From Podarcis filfolensis (lineage: Eukaryota): a stretch of 64,000 nt of DNA. The notes beneath the pieces are model-generated. The model saw nothing but the letters and a program-made list of their open reading frames with translations. It ran no database searches and was not told where the DNA came from. A program made the translations under genes and the position numbers. The stretch lies in NCBI GenBank assembly GCA_964270895.1, contig OZ185448.1; one strand, written 5' to 3'. Positions 1 to 64,000 of this stretch are shown here, one piece after another. Within the stretch, counting starts at the first letter, position 1. Each line of letters opens with the position of its first letter.

Positions 1-879
1 AAAATATTTACTCCCGGTATTGATTTTTATGTTGCTTCCGTCCTGGAGTAATCAAAGTGGCAGGGAATTTAAATCATTGTTTTCAGTGCAGCTGCTTACT
101 TTTATGGCAGAAATAATGTCCCCTTTTTAAAATGCACATTATGTTTTGTCTGCTATAAGCGAAGAGAAATAAAAATAATTGCTTGACAGGCGGATTCTGA
201 GATGTGGGGATGAGCCAGAGGGCTGGTCTGTTTCCCTTGTGTCTCGCTTGTCGGCTCCCCAGGGGCCTCTGGCTGACCACTTGCAGAAACTAGATCCTGG
301 TCCAGTTGGACACTTGCTCTGCTCTAGCTGGGCTGCTAAAGACCCAGTTACCACTGACTCCAAATAACTGGCCATAAAGTGCCTGGTGCCTGGCTTGCTG
401 AAGAATGCAAGGAGCTCCTTCCTCGTCTTCCACCTCCCTGAGTGTGAGCTGCTATGTGTGAGTCCCAAGTACCCCCTTACAACAATGAAGAGTCTTGTGA
501 CCAGTGGTGGCTGGTGCCCTTTGGGACTGGTAGGGCAGAAGGCAAGGAGCCCAGCAGTAGGTGGCGCCAGAGCCAGTGACAGGATGGCCCGGCTAATTCT
601 AGATTTCTCCCCATCTTCCTGCCTGCTGAATTCTACAAGGGCAACACTGAGACTCAAGAGGAGAAGCTGGCAGCCAGTGCCATTTCCTGATCTGGGTGTA
701 AGGAAGAAGGCAGACAGGTGGTGGGCAGGCCAAGGGCATCCTGAGATGGTTTGGACAGTTTGAAAACCTCTGGGTTGAAGCGTTGTCTGTCAGCTATCAC
801 GGACCTTACACCCAGAAGGAACACTGACCTGACACCCATGGAGCATGATAAGGCTAACAGTGACTTCTTGGCAGGTTGG

Positions 880-1066
880 GTTTGTTCTGCCTCCCAGGCT
901 GGAGGCACAATGCCTTTGAATACCAGTTGTGGGAGTTACAGATGAGCAGAGCCCTCAGGTCCTGCTTGGAGGATTCCCATGATGGGCATCTGGTTGGCCA
1001 CTGTGAGAACAGGATACTGGACTAGATGGGCCCCCTTTGGCTTAATTCACCGTGGTCTTATTTATG
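880..1066 (+). mobile_element. CR1 LINE 3' end fragment
   Basis: gggcatctggttggccactgtgagaacaggatactggactagatggg tail, matching the tail that follows CR1 ORF2 at 16400-16582. Confidence 0.7.
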
Positions 1067-2601
1067 TACTAAATAAATAGTGTGCAAATACCATAAAGTA
1101 TGGTAGCAATGACTACCAATTGCCAGGATTTGCAACAAAACCTCCACAGAGGGCCTCATAAGTAGATAATCTTCTGTTTGGGCCAGTATAGCACTCCGAG
1201 TGCTGGAGCTCCCCCCCCCCCAATGAAGGACTATTCTGGTGGTTTAATTTGACCTGTGCATGATACTTAGAAGGCTGTACTCTAGAACCGTGGGACTAGA
1301 CAGGAGCAAACCCAAGCAGAGAAACTTGGAGAAAATTATTTAACAAAAGCAAGAGTGTTCTTCTTCTCCAACTTCCACTCCCCTAACAACTGTGCTGAGT
1401 CTGGGCATCTCCTGTGTCTGGCTGTGGAGCTGCCGCCTCCTTCCCTGCTGGGAAAAAACCCCTTAAAATAACTCTTAGCTTCCTGGTTGGAAGCAAAGAG
1501 CTTTTACTTAGGTCTGAAGTGATTCGAAAGCAGCAGTGTCACACCACAACTGGGGAAAATATGTTGTTCTTCCCTCCTGTTGACTGCCATCCATCATAAC
1601 AAGCACTCCAATTTTCTAGATAAATATGTAGCCCTTCTTAGGCCTTAAAAATGCAAGCGATCATACAGTCTCATGCTGCAAAATGCGGAATTCAGAAACT
1701 GCCACTTCCTATGAAATTGAGAGAATGGAGGTTAATTGATTTGCTTTAAAGAGAGGGAACCACTAGTCCTTATGATTGTAAGGAGAAAATATGGGGGCAT
1801 TTCCCCCTTAAATGCCAATAATTCTACCTATAATGGGAAGTCTGTGTCTGATTGGCACTTTTGGGTATTTAAGAGGTGGAAAAGTAGAACGTGCTTAATG
1901 AAAATCTGACCACATTCCACCTGTCCCAACCCCTTCCACTCTTTACCCATTTCATGGCCATACTCCTTGTAGCTTTTCTTTTTTAACAGCTATGGGGGAG
2001 GGAGTTTAAAGGGCCCCTTTAATTCTAGGTCTGTCTGCAGTCTTCACGTGTAATATCTTCTTCTTCATAAAATAAGTGTGAATATTAGAAATAAGAGAGT
2101 AACTATTTGGCAATGGTTACTCTTACAACAGGACTGCATCATCCTGTTTTGTCTTTGTATATGTATAATATGTAAAGTTATATTAGGTTTCTCACCCACT
2201 GTACCTCAAGGTTGTTAACTTTATTATTATTAAAAACACAAAATGGATATTGCCAACTCTTTTTTTAATGGTTGGATGATCATCTGCATCCTAAACACTT
2301 GCATTTCAAGACATTTATATGTTGCTGGTGTGGGGAGAAAATATAAATCCCTGTGACCCACATGTGTGGGGTAAATAATAAAGGAAATGGCTGTGTGCCT
2401 AGATAATAATCTCAGGGCTAAATTCTCTCTCCAGCAGGAGAGAGCCCCCAGCAGCCGAGTTTAAACTCACCAAGTCGAGCAGCACAATGAAGCATCAGGA
2501 ATGTAAACTGTTAAATCTTTTGCATGTCCCTTTAGTCCACTTGCAAAGCACTCTCCACTTTCTACCCTTCTGGCAATGAACAGACCACACACTGTTAAAT
2601 A

Positions 2602-2864
2602 CCGTATTTTTCGCTCTATAAGACGCACCAGACCACAAGACGCACCTAGTTTTTGGAGGAGGAAAACAAAAAAACAAAAAAATATTCTGAATCTCAGAAG
2701 CCAGAACAGCAAGAGGGATCGCTGCGTAGTGAAAGCAGTGATCCCTCTTGCTGTTCTGGCTTCTGGGATAGCTGCGCAGCCTGCATTCGCTCCATAAGAC
2801 GCACACACATTTCCCCTTACTTTTTAGGAGGGAAAAAGTGAGTCTTATAGAGCAAAAATTACGG
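2602..2864. mobile_element. Tc1/mariner-superfamily (pogo/Tigger-like) MITE
   Basis: TA|CCGTATTTTTCGCTCTATAAGAC ... GTCTTATAGAGCAAAAATTACGG|TA: terminal inverted repeats with TA target duplication; contains a long internal hairpin. Confidence 0.85.
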
Positions 2865-3298
2865 TAAGTTTAAAGTGCTTTACTTACAAAAAGTTCCAAA
2901 GGTCAGGTTCATGCATTTATCCAAGCAGAGGCAAGGAGAACATAGGTAAAATACTCATGAATAGAAAATACAGAGAGATAACTTCCAATATGTACTCTAA
3001 GCTTGGAGCTCATTTAGGCACGCTTCCTTAGTCACTTACATGGTGAGGAGAGAGGGAGAGAACAGGAGGAGAAGGATTCACTTCCTTCCTCATCAGAGAA
3101 GAGGGCGTGTGACCTAACCTCGTCTAGGTCTGTGATCTTAACCCCTTCATGCACTAACTAGCACTAATTCATAGTTATGTTTGACTGCAATTTCCCACAG
3201 CCAGAATCTCATATCTAGGTGCCCTCTAGAAACATTAAAATAAGTATAAGACAATTTAGCATTTAAATAAACAAAAGCTGCTGCACATTTTTAATATA

Positions 3299-3540
3299 CA
3301 GTGGTACCTCGGGTTAAGTACTTAATTCGTTCTGGAGGTCCGTTCTTAACCTGAAACTGTTCTTAACCTGAAGCACCACTTTAGCTAATGGGGCCTCCTG
3401 CTGCTGCTGTGCCGCTGGAGCACAATTTCTGTTCTCAACCTGAAGCAAAGTTCTTAACCGGAGGTACTATTTCTGGGTTAGCGGAGTCTGTAAGCTGAAG
3501 CGTATGTAACCTGAAGCATATGTAACCCGAGGTACCACTG
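3299..3540. mobile_element. Tc1/mariner MITE family A (CAGTGGTACCTCGGGTTA TIR), complete copy
   Basis: TA|CAGTGGTACCTCGGGTTA ... TAACCCGAGGTACCACTG|TA; other copies at 15881 and 31737. Confidence 0.9.
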
Positions 3541-3544
3541 TATA

Positions 3545-3667
3545 CAGAGGTACCTCGGGTTCCAGACGTTTCAGGTTACAGACTCCGCTAACCTAGAAAT
3601 AGTACCTCGGGTTAAGAACTTTGCTTCAGGATGAGAACAGAAATTGTGCTCCGGCGGCGCAGCAGCA
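3545..3667. mobile_element. Truncated MITE family A copy, inverted and abutting the previous copy
   Basis: Starts CAGAGGTACCTCGGGTT after TATA (3541-3544) and mirrors the end of the 3299-3540 copy; stops at cggcgcagcagc. Confidence 0.85.
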
Positions 3668-3758
3668 CGCTTATTTAGCGAGTGATCAGAAATGTTTCTT
3701 TCTTCATCACCCGTGACATCTAATGCTTGCTTTTATATCACACATTCCTCGCTTGCAG

Positions 3759-3826
3759 AACTTAGCCCAGGAGCAGAATTCAAGGATATCAGTCACCAAA
3801 TTCAGCAGGATTCCAGCCCCATGCTA
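3759..3826 (+). other. Candidate non-coding (5'UTR) exon of TLN2
   Basis: Branch-like ctaat at 3720, pyrimidine tract cacattcctcgcttgcag|, and a consensus donor CTA|gtaagt; 68 nt of non-repetitive sequence. Based on splice signals only. Confidence 0.4.
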
Positions 3827-5744
3827 GTAAGTCTGTAAGACCTGAGGTAGCTGTCTGCAGCAGTCCTTGCCAGCGGACTGTGCTGAGAGCGGTTTTTGTC
3901 ACTGTCACGCTGACAGAAGCTCGGGTGCCTGTAGTGGCGCTTTGCATCCGCTGGATTCTTGGCCCCTTCATGGGCACTCAAACGCAGCTGTAGTGCTATC
4001 ACGGGGTCAGCTTTGTGCTGCAGTTGCCAAGATAACATACCGTTCAGGGCAGCGGCATTTCAAAGGCAAAATCCCTTCTCTCCCTTGAATAGGGGTACTA
4101 TCTTGCAAGGTTTGCTTTGGAACCCTGTCCAAGAATAATAATGATCTTGGTATATAATAAAAAAGTTAGAATGTCGTCACGCAGCCCTCGTTGGAGGATT
4201 TGTAGTACCTCATCACGATCCTGGATTGTGAGGGGAATGGCAGGGGGTTAGCAAGCAGAGCAAGCAGGGACACAGCCCCCAGTAGTAGCAGTAGTAGCTC
4301 CATATCACACAGACATAAACGCCTGCTCTCTTGCTTGCTAAAGAGGAGGAGTCTGAAAACAGTAGCTAGAGGAAGCTTTCACAAAAGATAGGGGACCAGG
4401 ATCCCTTTCTGTCTCTCCTCCATGATTCAGGTCCGGAGTATGGGTGTATTTGGATAAGCAATGGAAGTAAACAAATGTAATTCAGGCTGCCTTCCTCAGC
4501 CAGCCTCAAAGATGTGGGGGAGAGATCAAGGCCTGGGGTAAGGGGACGGGTGGTCCGTGAAAAGAGGAGGAGGAAATGGTGCCCCCCGGTAGTCTTCTGA
4601 AACAGGAGTTAAAGGGACTGCTCCGTTTCAACAAAAGCACTTTGCAGGAACCAGTGTGAGCTGTGGTAAGGTGGAACTCCTATGCAGTGCTTTCCTATGC
4701 TGTTTCACTTTCCTTTGAAATGGAGACAACAGCTTTCCCCAACACCACTGGGGCTGATGGGAGTTGCAGTCAAAGCTATCTGGAGGGCACTAGGTTGGGG
4801 AAGCTGCTGTGGAATTTGGTGTCTGTCTCACCAGTGCATGCCCCACATTTGGTGGGATTTTTATGGAAAGGTGGTGAAAGTTTGCAGTCGCTAGACCAGC
4901 AAACTTTTTCTGTGGGGGGCTGGTTCACTGTCCCTCAGAACTTGTGGCGGTCCTTTTACGTCGACTCGTTCCTCCTAAGCAGCTTTTTCCTCTTGTCTCC
5001 CTGCTTTCTATTCCCATTTTAATATTTATTAATAATAGTTTTTGAAATGAATAAATAATCTTTGGTCTTACATTTTAATTTCCTTCCAGAGGAGACCTCT
5101 CTTCTTTTCTCCCGGACACTTTTACTTGGCATGCAAAGAGTTGGTGCTGATGCCGCTCCAAACCAAAAAGGTCCAGGCACCGGGCTGGCTGTGGAACTGA
5201 AGCCCATCTGAAAGTGTCCCCAAGCCCACTGGTGGCTCCCAACCCACTGTCTTGAGAAACACCCTGCCAGACAGCTCTTGGTGGACTTGAAAAGTCTGTG
5301 AATACATTCTTGGCCGAACCCCGGCTAATTTATAGAAAGATGCGCCAAAGCTGTTAAACATTGCACATATGGAAATGATGTGATTTCCCCAAATTCTTAA
5401 CCACTCCCTAGCACCGGATTCTAAAGATGTTTGTGCCAAATCTTGCTGGGTGTGTGGATCACTTTTCTTGGGCCAGCCCTTTGCTTGTTTCCAGCTAAGC
5501 AGTCCATGACCCAGAATGTGGGAATTAGCCATAACTTGTCATGGAACAGATTAATCTCTTCAAGATTTCAAAGCGAGATTTCAATCAGAAGTTTTTTCCT
5601 CTGAGTCGAAAAACAAACTCATTTCTTTCCCAAGGAACAATATTGTTGGTGTCCAGAAGGGTGCTGGAATGCAGAAATCCATTTCACAACTCTGGGTGGT
5701 TGAAAGGCAGTTGCCTTAAACTGAGTCAGACTATTGGTCCATCA

Positions 5745-5889
5745 TAGGGTTGCCATGTGTCCTCTTTTTCCAGGACACATCCTCTTTTTCATGGGTATGT
5801 GAAATGAGAGGTGTCATAGTGATCCATAGTTAAAAGTAGAAGTTGGCAAATGTGTCCTCTTTTTTGCTCTTCAAAATATGGCAACCCCA
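5745..5889. mobile_element. hAT-like MITE (TAGGGTTGCCA TIR) inserted in a minus-strand tRNA-headed SINE (~5705-6010)
   Basis: tagggttgcca...tggcaacccca termini; a second copy lies at 58872-59004; flanks continue the SINE tail (ttggtccatc / gactggcagccgctctccag). Confidence 0.65.
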
Positions 5890-6254
5890 AGAGTAGTCCT
5901 GCCTATGCAGACTGGCAGCCGCTCTCCAGAGTTTCAGGCACAGGGTTTTCCAAGCCCTACCTGGAGATGAACCTGGGACGTACTACATGTGAAGCAGATG
6001 CTCTACCTTAAGAGTGCTGCTTCCATCCCTGGCCTTCAGTGGGACGCCCTTCCAAGAAGAAGACATGTCTAGAATCATCCTGTTCTTTTCTGATAGTGCG
6101 GCACCATATTCTGTGGGCCGGCTTGAGTCTACTGGAACACACGGCACCTACTCATTTTTATTTGTGACTGAGGAAAATGGACTTGCTGCCTTTACATGCA
6201 CACACCTTTTTATTATTATTCCATGAGTTAACTATTCACTTTAAAACTCTAGAG

Positions 6255-6372
6255 TGGCTGGAATTCTCACACGCATGTGCTCTCTGAAGCCCACATTCCC
6301 AGCATGTTTGCACTTCTGTCTCAGTGACGTCTACACTGGCTTGGTCTTGTCCACAGAATGGAAGATGGCAGG

Positions 6373-6419
<47 letters not shown>

Positions 6420-7290
6420 TTATTATTTGTACCCCACCCATCTGGCTGGGTTTCCCCAGCCACTGTGGCCGGCTTCCAACAAAGATTAAAAATACATTAA
6501 AATGTCACACATTAAAAACTTCCCTGATGTCTTCTAAATGTCAGGCAGTTGTTTTTCTCTTTGACATCTGATGGGAGGGCGTTCCACAAGGCAGGCGCTA
6601 CTACTGAGAAGGCCCTCTGCCTGGTTCCCTGTAGCTTTGCTTCTCGCAATGAGGGAACCACCAGAAGGCCCTCAGCGCTGGACCTCAGCATCCGGGCAGA
6701 ACGATGGGGGTGGAGACGCTCCTTCAGGTATACTGGGATGAGGCTGTTTAGGGCTTTAAAGGTCAGCACCAATACTTTGAATTGTGCTCAGAAACGTACT
6801 GGGAACCAATGTAGGTCTTTCAAGTCTGGTGTTATGTGGTCTCGGCGGCCGCTCCCAGTCCCTAGTCTAGCTGCCGCATTCTGGATTAGTTGTAGTTTCC
6901 AGGTCACCTTCAAAGGTAGCCCCACGTAGAGCGCATTGCAGTAGTCCAAGTGGGAGATAACTAGAGCATGCACCACTCTGGCGAGACAGTCTGCAGGCAG
7001 GGAGGGGCTCAGCCTGCGTACCAGGTGGAGTTGGTAGACAGTTGCCCTGGATACAGGATCCCCAAGGACATGCTCTACCGGGAGCTGGCTTCAAGCACCA
7101 GGCGCATTGGCAGACCAAAATGTGACACAAAGGCTGGCAACATCAACCACACTGCGTGGGAATCCCTTGCACACAACCGCAGCACCTAGAGACATACAGG
7201 CAGGTTGTTCATCCACAGCAGTGTCCAGAGAACGACTGACCACTGGGTGGGGCTCAGAGAGAAGAAACGCCATGGGGCATCTTCAGCATA
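6255..7290 (+). mobile_element. RTE-clade LINE ORF 3' fragment, split by an L2 insertion
   Basis: Left part translates HIPSMFALLSQ*RLHWLGLVHRMEDGRI and right part PKDMLYRELASSTRRIGRP...KAGNINHTAWESLA; the two join in frame once 6375-7059 is removed. Confidence 0.75.
6375..7053 (-). mobile_element. L2 LINE 3' fragment with (TTA)n tail
   Basis: Minus-strand translations ISHLDYCNALYVGLPLK and LQGTRQRAFSVVAPALWNALP; (TAA)n at 6375-6418; CAGGAT duplicated at 6369-6374 and 7054-7059. Confidence 0.85.
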
Positions 7291-8247
7291 ACCAGATACC
7301 TCCATTTGCCCCAGCTGCAACAAAATGTGTCTCTCCCATATCAGTCAGGCACTGTAACCTTCCAACAGTTTGACTTCATGGCTCCATTGTCTCCCAAGAC
7401 AGACGGATGCCAACTGAATGCTATGGGGAAGAAGTGCCAAAGCTGAATGTCTGATAACTAGAGATTGTCCTTGTTGCACGCTTTACAACTTCCAAAAAGA
7501 GTAATAAACAAGAGCCACAGCAGGAGGCTTAAAACAGAGTCAGTGATGCTGGAGTGATTCCCTCCAGATGTTGTGGACTAAAACTCCTATCATCCTGACT
7601 ATTAGCCACGTTGGCTGAGGCTGGTGGGAGTTGTAGTCCGCAGCACCTGAAGGGAATCACATGGGCTATCTCTGCTTTCGCTGGAGATGCATGTGGGATC
7701 CTGATAGCATTCAGTGGCTCAGTTCGGCTAATGAATGTGGAGGGCAGGTCACACTGAAAATTATTTCCTCCTGTGGAAACAGGTAGAGGTATATGTGCCA
7801 TACTCTTTGATTATGAGTTAGGGTATAGAGGGGGTGGGGAACCCAACACAGCTGGAGCATTATTATTTTTTAATATATGCTCTTTAATGCGCAATCAGAA
7901 TGCCTTTGCTATAATGAGTCTCACACTGATTGCTAACAGGGTGGCTGTGCAACACCACCTGGGACAACCACAAGGCTACTGCAATTTGTTGAGCTGTCTA
8001 ACCGTGAAATGATAGCCTGCAAAAGTAGCATGGGATAATGGGGAGATAGAGGCTACAACTGATTGAATTGCCAGCAAACTGAAGTGAGGGTTTTTTGGGG
8101 GGGCATGTTATTGTTTTATTTCTATGCTACCTTTCACAGTTAGAACCATGTTCAAGGCAGCTTAATGCTTAATGTTGTGTGTTCTGGACGTTCACCACTT
8201 GGTGTTGGATTGATCACCATTGCCATTTGGATAGTCCCAATATGATT

Positions 8248-8253
8248 TCTCTC

Positions 8254-8320
<67 letters not shown>
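8248..8320. repeat. Compound (CT)n(GT)n microsatellite
   Basis: Directly visible. Confidence 0.98.
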
Positions 8321-8322
<2 letters not shown>

Positions 8323-8423
8323 TTGAAACAACCTGTATCAGAATAAAATGCAAACGTGTGTTTTTGTTCTGAATTCAAGTGGAAGCATCATTGACCACTA
8401 AGCCCAGTTGAAATCAATAGGAG

Positions 8424-8500
8424 ATGTGGAGTGTGGAGGTGTTGGGGGTTGAACCTTGTACCTTCTGCATGCAGAGCAGGTGCTCTACCGCTGAGCTATG
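8424..8500 (-). mobile_element. tRNA-derived SINE head (same family as 39342 and 58704)
   Basis: Reverse complement reads ggaaagccatagctcagcggtagagcacctgctctgcatgcagaaggtacaaggttcaacccc (A and B boxes). Confidence 0.7.
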
Positions 8501-10451
8501 GCTTTCCTTTCTTAAATCTCTGCCCCTCTCAAACCCCCAGCCCACTCCCTGCCTGCCGTGGCCTGGCACAGAGCGGGCACTGCCTTCCTCAGCATCCTGT
8601 TCGGGAGCCTCCTGCCCTCGCTTCCCTGCCGCTGCTGCCAAGGGGGAGTGTGTGGTGTCCCAGCTGCTGTGTGCTGCACCCACCTTATTCTGTAAACTTT
8701 GAGGGTGATCGCCCAAGGAAAGATCAACAACTTTGCATTGCTGCCACCAATCGTCTGAATTTTCACTTCTATTTTACTGTTTTGTTTTCTTAATTTGGGG
8801 TTCAAAAAAACAAGGGTCATCTTATACATGGAAAAATACAGTATCTTGGTTCCTGAATCCCTTTTACAAACTTACACCTATTGTTACACAGAAGATGCTC
8901 TATTGACATTCTGTTTAACGGATACTTGCCAGACTGGTTTTGCAGGGAGGGATAAGCCCCTATGTTACAAGCTGTTTATCAGTTAGCAGGTTTTACAAAT
9001 GAAAATAACTATTTTGGGGGAGGTATTTTCCCCCCCCCATCTCCTCCTTTCTACTGCAGAGGAATATTTTAGGGTAATTTAAGAGAGTCAAAATGGCTTA
9101 ATGATTGCTCACCGATATCATTTCAGAATATGGTTTATGTACCTATGTATGTGTATTTTGAACATTTATCCTATTGATTTGACACGTTAGAATCAGGGTG
9201 GGGGGTACACACAGTGGCCATTTCTCTGGTAACACTTCCCAACTGACACTCAGCATTCTCTGGCTTTTCAAAGCTACTCCACCTGCTCATTCCTCACTCA
9301 GCTGTTCTTTAGAAGGGGTGTGGGGTTGCCCCCGTTAATGTCTTAAAAATACTTTCTACTTTTGTATACCTTGGGGGTTCACCCAGACCTACTGGTGACT
9401 TCCCAGTCTTTCTTCTTGATAGCCCCTTTTTGATTCTAAAAATCTGTCAGCACTCAACCTTCTGAGTTTGCTGTTAGGGGAATGACTCCTTTAACTCCTT
9501 GGCTCCAGTAGATCTGGGGCTCTGCAGTGAGGAAGCAAGTTTCTGCGAATCTGAAAATGCACATCAAACTTTGCTCCCCTCGCAGGGTCAGAGCTGCCTG
9601 CCTTTTTGGCAGTGCAAATTCCTGATTCATAGGAAGAAGAAGGAACCTCCTAGTTTCCTGCTGGGCTTCCTTTCCAAACACACTGGGCTGGAGAGAGACA
9701 GAAATTTAAGATGAGCAATGGCTGGCCTGGGAATTGAGAAGTGGCTTGTTTTTATTACGAAGGTGGTTCCTGCCAGCATTCCACACGTCCAGACGTCACT
9801 TTGGGATGAACTTGCTATGAAGCAGACCTTAGGCTTTTCTGGTTGTAATTGAGTTCATTTGTATTGCCTTTGGTATTTTGAAAAACAGGTATTTCTCCCC
9901 TGCCCCCGCCTCCATCCTTCCATTTCAAATGGATTGCTTTTCATAATTCTTGTTAAAATGTTCTCCTCTTCAGTCTTGGGTAAAATGGAGAGAGGGTTTT
10001 GTTTTTGTTGTTTTTGTATCCCTCCCCTGTTGGTGACTTCTTGTCTGGTTGGGTACCAGGATGGTATCGGGCTTACAGCTCATTTAAGGCTCTGAGAACC
10101 AATTACTTTACTAGAAGTCTATTCAGCATATTCTACCCCTCCTCTCTCTCGCAGTTTGGGATTGGGATATGTTTTCAGGGCCTGAGGATATGAAGTAAAA
10201 ATAGATTAAAGGTCTTGGAGCATGTACAGAGGGCACTGCTCTCACCTGCTGGCAGCAATTACATGTAATGATAAGCCAAGATTCTCTGCCTTTTATTTAC
10301 TCTGAGCAAGTGGCATCCTGATGCACACAGCTTAATCAATCCCATCTTGCTACTTCCCTGGCATGTGAACAGGATAACCCAAGCAGGAAGCCCCTTCAGC
10401 TAGGGAAATCCCTGCACAGCCACAGCCAGGAATTTGAGGCCAGTCGCTATT

Positions 10452-10811
10452 GACGCAGGTGGTGCTGTGGGTTAAACCACAGAGCCTAGGGCTTGCCGAT
10501 CGGAAGGTCAGCAGTTCAAATCCCCACGACGGGGAGCTCCCATTGCTCGGTCCCTGCTCCTGCCCACCTAGCAATTCGAAAGCACATCAAAGTGCAAGTA
10601 GATAAATAGGTACCGCTCTGGCGGGAAAGTAAACGGCGTTTCCGTGTGCTGCTCTGGTTCGCCAGAAGCGGCTTAGTCATGCTGGCCACATGATCCGGAA
10701 GCTGTACGCTGGCTCCCTCGGCTAGTAAAGCGAGATGAGTGCCACAACCCCAGAGTCGGTCACGACTGGACCTAATGGTCTGGGGTCCCTTTACCTTTAC
10801 CTTTACCTTTA
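10452..10811 (+). mobile_element. Sauria SINE, near full length
   Basis: tRNA-like head gacgcaggtggtgctgtgggttaaacc...ggtcagcagttcaaatcc, central gtaaacggcgtttccgtg, and (ACCTTT)n tail. Confidence 0.85.
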
Positions 10812-13160
10812 TTTATAAAGTATTTGCAGGAGCTAGGTACTTTTGCAAGTTGATGCAGTCCTGCTGCCAGATTCATGCCCTCAATAAACCATGTCTCTCG
10901 GCCCAAGCAACCTTGCAGGATTCTTGCAAAGATTTTTTTTTAAGTGGGGAGAGGGGAATATTGTCCTCTCCCACCCATTTGTGGACCAGCTTCAGCCCTT
11001 TGGCAGAATTGCATTACATGTATTACAGATGCAGTCAATATTTATGCTGTCTTTCAAGTCTGAACTCATTTGATGTCTCTTCATTGGCTGTGGGGAAACT
11101 CCTCTCCTCTGGCTTCCAAGAGGGAATCAAGCCTGAATACTCCCTCTGTTTCTAGAGAAGCAAAGGCTGTTGCTCATCTGTTCCTTTCCTTGCAGGGCAT
11201 GGTCCCCAGATCTGATGTTTGTTCTCGCAAGTGGTGGCAGCCATTCTGCCAGCTGTTGGAAATTATAAAGTGAATCGCTCTGTGGGGGGTGGGTGGGAGG
11301 GGGGACCCTGAAAACAATAAAAGCCTTCAGGGTTTTTTACATTCTTTCTGAGTAACAAACTGTCCTGCCATCCCATTCAGTCATGTTTTTAAAAGTGGGA
11401 TGGTATTTGGTTTCTGGCTTACATTTCCTAGGTAGAGATCAACATTAAAAAAAATATGTTCCTAGCTTGTTCCAGACAGGCCAGGGGTGGGTGGCTTGTG
11501 GTCCAGCAGATGCTACTGACTCCAGGTCCCATCAGCCCTAGCCAGTGATCAAAGATGATGGTAGTTGTGGTCCAGCAATATCTGGAGGGCCTCAGGCCTC
11601 CCATTCCTGCTCCAGACATTGATACGCTTCTGGCGTTTGTGTTGCTAATGCATCCATGGGTGTTCACCTGCAGAGCAGTGAACATTAACCCCCATACCAT
11701 GAAGCAGCTGCTCTGAACTGCCCCTGAACTGTGCCAGCCATTATGAGAACTGTTTAAGAATTAGTGTCTGGGTTAAATATTCCACCCCCTTCTTCGTGTT
11801 CCACTTTTTTTAGATTTTAGACCTGCAGGCTGGGACTGTCTTGTTTTAATTGATTGTATGTATGTCACTCTGGGAGGCTTTCTGACTGAAGAGCGGGGTA
11901 CAAATGCTCTAAAGAAATAAATTTTCCAAGTTTTTCTCTGTTTATAAAAGAGTTAAGTTTCTAGCATTTGTAGGACCTGAAGTATATTAGGCAGAATGTA
12001 CCTGCCCTGTTCTCTTTGTGTGTTTGTGAGAGAAGCTATCCTTCTATCCCTTTCAGGTTTTTTTCTCTTCACCCCACAAACAATCCCTGCAGACACCCCC
12101 CAAAAAACGAGTGCATATGAGTTGACAATGCTTCTTCCAGCCAAGGTCTGGCCCTCCACTGCCTTCCCTCCTCCAGTGGAATCATGTGAGTTGGGAGTGG
12201 GGCCGGAAGGCAGTCTCAGTCCTCAAGGAAGTGGCATGGATAACTCCAAGGTCTCTTGGGACTTACCATTCTTCTGACAACATTGTTATGCCTTTGTGCA
12301 AACTCCAAAATGACACAAAAGCAAAAACTCCATCCATCTTCATCAGAATCCAGCGGTCAGATCTGCAGCTGTTATGAATGGGTGCAGATTTTGACAGAGC
12401 CCGGAATGTGCTACAAGGACCACAAGTGATGTTTGGAGGTGTCCCAGGTTTCACTCCCAGGCATCTCAGGTTAAAAGGCTATCAGGGAAGTCCCATGTGA
12501 GGATTGTTTGTGTCCCCGTGGAGCAGTGAAGCAGTCAAAACTCTGGCTCACATCTTTTTTTAATGTAATCTTCGTAGAGAGGCTGCTTTGGCCCCTTATG
12601 CAGAGCCCCCTGGAAGGATACAGGAATGGTATCTAGAATATTTCGTGGCTAATACAAACAAATTAATAGCAGTGTTGGTGGCCAAGTCCCTCTTCATTGT
12701 TCAAAGGTCTTGTAAGATGATACTCTCACTCTACTTGTAATTTGGAGCTCAGGTTTTTATCTTTTGTATCATATAATAATATGACTGTAAAATTGGCTGT
12801 CTCATTATGAGGTGTACCAAACTGCACTGATGGCACTTAATTGAATTGTCTTGCATCATTTATAACACTTTATGTTCTCTTCTAACGTGTTCTGGGCTTG
12901 GGGTGTCTGCTCTCTGCCATTCCCCTTGCACAGATGGCAAGCAAGGCAGAAAGAGTGGGATTTGCGCCTGTGCTGTACTTTACAGAGGAGAGAGGAGAGG
13001 AGAGTCCTCTGTCTGAAAGCATCCTCAGTTGAAGGGCTTAAAGATCAAGGCTTAAAGAGGAAGGGAGAGCAAGCGGTACCTTGAAGTTGCCCCCTAACAG
13101 CTGGCACCATCTGGGCAGCAGACTGAGCAGGCACCTGGTCACAGGCTTCCCTGTTATGGA

Positions 13161-13483
13161 GATGATGGTGGTGATGATGATGATGTAGCATTACTTATTC
13201 CCCACCCATCCAACTGGGTTCCCCAGCCACTCTGGGCAGCTTCCAGCAAAATATATAGGAAGAAAACGAAACATTAAAGCTTCCTGAAAAGGGCTACCTT
13301 CAGATGCCTTTTAAGGTCGTTTAGTTACTTATCTTCTTGACATCTGACGGGAGGGCATTCCATTGGGTGGGTGCCACTACTGAGAAGGTCCTCTGCCTGG
13401 TTCCCTTAGCATCACTTCTTGCAGCAAGGGAGCTGCCAGAAGGCCCTCGGAGCTGGACCTCAGTGTCCAGGCTGAAAAATGGG
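13161..13483 (-). mobile_element. L2 LINE 3' fragment
   Basis: Same cccacccatc...ccccagccactctgggcagcttcc 3' end as the copies at 6420, 43960 and 50880. Confidence 0.8.
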
Positions 13484-13828
13484 CGTGGTGACAAGCGTAT
13501 GTTTTAATGCTCGTGTTTTTATTCTTTGCACACACTGTTTTAGTGTATCTATGACCACATAATAAATGATTGAGGATTTTAGGGAACTGGTGATGGGAAT
13601 TCCCACTGTCTTCCTTTGGAGAACCTCAAAGGCAGCTCCCTGTGTCCCCATGATTTCAGAAGATGATATTAGCAGACACAGAAAGCTACCGTGGAAGATG
13701 CAGTTTGGTTGTCCTGGGATTTCAAAAGGACAGGGTTGTTGTTTTTTTAAAAAAATAGCAATCTAATGTGTCTTGTTTTGTTTCTGCCCAAGGTAACATA
13801 AAGAGAAACCTACAAGAGATCTGGCAAG

Positions 13829-13964
13829 ATGGTTGCTCTGTCCTTGAAGATCTGCATTCGCCAGTGCAATGTGGTCAAGACGATGCAGTTTGAGCCCTCC
13901 ACAGCCGTGTACGATGCCTGCCGCGTTATTCGTGAGCGAGTGCCAGAGGCTCAAACTGGACAAG
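13829..13964 (+). CDS. TLN2: TLN2 coding exon 1 (F0; the exon starts at 13793 with 36 nt of 5'UTR)
   Basis: Acceptor tttctgcccaag|G at 13792, ATG in context ggcaagATGg, donor CAAG|gttagt; 136 coding nt, phase 1. Confidence 0.97.
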
Positions 13965-14019
13965 GTTAGTTTTGGCAAACCCCACATTTGAGTTACAGTC
14001 TGACGCATGATGCCAGGTA

Positions 14020-14243
14020 CAGTCATACCTCGGGTTGAAGTAGCTTCGGGTTGAGCATTTTCGGGTTGTGGAAGTAATGAAGCATGTTACTTCCAGGTTG
14101 TGCCGCTTGCGCATGCGCAGACGCTCAAAATGATGTAATGCGCGGAAGCGGCAAATCGTGACCTGCGTGGACAAGGGTTGCATTCGCTTCAGGATGCGAA
14201 CAGGCTCCGGAACAGATCCCGTTCGCATCCAGAGGTACCACTG
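14020..14243. mobile_element. Tc1/mariner MITE family B
   Basis: TA|CAGTCATACCTCGGGTT ... CAGAGGTACCACTG|TA; an inverted sibling lies at 16674-16925. Confidence 0.85.
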
Positions 14244-14679
14244 TATGGGGCAGATAAAGACTTGGCTCAGCTGAAGTGGGGTTTGCATGCACAGCTAACC
14301 TGCAAAGCACTCTGCAGCGCTTCACAAGACCCGCCAGTCAGCTGAATGGCCTCACTTTGTGGGCCGACACAGCTTGATTTCAAACTCTGTGGACAAGGAA
14401 GGGTCACATGACATCACTGTGGGCACACCCCCCACATGTTTCAAACTTGGCCCACGCCAAGTGGGAGAGATAATGATCTGGGCTGCCCCACCACGTCCAG
14501 TTTTCCACCCCATCTCTAGATGCTGGACTGCAGCTCCCACCATCCCTAACTGCTGGTCTTTCTGACTGGGGCTGATGGGAGTCCATCTACATTTGGGGGG
14601 GGGGCACATGGTTCCCCACCCCAGATAAGGCAGTGGGTGTCCTGATGAGCAATCAGGGTTCACATAATGAGCATGAAAA

Positions 14680-14915
14680 GTTCCTGGTGTCTCAGAGGGC
14701 CGCCTTAGCAGCTGTTCGCAGACTTTGGAACTCCCTCCCTAGAGAGGCCAGACTCTTTGCTACCTGTACTTTAATAGATTTGCTTTTATATTGTTTTAAT
14801 TCTGTTACAGTTCAAATATTTCTTAACTGTTATCTGCTGTGTGTTTTTACCTTTCTGTGTTTTAATCCGAGCTGCCTTGAGTCCTGGCTCTGGGAGAAAC
14901 ATGGAATGTAAATAA
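14680..14915 (+). mobile_element. Old L2 3' fragment
   Basis: RLWNSLPREAR (L2 ORF2 C-terminus) followed by an AT-rich 3' UTR ending gtaaataaataat. Confidence 0.6.
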
Positions 14916-15847
14916 ATAATAGTGCCAGGTATTTTATTGGACTTGAGGAGTGATGTCCCTGAAGTGAGGGCAAATGCATTGTCTTCACTCTGTATGTGTG
15001 TGTAGTAGGTGGGGAGGGAGAAAATGTGTCGCTGAGGCCGGCAAGCCTTGCTACCCTGCTGTTTGACTGCTGTCATAACTTCTCTTTTTCCATTGCCACC
15101 TACTCGGGCCCCCACCCAACCAGGGGGTTAACACTTCTGCCCTGTTTTTGCAGCACCACCCCCCAGTGCAAAATTACCCTCTCTGAGAGGGAAAAAGTGA
15201 TTGTGAAAAGGTCCTCTTTTGCTCATTTCCACTCGGAACAAACACGTTTATGTATTTATCATCTTCAACAAATAATGTCGGTTTCCAGGGCAATGGGAAA
15301 CCTTGATTTATTTTAGGGCAACCAATCGCTCGCAAATTGCGGCAATGCTGTCTTGAGCGGCCACAGGCAAGTTCATATTAACTTGGGATTCAAGATTAGC
15401 AATGCCGTCATGCGGACGAGATGGGGCCTTGATTGGCAATGCAGTCTTGGAGCTAATTGTTGCTTCCCCGGGAGCTTTGAATCCAAGCTGGGAATTTCTG
15501 CCCCGCACTGTAAACCGTTTCCATTGCAAACAGGCTCCGCAAGGGCATCCGCTGAACAGCCGGATTAATAGACACTGATGGAGTGGAAGCATTAGCTCTA
15601 AACTACTTTGTATTATTTGGTTCATTACGTTTGAATGCAACCTTCATTAATTAGCAGTGAGTGATTAAAGTGCCGTCGTTGGAGCGTTGCCTTTTGGCGT
15701 TGCCTTTTTGGCCTTCGTCTCCTGCGGTTCCAGCAGTGACATGTCCGTGACCTTTGGGCACCTCACCCTCCGGATGCTCCTCCGCAGACGTCCCTTGGGT
15801 CACAGCGTTTGCTGCTGCAGCATTGCCAGTTTCTGCCAGCAGGAAAC

Positions 15848-16582
15848 CGTGGTGCGACCAAGCACATGGGGAATGCTGTACGGTGGTACCTTGGGTTACA
15901 GACGCTTCAGGTTACAGACTCCGCTAACCCAGAAATAGTACCTCGGGTTAAGAACTTTGCTTCAGGATGAGAACAGAAATCGCGTGGCGGCAGTGCGGTG
16001 GCAGCAGGAGGCCCCATTAGCTAAAGTACCTCAGGTTAAGAACAGACCTCCGGAACGAATTAAGTTCTTAACCCGAGGTGCCACTGTATACAGTTCTGGC
16101 CACCTCACCTCAAAGAGGAGGTTGTGGAGTTGGAGTTGGAAAAAGGTTCATTATGCATGGCATGGGGAAAGGGCATAGAGAATTTTTTTTCTTCCCTCTG
16201 TCATAGCACTAGCTCTCATGGACATCCGAGGATGCTGCGTTTTGTAAGCTGCAGGATAGATTAAAGAAAGTCCTTCTTCATGCAGCGCATAAACTATGGA
16301 ACCCGCTCCCCCAGGAGGCAGGGATGGCCCCCAACATGGATGGCTTTAGAAGAGGTTTAGAGACGTTCATGGAGGAGGAGAGGGCTCTCAGTGGCTACTA
16401 GCCAGGATGGCGATGCTCTGATTCCACAGTCCAAGCCAGCAATGTAGCTGAATACCAGTTGCTGGAAACCACAGGAGGGGAGAATGTTCTTGTGTCTAGA
16501 TTCTGTTTCTGGCTTTCCCATTGGGGTGTCAGGTTTGCCACTGTGAGAACAGGATGCTGGACTTAGATGAGCCACTGGCCTG
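15848..16582 (+). mobile_element. CR1 LINE 3' fragment (ORF2 C-terminus and 3' UTR), interrupted by a MITE
   Basis: Decayed VRP-H-EY/C-QFWPPHLK and QRIN(L)WNPLPQEAGMAPNMDGFRRGL motifs, then the CR1 tail cactgtgagaacaggatgctggac. Confidence 0.75.
15881..16086. mobile_element. Tc1/mariner MITE family A
   Basis: TA|CGGTGGTACCTTGGGTTA...TAACCCGAGGTGCCACTG|TA. Confidence 0.88.
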
Positions 16583-16673
16583 AGCTAAGAGGCTCTTACC
16601 AGAACGTTCTTACCAGAACTCTCATCACAGAAATGTTCAAGTTCCTGGTTTGGGGTCTTATCATGACTAAATA

Positions 16674-16925
16674 CAGTGGTACCTCTGGATACGAACGGGA
16701 TCCATTCTGGAGCTCCGTTCGCATCCTGAGCAGAACGCAACCTGAGTCTGTGCATGCGCGGGTCATGATTCACCGCTTCTGCGCATGTGCGTGACATCAT
16801 TTTGCGCGTCTGCGCATGTGCAAGCGACGAAACCCAGAAGTAACCCGTTCCATTACTTCTGGGTCACCACGGACCACAACCTGAAAACGCTCAACCTGAA
16901 GCATCTTTAACCCGAGGTATGACTG
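16674..16925. mobile_element. Tc1/mariner MITE family B (inverted relative to 14020)
   Basis: TA|CAGTGGTACCTCTGG...AACCCGAGGTATGACTG|TA. Confidence 0.88.
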
Positions 16926-17253
16926 TACTTCAACCTTTGAGAATTCTTTACCCTTTCTTTTTAAAAATGAACACTGTAATGGCCCCCTTTTGTAGATACA
17001 GTGTTCACTTTCCCTTCCTCTCCAAAGCGAACAGTCAGCTGTCCCAAGCGCCATGTGATTTGAACTGTGTTGAGGCAGGTGAGCCAATTATGGGAAAGAG
17101 AAAGGGAGAGGAGGAGGGGGTGGGGAGAGAGCTGCAGGGAGAGGGCAGAAGCTGGAGGGGCACTTCATGGCTCTCTAATCAAGTGGAAAACCTTCGTTTG
17201 GAATACACTCTATTTGCTCTGCGATCTGTCCATTTCTGCCTTTCATTTCCCAG

Positions 17254-17351
17254 CCTCTGACTATGGGTTATTCCTGTCCGATGAAGATCCACGGAAAGGC
17301 ATTTGGCTGGAAGCCGGGAGGACCCTCGATTACTACATGCTGCGGAATGGG
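17254..17351 (+). CDS. TLN2: TLN2 coding exon 2 (F0)
   Basis: tttcccag|CCTCT...AATGGG|gtacga; (A)SDYGLFLSDEDPRKGIWLEAGRTLDYYMLRNG; 98 nt. Confidence 0.97.
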
Positions 17352-18206
17352 GTACGACTGAGATCTGTGTGCTCCTGGGAGACATCTAGTTTATGGAGAA
17401 GGAGGGTGGCCTGTTGGTGACTGTTCAGGCGGCAGGGCTAGGTAAAGACTCCACGTCCAGAAGGAGGCGTATGGCATTGTATGCTAGTCACAGGAGACTC
17501 CTCTTATAACCTTTGTGAGTCATTGTAGAAGCGGAACCCCCATGTACATGGACAGTTGACCTCTGAACACAATATGTTGCAAATATACTGCAGGATTGGG
17601 TTATTGCCTGCATGCCTTGCTTGGCTTTCCAGAACCATCTGGGTAGCCTTTGTAAGGGGAAAAAAAGAGGCTGGACTAAGTGGGTCTTAGCATGTCCACT
17701 CTTACATTATAAATTCTCCACAAAACTTCATTAGGGCTCGTAGTTTTGGAAGATGTCACCAACATTATCAGAGTGTGAACAATGGAATGGAAAAGGTTTC
17801 AGAAAATACAGTGCTGATCATTTAAAAGAAGGCTTGTGTAATCTACCTGGGGTTGTATCCACTGCTGCACCTGCAGAATTCTGCAAGGGCAAGAGGGCTT
17901 TCCTTCCTCTCTTCTTGCCGTGCAGCCCCAATTGTATGAAAATCTGCCCCAGAAGGTCCCCCAACCCTCTGGAGCAGATTTTGAGGGACCACAGTGATAC
18001 GGACCCAGTTTGGGTTGCCAAGTACACTAGTTGGCCCTAATGCTTCTGCTTATTAGGGCTGCCGACTTCCTAAAACCACATTTAAAAGTACATAACACAT
18101 TTTAATTGCGGCAACGGGGGCTGAAGGGCAGAGGAGAAGAGGAGGAAGTTCTGTTGTGCAAGCACGGTATCAGTGTTGGGTACTACACTTAGAACTGTAG
18201 CCAATG

Positions 18207-18297
18207 CTAGTCCTACTCAGAGTAGATCCATTGAAGCTGATGGACATGACTAACCTAAGTTCATTCATTTCAATGGCTCCACTCTGAGTAGGACTAG
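18207..18297. repeat. Palindromic MITE-like repeat (sibling at 26352-26473)
   Basis: ctagtcctactcagagtagatccattgaa ... ttcaatggctccactctgagtaggactag inverted arms. Confidence 0.7.
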
Positions 18298-19278
18298 AAT
18301 GGTACCCTGAGGGATCCCCCCACTCTAGATTCACCCTTCAGAGTCTGGTGCAAAAGATACAGACTTCAAAACTCTGAGGCCAGGATTTTGTTTGAATTCT
18401 GGGACAGGATGCAGTTCACAGCTCTTCCATACAAACATCCGCACCTGGTTCCTCCAGGCTTTTTTCACCTCAGTGGTGTAATTTAAGGGGCCGGGGGGGG
18501 GGGGTAATTTCATTGCTGCCACTGTCAAAACAGTTGTGACTTAGAAACCCTTGCCGATCTACTGCAGAGCACCCAGAAATCTGCCAGTTGCTCCAGATCT
18601 ACCTTCTGTCCACTCCAGGTTAGAATGCTGGAGGCAATCTGGAATGGGCCAGAACAATCACCCCCCCCAAAAAAAAATGTTGGTTGAGCTACAAAGCAGA
18701 GGCACCCCTGTTATGTGACTGGAACCTCCTCAGGAAGGCCGGTGAATCTGTGCGCATTTCCTTAAGGCATCCCTGGAAAGCCCTTGTGGCACTGGGAAGT
18801 TTCCTGGGATCCCTAGAGCCTCATTTATTGACTTCATTTATTAAGATTTCTTACTCACCCTTCACCAGAAAGCCCCAGGCTGGGTTACAAGGAAATAATT
18901 ATAATACTATGTTAAAATCAGTTTAAAACAGTTTATATCAGAAGACCAGAGTGGGATCTAAAATGTATGCCTCAGCTGTCATAGGATAAAGATGCGTATC
19001 TTCAGCATATGACACAGTGCAGGTGCTGGAGAAACCTCAGGGAGAGGTCTGGGGTAGGAGGGGATTCCTCATATCAGAAATTGTGGTCAGTTGGAATGAC
19101 TTTAAGTTGTCTTATTGTGGCCTGGTGATGCTTGACGTAAAGGGGTCTGCATACTGGGAAGTGCAATGGAAGAAGAGTCAAACCCAGCCCCTTTTGGAAC
19201 TTCACTGGCCTCCTAGGAGGGTCAGCTGGGTCTGCCTCTGACGTATTCTTAAAAGTGTCCCTGTGACTCACTTCCTAG

Positions 19279-19408
19279 GATATTTTGGAATACAAGAAGA
19301 AGCAAAGGCCGCAGAAGATCCGGATGCTGGACGGGTCGGTAAAGACGGTGATGGTGGACGACTCTAAAACCGTGGGGGAATTGCTGGTGACCATTTGCAG
19401 CCGGATAG
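19279..19408 (+). CDS. TLN2: TLN2 coding exon 3 (F0/F1)
   Basis: cttcctag|GAT...ATAG|gtgagg; DILEYKKKQRPQKIRMLDGSVKTVMVDDSKTVGELLVTICSRI; 130 nt. Confidence 0.97.
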
Positions 19409-21017
19409 GTGAGGCCAAGGGTGCCGTTAACTCCATTTCCTAGGATAGATTTTCCTGTGAGGAGAAATAGCCATTGGGGTCCCCAGGCCTAAACCTCACC
19501 TTTTACTGTCTGTCCTGGTAGAAATAACAACTCCAGAAGAAAAGAAAGGGTGCTAAGTGAGTGTAAATGGAACTTGCTGGTGAATTTGGAGGGGAGGGAC
19601 AACAGTTGGGATCTTGAACCTTGTGCATGATCTCCATTCTAAAAAAAAGGCTGTCCTGGAAACTTGAGCTTCTGATCCGAGTTATGCACCCGAATATATG
19701 AGAAATGCCATTCTCAACCATGGACCACATTTTGAGGGTCTGAGACAAAAGTGGAGGGGGGTCCATGGATGTGACTCTTTGTACAATAAGCCCACAACTT
19801 ATGCAGGATTTACGTTCCAGGGGGTCACACCTACTACCAAAATCACATATAATCAAAATCCATTGGGTTCAATGGAGTGTGGGATTGCCAAAGTCATTTT
19901 TCCCAAAACCCTGACCCCTTTCCACCTCAATTTTATTTTTGCCACATGCCCAAGTTAAAAGCACACAAGTCATACAAAACTTTCTATATCCCCATGCACC
20001 TCCACAGTCCATTCATGCAAGGAAGAGGCATTGCTATGGTCCAGGGTTGCATTCCAGTGAGGCAAAAGGCCTTGAAGATATGCAGAGCAGGTTGGAGGAG
20101 GGGGTGTGGCCTGCAGGCAGTTCTAGGGCCCAGATTGGCACGCCTGGAGGGCCACATTTGGCCCTTGGAACTTAGGTTCCCCACTTGTACCACGAATTGC
20201 TTCATTTTTCTGTTCTTCCAAGATGTGTTACCAGGTGGAACATTTGCAGCCAGCATGTTGGCCAACCCGTGACTCAGAGCTAAAACTAAAGGGCTCCTTC
20301 CCTCGGCCACTGGATGTTGCTGGGGTGTGTTCTTAGTTGTTTCTTTAGAGCATCTGTACCCCACTCTCCAGCCCAAAAGCCTCTTGCAGAAGCTTATGCT
20401 CGGTCAATTAAAAAAACGTTGTCCCTGCCTGTAAGCTTACAGTCCAAAAGACACAGCACAAAAGGAAAAAAGGATGTGCAGGGGAGAGGAAGGCAGGAGC
20501 CAACTCAGGAGCCAATTCTTAAAGTTAAATATTAGTTCTTATAATGAGCAGCTGGAATGGAAACTTTCATGGGTAAGATGCACCTGATGGAGCTGGTCTT
20601 TCAGCAGAGCTGATGGCAAGGGCCCTTCTTCCCACATCTCCCACTGTCACAGCCTGAAAGAATGACTGCAGGCTGAGAGAGAGCTTTCGTGCCACAGGGG
20701 CTTCCTTTCCCAGCTCTGTGACTGGTAAGATCCCTCCCCTAGTGATGCCAGGGACTGAAATATGGCTTAGCATTATAATGAGCTAAGCCACACCCCAAGC
20801 ACTGTGGTTAGTAAAAACTAAGTGAGCTTCATAAACCATGGCTTGTTTCTAAGTGGTTAATCTAAAACAGAAGTGAAAGCTACCAAACTCCTCCTTGTGG
20901 CTGTACTGGAGAAAGGAGGAGAAGGGATGAGCATGCAGGCCTTGTGGAGCACCTGGGCCCAGTCTCATGTTCTAAATTGGCCTGCGAGGCCTTTTCTTTT
21001 TTAAACAGACTTTAGGA

Positions 21018-21134
21018 CAGTGTTTTTCAAACTTGCGTTCCCATCTGTTGTTGGACTACAACTCCCATTATCCCTGACTGCTGGTCTTGCTAGCTAGGGA
21101 TGATGGGAGTTGTAGGACCCAAGTTTGAGAACTA
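21018..21134. mobile_element. hAT-like hairpin MITE (ggactacaactcccatc family); representative of at least 12 dispersed copies
   Basis: cagtgtttttcaaactt...aagtttgagaac termini around a ggactacaactccc...gggagttgtag core. Siblings near 4730, 7552, 11483, 14480, 21480, 28650, 30405, 30689, 33490, 55600, 55745, 59620 and 63480. Confidence 0.6.
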
Positions 21135-21294
21135 GCATTACATCCAAAGTAGGCCATGGAGTTCCCCGTGGCAGAGCAGCAGCCTTCTAAAAGAACTGTG
21201 TTTGGGGTTTTCTTGCTTGCTTTAGACGAGGATGTGGTTTCGGACCAAATAGCTGTGTTGAATAAGCAGGCTTAGTTTGTTCTTGCAATTCCAG

Positions 21295-21447
21295 GAATAA
21301 CCAACTACGAAGAATACTCCTTAATCCAGGAGAGCAACGAAGAAAAGAAAGAGGAGGGCACAGGGACCCTGAAGAAAGATCGGACGCTGCTGCGAGATGA
21401 AAAAAAAATGGAGAAATTAAAGGCAAAGCTGCACACGGATGATGACC
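21295..21447 (+). CDS. TLN2: TLN2 coding exon 4 (F1 and F1 loop)
   Basis: attccag|GAATA...GACC|gtaagt; GITNYEEYSLIQESNEEKKEEGTGTLKKDRTLLRDEKKMEKLKAKLHTDDD; 153 nt. Confidence 0.97.
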
Positions 21448-21694
21448 GTAAGTTGTGTTCCCCAGTGAAGCTCTGTGGCCTTTCATATTTTGCTGGACTC
21501 CAACTCCCATCAGCCCTAGGCAGTGTGCCCAGCAGCCAGGAATGATGGCAACTGTGGTCCTACAGAGGATGCTCAACATGTTCCCAACCTATGACTTGTC
21601 AGAATAAATAGAAACTGAAGTTGGTGACAGTCTCTGAAAACAGAAGTGAATTAACCGTAGCTCTGACTTGCAGAAAGTCAGACTGTGTGTGTGT

Positions 21695-22840
21695 TTAATA
21701 ATTTGTGTTAAAGGTTTTCTTAGTTTACAAAAGTACATTGTCTCTTTATCAGGTTGTGTTTTCTACAGATCAGTTACATTTGTTGTGAGACATTAGTGTT
21801 GTATGCAGTATAAGGTTGAGACGAGAAGGGGGGGAATTGTGCCAGCATCCACTGGATATGTTCTCTTTCTATTCTCTTATTATGTTTCCTTGGTAATGAG
21901 AGGTATTGGGGGGGCAGGGTGTGGTTGGTTGTCTGTGGTTGACTGCAGTGGGGTTTGTTTGCAATTGTGAGGGGAGGAGGACTTGTTGGGTCAAGTAAGC
22001 CAAATTGATTCATATGCTGTTGATGGGTTCTTGTTGTCTTGTTGGGCTGTGTATGTGATAAAGGGGATCCATACTAGGGTGAAGGTATCCTCTTCTATTT
22101 GTCCCTGTATCAGTTTCAGTTTGTTGGTTAGCTTTTCTAGTAAGGCTGTTTCCCATACGACTTGGTACCAGTTGTCCTTGTTCACTCCTGACAGGTCTCT
22201 CCAGTCTATGAGGCTAAGAGTAGGTGGGTCATAAGCTCTTTGTAATGTGAGTGGTCAATAGGATCTTGGAAAATCTTCAGTAGGGCCAGTTCTGGGGTGA
22301 GTTCCAATACTTGTTTAGTTACTTTGCATATCTCTTGTAGGACATTTGTCCAGAAGGGTTGGATTTGGGAGCATTTCCACCACATGTGGAGGTATGTGCC
22401 TGTAGAGGTGCAGTCTCTCCAACATTTTCGTGAGGTTCCTGGGTGTATCAACGCCAGTTTCCGTGGTGTTAAGTACCATCTGTATGTGAGTTTCAGTGTG
22501 AGTTCCCTTCTTTTGGCTGAGATAGATTTAAAGGGAGGTTTAGACCACGTTCTAGTCCATTGGGTGGGGTTAATTTAATGGCCTATGTCATGCTCCCATT
22601 GTTTTTTGATTGTGTTAAGGGAGCTTGTGAGATTTTGGACCAGTATTTTGTATATTGTGGATACCATCCCTTTGCCTTGTGTCTTTGTTGTTAGGAGAAG
22701 ATTTTCAAAGGTGGTCAAAGGCCTAGTTGCTGCTGATTTTACTACTGGATTTTTTAAAGAAGGCATGCAATTGGTGGTGTGTTAGCCAGGGCATTTAGGT
22801 GTCCCCTAGTTTGTCTTGTATTTCTTGTGAGCCAAATTCT
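21695..22840 (-). mobile_element. Older L1 LINE 3' fragment (frameshifted ORF2)
   Basis: Minus-strand pieces KCWRDCTSTGTYLHMWWKC (Cys-rich CCHC motif), WYQVVWE and TIKKQWEHD; the 3' UTR is shared with 55030-55440. Confidence 0.8.
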
Positions 22841-24872
22841 CCACTGTGAACAATCAATTTTAGACTTTAAAAACGTATATTGGCTGCCAAGGAACAACTA
22901 CCAGAAAAGATTAGTTATCAAGTTTCACCAGAATAGAACTCCAACTAAGGTTTTGCACATGCGAGATCATTTGGCAAAGTACCAAATATTATTGACAAGA
23001 GTTTTTAAAGACAGTATGTGCCCTCCATTGTGCAAACTAAGACGCAAGGAACAAGCATAAAGAACAATAATTACTTTGGTGCAATAAAGAGCTCAGCTAA
23101 GAACAGCAAATGCCAGAGGAGTGGAACTTCCCTCTCCATAGCAACAAGACCCGATTTAAATACCCCACAGAAAAAGGGGACTGTGACTCAGTTAAGGGAG
23201 TCAGTAGACTTACAAGATTCTCCCCAGACTCCAAAAAAGATCCAGAATAAACGGTCCCTAGAACAGAAAAAGGACCAACAAAACAAAGAGGCTGCAGATA
23301 ATGTAGAAGCTACAGGACTTAGGGAAATCGCCCCACTGACAGACACAAAGGCCCATAACGTATCATGCTGCTCATATGCTGACCCTAGAATCCCCGTACT
23401 GTCCATCAGTGGATGAACCATTAGGAAGATTCAACCTACTAATTCAAACCAGCCCAGATAAAGAGGAGGGGACTCAATTTACAAATGGAACACACTCAAC
23501 AGGAAGCGAAACATGTTCTGCTTCCAAGGCAAAGTTCACAAACCAAAATACCTACTTCCAGATTTGCAGCATTCTTAAGGTTCATTAAACCTAACAAGAA
23601 ACCGTGGCTCCATTTCATTTTTTGTTTGCAATAAACAAACCATAGTTAGGAAGGATTAAGATAAGCAAGCTATGGTTTATTAAACCAGTTTGCTAAACCA
23701 CAGATTAGCACTGTGTGTGAACCAGGCCAGTGTCTCCCTAAGTGCATAAATGTTAAAGAATGTCCGGTGTTGAAGAACATGGATGTTTGAATGTGTTGGG
23801 AAACTGGAAAATACTTTAACTTTATTTATAAATCTTGGTCCTGCTGTACAGTAAGCGCTGCTTCTGACTGCTGCTTCCACAAAGCCTTTTGCACAACCCC
23901 CCTAATCACCATCCAGAGCCCTTGGTAGCTAAGCCCCCAAAGTCCATCCAACAGAAACAACTGCACATTGCTTCCATTGTTTTACCCCTGCCTTCACCGC
24001 TTTCTCTGATATTTTACCATGCATGCTCCTTGGGGTTGGGACCTTTGCTGTCCAGGGAGCAGGTTCTATGGTTGTGAATCCTCATTAACATAGCAGCTGA
24101 TGCAGCAGAGCCCCATTTGAGCTAGGTGAGGTCAGGACCCTGGACAGAGCCCTGCCTAGAAGGGAACTGTTGCTTCAGCAAGTTGCAGAAGCCTTCCTGA
24201 GGTCTTATGGAAGATGGCTGGCCTGGGCTTTGTGTGACCCCCCTTACCCTCCAAGGAGCTAGCTGTTCTGCAGCTGTAGGTGGGTGATAAGGACCATCTC
24301 TAGGACTGATTCTTTTGAGATTCAGATTCTAGCAACGCTAAGGCTTCTGACCCAGAAGAACCTGTTGCAGGAATGGTGACACCTTGCCCAGGTTATCCTC
24401 TGAGCTTTGCAGTGGGTGGGTGGGCAAAATGGTTGAGGGTGATATTCTCTTCCATTTTTTACAATGCACTAGGCACACCCTGATGGCGCCGTATAAATAT
24501 AATTGCATACCCAAGATCACACCATCCTTTCGCCTTTCACATGTGCTCGTAAATCTGAGCATAAAAATACAGAGACGTTTCCCCACCTATTTGGTGTGTG
24601 CCTATAAGTGTGGACTAAACCAGGTTGGCGAATGAGAGTCCAGAATCAGCTGTTTGATTTGATATGGCATGCAAGGGTAGGATCCTTTATGTATTGCAGG
24701 GGAACAACAGAGGTTCCCAGGCAACAACTATACATATTCTTTATCCTCCTCCTTTCCTCCTTCCTTGCCTCCCCCGCTGCCCTTCCCCCTTTCTAGAAAT
24801 GGCTTTTGAGCAGCCTGGGGTCTCCTGCTGCCCACTTCTCTTACTAGAGTAAGAAGTGCTATTTAGGTGTGG

Positions 24873-24874
<2 letters not shown>

Positions 24875-24917
<43 letters not shown>
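24875..24917. repeat. (GT)n microsatellite
   Basis: Directly visible. Confidence 0.98.
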
Positions 24918-24918
<1 letters not shown>

Positions 24919-25404
24919 GCCTTATTCACCTTAGATGCTGGAGGTCAACGCAGTGAGCTGCTTTCATATGCTGGAATCTGCAGTCCAAAATCTCAATAGT
25001 GTTTGCAAAGGAAGCTAAAACAATCCTCACTTTGTTCTGTAACTCTGACAGTGATCCAAGATGATAATTCACCATGCACAACTTGGCAGGGGCAAGGACT
25101 TCTTTATTTTATTGATTTTATTTTAATTCCATTAGTGTATCCTAGCTTCACCTCCCATGCAGGTTTTAGAGTTGCTTGTCAGTTAAAAATCAAAACTGAG
25201 CAAAGGAGAAACAAAGCAAATTTATAATAGGTCAAATGAGACGAAAACAAGGCTTTTGCAGTGATCCTGTTCATTTTTAACTTTAATTCAGCATGAGCTG
25301 CATATATGATGTATAACACTGATGCCCACTCAACTGCTTCAGTCTGCAGAACCGGCCCTGGTACAGGTTCCACATAATACTCGTTGCACATTTGTAAGAA
25401 ATTG

Positions 25405-25742
25405 ATCTTCTAGTGTGGCAGCACCTACACTTTGGAACTCCCTGCCTATTGACACCAGGCTGTACACTTTCACTGTACACTTTTTTTGCACTTGCTAAAA
25501 ACATTTTTGTTCAGGCAAGCCTATACAGATAAGCAGAAATTTGACGTGTTTTTTTAATCTGGTTTTTAGTGTACTGTTGATTTTTATTATTATTATTTTT
25601 TTTGAATGTTTTAAACAGCTGTTTTTAACTGTCTTTACTGATAATTTCATTGTTACATTCATTTTGTAAACCGCTTTGAGGCTGGTTTTTGTTTTGTTTT
25701 TACAATCAAGCAGTATATAAATTTTATGAACTAACTAAATAA
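25405..25742 (+). mobile_element. L2 3' fragment (3' tail repeated at ~26490-26640)
   Basis: gtggcagcacctacactttggaactccctgcc (APTLWNSLP), with tail gtaaaccgctttgag...caatcaagcagtatataaatttt. Confidence 0.65.
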
Positions 25743-27520
25743 GTGTTCCCTAAAGGTTGGAACTTGCTGCATGGTTCAGCTGCTTTCAAGGAAGCTTGGA
25801 AGCTGCCGTATGTCCATTCAGACTGGCCCGGCCGGCCCAGTATTGGTTGCTGCTCTCCAGGGCCAGGGACTCAGAAAGGTCCTTCCCACCATGGACAGGC
25901 AACTGTCGTGCTCAATCAGCCAGGGCTGAGTGTTTTCCCCACATAACTGGAATCCTTCCAGCCAGGGAGGACGAGGCGTCATGTAGTTCTGTGGGAATGC
26001 GGAGGAAGTGCTGTGAGGCTTTGAGTGCTCAGGCCAGCTCTCAAAGGAGCTTGATGACTGCAGAGTGAGACTGCGGCATTGAATCACCTCTTGGGTTAAT
26101 TTTTAAAAAGGGCTTCTGAAGGCCAAATCCATTTCCATATAATTCTTAGCACGTGCAGAATACCTAGATGCAATGACAGTAAACTATGCAATATTGATAG
26201 TTCCTGGACAGGATATTGGCCCAATTCCATTTTCCAGACAAATGCCATAATCATGAGGATTGCATAGATCAGTATGTAGTTGTGAGTCTGGGGTGTGGCA
26301 ACTTTCCTCACAACAGAAAAAAACACCCCTGCCGATGGATGATAGAAATTATGGGTTGTAGCCAGCTAAGTTCTACTTAGGGAAGACCCACTGAAATCAA
26401 TGTACTTAAGCTAGTCATGCCCATACATTTCAATGGGTTTGCTCCAAGCAGGACTAACATTGGCTACAAACCCAGTGACACAGGTGTTTTAAGCTGGTTT
26501 TTGTTTATTGTTGGTTTTAATTGCTAATGTTTAAAACAGTTGTTTTTAACAATGGTTTCATTGGTTTATTCCTTTTGTAAACTGCTTTAAGGCTTTTCAC
26601 AATCAAGCAGTGCATAAACTTTATGAAATAAATAAACACCCACCTGCCAAAATATGAACTCTGAATGCTCTTAAAAATGCTCCTGTAAAGTATCTCTAGG
26701 CTAATAACGTGCTCTTTGCTTTCAGAGCTTTCTGGTGGTGGTGATAAAACTTGTTACCAAGGTGCTCAGCCTTGCTGGCATTCTGAGTAACTCCCTTTAA
26801 ATGCCTTGACATTTTTGATTCAGTTGATTCAGTTTTGTCTGTGAAAGGCTGACAAAGCAGAAGGATACGAAAGTATTTGCTGTATTATATTGGTTAATGA
26901 TGGGGTACGCTAATGATGTAGGCATACAAGCTTAAGAACCCTGGGCATGCAAATTATCTTTCTTATTATCTAACTCCTAACTTAATCAAAGGATCCAGTC
27001 CTCTTGGAGCCCAGGGGCAACAAAACACCGCCTGTAAAGCATTGGCTCTGACCGTCAATCTGTTGGTAACTATTAGCATTTCTTAAGGACAGGAACCTTC
27101 CACCGGAGATATACACAAGAAATTGGCCACTCTCTGCTCCTTGCACACCTGTGGCAACTCTTAGGAGCCCATCAAAGCCCTGCTCTCCTTTGCTATGCTG
27201 GGGGAGAGATGACTTTAACTGCAATTGACCTATAATACAGTTCCCCAGCTAGATCTGGGGCACACTTCCCCCAGGTCTATTTTGCAGGTCCAGGAGGAGG
27301 ATTACATGGTGGGACAAGGGCTGCCCCAACCCCCTTTGCTTTAGTCCTCCTGCCCACCCTTCCTTCCAGGCTCCCTGGCATTTCTTTCTCTTCTCCATTT
27401 TTCTCATGGCAAGCTCAGTTCACTTAGACACCTTTGCAACTGCGCCGTTGCCTGCATTCCCTCCCTTCAAAGAAGCTTCACAACCTTACAGGCTTTCAGG
27501 GACTTCCAGAGTCCACATAG

Positions 27521-28002
27521 TAATAATAATAATAATAAAAAATTTTATTTATATCCCGCCCTCCCCAGCCGAAGCCGGGCTCAGGGCGGCTAACAACAAT
27601 CAAATAATCAAACAATCAAATAAACCAACATTCTAAAAATATTTCATTATAAAAATTAATTAAAATCAAGTTGAAGGCGACCATTAAGCAAAACTCTGTG
27701 CAGGTTGCCAGAGGAGGGAGTCAGGCTGCGCCCTGACCAAAGGCCTGGTGGAACAGCTCTGTCTTGCAGGCCCTGCGGAAAGATGTCAATTCCCGCAGGG
27801 CCCCGGTCTCTTGTGACAGAGCGTTCCGCCAGATTGGAGCTGCTGCCGAGAAGGCCCTGGCTCTAGTTGAGGCCAGCCTAACCTCTCTGAGGCCTGGGAC
27901 CTTCAGGATGTTTTTATTTGCAGACTGTAGGTTTCTTTGTGGGGCGTACCAGGAGAGGCGGTCCCGTAGGTACGAGGGTCCTAAGCCGTATAGGGCTTTA
28001 AA
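27521..28002 (-). mobile_element. L2 3' fragment (different subfamily)
   Basis: Minus ORF FKALYGLGPSYLRDRLSWY...STRARAFSAAAPIW; (TAA)n tail. Confidence 0.85.
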
Positions 28003-28959
28003 GCCCACCTCTCCCATCGCAACCAGGCCTGGGAACTCTTGTCAGCCTGGTGCCAAGAAGGGTCTCTGGATTGGGCCCCTGCTTTTTTCTATCAGGCCTG
28101 GGAGGGGGAATACTGTTGCTTTCCCTTCCCCTTTAGCCTTCTTGTTTAGCCATGCTGGGGGGCACGTATATAATTATTCCCCCTCTGTCTACCAATTAGG
28201 CTCTGCTTGTTTGTCTGCTGCCTCCTTTGTGTGCTGTGTTTTCTGTGTATTTGGTAGGTGACGCTTTCCAGGGGCGGTTTTAGGGTAGCTTGACCAGTTC
28301 AGCTGCACTGAGCACCGTGCTGCAGGGGTCGCCACAGCAATGCTGTAGAACGGAGCTCAAGTGCCAAGGGGGCGCTGAATTTTAGCATCTCAGGGCGCCA
28401 CCGAAATTTGAGAGCTCACAGTCTGCCACTACTCTTTCCACCTCAGACTGCCCCAACTGTACTTCTGCTGCTGGTTCATTTTGAAAACTGTCTTATATTA
28501 ATGAATTCTTTTTCATTCTGCAACAATCTGCATAATAAACAATATTTCTACATCAAAATAAAAATGCACATTCTTTGATATTACTCTCTGGTCTGGCGTC
28601 TGAGGACTAATTCCTCCATGGAGGGTGGTCAGAGTGATACATCCCCCCTCCCCGCTCCAACATATGTTGTTGGACTCCAACACCCATCAGCCCCATCCAG
28701 TAATCAGGGATGATGAGAGATGTAGTTCAACCCCATCTGGAGGGCTACCCCTGTCATGCCCAGTGTAATATCCTCATAGAACAGCGTGGCTTCAAGCTAA
28801 AGATTTCATTACACGTGTGTTCCAATACACAGGCATACATGTGTGCTTATATGTAATGTGCAGTCAAAGACACATGGCAACAAGCTGCCGCTAACTTGCT
28901 ATATAAAGAGAATTTGCTTGGGTATTTGATTAAAGCAGATTCAGTTTTGTTTGGGGCTG

Positions 28960-29222
28960 GGAGTTAGTTTTTGTATTGCCCTTGCCCTACCCTACAAGGT
29001 TGTTGTGAGGATTATATACAATGCTAACTAAGTGCCTGGCATTGTTATTGTTTCCAATATTTATAGATGGTTTTTCACCATAAAATAGTTTATAAATCAA
29101 TAATAAAATGGCACATGGTTTAAATCAATAAAAAGCCACAGGTAAGAATGTGAAATTGGCTTGATACAACTTACTTAAAATGCCTCCTGGAATACAGGTA
29201 TTGTATATACAAATGATAAATA
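28960..29222 (+). repeat. Unclassified ~260-bp dispersed repeat, copy 1 (copy 2 at 60573-60835)
   Basis: Colinear blocks shared by both copies: caaggttgttgt..ggattatataca, ctaagtgcctggc.ttgttattgtttcc, ccacaggtaagaa, caacttacttaaaatgcct. Confidence 0.8.
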
Positions 29223-29695
29223 CAGTGGTACCTTGGTTCTCAAACTTAATCTGTTCAGGAAGTCCGTTCCAAAACCAAAGCATTCCAAAGCAAGGCGCGC
29301 TTTCTCATAGAAAGTAATGCAAAATGGATTAATCTGTTCCAGACTTTTAAAAACAACCCCTAAAACAGCAATTTAACATGATTTTTACTGTCTAACGAGA
29401 CCATTGATCCATAAAATGAAAGCAATAAACAATGTACTGCAGTCACGCACACACGCAATCAATCAATAGCTGAACTGGGTTCTACACAGTCACAAAAACT
29501 AAACAAAAAAACGACAAAAATGCAAAATACAGACAGACCTCAGCCTAACACTCAAATCGGAAGCGTAACACTCAAAAGGGAGCACATTCAGCTTCCCAAA
29601 AAGGTTCACAAACTGGAACACTCACTTCTGGTTTTGCAGTGTTTGGGTTCCAAGTTGTTTGAGTACCAAGGCGTTTGAGAACCAAGGTACCACTA
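29223..29695. mobile_element. Tc1/mariner (Tigger-like) non-autonomous element, 473 bp
   Basis: TA|CAGTGGTACCTTGGTTCTCAAAC ... GTTTGAGAACCAAGGTACCACTA|TA. Confidence 0.88.
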
Positions 29696-29739
29696 TACTA
29701 CGTATGTAGCAACAGTGGCCGCACCCCAGGAGTGGCTTC

Positions 29740-30225
29740 AACTGGCCGGTCTCAAACCTTCAGTGAGTTAATGACTTTCCCTGCATGCGAAGACCAGCTG
29801 TGGCAGATTGAGTGGACAGGACCAATAGTGAGTCCAACAGTTAAGCAGGCAGTTTCTGCATGTGCTGTAGATGGAAGTAAGGGCAGCTGAGGCTCATCTA
29901 CTTGGGGAGCCCATCTAGGAGAAGGAAAACTATTATCCTAAACCTCTGCTGCCTTGCGGGATATCTTCAGGAGGAGAAAAGACCAAGGAGTAAACAAATC
30001 TGGAGTGGAGTTCCTAAGACGGTTGGATGTCGCCTTGTACGCTTCCTTCCAGCAACTCCTGCAGCCAAGCTGGTGCCAAACATATTGCTCTGCTTTCCTT
30101 TGGACCCCATCAGCAAAGCCGAGAGGCAGCCCCAGACCTCAGTGGACACTACTAGACTTGTCCCATGAGAGGTCACTTTGGTGCTGCTCATGCAGCGGTT
30201 TGGCTTCACCTCCAGAGGCACTGTC
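29740..30225 (+). mobile_element. Possible 5' region of an RTE-type LINE
   Basis: ctaggagaaggaaaact...cctaaacctctgctgcc motif recalled from RTE 5' regions; not verified. Confidence 0.3.
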
Positions 30226-30543
30226 TTGAGACAGATGGATGCAGACAATGAAGTTGGCTTCCTTTTGAGGAGTTATCCGGAATGTGTATCTACCATTTGG
30301 ACTCTTTTAGAAGTTTACATAATTGTATATCCATTGTTGGTATATACTTCAAATTATAGACAAGACATTTGCCATTTCATTTCATGTTCTTGAAAGCAGG
30401 TACCCTCTAGATGTTGCTGGACTAGAGCTCCAGACACCCTCTCCAATTGCTGGCCATGCTGGTTGGGACTGATGGGAGTTGGAGGCAAGCTACACCTGGG
30501 GCACCTGGTGGGGGAAGGCTATGTTACTGAAATACTGACTTCT

Positions 30544-30545
<2 letters not shown>

Positions 30546-30580
<35 letters not shown>

Positions 30581-30613
30581 TGTGTCTGTGTCTGTGTCTG
30601 TGTGTCTGTGTGT
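30546..30613. repeat. (GT)n/(CTGTGT)n microsatellite
   Basis: Directly visible. Confidence 0.97.
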
Positions 30614-30819
30614 TGGTTGGAATGCCTAGCTCTTGCAATTGCAAGAAGAGGTAGAAAGAAAGGTGCCCACCTGACGCCCTCCAGATGTTTTGGACTACAA
30701 CTCCCATCAGCCCCTGCTAGCACAGCTGATGGGAATTGTAGTCCAAAGGGGATCAGGTTGGCAGAGACTGAGTGATAGTAACGTGCATATTGTAAGTCTT
30801 TTTTTCTTTCTCCGCTTAG

Positions 30820-30962
30820 TAAACTGGTTAGATCACAGTCGAACGTTTCGGGAGCAAGGAGTGGACGAGAACGAGACGCTGCTGCTGAGACGCAAATTCT
30901 TCTACTCGGACCAGAATGTGGACTCGAGAGACCCTGTTCAATTAAATCTGCTTTATGTTCAG
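30820..30962 (+). CDS. TLN2: TLN2 coding exon 5 (F1/F2)
   Basis: tccgcttag|TAAAC...TTCAG|gtatgc; LNWLDHSRTFREQGVDENETLLLRRKFFYSDQNVDSRDPVQLNLLYVQ; 143 nt. Confidence 0.97.
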
Positions 30963-31736
30963 GTATGCTAGAGCTGGAATCAAGAAATCCCTCTCCAGCT
31001 CTGCAACAAGCCAAGCCCTACTCTCCTTGCCAGCTATCCCATCAGAACAGATAGAAGCCTTTGAGTTACAGTTCAGACATACACGTTTATCACTTGTTCA
31101 CAGCAACATCCAGGGGTGACTTACAAGTGTGAATACCAAGGGGCTGGATTTTCTAATAGGCCAGGAAAGGAATGTTCTTTGTTTCTGTAGAACAGGCCAA
31201 ATGGAAGGTGTGCTACATTATATCTTTTTCTCCTTTATGTAATCCATGAAGGGTTATGTTCATTCTTCCATTTCAGAGCTTCCTAGGAGGCAAATCAGAC
31301 AATTTTAAGATAAGTTGACTGTTGGCTTGTATAGATAAGTTCTTCGGCTAATAAGGTACCTTTATTTCCACTAGCTGCAAAATAAGATAAGGGGGCCTTT
31401 TTGAATCATTTTAATGCTAAATGTTAGGGGGAAGTGTTAAACTAAAGGAATTTTCTAAATCCTGTCTATTTGTATTCTGAGGGTTTATCCCTACCATATT
31501 GGACCAAATTTTTTGGCCTCTGTGTTTTGCACATAGGCGCTTTATGTTTATATTATAATGTCTGTTGGCTATAGACAATTAGACTTGACGACTGCATGGA
31601 TGTGTGAACATGCTGTCCCAAATCAAGTACAGATAGCATTTCCTCATGCGCGCACACACACATACCCTGCATATCCTCTCGCATCCCCTGAACCACAAAG
31701 CTATTGTTTTTGTTGTTGTTTCCTCTTTATATTTTA

Positions 31737-31978
31737 CAGTGGTACCTCGGGTTACATACGCTTCAGGTTACAGACGCTTCAGGTTACAAACTCCGCTAAC
31801 CCAGAAATAGTGCTTCAGGTTAAGAACTTTGCTTCAGGATGAGAACAGAAATCGTGCTCCGGCGGCGTGGTGGCAGCAGGAGACCCCATTAGCTAAAGTG
31901 GTGCTTCAGGTTAAGAACAGTTTCATGTTAAGAACGGACCTCCAGAACGAATTAAGTACTTAACCTGAGGTACCACTG
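31737..31978. mobile_element. Tc1/mariner MITE family A
   Basis: TA|CAGTGGTACCTCGGGTTA...TAACCTGAGGTACCACTG|TA. Confidence 0.9.
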
Positions 31979-32976
31979 TATTAAGATGTTACAGTGGGGT
32001 ACGCAAAGAGAAGAGTGAAAACTCACTGGGGAACGCGAGTGCGTCAAGCTAGAGTCCATATTTAATAGTACTGCATAGTACTATTTTCCCACGCTTTGGA
32101 GCCCCTGGGAAGCTCAACAAACCTGCTGCCCCTGGAACTGGGAGTGGAGAGTGAATGGGACACAGCTGTGGGCAGCCCGAGGAAGTGCCATTCACCTTGG
32201 GCCTGTCCATAAAAAGCAAGTCTAACGTGGGAGACTAGGGTGATGTCCGCTGTTTCCAGGAACTCTTCTCATTGTGAGATTTTTGTGAGTGAGATTAGAG
32301 TTTGTTTGGACCCTGGCTGAGAACCCAGAGGCTGAGAGGGAGCGTGTGCCTGAAGATGATAGAAATGATGGATAGATAGATAGATAGATAGATAGATATA
32401 GAATTTAGTATTAATGCAACATTTTTACATTTTTTGTAATATTTTATTTAAATTGTCTCTTGTAGCTTCAGTTTTTTGTACTCCACTTAGATATATTTTC
32501 AATATATTAAATGGTATAGAAATTAAATAATTAATCAAATAATCAAAAATATTCCAGATAACACCTAATGCTCTTCACCTCCGTGTCAGTATTTACAAAG
32601 CTGTGTACATCTTCTGTTTCCCCAGAAACTACTAAAAAGCTGTTTTTTAAACTTGCTACCTGTCTTTCAGTGGTGCATTCAGATGTGAGCCATCAAGTGA
32701 CATCATCAGATGATGCAATACCAAGCCACAGTGCTTTTCCACAGCCCCTGTTTATTTCAGTGGGGTTTATGTAGCAGAACTTACCAGTAATCAAGAACCA
32801 TTAGAAGGCGCCTTATTCCAGGACAGACTGTTTGTCCACTGAGGTCAATATCTAGCTCCACCACATTTGCTATGACTGGCGGATCTTTGGCATCCAGGTG
32901 TCAGAGGCCAGGAGTCTGCATCCTCTTCAGGTGAAGTAAATGCATAACACGGTCTCTTTCTTCACTTGGTTTCCAG

Positions 32977-33104
32977 GCTCGTGATGATATTCTGAATGGT
33001 TCCCATCCAGTGTCGTTTGAGAAAGCGTGTGAATTTGGAGGTTTCCAAGCGCAGATCCAGTTTGGGCCTCATGTTGAGCACAAGCACAAACCTGGATTTT
33101 TAGA
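32977..33104 (+). CDS. TLN2: TLN2 coding exon 6 (F2)
   Basis: tttccag|GCT...TTAGA|gtaagt; ARDDILNGSHPVSFEKACEFGGFQAQIQFGPHVEHKHKPGFL; 128 nt. Confidence 0.97.
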
Positions 33105-35056
33105 GTAAGTTGCTCTAACGATCTTTACACATGGGGTTAAACTGTTGTGTGCTGCTTTGATAACTCTTCCAGCCCAGTGGCTTTCAGGCTGTGTTCTGAG
33201 AAGATGGGGTAAGATCCCACAAAAACAGATCTGGGCTTTCTTGTTGAGAAAGCAGATAATGGTGTTGCAAAGCTCTCCATGAGAATTTCAGCAAAGGCCA
33301 GCAGTTGCCGCTGCTCCTTCACAGTGTGCCCTCTCAGTCTAGACCTATGCACCCAGTAAAGTGAGGTGGTAGAGACCTGTGGTAGTGGAGAGGACCATAT
33401 CAGTTTAGACTGGAGGCAGGGAATCATCCTTTGGAAGACCTTCTTATGTACACCCGGGAACCCAAGATTGAAGAACACTGATTTAGGTACCTGGTTCCCT
33501 CCAGCTGCTTTGGATTACAGCTCCCATCAGCCCCAGCCAGAATAAACCTAAGATGCTGTGCTTGATAGGAATATAGCCATGCTTACTAAGGATTATGGGA
33601 GTTGTAGTCCAACAACATCCGGAGGGCAGAAGATTGGTGAAGGCTGCTCTAAGCAGAACACTAGCGTGGCAAGGAGAGAGGAATAGACTAGAACCTGGAT
33701 CCTTCATGTGCTAATTTCTCTTCTTGCTGGGAATTCCTTGCTTTAGTTTTACTGTTATTTCACCCGTCAAGCTTCTGTGCAGTTGTGTGCAGTTTCTGTA
33801 GAAAATATTTCAGTGGAATGGCTGAAAATCTTCCTTCCCACCAAGGGGAACACTGTGGCTCTCAATCCAGCATCTCCAGCAAGAATAATATTCACAGCAA
33901 TCTCTGCCAGTGGTGGTATTGGCTGTTGTTTCCTTTAAGAAATGACAGACAGCACAGAAGGAAAAACCAAAGGGTCTCTTCTGATGAAGCAGGGAGCCTT
34001 CATGAGCCATGAGTGGAGATTTGTCCAGAACAACTTGCCTCTGCCTTTTTCCCCAATGCAACTATTCAAAGGCTAAAGCAGTGTTTTTGCAGGATTTGTG
34101 GGTTGGGTTGTTTTTGTTTTTCTGAAGAAGAAAACCCAAGGTACCAGCAAGTACCCTTTCTTTCTGTAGCTGGCGAATGCTCCTTTGTACACCCAGAGTC
34201 TTCCCTAACATGCAAATATGAGTACTTCAACAAACAATATGCAGGGTAGTGATATAATAACAAAATGCATGTGTGTGACCTTGCAAATATGAGGCCTGCC
34301 TTAACTCGTAGTGGAGCTCCCGGTACCTAGCAGTGGTCGTGGGCTGTTGCTGCTCTGTGTCACCTTTTTGATTTTGATTGTTGCGCTTGAACAGCAGAAG
34401 AATTCATATGGCTGCTACAGATGTTAAAACACTCTCTCAACACAGGAAGGAACAAAAGATGATGGCATAGATTGTCCTTGAATTTAAATACATTTAAATA
34501 ATGTAATTGCATAATAATTGAATTTTTGTATCTCTCTGAAGAGAAGTGGTTCCCTTCAGTGGCATAAGCATTCTGCTCAGAGTTCAAATTAAAAAGAGCT
34601 GATGGATGATTTCTTGGGGGCGGGGGTGTTCTCTCTGCCATTTCCCCACTCTGTACAAATGATTTCCTTTTAATTGGATGGAGTCTTTTCTGAAGGCCGA
34701 TGTTATACTTAAGCATCATTTCCAAAGGAACAGAAGGCATTGTGCTTTTCTGCTGAGCCATTTTACCTTAATGAAGGGGTCTCCCTGGGTTTTTCATACA
34801 TCCCTTATGGGTATGAACAGTAAGTAACGAAGCCTTGAGTTAAGGCAAAGCAACAAGGGACAGTGTCAAGAAGGGTCCCTTTCACAGCTTTCTTACCAGT
34901 CATTTGTGGGCAGTGAACATCTACAGCAAGGGCTGCTTCATACACACCCTTGGTTTGCCAACCAAGCGTACACACAACATAGACCAATTGCAGCTCCCTG
35001 ATTGTTGTATCTGTGAGATACATACATTTGCTTTCCAAGATCCATTTGTTGCTCTC

Positions 35057-35370
35057 ATAAGAGCCTGAGAAGGGCCTAACTGTAGAATTTGAGCAAAGGC
35101 CTAACTAGTCCAGCATCCTGTTCTCATAGTGGCCAGCCAAATGGCAAGCAGCCCCCAAGCTCGTTTGTGATTTCCAGAGACTGGTATTCAGAGGTAGAAC
35201 ATAGCCGTCGTGGCTAGTAGCCATTAAAAGCTTTGTCCTTCTTCATGAATTTGTCTAACCCCATTTTGAAGACATCCAAGATGGTGGCCATCACTAAATC
35301 TTTTGGGACTGAATTCCATAGTCTGGCTTTTGTCTGTCAAGAATTTCCCGGCATTCAGCTTCTCTAGATG
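35057..35370 (-). mobile_element. CR1 3' fragment
   Basis: Reverse complement of the CR1 end (gatggccaccatcttggatg...gacaaattcatgaagaagg...ggctactagcc...gagaacaggatgctggactag). Similar short CR1 tails lie at ~43820(-), 46600(-), 56540(+), 57160(-) and 59420(+). Confidence 0.7.
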
Positions 35371-38300
35371 GCTGCATTAGGTCTAATGTTATGAGAGAGG
35401 AGGAAGAACCTCTGTCCATCCACCATCTCCCATGCCATGCATTATTTTGTACACCTCTGTCTTGTCCCCTCTCACTCGCCTCTTTGGTAAACAAAGTCCC
35501 AAACTTTGATACCTTTCAACATATTCACACTTTGTATATTGCCATGCTTTTGTGCAGCTGCCATTCACATGAATGGGGCTCGCAGATTAAACCACATTGG
35601 TGAATTTTACCCTGTGCTAATTGATAGAAAGGGGGCACTGTTTAGGTTTTCCTCATACAGGTACATTAATTATGAAACCAGTGGTGACAGTATCTACCTA
35701 TTGGATGTATGCGCAATGACACACCCAGAGTTGTTGCTTGCTGGGAACTGCTGACCACTTCCCCCTGTGGTGAGCAGCATAATTGCAGCCTCTTGGGGAA
35801 AAACCTTCTAGATCTGCCCTGTCTCCACATACTCAGACTCTCTGAGCTTGTTTGTGCCAACAAGGTCTATCTGAGCTCTAGCTAGTCTGGCATTTCTGCT
35901 CTTCAGACCTGACTTTTGGCTTCTTCTCTGACTTTGCCTCCTGGTTGTCCTCAGATCCTGATTGCCTTTTGGTCCTGACTGCCTCTCTGACTCTCTCCAA
36001 ACCACTTGCCAGCACCCAGCCCTGGCATTGCTGAGTCATTTTAAAGTACTAGTGTTATTAAAATAACTTGGCTGTATGCATTACTGTAATAGACATCTTC
36101 TCCCATACAAACATACCTCTGCTTTTAAATTGGCATCACGGGTCCTCCTCTTCATCCCATTGTTGCATGAAATCAGATGGGCCGGGTACAAGAGACAGGT
36201 CCTTTTAAGTGGTGGCCCCAAAACTGCAGAGTGCGCTCCCTGTAGCAGTCTGTCAGGTTCCCTCTGTGAAATAGCCATCATAGAAATTCACTGTCTTTGA
36301 ATGGTGGATTATAAATATTTCAAATAATTAATGAATAGTTAATTAAAGACAAAAACTCTTAAGAAAGCTGCAGCATGGAGCCCATCATCTTCCACCCTTT
36401 CAGTAATTATTATTAAATCTGCAAAGAGAATCTAGTTTTGCCTTGAGCACTGAAGTGTCTTGAACCAGCCTGCCATTGACTTGCTGCCAAATTTCATCAG
36501 TACCAGAGTTCTGGCTGAATTTTGTTCTTCATCAATACTGCTATTCCAAGCCTGGAGTTGAAATCTACCATGTGATACATGAGGAGGTCCTCAGTGTTTC
36601 TAGTGCTTAAAACCTGTGATAGAAAACACGGTCTGCTTGGAATTCTAATAATAGAGGGGTGGAGAAGGAATTATCCACGTGCTCAGAGACCCATTCATTA
36701 TCACAGAGGTCCTGTGGCTAAGCTGTAGTTCAGATGGTGGAACTGAGGCCAAGGGCACATTCCACCAGGAAACAGTGTGTTCTCACTCATGCACTTCAGG
36801 TACACACACATGGGCAAGGCAGGTTTCTGGATGCAGCACCACGGATAGCTCCAACTGAGCAACAAAGCCTGGAGGTTAACTGAAGCCTGTGGAGTCTCCT
36901 TCCTCCAGTCCATTTTCCCAAGCTCCACCCACTTGGTCTAAAGACTGGATCTTACAGGACTGACCCCAGGCCTGAAGATGAGCTCCTTTATATGACCTCT
37001 GCACTGATGGGAAGGTATGGGAGGCATGTGACTCTAGTGGGTTGGGCTCAAAGGACAGCATTTGCAAAGATCCTGTCTCAGACTCTGCAGGCTCTGGGTT
37101 GCCAGCCTCAGCCTCCAAAGCACTGGCCTCGGGCACTGTTGGGTATGAACCACCAGCATCAGAAGCCCTACCCAATTCCATGACTGGTGATGGAGCAGCC
37201 CCAGACTTGGCCAGCTCTGCCACATCTGATTCTTGAGTCCAAGGCAGCGCCATGACACCGTCCTGTCGCACAGCTCTGCTTCATTTTCACGGGACTTGTG
37301 CAGGCTTATAAGTGGAAGGAAGATGTGCTTTGCATGTTTGACCTCAAGCACTGCCGTGCTTTAGTGAAGACCTGCCACTGAAATTCAGCAGTTTAAGAAT
37401 TCTGGTCAAATGTTGATGGAAATCCTAGCAATCATGCCGAAATACATACATCCATCCAGTGAATTTGCTGTCCTGTTTTGGTCTTAATTGTGAAGTTTCT
37501 AATGCAACAGCCCATAAACAGGAAAAGTACCTGAGAGAGCACCTTCCCCGTTGCCAGCTGACCTCCTTGTTATGATCAGCAGGAGATGCCTTGCTTGGGA
37601 ATCCATTCTTAGCAGAAGCTAGGCACATAATAGCACAAGACAGGGCCTTCTTGGTAGTGACACCCCACTTATGGATGTCCTCCCAGAGGATATTCTATAT
37701 GCCTCCACAGTGGATACATTTACATGCCAATTGAAAACATTTTGTTTATGCAGGCATTTGGTTCATAATTTCTTTGGGGTGTGGTCCCTTTAGGTATCTA
37801 CACTGCCGCTAGTGTATTTTAATGTAGTGTAACAGTTTTTCTTTAGACAGTTGTTTTGGTGATTTATTATGTGAAGGTGCCCTGTGCTCCATACTGGAGG
37901 AGGAGACTTTTAATGACTAAACAAGTGAATAAAATTGTTTTTAAAATGGTATGAAAACAATACTAAAAAACAAAAGTTGCACTGGGAAAAATGAAGTATG
38001 TTACATGGATCTCAAAATAACAATACTCGTTCAGGTTCTTTGACATTTTCTAATTGCTGTACTTCAGCTTCCCCCAGGAACCTCAAGGGGGAGGGGCCAC
38101 CTACGCAATTAAATGATAATGATGATATTGAGGCCATGAGAGAACAGAATCTGCTGAAACTCCAATGGGCAGGTGGATTTTCAGTGCCTCATGGCACTGG
38201 AGCAGAATGGATCTGAATCCTTCCTGTGGGCTCCTTGCACATGGCTGACTTGGTGGTGGCGACTTTGAGAGGTGTCAGGTGCCCACCGAGGAGCTGGGTG

Positions 38301-38532
38301 GGTGAGCTCCCTATTGGCTGCTTGCTCTCCTCCCCAACTCAGTTAGGTTGCTGAGGTGGATTCCCCTGAATGGCTGCCTTTGAAGGGGAGGGGAGGAGGA
38401 GCCAATCAGGAAAGAGGGAGGCTGCCAAGGAGTCTAGAAGCCATATTAACAAATGGTTGACGTCCACTTCGCTTGAAAATGAGGCAGAGGCGGTTGTCTC
38501 TTCATTAAACTGTGGCTCTTTGTTTTTTCCAG

Positions 38533-38596
38533 CCTAAAAGAATTCCTTCCGAAAGAATACATCAAGCAAAGAGGAGCTGAAAAGAGGATATTTCAG
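38533..38596 (+). CDS. TLN2: TLN2 coding exon 7 (F2)
   Basis: ttttccag|CCTA...TTTCAG|gtgatt; (D)LKEFLPKEYIKQRGAEKRIFQ; 64 nt. Confidence 0.96.
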
Positions 38597-39341
38597 GTGA
38601 TTAAGAATGCTTTATATAGATATGTGGTATTTCTCTTTTGCTTTCATAACCCTGTGTGTTCTCTTTGGCAATAAACTAGCACCAACTCAAGTGTAAAAGA
38701 AGCAGACGGCTTTTCCCCCTTTGGCAAACTTGCTCTCCTAATTCAGATTTTGTGTGTGGTTGGAAGATTTCCTTGCTTTTTATAGTGTGTTCTTCAAGAA
38801 ATGAGCATGTTTTAGCAGTTCTCAGTTGTAATGTGGAATGCAAAAAGCAGAGCGTTTGAAGGGGGAAAATATGGTTATGTAAGGGTTTTTGTGGTCCTTT
38901 TGTCCACATAGCCCCCTCGGTCATTGCCCACTCGCTGAACCCTACATGCTGCTTCTTGTCTTCTCTCCTAATGAGGTCTGTGGGCTCGTTGAGGACGTTC
39001 AGGTGGTAGGGCTCAGAAGGCGCTCGTTCAAATAGTAAACTTCTATAATAGGTGGTGGTGGGGCAGATCTGGCTAGCAAAGCCCTAATTTGCCAGTGTCA
39101 AAGGGCATTTTAGTTCCAAAGGGGGCTTAGATCTTAGAACTTCTTTCTGTGAAGCTAAACTGGGAATGACCCTGGATGGAGAAACGGGAGTTAGAACTGT
39201 CCAAAAAGGAATGGCAGCAACCCAAGTGGCTTGACTACCATAGACCCTTTCTGCAAATCTAGGCATACATTTCTGAGAGACCCAGAGCAGAAAGGGGGAA
39301 AAGATGCCATAACTGTATAAATCAACATTGGCATATATATT

Positions 39342-39540
39342 GGGAAGAGCTGTAGCTCTGCAGTAGAACACCAGCTTTGCATGCAGAGGGTCCCAGGTTC
39401 AGTCTTCAGTGACATATCCAGATACAGCTGCAGGGAGGGCGGGACCAGGACCCAGGAGAGATGCTGCCAGTCAGTGTAGCCGATACCTGAGCTAGATGGA
39501 CACAACAGTCCGACTCAGTGTAAGCCAGCTTCCTAATGTT
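39342..39540 (+). mobile_element. tRNA-headed SINE with CR1-like tail (second squamate SINE family)
   Basis: gggaagagctgtagctc...tgcatgcagagggtcccaggttc head; gctgccagtcagtgtag...gagctagatggac...cagcttccta tail. Confidence 0.75.
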
Positions 39541-39762
39541 GCTGTATCCTTTTTCTGCTTTTCAATCGGCACAGACATCACCCACCTTTGGTTAGTGGCA
39601 TCCAGGAAGATGACCAGTGTCAGTTTAATTTATTGCAGCCCGTTTTGGAAAGAGCCGACAGCAGAAAATGAGCGCGATCCTGCTAGCGTGAGAAAATGTC
39701 ATTGCACATGCTAATATCTCAGCATTGGAATGTCACGGGAATCCCAGAGAGTAATGCAGGCT

Positions 39763-39763
<1 letters not shown>

Positions 39764-39801
<38 letters not shown>
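39764..39801. repeat. (CA)n microsatellite
   Basis: Directly visible. Confidence 0.98.
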
Positions 39802-39803
<2 letters not shown>

Positions 39804-40842
39804 TCACAGATTACGGCTGTGCTTTTGGAAAGAAAAGGGCAATTCAGTGGAAACAGCTGAGCTTCCCCCCCTAATTGTTTCATTTCTGTTAGAATAAAAA
39901 CAGCAAATATTTTTGCCGGGTCTTTCTCTCTGACATTAGTAGAAGAAGGAAAGGGGTTTAAGGGTGGTATAGGAATTGTGGGCTGGCAGGCAGAAGAGCT
40001 TCCAGCAATGTGGATGGAGCAAAACCAACACTTGGAACAGAGAGACGCAAGTGTGGAGTTCGGTCAGGTGAGTTTAAATTGTGCAGAAGTGGGGGGGGGG
40101 CTTAGAGGTAAAGGTGGAATGGGGATTGTGAGTTTGACTGAGGGCACACTGGGGATTGGGATAGGAAGAGATTCCCCCTAGAGGGGCAGGGAAGGTTTGG
40201 TCCAGCCTTCAGTGGAGCTGAATTGTAGGAATGGCTGGTTTGCCATCATGGTGGAAGCAGTAAGGCTACATCTAATAAATCGGAAGGTGTTTCATAGTTT
40301 TTCTTGTCCCTCTTTGGGCCAGCCCTGCCATAAGGCAGAATGAGGCAAGTGCCTCAGGCAGCTGGCTCCGAGTGTTGTGAAATTAAATTGACATTTGACT
40401 TACGGTGTTTGCATTTTTACTCCCAGGAGGAGGTGTTTTGTGGGGTTTTCTGCTTCAGGTGCCAAAATAGCAGCCAGCCTTCAGTCTGATGGTAGGGAAA
40501 TGTGCTGTTCTGCCTCTGGCTACAAAATGACTTGGGCTGGGCCATTCGGTTTGCTATTGGAATCCGGGCAGGTGGAATTATTTTCCATTTTGTATAAAAC
40601 CCCAGGCAGCCCTGATCTCTTGGGGGACAGAGGAGGCTACAGATTGCGAATGAATAAATAAAAATATCAAGAGGTTGGGCATTCCCATGGATGATCGTTG
40701 TTTTGATTCCTTTCTGTTTCAAAACCTTTGGACGAAGGCTAAGAGGCCATCATGGCTTAACAACAGCAAAAGTGCATGTGACTTATATTTCCTCATAGTT
40801 TTTTTTTTATGATAACAAAAATCAATTGGCGGCTCTTTGCAG

Positions 40843-40947
40843 GAACACAAAAACTGCGGGGAGATGACAGAAATCGAAGCTAAAGTGAAATACGTGAAGT
40901 TGGCTCGGTCTCTGAGGACGTACGGAGTGTCTTTTTTCCTTGTTAAG
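40843..40947 (+). CDS. TLN2: TLN2 coding exon 8 (F2/F3)
   Basis: ctttgcag|GAA...GTTAAG|gtagga; EHKNCGEMTEIEAKVKYVKLARSLRTYGVSFFLVK; 105 nt. Confidence 0.97.
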
Positions 40948-41029
40948 GTAGGAGGGGCTTGCTTTCAATTCAGTTTTCATTGCTTATAATGAACGGCTTA
41001 CCCATACAAGAAGCTGGTGCATGATTTTT

Positions 41030-42550
41030 TTTTTTTGCAAAGCGGAAAATGTATTTATTGGCAAGAAGTCTTTGAGGCCTGAATTAAGTCATATGGTTAG
41101 AATAACTTACATTCACAAAACAAAGAAACACAATACTGATCCCTCAGTGACTGCCATAGCAATCTGCAGCTGAATATTACAGATTAAAATAAAACCATGT
41201 TTTGAAATCTGCCTGCCCATAGATAGCTAGATGTCAGTGAAAAGCACTGGAGGCTTTTCTGTTAGGTTGAATGGGGCACCACATCAGCAATTTCATTCGG
41301 ACCTCAGCCACCCCCACCTTCCTAGGGTGTGGCACTGCTCTCTGTTTCCTCCTTCTTCTTTTTTATAAATATTTTTATTAGTTTTCCAACACAATTATAC
41401 ATTTTTCTCTATGCTTTAACAAATTAATCTTTTTTGACTTCCTTCCGCTTCTCTGGTAATCATCCATATTTACTCTTCAATACGCATTCCCTTCATTGTA
41501 TTGCCATTTGTCTTCCCTCCCCTTTCTATTTTTTTTGACAATACATCTCAAACTTTTACAGTGCTTCTTGAAACCCCACTAGCGTTGTTTGCACATCGCA
41601 TACATTTTTCAGATAATCTACAAACTTTCCCCAATCTTCAATGAACTTTTGGTTTCGAACATATCTTATTTTCCCAGTCAATCTGTCCAGTTCCGCATAG
41701 TCCGTTAATTTCAATCTCCATTCTTGTATCGTCGGTACTTCCTCTTGTTTCCATTTCTGGGCCAATAAAATTCTTGCTGCTGTAACTGCATACTGGAAAG
41801 GTTTGCAGTCTTTCCTTCTTATTTCATTTCCTGTAATCCCTAAAAGAAAAGCTTCTGGTTTCTTAACAAAAGTATATTTTAAAATCTTTTTCAATTCATT
41901 ATATATTGCTTCCCAAAAGCTCCTCACTTTCTTACATTCCCACCACATATGGTAAAACATTCCCTCTTTTTCTTTACATTTCCAACACTTATTACATGTT
42001 TTATACATTTTTGCAAGTTTTACCGGTGTGATGTACCATCTATAAAACATTTTCATAACATTTTCCTTCAGCACCGTGCATGCAGTAAATTTTAAATTTT
42101 CTTTCCACAATTTTTCCCAGTCTTCAAATTGAATATTATAACCAAAATCTTTGGCCCATTGTATCATTACCGATTTGACCTCTTCATCTTTCGTGTACCA
42201 TTCCAACAATATCTTATACATTTTTGACAAAATTTTATATTCATTATTTATTATGTCTATTTGGAACTTAGAATCTTTTTCTTCATAACCACTTTCCTTT
42301 ATATCTTTTTTAAACATTTCGTTTACCTGGAAATAATGCAACCAATCATATACATGATCTTTAACTTGTTCATATGGTTTTAATTTCCATTTTCCTCCTT
42401 CTTTAGTTACCATTTCCCCATACGTAGCCCATTTACCTCTCATATTAATTTTCTTTACACACATGACCTCCAGCGGGGATAACCAATGTGGGACTCTTGG
42501 TTCCAGAAGACTCTTATACCTGTCCCATACTTCTATTAGCGAATTCCTGA
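41030..42550 (-). mobile_element. Young 5'-truncated L1 (41359-42550) plus a 3'-transduced segment (41037-41358) and poly(A), flanked by a 22-bp TSD
   Basis: ORF2 C-terminus is open without stops from 42548 to the TAA at 41556 (includes CWKCKEKEGMFYHMWWEC). AAGAAGCTGGTGCATGATTTTT occurs at 41008-41029 and 42551-42572. Two AATAAA signals on the minus strand (41374-41379, 41054-41059). Confidence 0.88.
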
Positions 42551-43946
42551 AAGAAGCTGGTGCATGATTTTTCTCAAGTCAGAAGACTTAGGGTTCCCTG
42601 TAAGATGTAAGAATTAATGAAGATTAATGAATTGGTAGGATTGTCATTGAAGCAGGGGAGAATGCGTTTGTGTGTGTGTTTAAAAAATGAATTGTTTTTT
42701 GCAAAGAAGTTAAAATAAATCATGGCGGTGGTCCTTAAACATTGTGGTATTTTATTTTTTAATTAAATATTTTTGGGATATGGCCAGATTCAGCTCAAAG
42801 CTCATGGGCTGCTTCTGAGCCACTCATATGTTCTCAATCAAATCTACCTTTAAGGTGTGCTTTGAGGATAAAAGCAGGGTGGGAATGAGGATGCTGCATG
42901 CTGTCTTGAGCTCATTAGAGGAAGAATGTGATTATTTTAAAAGTACTCAACATATAAATTAACTAACAGCCAGGGGTTCCTTTGGAGCTTCAACAGCAGC
43001 TGCTGACATTGCTTTTTAATTTTTATTTATTTAAACAAGAACATATACTTCAATAACATACAAGAATAAAGAAATGAAGAAAAGCAATACAGCTGAATGA
43101 AAATTAAACAAACACACACATGCGTATGAATTTGGACCGTTTCATTCACATTCCCTGAAAAAACCTACCCTATTCTTGCTGGGGGTGAGTGGTAACATTT
43201 TTTTAAAAGATGCATTTTATTTACAAATATTAGGATATATTCTCCCTTAAAGCCGAAAAGTCACTAGGAATTTCAAATAGCAGCCTATTTCACAGGAGGC
43301 ATTTGAACATTGTTCGCCATGTTCTTTCAAACCAGCCTGCCCAGGGAAGATTTATACACAAAGAAGAGAACGGCTCTTGCAGGATTCTCAGTATTGTGAC
43401 TTAATTAAGTGATGCTTCTTTCAAATACTGAGATTTCTTAGAGGTTCTAAAGAGAGGTGGCTTCAGGCCAGCAGCATCCCAGGCAGTAGGAACACAACCA
43501 TTTGGATAATTACTTGTCTACAGTGACATGCTGGGGTGTGTTAAATTAAAAATGCCTATTAAATTCCTTAGACTTGTTTTAGTACTGACGAAAGCAATTT
43601 GTCATTCAGTTGTTTCAGTAGCCATGCTGCGCGTTGTATAGCTGTGATAAATGTGTGAAGGAAGGCCATGGCAGTATCTGGGGCTTGAGTTACTGAAGCG
43701 CAATCCAGCCCCTTGGGAGCGCAGGGATCTGCTGCTTCTGCACCCTGATACGTGGCCAGCCCACCTTTGTTTAAAACACTCTAGCCAAGGAGAGTCCGCT
43801 TCCTTCCGAGACTGACTGTTCCACCGTCCAACACCACAGAAGGAAGGCTTCCAGCTGCCCCGCCCCCTTAGAAAGCAAGAAGAGCCTGCTGGATTGGTCC
43901 AAAGGCCCAAAGAGTCCAGCCTCCGGGTCTCACAGGGGCCAGTCAA

Positions 43947-46590
43947 ATCATCATCATCATCATAATTTATTATTTATACCCTGCCCATCTGGATGAGTTT
44001 CCCCAGCCACTCTGGGCTGCTTCCAATCGAGTGTTAAAAACAATACAGCATTAAATAATAAAAACTTCCCTAAACAGGACTGCCTTCAGATGTCTTTTAA
44101 AGACAAGATAGCTGCTTATTTCCTTCACATCTGAAGGGAGGGTGTTCCACAGGCTGGGCGCCACTACCGAAAAGACCCTCTGTCTGGTTCCCTGTAACCT
44201 CACTTCTCGCAATGAGGGAACCACCAGAAGGCCCATTGCTTTTCATTTCAGTCCTGGAGGTTTTGCTAAACATGATTAGAAGAGACCATCTGATTAAAGG
44301 TATTCAGGTCGGAGCTAAACAGTACAAACTTAAAGCGTTTGCAGATGACTTAGTATTGACATTACAGGAGCCAGAATCTAGTACGAAAAGAGTATTAGAA
44401 TTGATTCAGGAATTTGGTCAAGTGGCAGGATTTAAGTTGAACAAGTTAAAGACTAAGGTTCTTGAAAAAAATTTAACACTGATTGAGAAAGAGAGGTTTC
44501 AGAAGGAGACGGGTTTAACACTGGTAAAGAAAGTAAAATACCTGGGGGTTAACATGACCGCTAAAAACTTAAATTTATTTAAAGATAACTACGAGAAATG
44601 TTGGTCAGAAGTGAAAAAGGATCTTGAAATATGGTCAAATTTGAAGCTTTCCTTGTTTGGTCGAATTGCCGTTATAAAGATGAATGTATTGCCAAGAATG
44701 TTATTTTTATTTCAATCATTGCAAATTTTGGACAAAATGGACTGTTTCAAGAAGTGGCAGAGAGATATTTCTAGATTTGTCTGGCAGGGCAAGAAGCCCA
44801 GAATAAAATTTAAAATATTAACTGATGCAAAGGATAGAGGTGGATTTGCCCTGCCAGACCTTAAACTTTATTATGAATCAGCAGCATTTTGCTGGTTGAA
44901 AGAATGGCTGCTTCTTGAGAACACAGACATTTTGGATTTAGAAGGTTTCAATAACGTTTTTGGGTGGCATGCATATCTGTGGTATGACAAGGTTAAAGCA
45001 CACAAAGCATTTCATATTGTCAGAAGGGCATTGTTTAATGTCTGGACAAGATATAAAGATTTACTTGAAAATAAAACCCCAAGGTGGCTATCACCGATGG
45101 AAGCGAAGGCTCAGAAAAAGCTCAATATGGAGGCCAAATGGCCAAAATATTGGGAGATTTTGGAACAGGAGGGTGACAAACTGAAATTGCAGAGTTTTGA
45201 GAAACTAAAAGATAAAGTGCGAGATTGGCTTCATCAATATCAAATAAGGGAGGTCTACAACTTGGACAAAAAAACTGGTTTCCAGGTGGAAAAATCAAAA
45301 TTGGAAACAGAACTGTTAGATCCCAAAACTAAGATATTATCAAGAATGTATAACTTGCTGTTGAGATGGAACACTCATGATGAAACGGTTAAATCTGCTA
45401 TGATAAAATGGGCACAAGATGTTGGACATAACATAATGTTTGCTGACTGGGAACAGTTGTGGACCACAGGTATGAAATTCACGGCATGTAATGCCTTAAG
45501 AGAGAATATTATGAAAATGATATACAGGTGGTACATGACACCAGTCAAGCTTGCAAAAATATATCATTTGCCCGATAATAAGTGTTGGAAATGTAAAGAA
45601 ACTGAAGGTACATTCTTTCACCTTTGGTGGACGTGCCCAAGGATTAAGGTTTTCTGGGAGATGATCTATAATGAAATGAAAAAGGTATTTAAATATACCT
45701 TCCTGAAGAAACCAGAGGCCTTTCTCCTGGGCATGGTCGGCCAATTGGTGCCAAAGAAGGACAGAACTTTCTTTATGTATGCAACAACAGCAGCAAGAAT
45801 TCTCATCGCAAAGTATTGGAAGACACAAGATCTACCCACCTTGGAAGAATGGCAGATGAAAGTGATAGACTATATGGAACTGGCGGAAATGACTGGCAGA
45901 ATCCGAGACCAGGGAGAAGAGTTGGTGGAAGAAGATTGGAAGAAGTTTAAAGACTATTTGAAAAAAACATTGTAAAATTTATGAATGCTAAAATGATGCT
46001 GGATTGAAATGAAGTGGCTTTAGCAATAAGGTTAAAAAGAATATGTAAAAATGGACTGATAATTAGATGAAAATATAAAGTTATAATATGTTAAGACATA
46101 GAATTAAGATAAAAACAAAGAGGGAAAGGATTTGCTGAATTAACTATGTGAATTGGAATACAAAAAAGGGAGGTGTGAGGAGGTCAGGAAACAAGTAATT
46201 GAAATATAAGATATGAAAAGATTGACCTGTTTTTAATTGTTTTTTATTTTTTCATGTATTTTGTATTTTTCTTTGTCTTTTTATTTTTTATTTTTTCTTT
46301 TCTTATTCTGTAATTTTCTTTTGTCTGTAAAATTTCAATAAATATCTTTAAAAAAAAAACAACAGAAGGCCCTCGGAGCTGGACCTCGGTGTCCGGGCTG
46401 AACAATAGGGGTGGAGACGCTCCTTCAGGTATACAGGACCGAGGCCGTTTAGGGCTTTCAAGGTCAGCACCAACACTTTGAATTGTGCTCCGAAATGTCC
46501 TGGGAGCCATTGCAGATCTCTCAGGACCGGTGTAATGTGGTCCTGGCGGCCACTCCCAGTCACCAGTCTAGCTGCCGCATTCTGGATTAA
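43947..46590 (-). mobile_element. L2 3' fragment (43947-44234 and 46373-46590) interrupted by an L1
   Basis: L2 text gagggaaccaccagaaggccc|tcggagctggacctc is contiguous in the uninterrupted copy at 51110-51150. Confidence 0.88.
44235..46362 (+). mobile_element. Young 5'-truncated L1, sense to TLN2 (ORF2 RT C-terminal half plus Cys-rich domain, 3' UTR, poly(A))
   Basis: Open frame to the stop at 45975 with YKLKAFADDL (RT catalytic motif) and CWKCKETEGTFFHLWWTC; AATAAA at 46337-46342; A10 at 46350-46359; TSD CAGAAGGCCC at 44225-44234 and 46363-46372. Confidence 0.92.
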
Positions 46591-46864
46591 TCAGTGAGAC
46601 CTACAAGCAGGACCTCTCCCCTCCAGTTTCCAGCAACTTCCATTCAGAAGAATGCTGTCTCTGACCATGGAGGCACAGCAGAGCCATCATGGCTAGTAGC
46701 CACTGGTAGCCTTCCCTGCCTCTGGGAGGCTTGTAAGGAGCTGATGCAGGAGAGGGGCTGTGTAAATAAAACACGATGGGAGGAGTTTCTGTCTAATTGG
46801 CGCTGCCAACAGGGCTGTGACTCTTAGGGGAACTGAGGCAGACAATTAACTTGATCCTTTGTTC

Positions 46865-47267
46865 CAGTGCGGGATTTACGTTCTGTGTAAGCTAAAAATT
46901 AAAGGGAAAAAATACTGGATGTACATTTCCAAAAAACAAATAAAATAAAACCTACATACAGCAACAGTGTTTTGTGTTGTGTAGGCTCCTATGATGTAAG
47001 TCATGGGCCCTGCCTGCTAGCCTGCTCCCTCAAATATCACTGGTTTGCTCCTTTCTGTATATAGGGTGCCTACATTCTGCATGGACTGGTTGCATGGCCA
47101 CATGGGCAAATGGCTTTAGATACCTATTAGGTCCATCAGTTACCATATAGCATATATTCAGCACAAAAAACAGCGACAATTTGTTGTTGACAAAGGACAG
47201 CTGGATATATAAAGGGCCCCATTACCTTCAGGAGCTGAGGGCCTCATCAAACCTAAATCCGGCCCTT
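46865..47267. mobile_element. hAT-like non-autonomous element
   Basis: Imperfect TIRs cagtgcgggattta / taaatccggccct; partly conserved 8-bp flanks (ctttgttc / ctaggctc). Confidence 0.5.
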
Positions 47268-47915
47268 CTAGGCTCATTTGTGGCTTGAACATCTAGGACC
47301 AAGTTGAAACTGACTAGACTTCCTTGTTGTTTTTGCTACTGCCAGGAGATGTAGTGTTGCAACATTTAGAATACTGAATGTTGTTCTTTGTTTGCCACTA
47401 CATTTCCTGTATTTTTATTGCCATTATTAAGAAGTTATTCCTGCAGTTGTTGATTTTTATGATTTCTCAAACATCGTAAGCCACTGTGAGCATAATTCTT
47501 TGGAGAGAGGCAGCATGCGGTGACGATGGTGAACAGCTTAAGCTGTTGGTTAGTTCTTCTGAGTGTTTGTTGGTTTGTTTATTTTTAACTTATTTCACAG
47601 AAATTATATGCTGCTGACTCAAATAAAAGACCCCTAAGCGGTTTGCAAAAGACAATGTAGAACATTATTTTTTTTAAAAAAAACACACACAAATGAAAGC
47701 AGACATTAAAACTGAGTTGCATTTATGAAATAGAGAATGGAATTTGTAATTTTAAAACAGGGATACTTACTAACAGCGCATGCGAAACTGCAGGCTTAGA
47801 TTGTTATGTTTATTTTGGCTACCAAAAGCACAGGCCACAGGTTCCTCCCCGCCTCCCCATTCTGAATGGAGACTTGCATCAGCTGCTCAGTTCTTCATCC
47901 ATTCTTCCTTCACAG

Positions 47916-48071
47916 GAGAAAATGAAGGGGAAGAACAAGCTGGTCCCTCGTCTGCTGGGCATCACGAAGGAGTCGGTGATGCGTGTGGATGAAAAGACCA
48001 AGGAGGTCCTCCAGGAGTGGCCGCTGACCACCGTCAAGCGCTGGGCGGCCTCGCCAAAAAGCTTCACTCTG
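47916..48071 (+). CDS. TLN2: TLN2 coding exon 9 (F3, integrin-binding PTB-like domain)
   Basis: ttcacag|GAG...CTG|gtaatc; EKMKGKNKLVPRLLGITKESVMRVDEKTKEVLQEWPLTTVKRWAASPKSFTL; 156 nt. Confidence 0.97.
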
Positions 48072-48469
48072 GTAATCGCTTTGTGAGGGAGAAGTGAGAT
48101 GGGTGGGAGGAGTTGCCTCATTGTGGTGACTAAGTTTCTACCCTGATGGTCAGTCTCCTCTCAACAGAGGCCTTGAGGCCTCCAAGAAGGATGTGGAACC
48201 TGTGGTCATCCAGGTGTTGTTGGACTCCAACGAATTTAGATTACTTTAACGTGTTATATGTGGGGCTGCCTCCGAAGACGGTTCAGAAACTTCAACTGGT
48301 ACAGAATTCAGCGGCCACTGGTGTCACTGAAGCAACAAGGCCAATACTGTCCCAGTTTTTCAAACCCATTTGGCTAGGGATAGCCAGCTTAGACCAATGT
48401 CAAGAACACCCACAGACAACTCTTTCTAAAAAGTCCTGTTACATCATTCAGATGCCAATTCCTGCCTTC

Positions 48470-48665
48470 ATCTCTGCCTCCCTTGCAGTGCCGCCTGAAG
48501 CAGGTCACTCCCAGGGGTCTACTCCTGGGAGTCTTCGGCACAAGGGTCTTCCCTGTCATCAGCTACCTGGTCCTTTTAACTGGAGACACTTCCAGGGATT
48601 GGACCTGGGACCTTCTGCATGCAGAGCAGGTGTTCTTCTGCCCAACAAGCTGTGGCCCCTTCCCA
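48470..48665 (-). mobile_element. tRNA-headed SINE (same family as 39342)
   Basis: Reverse complement has gggaaggggccacagct...tgcatgcagaaggtcccaggtccaatccctgg. Confidence 0.6.
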
Positions 48666-48868
48666 CACCCCACTAGATGGGAATCTGATGTGCTTGGTAT
48701 TGAACCCCCAATAGAAAAATAAAATTACAACCCGGTCTGATTACGACAAGTTCATGAAAACAGAGTTGGCAATTACTCTGGAGGAACTTGTCTGCCTCCA
48801 TTGCCCATCCTCAGGCCTTTACACTCTGCTTCTGTTTATCATTAGTAAAATGGTACTAATAGTGAAGT

Positions 48869-49152
48869 GGGACGTGGGTTGCTCTGGGGTCTAAACCACT
48901 GAGCCTCTTGGGCTTGCTAATCAGAAGGTCAGCAGTTCGAATCTGTACAATGGTGGTGAGCTCCCATTGCTCTGTCCCAGCTTCTGCCAACCCAGCTGTT
49001 CAAAAGCATGCCAATGCGGGTAGATAAATTTCCCAGAAAGCTGGACAAATGCCAGCTCCCTCAGTCTGAAGTGAGATGAGCACCGCACCCCATAGTCGCC
49101 ATTGACTGGACTTGACTGTCCAGGGGTCATTTACCTTTACCATTTTACCTTA
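48869..49152 (+). mobile_element. Sauria SINE (diverged, internally deleted)
   Basis: gggacgtgggttgctctggggtctaaaccactgagcc...ggtcagcagttcgaatc head; gtgagatgagcaccgcacccc...atttacctttacc tail. Confidence 0.8.
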
Positions 49153-49198
49153 CTAATGGCAAATTACTTTAGAAATAATAAATGTCTCATTTCCTTAG

Positions 49199-49300
49199 GA
49201 TTTTGGGGAGTATCAAGAAAGTTACTACTCGGTGCAAACCACTGAAGGGGAGCAGATCTCTCAACTAATTGCAGGTTACATTGATATCATCCTCAAGAAG
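49199..49300 (+). CDS. TLN2: TLN2 coding exon 10 (F3)
   Basis: ttccttag|GAT...AAG|gtaaat; DFGEYQESYYSVQTTEGEQISQLIAGYIDIILKK; 102 nt. Confidence 0.97.
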
Positions 49301-49687
49301 GTAAATGCTCTGATGACCATCGGCAAAGAAACTATGTCATGCAGTTTTGTTGAAAGATTTCTGGGTGTGAAGCTGGGTCAGTGGTATTAGGTGGGTTTTA
49401 TGTATTTATTTACACTAATGCATGGGAAGGCAAACTCTCAGTACTTTGCTGAGTGGGAGAGAAGCTGCCAGCTTCGCCTGGGGATGGAAAGTTAGGGCCT
49501 GATGCAGCCAAAATATCATTTTTCCCCCTCCTAACACTCCCATGGGTTCCAGTAAGTGATGGAGCTTCCAGGGCCCGACCGTGGACAGAGATCTGGGGCT
49601 CCACACAGCTCAGGGGTTCCCCAAACACCCCAGAAACACCATGGCTGAGGCGCTGTTATTTTTCTTGAAATGCTGGCTTTGCACTTC

Positions 49688-49723
<36 letters not shown>
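49688..49723. repeat. (AAT)12 microsatellite
   Basis: Directly visible. Confidence 0.97.
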
Positions 49724-50267
49724 TCTAGACTTGCATTGAGTCTCCATAGCACAGAGCTCTGTGTGTTCTGTGTGCCAGTCCAGCGCCACTTCCTAAGATG
49801 TCCAGGAAGTTGGTATGCACTGCTGGAGTCGGGACGGGACTTTTATTCCACAGCATTTAAAGAAAAATTAAATCCTCCTCAGCCCCCACATACAATGAAA
49901 TAAGGTAAACAGCACAAGCCCTTCTGAGCTCACACCCCCCCTGCCCTTTTCCAGGTAGGGAGAAGGATAGAGTTGGCCAGAGGAGCAGGTGAGATGGAAC
50001 ATACCTGGCCTGAAGACGCCATCAAACTTGGCAGCGCTCAGACGAAGCGTCTATGTTATAGTCAGGTGCTCCACCCCTTCCTGGCTCTCTGGCATCCCCT
50101 AAGAGAGTCTGTGGGCAAAGTGACTCTCAGAGTCACATAGTGTAGAGTCTGCAGCCAGGGGTGGATTCCAGTGTTTCAGGACAAGCAACTCTCAGCTTGG
50201 AAAATGGGCTCCATTTACAAAGAGGAGGTGACGGCTGAAGTTCTTTCTGGTGTCTCCTGTTCTGCAG

Positions 50268-50344
50268 AAGCAAAGTAAGGACCGTTTTGGACTGGAAGGG
50301 GATGAGGAATCCACAATGTTGGAAGAATCCGTATCGCCTAAAAA
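50268..50344 (+). CDS. TLN2: TLN2 coding exon 11 (head-rod linker)
   Basis: ttctgcag|AAG...AAAA|gtatgt; KQSKDRFGLEGDEESTMLEESVSPK; 77 nt. Confidence 0.97.
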
Positions 50345-50819
50345 GTATGTTGTTCTGCATAACATAATTGCAAATGAAAATCTTTAATTTTGCTGTGTTG
50401 AATTACACAACCTCTGTCCTGTAACTGCCCCAGGCTGTGTAAATGTGTCAGCCAACAAGGAGCAGCCATTGGTTGTGGAGCTTTTCCCTCTATTGCATTG
50501 CCCCAGTTAACGCAAAACCAAGCAAAAACCCTTTACTGAGATGGTTCCATGGAAATTTGGAATTCCTTGGAAAATTAACAAGAATTCTTAGAGACCTTAG
50601 AAGGTCATTAGTGGCAGGCAGGTGAAGCACCCTCAAAAGAGGCAGGCGGATGAAATATTTGGGGTACCACTTTTTATTTGCTTAGTTTAAAAATGAAAAC
50701 AAAAAGTGGGATGCTGTCAATCTTCCCTTCAGTGTGTAGCTGAGCTAGAAAAGTACAACACAAGGAATGCACTTTTCTTTATAAAAGTATTTGCATACCT
50801 TCATTTAAAAATCAGCATG

Positions 50820-50821
<2 letters not shown>

Positions 50822-50867
<46 letters not shown>

Positions 50868-51170
50868 TAATATATTTCTGCCCCACCCCATCTGACTGGG
50901 TTTCCCACTCTGGGCAGCTTTTCAACAGAACATTAAAAACAGAATAAAACTTCAAACATTAAAAACTTCCCTAAACAGGGCTGCCTTCAGATGTCTTCTA
51001 AAAGTCGGATAGTTGTTTATTTCCTGGACACCTGACAGGAGGGCGTTCCACAGGAAGGGCGCCACTACTGAGAAGGCCCTCTGCCTGGTTCCCTGTAACC
51101 TCACTTCTCGCAGTGAGGGAACCACCAGAAGTCCCTCGGAGCTGGACCTCAGTGTCCAGGCTGGACGATG
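50822..51170 (-). mobile_element. L2 3' fragment with (TAA)n tail (an older L2 piece follows at ~51245-51640)
   Basis: Minus ORF EVRLQGTRQRAFSVVAPFLWNALL; next piece HWLPISYHTMFKVPALIYKALNNLGPGYLRD. Confidence 0.85.
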
Positions 51171-52076
51171 TTTACAACAATTTTGCATAAAACCATACAA
51201 TGAAAACCATATGAACAAGTTAAAATCAGAAATCAGCTAAGTGTTGTGGAGAGACATATTCCAAATTGTCTGCACAGGCCTGGCAGAACAGAAGAATTTT
51301 CAGCAGGTATTTAAAAGTTGGCACAGAAGGCACCTGCTGAATCTCTCTTGGCAGGGCATTCCACAAGGCTTGGCCCATGACACTGAAGTTTCAGTTTCTT
51401 GTTGTTGTCAGATGAGCCTTGCTGGTGACATTCCTGCAGATGATATTAGTGATCTGGCTGGGATAAAGGTTTGGGTGGTCCCTGAGGTACCCTGGACCTA
51501 AGTTGTTCAGGGCTTTGTAAATTAATGCAGGGACCTTGAACATGGTGTGGTAGGAGATGGGCAGCCAGTGCAAGTGTGCTTAAACAATGGGGTCACAGGC
51601 TCTCCACCAGATGCCCCCACCAGCAGTTTGGCCACTGCTTCTGCACTGGCTGGAGCTTCAGCATTGACTGGGGTGGGGAAGGCCCCTGAGGTCAATGTGG
51701 CCCCCCAGGCATCTTGGTTGAGACCCTCAGGCTTCTCCCTAGGCCCTGCCCCTCCCTGGCCCTGCTGTGCATCCTTCTCAAGTGCTTTTGCTGGGCTGGA
51801 ATGGAGATGCCTCTTGCTTGCTTGGAAGGAGGTGCGTATGTGTAGTACTTCCGGCTTTTGATTGCTGGAGTGCAGTGTACCCCACACAATCTGGCTGGAG
51901 ACTCTGGGTTCAGCACCCCATTAAACCACAAAGCCTAACCTACTTCACAGGATTGTTGCAAGGAAAAAAGGGCAAGAGAACGATTTTTCTGCCTTACGCT
52001 TCTTGGAGCAAGGTAAAAACAAACCGGGGGGAAATCCACAACTTTTTGCAGTTGCATCCCATGCTTTCTTTTGCAG

Positions 52077-52257
52077 ATCGACAATCTTGCAGCAGCAGTT
52101 CAACCGAACGGGGAAAGTAGAGCATGGCTCTGTCGCCCTGCCAGCTGTCATGCGTTCAGGCTCCACGGGGCCAGAGACCTTCAACATTGGCAGCATGCCT
52201 TCTCCGCAGCAGCAGGTGACCGTTGGCCAAATGCACAGAGGGCACATGCCTCCCTTG
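52077..52257 (+). CDS. TLN2: TLN2 coding exon 12 (linker, region of the calpain site)
   Basis: ttttgcag|ATCG...TTG|gtaagc; (K)STILQQQFNRTGKVEHGSVALPAVMRSGSTGPETFNIGSMPSPQQQVTVGQMHRGHMPPL; 181 nt. Confidence 0.97.
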
Positions 52258-53491
52258 GTAAGCAACCGTCTGGTCTTTTGTTATCCTCCCCGCCAACACG
52301 TAACCTCTTCCTGGTTTTTACCTGGGGTTTTCACCCTTCTGAAAATGTTCTTTCAGAGCTTCAAGACACAAATTGGGGGGTGGGGGCAGTGATGCCACAG
52401 GCAGAAGGGTGCTCGGAGCACAGGAACCAGCCTCATAACAGGCCAGGCTATCCATTGGTCCATCTGACTAGCTCCATGGCTTGAGCTGTTCCTCAGTTGG
52501 GGATACTGGCTGTAGAATGTCCTGTAATGGTCAACTGTGTTTTGGGTTAGTGGGGCAGAGGAGTTAAAACTCTGAATAGCCTGATTTTCCCACCCTATTA
52601 CTTGCTTCTTACAAGGACACATCCCTGTCATGTCATGCTTCCGGCAGCTAAGGAGCTGAAGACAGAACTGTAAAGGAACAGACTTAGAAGTTCACAGCTT
52701 CTTACTGCCACTGTCAGCCAAGGATCATTATTCCCGGCTGAGTGGGACATTGAAGCATCAGGATGTTTCGTCTGTTTAGTTTTCCCTCAGTAAAACCTTT
52801 TAATGCACGTGTCAATCAGCAATTGAAAGCATTTGCTGATGAACCTGCTGTGGTGTCAGCACTCTGGGAGGATTCCGGTCACTTAGCCCAGAAGAGATTC
52901 AAAGCTGAGTTTGTGTCCTTCGTCTGTGAACAATCATCAGGCTCATCCATCACAACAGCCTTTGTACTGGAAGGTGGCGACCCACCTCAGCTTTCCCCAG
53001 ATTTATTCAGAAAGAGGAAAAGGTCAAGCCAGCAGTGGGGAGCCTTGGACCCCTGTGCCAAACCTGCCCCCGGGTCACAACCCTCACCAGCCCTGCTTCT
53101 GCCTGAGTAGGATGTGACTGTCTCTAACCGAGGCGGCTTTAGATGTGACCCAATGAATAGTGCTGGTGGCGACAGGCCGCTCCCACCCACCTGCCCACCC
53201 TGATGCAGATATTATCTCTTGCTCTAACAGTTGTTGACAGATTTAGTTGTGGTAGAATCCCCGGCGAAAATAACCTCACTTGACTCTTCCTCCTTGAACT
53301 GCCCAGCGCGGATTCCTCAGAGCACGCTCGGCTGATCTTTGTTGCTCTTGATTATTTGACCTCATTATGTTTGCTGCGCACTCCTCGTCTTTGGGGATGA
53401 GGTGTCTGTTTCTGAAAATCTCTCCCAAGAGCTCAGAGCTGCCTGTGAGCTGCCCGTTGCACCTTTCTCCCCCTACCTTCTTCCTCCCTAG

Positions 53492-53605
53492 ACCTCTGCC
53501 CAGCAGGCCCTGATGGGAACGATCAACACCAGTATGCATGCGGTTCAGCAGGCCCAGGCCGACCTGACCGAAGTGGACAGCCTCCCGCCGTTAGGAAATG
53601 ACATG
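53492..53605 (+). CDS. TLN2: TLN2 coding exon 13 (R1)
   Basis: tccctag|ACC...ATG|gtaagt; TSAQQALMGTINTSMHAVQQAQADLTEVDSLPPLGNDM; 114 nt. Confidence 0.97.
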
Positions 53606-54531
53606 GTAAGTCCGGGGCCAGTTAAGCAGAGCAAAGTCGTTGCTTCAGGCAGCAGGTGTGGAGGAGGGGAAGGGGGGGGCAACACGCACCTGCCATTCCC
53701 CTCTGTTGCAGATTGAAGTTGTCTTTGCACATGGTAGGTGATGTGCCCCCAAAACTAACCTGCAGTGGGGGACGCCATCTCATCCCATTGCCAGTACTGA
53801 ACGAGGAATCAGCTGCCAGCCCAACCTCATTCTGAACATGAAATTGAGGGGTGTCAGGGGAGGGTCTCATCTTACCCTTTGCCTCAGACAGCAAAATGTC
53901 TTGGGCTGGCCAAGCAGAAACCTAAGGAGGTGGGCTGTGTGATAGTTTGCTGATTTCCCCATGCATCCAGATGCCTGTGCTGCATTTTGGCAGGACTTTC
54001 AAGAAAATGTTCTTTCGCCATTATGCAAAGCGGTGTTAAATCTGGCAATTCGCAGCATGCAGTTGGGTGCCCCTCCCTGTAGGAAACAACCAGATTCATC
54101 AGTCTGTGAACAAGCCCTTTGTCAGCTCTTGTTACAGTCTCACTGGTGCTCAAGTCATAGGTCTGCTCCATCCCATTCTGTGTAGATTTTCTGACAGAAT
54201 CCACACAAATGGTCCACACAGAGCTTCCCCTAAGATACATATCTTTCAATACTTTTTGTGGCACTTTCCTGTAAAATAAACATTTTTCCTGTAAAATACA
54301 TACTGTTACTGTTTTGCATACCTTGAATCTGGAGAAATGCATCATCAGTTGTGTTTGATCTGTGAGCTAATTTGGACTACCGACTCAGGTCTGTACACTA
54401 CAAAAGCAGACTGAACAAATTCCTACATAATCCCCACCTCTGACTTGAGCCTACTCAACTTTCATTGTTTCATGGATGCTTCTTGCAGGTGGCTATGCAT
54501 GTTGAAGCTGACCTTTTCCGTTGCTTTCTAG

Positions 54532-54640
54532 GCTTCCAGAGTTTGGGTTCAGAACAAAGTGGATGAATCCAAACATGAAATACACTCTCAGGTTGATGCC
54601 ATCACTGCAGGAACAGCTTCTGTTGTGAACCTTACAGCAG
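54532..54640 (+). CDS. TLN2: TLN2 coding exon 14 (R1)
   Basis: ctttctag|GCT...GCAG|gtgagt; ASRVWVQNKVDESKHEIHSQVDAITAGTASVVNLTA; 109 nt. Confidence 0.97.
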
Positions 54641-55029
54641 GTGAGTTGGCAATCGCTGGTGTGCAGGTTCCTCTGCAGTGTCATGCTGGCTTATGGGTCA
54701 TTCAAGAGCCTTCCCCTCTGCAGATGGCTGCAGACCTTCATGCGGGAGAAATGGGAGACTATGGGTGGATTCAGATGGCAATGCTAAAACATCATTTGGA
54801 ACTGTATAAACAAGCCTAAGGAACCTAGGAATCTGCCTTAGAGCAGGTCAGACAGTTAGTCCAGATTGCTCACTTGTTATTTACTCTGACTAGTGGCTGC
54901 TCTCCAGGGTCACAGGTAGAAAAGAATCTTTCTCATCGCAGATTTGGAGAAAGTGGAGAAGGAAAAGTTTTTCTCCCTGTCTCGTAACACTAGAATGTAT
55001 GGTCTTCCAATGATGCTGAACATTGGATT

Positions 55030-55440
55030 ATTCATGCAGCACATAGTTAAAAAAAAAATATTTTCTTGATTTACAAAAATATGTACATGCATTGCCTCTT
55101 TTTCAGGTTGTAGAGTCTTTTCTACAGATCAGTTCCATTTGATGTGAGACATTAGTGTTGTGTACAGTATAAGGTAGGGGAGGGGTGGTAAAGCTTTTAT
55201 TCTTTTACTTAGTGTTCACAAGGTTTTTGTGTCAGTGTCACATGGGTAAGTTCTCTTTCTATTCATTTATTATTTTCCCTTGGCAGTGAGAAAGGGGGGG
55301 GGCAGGCCATGGTTGGTTGTCTTTAGTTGACTGCAGCGAGAGTTGTTAGCATGTGGGGGGATTGTTGGGTCAGGTTAGCCATGTTGATTTGTATGCTTTC
55401 AGTGGGTTCTTGTTGTTGGGCTGTTTGTGTAATAAAGGGG
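55030..55440 (-). mobile_element. L1 3' end fragment (same family as 21695)
   Basis: Shares ttctacagatcagtt.catttg.tgtgagacattagtgttgt with 21760-21810. Confidence 0.7.
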
Positions 55441-55990
55441 AGCTGGTTTGTTTTGTTTTCTTCTTGTTTTTATTATGTACTTTGTGGTTTTATTCTGTAA
55501 TTCTATGCTGTGCACCACCCTGAGATTTTTGGATGAAGCGTGGTATACAAATATAGTAATAATAAAGTGTCAGTGCAGTAGCACTAAAACCTTAGTGCAG
55601 AGATGAAGACCCGAAGGCCATTCAAAAGTTGTTGGGACTACAGCTTTCATCAGCCTCGGCCAGCATGATCAGTGGGGAGGGACAATGGGAGTTGTTGTAC
55701 AACAGGGCACCAGGTTGAGTAAGGCTTCTATAAAATATAGGCTAGGGACACGGAACCTGTGGATCTCCAAGTGTTTGTTGGCGTCCAACACCCATCAGCC
55801 CCAGCCAGTGTGTTCAGCTATCATGAATGATGGGAGTTGTAGTCCAACAACATTTGGAAGGCACCAAGTTCCCAAGCCGTGACTTAGTAAACAAAAGAAA
55901 AGAAAACATTGTTAACTGCTGGTCTCTGTGTTGACTTTAGGGGCTATTCATTTACTGACCCACCCGTGGCTGATCCTTCCTGTTTGGCAG

Positions 55991-56199
55991 GTGACCCAGT
56001 TGACACGGACTACACTGCTGTGGGGTGTGCGATCACCACCATCTCTTCAAACCTCACTGAGATGTCCAAAGGAGTCAAGCTTCTTGCTGCGCTAATGGAT
56101 GATGACGTTGGAAGTGGGGAGGACCTATTGAAAGCTGCCCGCACCCTTGCAGGAGCTGTGTCGGACTTGCTGAAGGCTGTGGAGCCAACGTCAGGAGAG
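55991..56199 (+). CDS. TLN2: TLN2 coding exon 15 (R1)
   Basis: tttggcag|GTGAC...GAG|gtgaag, branch-like tactgac at 55953; GDPVDTDYTAVGCAITTISSNLTEMSKGVKLLAALMDDDVGSGEDLLKAARTLAGAVSDLLKAVEPTSGE; 209 nt. Confidence 0.97.
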
Positions 56200-58011
56200 G
56201 TGAAGTCACAAAACTGACTCATAAGCACAGAGTTCTGACACTAGATACTGGGGAAAGGATATGTTGAAATCTGTGAAAAATTGCACAGTTGCATTTTTTT
56301 AAGGGTACTTCCCAATGGCAAGATGATGATGTTGCTCCTTATTAAATGGTTGGGTAGAGCAGAGTTAGTCAATGTGGTGTGCATCTTGTCAGATGTCCCC
56401 AGCCTGGTGCCCTCTATTTGGACCTCAGCTTGCACCACCTTCCTTCATCATTGCCCATGCTGGCTGGAGCTGATGGCAGTTGTGGTCCAACTGGAAACCA
56501 AAGGAGGACAGAGAGCTCTTGTGCTCGGGTCTCGCTTGCTGGTTCCCCCAGGCATCTGGTTGGCCACTGTGAAAGCAGGAGGTTGGAATGGATGGACCAT
56601 TGGCCTGATCCTGCAGGCTCTTCTTGGGTTCTTATTTTCCACATTGACTACCCCTGGGGTAGATAGGGTTTTGGCCCTGACTAGTGGTTTGAATCTTCCT
56701 GCCTTCTCCTTAGCCCACCCCATTGGAATGGCTTTTCTTGGCTTTTCATCTTACTAGGTCTTGTCTTGAAACCAATAATCTGTGCTGCTGTGTTCTGTGT
56801 GTGCCTTTCTCTTTCTCTCAATCCCCCAAATGACTTACCAGCTGTTAACACACATTCTGCCTCTCCCATGGAGCTCTCCAGAATTTCACCAACTGGGGCA
56901 TGCTCAGAATTTGCTCATGCTCTCACTTCAGCACAGGGGTCCACGCATGCAACCCAGCAAGGCTTCTGTTAAGCTACAGATGGCCTGAGCTGTGTTTTCC
57001 CTGCTGGAATTCAAATCCTGAGTCCTGTATGTGTATCACGATTTCATACAGGTGATGCTCACATTGATAACTCCTTTCCCAAAATTTTGCTTCACGTTCG
57101 CTGTACTGAAGGATGTAAGGCTGATAGTCAAAACAGGAAGTGCCATATTAAGGTAATACTATTATTGGCCAACCAGATGCCTGTGGGACACTCAAAAGCA
57201 GGGTCTGAGCACAGGAGTCATTCTCCCCTCCTGTGGGTTCCAGCAGCTGGCATTCAGAAGCATCGCTGTCTCCAACAGTGGAGGCAGAGGCACCAGTAGC
57301 CTTCTCCTCCATGAATTTGCCTTTTAGGCCAACCAAGACTTCACAAATAGTGTGCAAGCTTTGGAGTTCTCTGCAAGAGTTCTGGGAAGAGTTACTGAGA
57401 ACCTGAAAGCTTACACATTATTTTGTGACATTTTGGTTCACCTAATAAAGGCATTGCAGGGATAAGGAGTTTGGAATGAGTACTAAGTACATACCTCTAC
57501 ACAATGATAGTTTTCTCTTGCTTTCCTGAAAATTGATAATGTATCGCACTTATGGCAGTGAAGTCTCTGGTGCTGACTGGCTAAAGTCATGTTCAGTTGT
57601 GCAAAGAACCAAACAGTTTTGCAGTCTGGTTTCTATGAGGGAAGGGAAACTGTTCATTCAGCTGGGATTAAAACCTTGCACATTTATAGGTTGAAGACCT
57701 AAGAAGTGATGTAGGGGCATTAATGGGACAAGGAAGCTCAGAGGAAAAGAGACTGAAGAAAAGGTGTAAAGTTAATAATAGACTGAGGATGGGTAAATGA
57801 AGACTGAGACTTGAAGAAAGAATTTCCTGGCTGATGATGATGCCTTGTGTATTTAGGCTATAGTTGGATAAGCTCATTTTGGATAAGAGGCCTGCTCTGT
57901 GCAGCAACATGCTCTGTCGATGTTCTGGAAAACAAGTGATCTGAGAACCTCACCTCCTTGTATTAACCTAGTAGCTTAACTTCATAATCTCTTTCTCTCC
58001 CCCCTAACTAG

Positions 58012-58110
58012 CCTCGCCAGACGGTCTTGACAGCAGCCGGGAGCATCGGGCAAGCCAGCGGTGAGCTTCTCAGACAGATCGGAGAAAATGAAACCGATGA
58101 ACGATTCCAG
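58012..58110 (+). CDS. TLN2: TLN2 coding exon 16 (R1/R2)
   Basis: ctaactag|CCT...CAG|gtgagg; PRQTVLTAAGSIGQASGELLRQIGENETDERFQ; 99 nt. Confidence 0.97.
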
Positions 58111-58703
58111 GTGAGGGCATCTCCTGTGCTGTTCCTTTTCCACCTTGGATCTGAGTAGAACATTGCTGTGAGCATGTATAATTCAGAGCCACAACTCCCC
58201 TGAATAAGTTTTCAATTGGTTACTCCTCTGAATTTTAGCTGATTATTCCATTACTCTGTTGATTTAAATTTGCACATGGGCAAAATTTGTGTATGGGTAA
58301 AGCAATATTTCTGAAGGAAGAAGCATTTTATTTGCTTTTGTCTCTAGATGTTATACAAACACTAAGCAGGGGGTTGGGAGATTGGTCTAGGAGGTTTTGC
58401 TCCTGTTTATGACTGAGAATACCTCCTTTAAGATGGTGCATTTCAGGTTCGGCCTTTTCAAGCAGTTCTGCTTTATATTTATCAGCTGCCCTGTTAATCA
58501 GGAATGCCATTTTTAGTCAGTTAAAACTGGTTAATGCAACCAATTAATCAATTAAATATTGTGGCCCCAATAGAAATGTTTTCAGTACCATAAGTACATT
58601 TTCTGTTCTCACCTTTAGCTTTATATTATTACCACCACCATTATTCCTAACTTCTGTCGTTATTATTTTAAAAAGAGTGCTTTGGCTTTTAGCTTTCAGA
58701 ACA

Positions 58704-58872
58704 GGAGAAGGGCTGTAGCTCAGTGGTTGTGCATCTGCTTTGAATGCAGAAGGTTTCAGGTTCAATCCCCGGCATCTGCAGATAGGCATGTGAAAAGTCT
58801 CCTGCCTGAACTCCTAGAGAGCCACTGCCAGTCAGTGTAGACAGTATGGGGCTCGACTGACCAATGGAACTC
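58704..58872 (+). mobile_element. tRNA-headed SINE, followed by a hAT-like MITE (58872-59004)
   Basis: ggagaagggctgtagctcagtggttgtgcatctgctttgaatgcagaaggtttcaggttcaatccccggc head; the MITE matches 5745-5889. Confidence 0.75.
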
Positions 58873-59122
58873 AGGGTGACTATATGTCCTCTTTTTTCAA
58901 GGCACACCCCCTTTTCATGGCTAGAGTCGTCATAACGATCCATAGTTAAAAGCAGAAGTCAGCAAATGTGTCCTATTTTATGCTCTTCAATATCTGGCAA
59001 CCCTTTCTTTGGTTCCTGTGTTATCATTGGCATATGCTTTGTGATGATAAAACGATGTGTTTGTGTCAGAGATAAAAGTGAACTAAGCATGAATCTCTTC
59101 CTTGACCCTCCGCCTTCTCCAG

Positions 59123-59290
59123 GATGTGTTGATGAGTCTTGCCAAAGCAGTCGCCAATGCCGCCGCCATGTTGGTGCTGAAGGCCAAGAATGTGGCCCAA
59201 GTGGCCGAAGACGCGGTTCTGCAGAACAGGGTGATCGCTGCTGCCACGCAGTGTGCCCTCTCCACTTCTCAACTGGTGGCCTGTGCAAAG
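59123..59290 (+). CDS. TLN2: TLN2 coding exon 17 (R2)
   Basis: ttctccag|GAT...AAG|gtgtga; DVLMSLAKAVANAAAMLVLKAKNVAQVAEDAVLQNRVIAAATQCALSTSQLVACAK; 168 nt. Confidence 0.97.
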
Positions 59291-60226
59291 GTGTGACTCT
59301 GGTGTCGGTGGGAGGTTGGAACCCTTGCAGAATAGTTCTTCAGTAGCTCCTCGTAGACAGGAGTTTGGCACAAGGCAGAAAGAGACCCAGAGAAGTTGAT
59401 AAAAAAGGCCCCAGGAGCTGTGATAACTGCATTGCAGAGGGTTGGACTAGATGACCCTCAGGATCCCTTCCACCTCTGTTGTTCTATGATCCATGAACAC
59501 ATCTGGGGCTGTGCTTTTTTATTTAAAATATAAGCATCACCGGAGAGTGCAAACTGTTTCCTCAATGGATGTTGACAATATCTAGCACAGTCTTCAACAT
59601 TCTGATACTGTCCTAATGTGGATTGCAGCCATTGGACTGGGTGAATGAGGCTGATGGGAGATGCAATCCAGCAACATCTGGAGGCCCCCATTGGCTCCCT
59701 CTGGGTTAGGCCGCAAGACAGCAGTAGGCCCAAGACCTCCCACCGCCACCTGTGTATCCTGTGTAGCAGGGTTTTCTTCTATTGATCCCACCCCTCAAAT
59801 GGAGTGGCTTACAAAAAAACAGACACACAGGCCTTTTCTGCCATGGCTCCCTGTTTATGAAATGCTCTCCCCAGGGATGTTCATCTGGTGCCTTTATTAT
59901 CTATTTGAAGGCGCCAGACAAAAATGTTCCTCTTCGACCTGGCCTTGGGCTGATCAATATTCTACTCTACAGCCTTTTAAATGTATTTATGGGAGTTGTT
60001 TCTATTTATTTGTGCTTTTATCTTGTATTCTTCTCTTGTGAACCACCCTGAGATCTGTTGATAAAGGGCAGGATATAAATCTAATAAATAGAATTCATTG
60101 GGCGTCCTTGGGACATTCAGTCCCTCTCTCGGCCTAAATTCCCACACAGAGTTGTCGTCAAGACTAAGTGAGGGTGGGACAGCCAGCTCTCCTGTGTCAA
60201 ACATGGCGGCTGTGCTTCCTTTACAG

Positions 60227-60521
60227 GTCGTGAGCCCTACCATCAGCTCCCCTGTGTGTCAGGAGCAGCTGATAGAGGCCGGGAAGCTGGTGGATCGTTC
60301 TGTGGAAAACTGTGTCCGAGCCTGCCAGGCGGCCACAGACGACTCCGAGCTGCTCAAGCAGGTCAGCGCAGCCGCCAGTGTGGTGAGCCAAGCCTTGAAC
60401 GATCTCCTGCAGCACGTCCGCCAGTTCGCCAGCCGGGGGGAGCCCATTGGGCGCTACGACCAGGCCACCGACACCATCATGTGTGTCACCGAGAGCATCT
60501 TCAGTTCCATGGGGGACGCTG
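60227..60521 (+). CDS. TLN2: TLN2 coding exon 18 (R2/R3)
   Basis: tttacag|GTC...GCTG|gtaagc; VVSPTISSPVCQEQLIEAGK...YDQATDTIMCVTESIFSSMGDA; 295 nt. Confidence 0.97.
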
Positions 60522-60572
60522 GTAAGCTGCTTGAATGTGGCAGGTCAGCCTTGATTGGGGCCAAAGGGGTGG

Positions 60573-60835
60573 GGGGTTAGTTTTCGTATTGCTCTTGACC
60601 TCCCTTGCAAGGTTGTTGTACGGATTATATACAGTGCTATCTAAGTGCCTGGCGTTGTTATTGTTTCCGATATTTGTAGATTGCCATTCACCATTATAGA
60701 ACAGTAATAAAATGATGTCTCGGTCAATAAAAGACCACAGGTAAGAAGGTGAAGTTGACCTAGTACAACTTACTTAAAATGCCTGCTAGAATACAAGTAT
60801 TGTATGCACACAGTGATAAATACTGTATATACAGC
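60573..60835 (+). repeat. Unclassified ~260-bp dispersed repeat, copy 2
   Basis: Colinear with 28960-29222. Confidence 0.8.
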
Positions 60836-61389
60836 ACTTAATGAGTATAAAGTCCCGAGTAGTGTTTGTTACAGTACATTCAGGAACATTATTTATTTGG
60901 AAATGCTACATCCCTGTCCTTCGGGAAATAGATACACGCTCAAAGAACTTACGAAGAGCCCTGCAGCTGGATCCGACTGTGCTTTCCACTGTGGCCCACA
61001 AGGTGTCATTATGGGGAGCCCCCAGTAGGACCCAAACAAATGAACAGGGCCTCTCCCCACTTGTGATTCCTCCCAGCAAGTGATATTTGGAGGCGATACC
61101 TGGAAGTAGTACAAAACCACTTGCCACCAATAGCTTCAAGAATTTGTCTGGTCCTCTTTTAAGGTTATTGCTACACAGCCCATGTGAAGGAGCACCTCCT
61201 TTCATCCTCCTTAAATCTTCCAACATTTGGCTTCCTTGGGTGGTCCCAGCTGGGTCCAAGAGAGGGAGAAAATATAGCATGCCTAGAATGGTGAAAGATT
61301 GAGTAACGGTCAGATATTTGTTAATATGAAAATCAAAACTTTGCACAATCTAAACGGAAATGAAAGGTTCCTGTCATGGCAAGTTGATT

Positions 61390-61735
61390 TGATGGGAGGT
61401 TTACGAGCTCTTGGGAGGTTCTTGTGAAGAGCCACACCGTCAGATGGGGATGCCTCCAGGTGGTGCTGCCACAGCCTGTGGAGGTAGGGCCTTTTCTGTG
61501 GTGGCCCACCTTTTCCCTGGGATTGTTTCCCCTCAGAGCACAGTCTGGCCCTGCCCCGGGTGACATCTTGGCACACTCTTGCATTCCCATGCCTTAGCTG
61601 GAGTTTCGTTTAGGTGCTTCTAATTCACTTCTCTCTGCCTAAGTTATTAGTTGCGTTTTCATCTTATCATGGCAACACTTTGTGTTTGCACCTATAGATG
61701 TTTCCTTGTAATGTAAAGACGGTTGTGAGGAGGGG
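61390..61735 (+). mobile_element. Old L2 3' fragment
   Basis: agggccttttctgtggtggcccacc (RAFSVVAP) and tail ttgtaatgtaaagacggttgtgag. Confidence 0.55.
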
Positions 61736-61922
61736 CTACAAAAATGTTTTCATAAACAAATAGATATGACTAAAACAGCCTGTGGTGCTTTTCAAATGTG
61801 TTCCAAACATCCCATCACGATGGTCACAAGAGTTGGTCAGGAAGGACAGGGATGTGTCTGAACTGAACACTGAGGGATAAAGGAGAGATAAAAAGCAGAT
61901 TTTTAACTCAATACTGTTGTAG

Positions 61923-62089
61923 GTGAAATGGTACGGCAGGCCAGGGTCCTCGCTCAAGCAACTTCGGATCTTGTGAACGCTATGAGGTCGGATGCTGAGG
62001 CAGAGATAGACATGGAAAACTCCAAGAAACTTCTGGCAGCTGCAAAACTTCTGGCTGACTCAACAGCCCGGATGGTTGAAGCTGCAAAG
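61923..62089 (+). CDS. TLN2: TLN2 coding exon 19 (R3)
   Basis: gttgtag|GTGAA...AAG|gtactc; GEMVRQARVLAQATSDLVNAMRSDAEAEIDMENSKKLLAAAKLLADSTARMVEAAK; 167 nt. Confidence 0.97.
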
Positions 62090-62282
62090 GTACTCAGCAC
62101 AATTTGCCAGGTTGAAGGGGAATTATGGATTGATGAATTAGAGGGATGGCTGGATTAGATAGATATATACATTTAGATGACATTCGCATGCAGCATCTAA
62201 GTAGAAATCCCTGCAAAACATTAACTGGTTTGAAGCAGAGCATCAGAAGTGTTCCTTTTCAATACTGTAAGCGGCAGCACTT

Positions 62283-62286
<4 letters not shown>

Positions 62287-62330
<44 letters not shown>
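62287..62330. repeat. (CT)22 microsatellite
   Basis: Directly visible; ends 41 nt upstream of the exon 20 acceptor. Confidence 0.98.
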
Positions 62331-62335
<5 letters not shown>

Positions 62336-62371
62336 TTCCTCTGTGTATGTGCATGTGATCAATTCTGCCAG

Positions 62372-62500
62372 GGAGCTGCCGCAAACCCAGACAATGAGGA
62401 CCAGCAGCAGAGGCTCCGTGAAGCAGCTGAAGGTCTGCGAGTGGCCACCAATGCAGCCGCTCAGAATGCCATCAAGAAGAAAATTGTCAATAGATTAGAG
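62372..62500 (+). CDS. TLN2: TLN2 coding exon 20 (R3/R4)
   Basis: ctgccag|GGA...GAG|gtcaga; GAAANPDNEDQQQRLREAAEGLRVATNAAAQNAIKKKIVNRLE; 129 nt. Confidence 0.97.
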
Positions 62501-63331
62501 GTCAGAATACAGCCTGGGAACCTCTTCTTGTTTACCTTTCCCAATCAGGAACATCACAACATTCACCAGCCTGGTGGCCTCCAGATGTGTTTGACTACAA
62601 CTGCAGACTGTGGGGCTGATGAGGCCTCCACCCTTTCCCGCTTGACCTGTGGGGCTGTTTTGACCACCCTCTGAAGTGTTCCTTTGCAGCCATGCATTTA
62701 CATTTACTGTACCTGTCATGTGGCATCAGGTGATTGACAGGTGGAGGGCTGGCCGCTTTCAGATCTGGCTCTGACCAAATGTGGTTGCCCACCTGTGAAC
62801 TACAAATCACATCAGCTTCAGCCGTGATGGGCTGAAGGGGCACCATGTTGGCGAAGGTGTGCTCCAACGTAGCCTGGAGGGCAGAGAAAAAAGCATTTTG
62901 TTTTCCTGCCCAGCTGACAAAATCACCCTCTCTTATCCACTGCAAGACTTTTATGCAGGTGTAGACAGACTTCAGGCTGATGGGATCTACTTTGTTCCTG
63001 AGTATAACCCCTAAATCCACCACAGGCAGCCAGGTGCAAAACAGTTGCAAAGGGGAGCTAATATATACTTATAATTAAGGGAGGGTGACTTCAAGCAAAT
63101 GGTCAGCCCAGCATTTATTTTTTTTCAATAACAGACTTCCTGTCCTTTTGCACACAAATAAACGCCTCCAGATGTTTCTTCATTTTGACAAGTAAATATA
63201 AGTATGCATACATGTTGCAAGACAGAAACTTACAGGTGTGTTTATAGAAACTGATCTGCAGCAAATCACAGATTTTCCCATTGCCCTCAGTCTCTCTTAC
63301 CCTCTGCTTAATTGCATTTCCTTTTTTCCAG

Positions 63332-63445
63332 GTTGCTGCTAAGCAAGCAGCAGCAGCTGCAACTCAGACCATTGCAGCCTCACAGAACGCAGCCATTTCA
63401 AATAAGAACACGGCAGCCCACCAGCAACTTGTCCAGAGCTGTAAG
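63332..63445 (+). CDS. TLN2: TLN2 coding exon 21 (R4)
   Basis: ttttccag|GTT...AAG|gtaagc; VAAKQAAAAATQTIAASQNAAISNKNTAAHQQLVQSCK; 114 nt, cumulative 2877 nt. Confidence 0.97.
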
Positions 63446-64000
63446 GTAAGCTAGCTTGAGATGGCAAAATACTCTTAAGCACCACTTTCCTCCTCCCCAA
63501 CCAGAATGACCAGCGCTCATCGATGATGGGAGTTGGAGTTCAGCAACATTTTTTAAAGGGCCACAGTTTCCCCATCCCTGGTCTAAGGGAATCAGGGCAA
63601 GAGGGCGCTGCCTAGGCCAGTCTTCCCCCAACCTGGTGTCCTCTCCGTGTTTTGGACTGCAACTCCTATCATCCCTGGCCAGCGCTGGTTGGAAAAAGCT
63701 GGCTTAAGCTGAACTAGGAGTGACATCTGCACAACTTTGGTTCTTGATTCACAACTGAGCATGGACACTGTTTTTTCCCTTGCTGCTCAGTAACCACAAC
63801 CTCACACCATTGTTTGTACCGTGTGTAAATTTATGCACACCTAATAGGTGAATCCAGTTAATCCACCAAGGTTTCTTTAACTGAGTGAATAGCCCTATTT
63901 CTGAGTTTTCTCATCCATTCTCCAACCTTGAAGCATGACAGACAATTCCATGGATTTCTGCATGCAACAGACGTGGAAACAAGTCTCATCTTCAGGGCCA

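Follow-up and report, generated by a model that had tools for sequence, protein, structure and literature searches.

The window analysed here, a stretch of 64,000 nt from the squamate Podarcis filfolensis (assembly GCA_964270895.1, contig OZ185448.1), holds a 5′-truncated L1 followed at its 3′ side by 322 nt of dissimilar sequence, both located in an intron of the talin-2 gene (TLN2). The locus raises the question of whether the two parts arrived together and, if so, how an L1 came to bring a passenger (hereafter the “tag”) with it. The first-pass annotation of the window had proposed a recent L1-mediated 3′ transduction, a process reportedly described for mammalian L1s by Moran in 1999 and by Pickeral and Goodier in 2000.

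Anatomy of the Composite Insertion

The composite is delimited by an exact 22/22 direct repeat, AAGAAGCTGGTGCATGATTTTT, whose two copies were recovered by a repeat search (41008–41029 and 42551–42572; Table 1). By our own estimate, an exact pair of 22-mers would turn up by chance within 2 kb with a probability of about 1e-7. No copy of this target-site duplication (TSD) follows the A6 run with which the L1 itself ends. Since the sole TSD pair lies outside the L1 and the tag together, both parts fall within one duplication, which measures 17–22 bp and encloses one L1 and one tag. The corresponding nick on the plus strand would lie at 42572/42573 (5′-TTTTT/CT-3′), immediately after a T5 run, and agrees with the L1 endonuclease consensus TTTT/AA in its T half only. 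The poly(A) is joined to the nicked T-run and the L1 is 5′-truncated, both hallmarks of target-primed reverse transcription (TPRT), and the window contains no N bases. The L1 and its 322-nt passenger were very probably inserted together in one TPRT event. All of the elements on which the first-pass annotation had built its proposal (the 22-bp TSD, the L1 with its 3′ end, the 322 bp with its own AATAAA and the poly(A)) are present where it had placed them. Its view of a single insertion primed at a T-run agrees with the exact TSD and with the nick after T5, the T half of the consensus being the only half involved.

Table 1. Features of the composite insertion, of its surroundings in TLN2 and of the other L1 copies in the window.
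Feature	Position	Strand	Remarks
Third ORF2-like fragment, distant	22257–22781	−	28% amino acid identity over 177 residues to L1 ORF2 C-terminus
Talin-2 FERM exon EHKNCGEMTEIEAKVKYVKLARSLRTYGVSFFLVK	40843–40947	+	PF00373 FERM_M domain present in relatives of the ORF
TSD, 3′ copy	41008–41029	−	Exact match to 42551–42572
Terminal poly(A)	41030–41036	−	A7 beyond TSD; A12 (41036–41025) counting the five A's of the TSD
Non-L1 passenger (tag), 322 nt	41037–41358	−	Own AATAAA at 41059–41054
Internal A-run (A6)	41364–41359	−	9 nt after the L1's AATAAA
L1 3′ UTR	41555–41365	−	AATAAA at 41379–41374
L1 3′ terminus (ORF2 stop, 3′ UTR, AATAAA, A6)	41359–41558	−	Matches canonical L1 end
5′-truncated L1 body	41559–42550	−	C-terminal 330 ORF2 codons including Cys/His motif, open
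TSD, 5′ copy in L1 sense	42551–42572	−	Minus-strand reading AAAAATCATGCACCAGCTTCTT
Second L1, older, 5′-truncated at ~44235	44219–46372	+	Sense to TLN2

The 3′ Terminus of the L1

The assignment of the 322 nt to a passenger depends on where the L1 ends. Read on the minus strand, its AATAAA (41379–41374) is followed by AATATTTAT and then by A6, an arrangement of AATAAA, 9 nt and A6. This end was compared with those of six loci encoding the nearest ORF2 relatives, which are 55–71% identical at the amino acid level. Counted from the ORF2 stop, the distance to the terminal AATAAA is 176 nt in the window copy, 187 nt in L002, 172 nt in L006 and 208 nt in L005, a Podarcis locus, and in all four the signal sits in the common motif GAAAAnTAATAAAAA. 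Furthermore, the 3′ UTR of L002 aligns with that of the window L1 as far as AATAAAAAATATTTGCAAA, and the two are divergent beyond it. The second L1 of the window, whose end the first-pass annotation had likened to that of the first, indeed terminates in caATAAAtatcttt plus A10 (46337–46359), with its own imperfect duplication directly after. Vertebrate L1s as a group end in AATAAA plus poly(A) (Boissinot and Sookdeo, PMC5381506). Taken together, the terminus shared with the relatives, the second L1 and the AATAAA/poly(A) rule place the end of the L1 at 41359–41365, leaving 322 nt beyond. These alignments indicate that the L1 part reaches the canonical 3′ terminus of its family.

Past the L1 terminus, L002 (1700–1725) and the window copy (41330–41365, minus strand) both read AAACAGAG..CAG before continuing into unrelated sequence. 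As this resemblance is short and nothing related follows it, it is probably due to chance and was not taken as homology. The A-tail of L002 is nearly absent (A3).

The second L1 is 54% identical to the first in its ORF2 C-terminus (45022–45963). It has a long T-rich 3′ UTR (~46220–46330), ends in AATAAA plus A10 and is flanked by the imperfect duplication AACCACCAGAAGGCCC/AAACAACAGAAGGCCC, in which 14 of 16 positions agree.

Age and Family of the L1

The L1 body starts at 42550, and its ORF2 frame is open for 330 codons (42548–41559, minus strand) up to the native stop at 41558–41556. In none of 2000 composition-matched shuffles of the L1 coding stretch was the open frame kept. Although the 330-residue translation has no match in Pfam, the proteins related to it are squamate L1 ORF2 C-termini: the closest relative in the protein collections is the Logan contig protein P0001 (71% identity), followed by Podarcis lilfordi proteins named “reverse transcriptase zinc-binding domain” (54–57%) and by Anolis carolinensis proteins (41–43%).

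The ratio of observed to expected CpG (CpG O/E) is 0.63–0.64 in the L1 part, as opposed to 0.34 in the other L1 of the window and 0.28–0.31 in the host background. New stops are expected to accumulate in 330 codons at a rate of about 0.71 per 1% divergence. The complete lack of stops in these codons therefore corresponds to a divergence below ~4%. By this measure the insertion is evidently young; of the age claimed for it at the outset, youth stands, and “recent” would be bounded only loosely, at a divergence below ~4%.

The 322-nt Passenger

The tag begins directly after A6 with a 14-nt purine run, GAAGAAGGAGGAAA. Its own AATAAA (41059–41054) was found, as the first-pass annotation had it, 17 nt ahead of the A12 run at 41036–41025, so that the tag appears to end as a pol II transcript would, with a signal, 17 nt and a tail. 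Its GC content of 42% lies between those of the L1 part (33%) and of the window (45%). The tag has a CpG O/E of 0.14, with 2 CpG observed against ~9 expected at the ratio of the L1 (p ~0.006 by our own Poisson estimate). This low value would fit DNA that has resided in the host for long and has been methylated, unlike the L1 part. No second copy of the tag was found within the window, where it matches only itself, and no tag-like sequence was seen in the second L1 or in the six related L1 loci (55–71% amino acid identity). Composition and comparison mark the tag as non-L1 and, to all appearance, host-like DNA. The purine run after A6 resembles what the start of the source element's 3′ duplication might look like, had its nick fallen in a pyrimidine run.

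Several other identities were considered for the tag. An ordinary part of the L1 3′ UTR was rejected, as the tag is missing from the six related loci, whose proteins are 55–71% identical to that of the window copy. A SINE or known RNA was likewise rejected, since Rfam gave no match at E ≤ 1 and no tRNA was detected. An exact look-up of seven tag ORFs found none of them in a collection of 15 billion proteins, and two exact tag patterns had no match in metagenome contigs. The species itself is evidently not represented in the protein collections, because the best L1 relative there is only 71% identical. An exhaustive phmmer search with a 45-aa tag ORF returned a single match, P0139 (E 1.9e-9), which proved to be a repeat artefact: this 788-aa protein is translated from tandemly repeated units of ~174 nt, and one chance match of 27 bits is counted ten times in it. 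The case calls for caution wherever short non-coding sequences are used as protein-search queries.

Position Within the Talin-2 Gene

The exon flanking the insertion (40843–40947, plus strand) encodes EHKNCGEMTEIEAK...GVSFFLVK and is followed by the donor GT at 40948, after which 60 intronic nt precede the duplication. The distance from the donor given at the outset (60 nt, with the duplication starting at 41008) thus holds. The next exon (47916–48071) is identical at 51 of 52 positions to solved talin-2 chains, which identifies the gene as talin-2 and bears out the host gene named in the first-pass annotation. Both L1s lie in the same intron of ~7 kb, the first of them antisense to TLN2. For the exon ORF, 118 relatives were found, of which three were fetched; in the seven loci fetched in all, which belong to distant taxa, the exon alone aligns and the intron does not, and no orthologous empty site was recovered from them.

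On the plus strand, the terminal poly(A) appears as a T12 run (41025–41036) that starts 77 nt after the donor, in agreement with the U12 tract reported near it. T12 followed by GCAAAG (41025–41042) forms a pyrimidine tract with an AG ~95 nt after the donor, which might act as a cryptic 3′ splice site. In TLN2 sense, the insertion also contains AATAAA or ATTAAA motifs at 41183, 41188 and 41764. Any effect of the insertion on the splicing of TLN2 is a matter of speculation.

A Probable 3′ Transduction and Its Alternatives

The composite is probably an L1 3′ transduction by read-through. A source L1 of a squamate family would have been transcribed past its own AATAAA, a signal with a purine-rich stretch but no GU-rich element behind it. 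Cleavage and poly(A) addition would then have formed the 3′ end of the transcript at the first AATAAA that could serve beyond this point, ~320 nt inside the adjoining host DNA. After the L1 endonuclease had nicked the T5 run of the talin-2 intron, the poly(A) tail would have annealed at the nick, and reverse transcriptase would have copied the tag, then the short genomic A-run of the source and finally 1.19 kb of L1, where it stopped. Cleavage of the second strand ~17–22 bp away would have given rise to the duplication.

This reading is favoured because one exact 22-bp TSD encloses both parts, because the L1 part stops exactly where its relatives stop, and because the tag is unlike the six related L1 loci and the rest of the window, differs from the L1 in GC and CpG in a host-like manner and bears a poly(A) signal of its own, an AATAAA at 17 nt from the tail. 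The purine run at the junction, which may represent the 3′ duplication of the source element, adds to this, as does the order of the parts: catalogued chimeras keep the L1 at their 3′ side, and non-L1 DNA at the 3′ side is the classical read-through signature (Pickeral 2000, cited in PMC5381506). Some points weaken the case. The family 3′ end was defined from distant members (55–71% amino acid identity), so that a subfamily-specific extension is conceivable, and the nick 5′-TTTTT/CT conforms to only the T half of TTTT/AA. Of the transduction proposed in the first-pass annotation, the single event, the canonical L1 terminus and the non-L1 tag are upheld; that the tag directly adjoined the source L1 at a genomic donor site is what we infer.

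The locus resembles mammalian L1 3′ transductions in the succession of a canonical L1 3′ end, non-L1 DNA and a downstream AATAAA with poly(A), as well as in the single TSD around all parts, the nick at a T-run and the 5′-truncated L1. It differs from them in its squamate host and non-mammalian L1 lineage and in its very short internal A-run (A6), the terminal tail being A7–12; compared with the mammalian cases, it is known here from the insertion site alone. Structure by itself does not single out this origin, as a template switch, the retrocopying of a host transcript or a nested retrocopy with an all-A duplication would produce it equally.

In a template switch, reverse transcriptase would start on the poly(A) of a cellular mRNA or lncRNA, copy its last 322 nt, jump to the poly(A) of an L1 RNA and copy 1.19 kb of it, thereby leaving the same anatomy of two sense-oriented RNA copies with a short A-run between them inside one duplication. 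Such a course would suit the end of the tag, where AATAAA precedes the tail by 17 nt as in an authentic pol II transcript. Known chimeras formed by template switching or ligation likewise join two unrelated RNA-derived segments in the same orientation within one duplication and show TPRT hallmarks. However, they retain the L1 at the 3′ side and the foreign RNA at the 5′ side (bioRxiv 10.1101/2025.02.02.635956), and the L1 is also the 3′ segment in U6/L1 and other snRNA-, Alu- and mRNA-L1 chimeras (PMC4476161). In the present composite the parts stand the other way round from what cis preference would lead one to expect: the L1 forms the 5′ part, and the foreign segment bears the poly(A) signal and the terminal tail. 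Furthermore, a template switch would leave the 14-nt all-purine run at the junction unexplained, since any C in the terminal stretch of the cDNA would be unable to base-pair with poly(A), and this origin is unlikely. If it were true, the locus would represent a chimera of reversed polarity whose reverse transcription was initiated in trans, which would suggest that this L1 lineage is less strict in its cis preference; the tag would then represent the end of a gene's 3′ UTR rather than a marker of a source L1. An anatomy identical to that of a transduction would also result if a host pol II transcript, with a young L1 in sense orientation in its last exon or 3′ UTR, had been mobilised in trans and its copy 5′-truncated inside that L1. 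The cis preference of L1 makes L1-promoted transcripts far likelier templates, and a young L1 with an intact ORF fits an active source, which renders a host transcript a decidedly unlikely template. The tag would in that event still mark the source locus, and the source L1 need not be full-length or active.

Alternatively, the tag could be the longer 3′ UTR of a particular L1 subfamily, perhaps acquired by a transduction long ago, since fixed in the lineage and now carried by all of its members. Such an extension might escape a comparison resting on relatives at 55–71% amino acid identity, and L1 3′ UTRs turn over fast (PMC5381506). Yet the composite contains an internal canonical terminus (AATAAA and A-run) at a position conserved in the relatives, the CpG O/E of the tag (0.14) is far from that of the L1 part (0.64), and neither the six related loci nor the remainder of the window contain anything tag-like; a subfamily-wide 3′ UTR is therefore quite improbable. 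Still less credible is a sequence of two events, in which the L1 was inserted and a 5′-truncated retrocopy in the same orientation later entered its poly(A) tail, leaving a duplication hidden in the A-runs. The tag indeed ends as a polyadenylated pol II transcript, as nested processed pseudogenes and retrocopies do, and it is flanked by A-runs only (A6 on the left, A12 on the right), which permit a duplication of A's alone that would be invisible. The A-tail of an L1 is, moreover, a T-run on the opposite strand, and T-runs of this kind are favoured targets of the L1 endonuclease. Nested retrocopies normally show two concentric duplications, whereas here there is one, with at most an A-run around the tag. 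Two insertions would have had to strike the same ~10 bp within the short life of the insertion, during which 44 bp of duplication and 330 codons have stayed unmutated, and just 7 right-hand A's would have to suffice for the tail of the retrocopy, for its duplication and for what was left of the L1 tail. What probability remains after these five readings falls to an artefact or to something else.

Significance

Read-through of this kind is to be expected wherever an L1 has AATAAA at its end. The composite, probably a 3′ transduction, is a fresh example of a known mechanism and as such not surprising to a specialist. In the literature searched, 3′ transduction is discussed for mammals only, and no explicit description in a squamate was found. 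Squamate genomes harbour many coexisting L1 lineages. To our knowledge, the tracing of squamate L1s to their sources has hardly been done, and the tag would be useful as a marker of the source L1. The antisense position of the insertion, 60 nt from a talin-2 splice donor, is also a fair reason to consider it for genotyping as a polymorphism. If the tag maps beside a full-length L1, it would single out a source element in a squamate genome that is active now or was so recently, and it would mean that host DNA is also mobilised by L1 poly(A) read-through in animals other than mammals.
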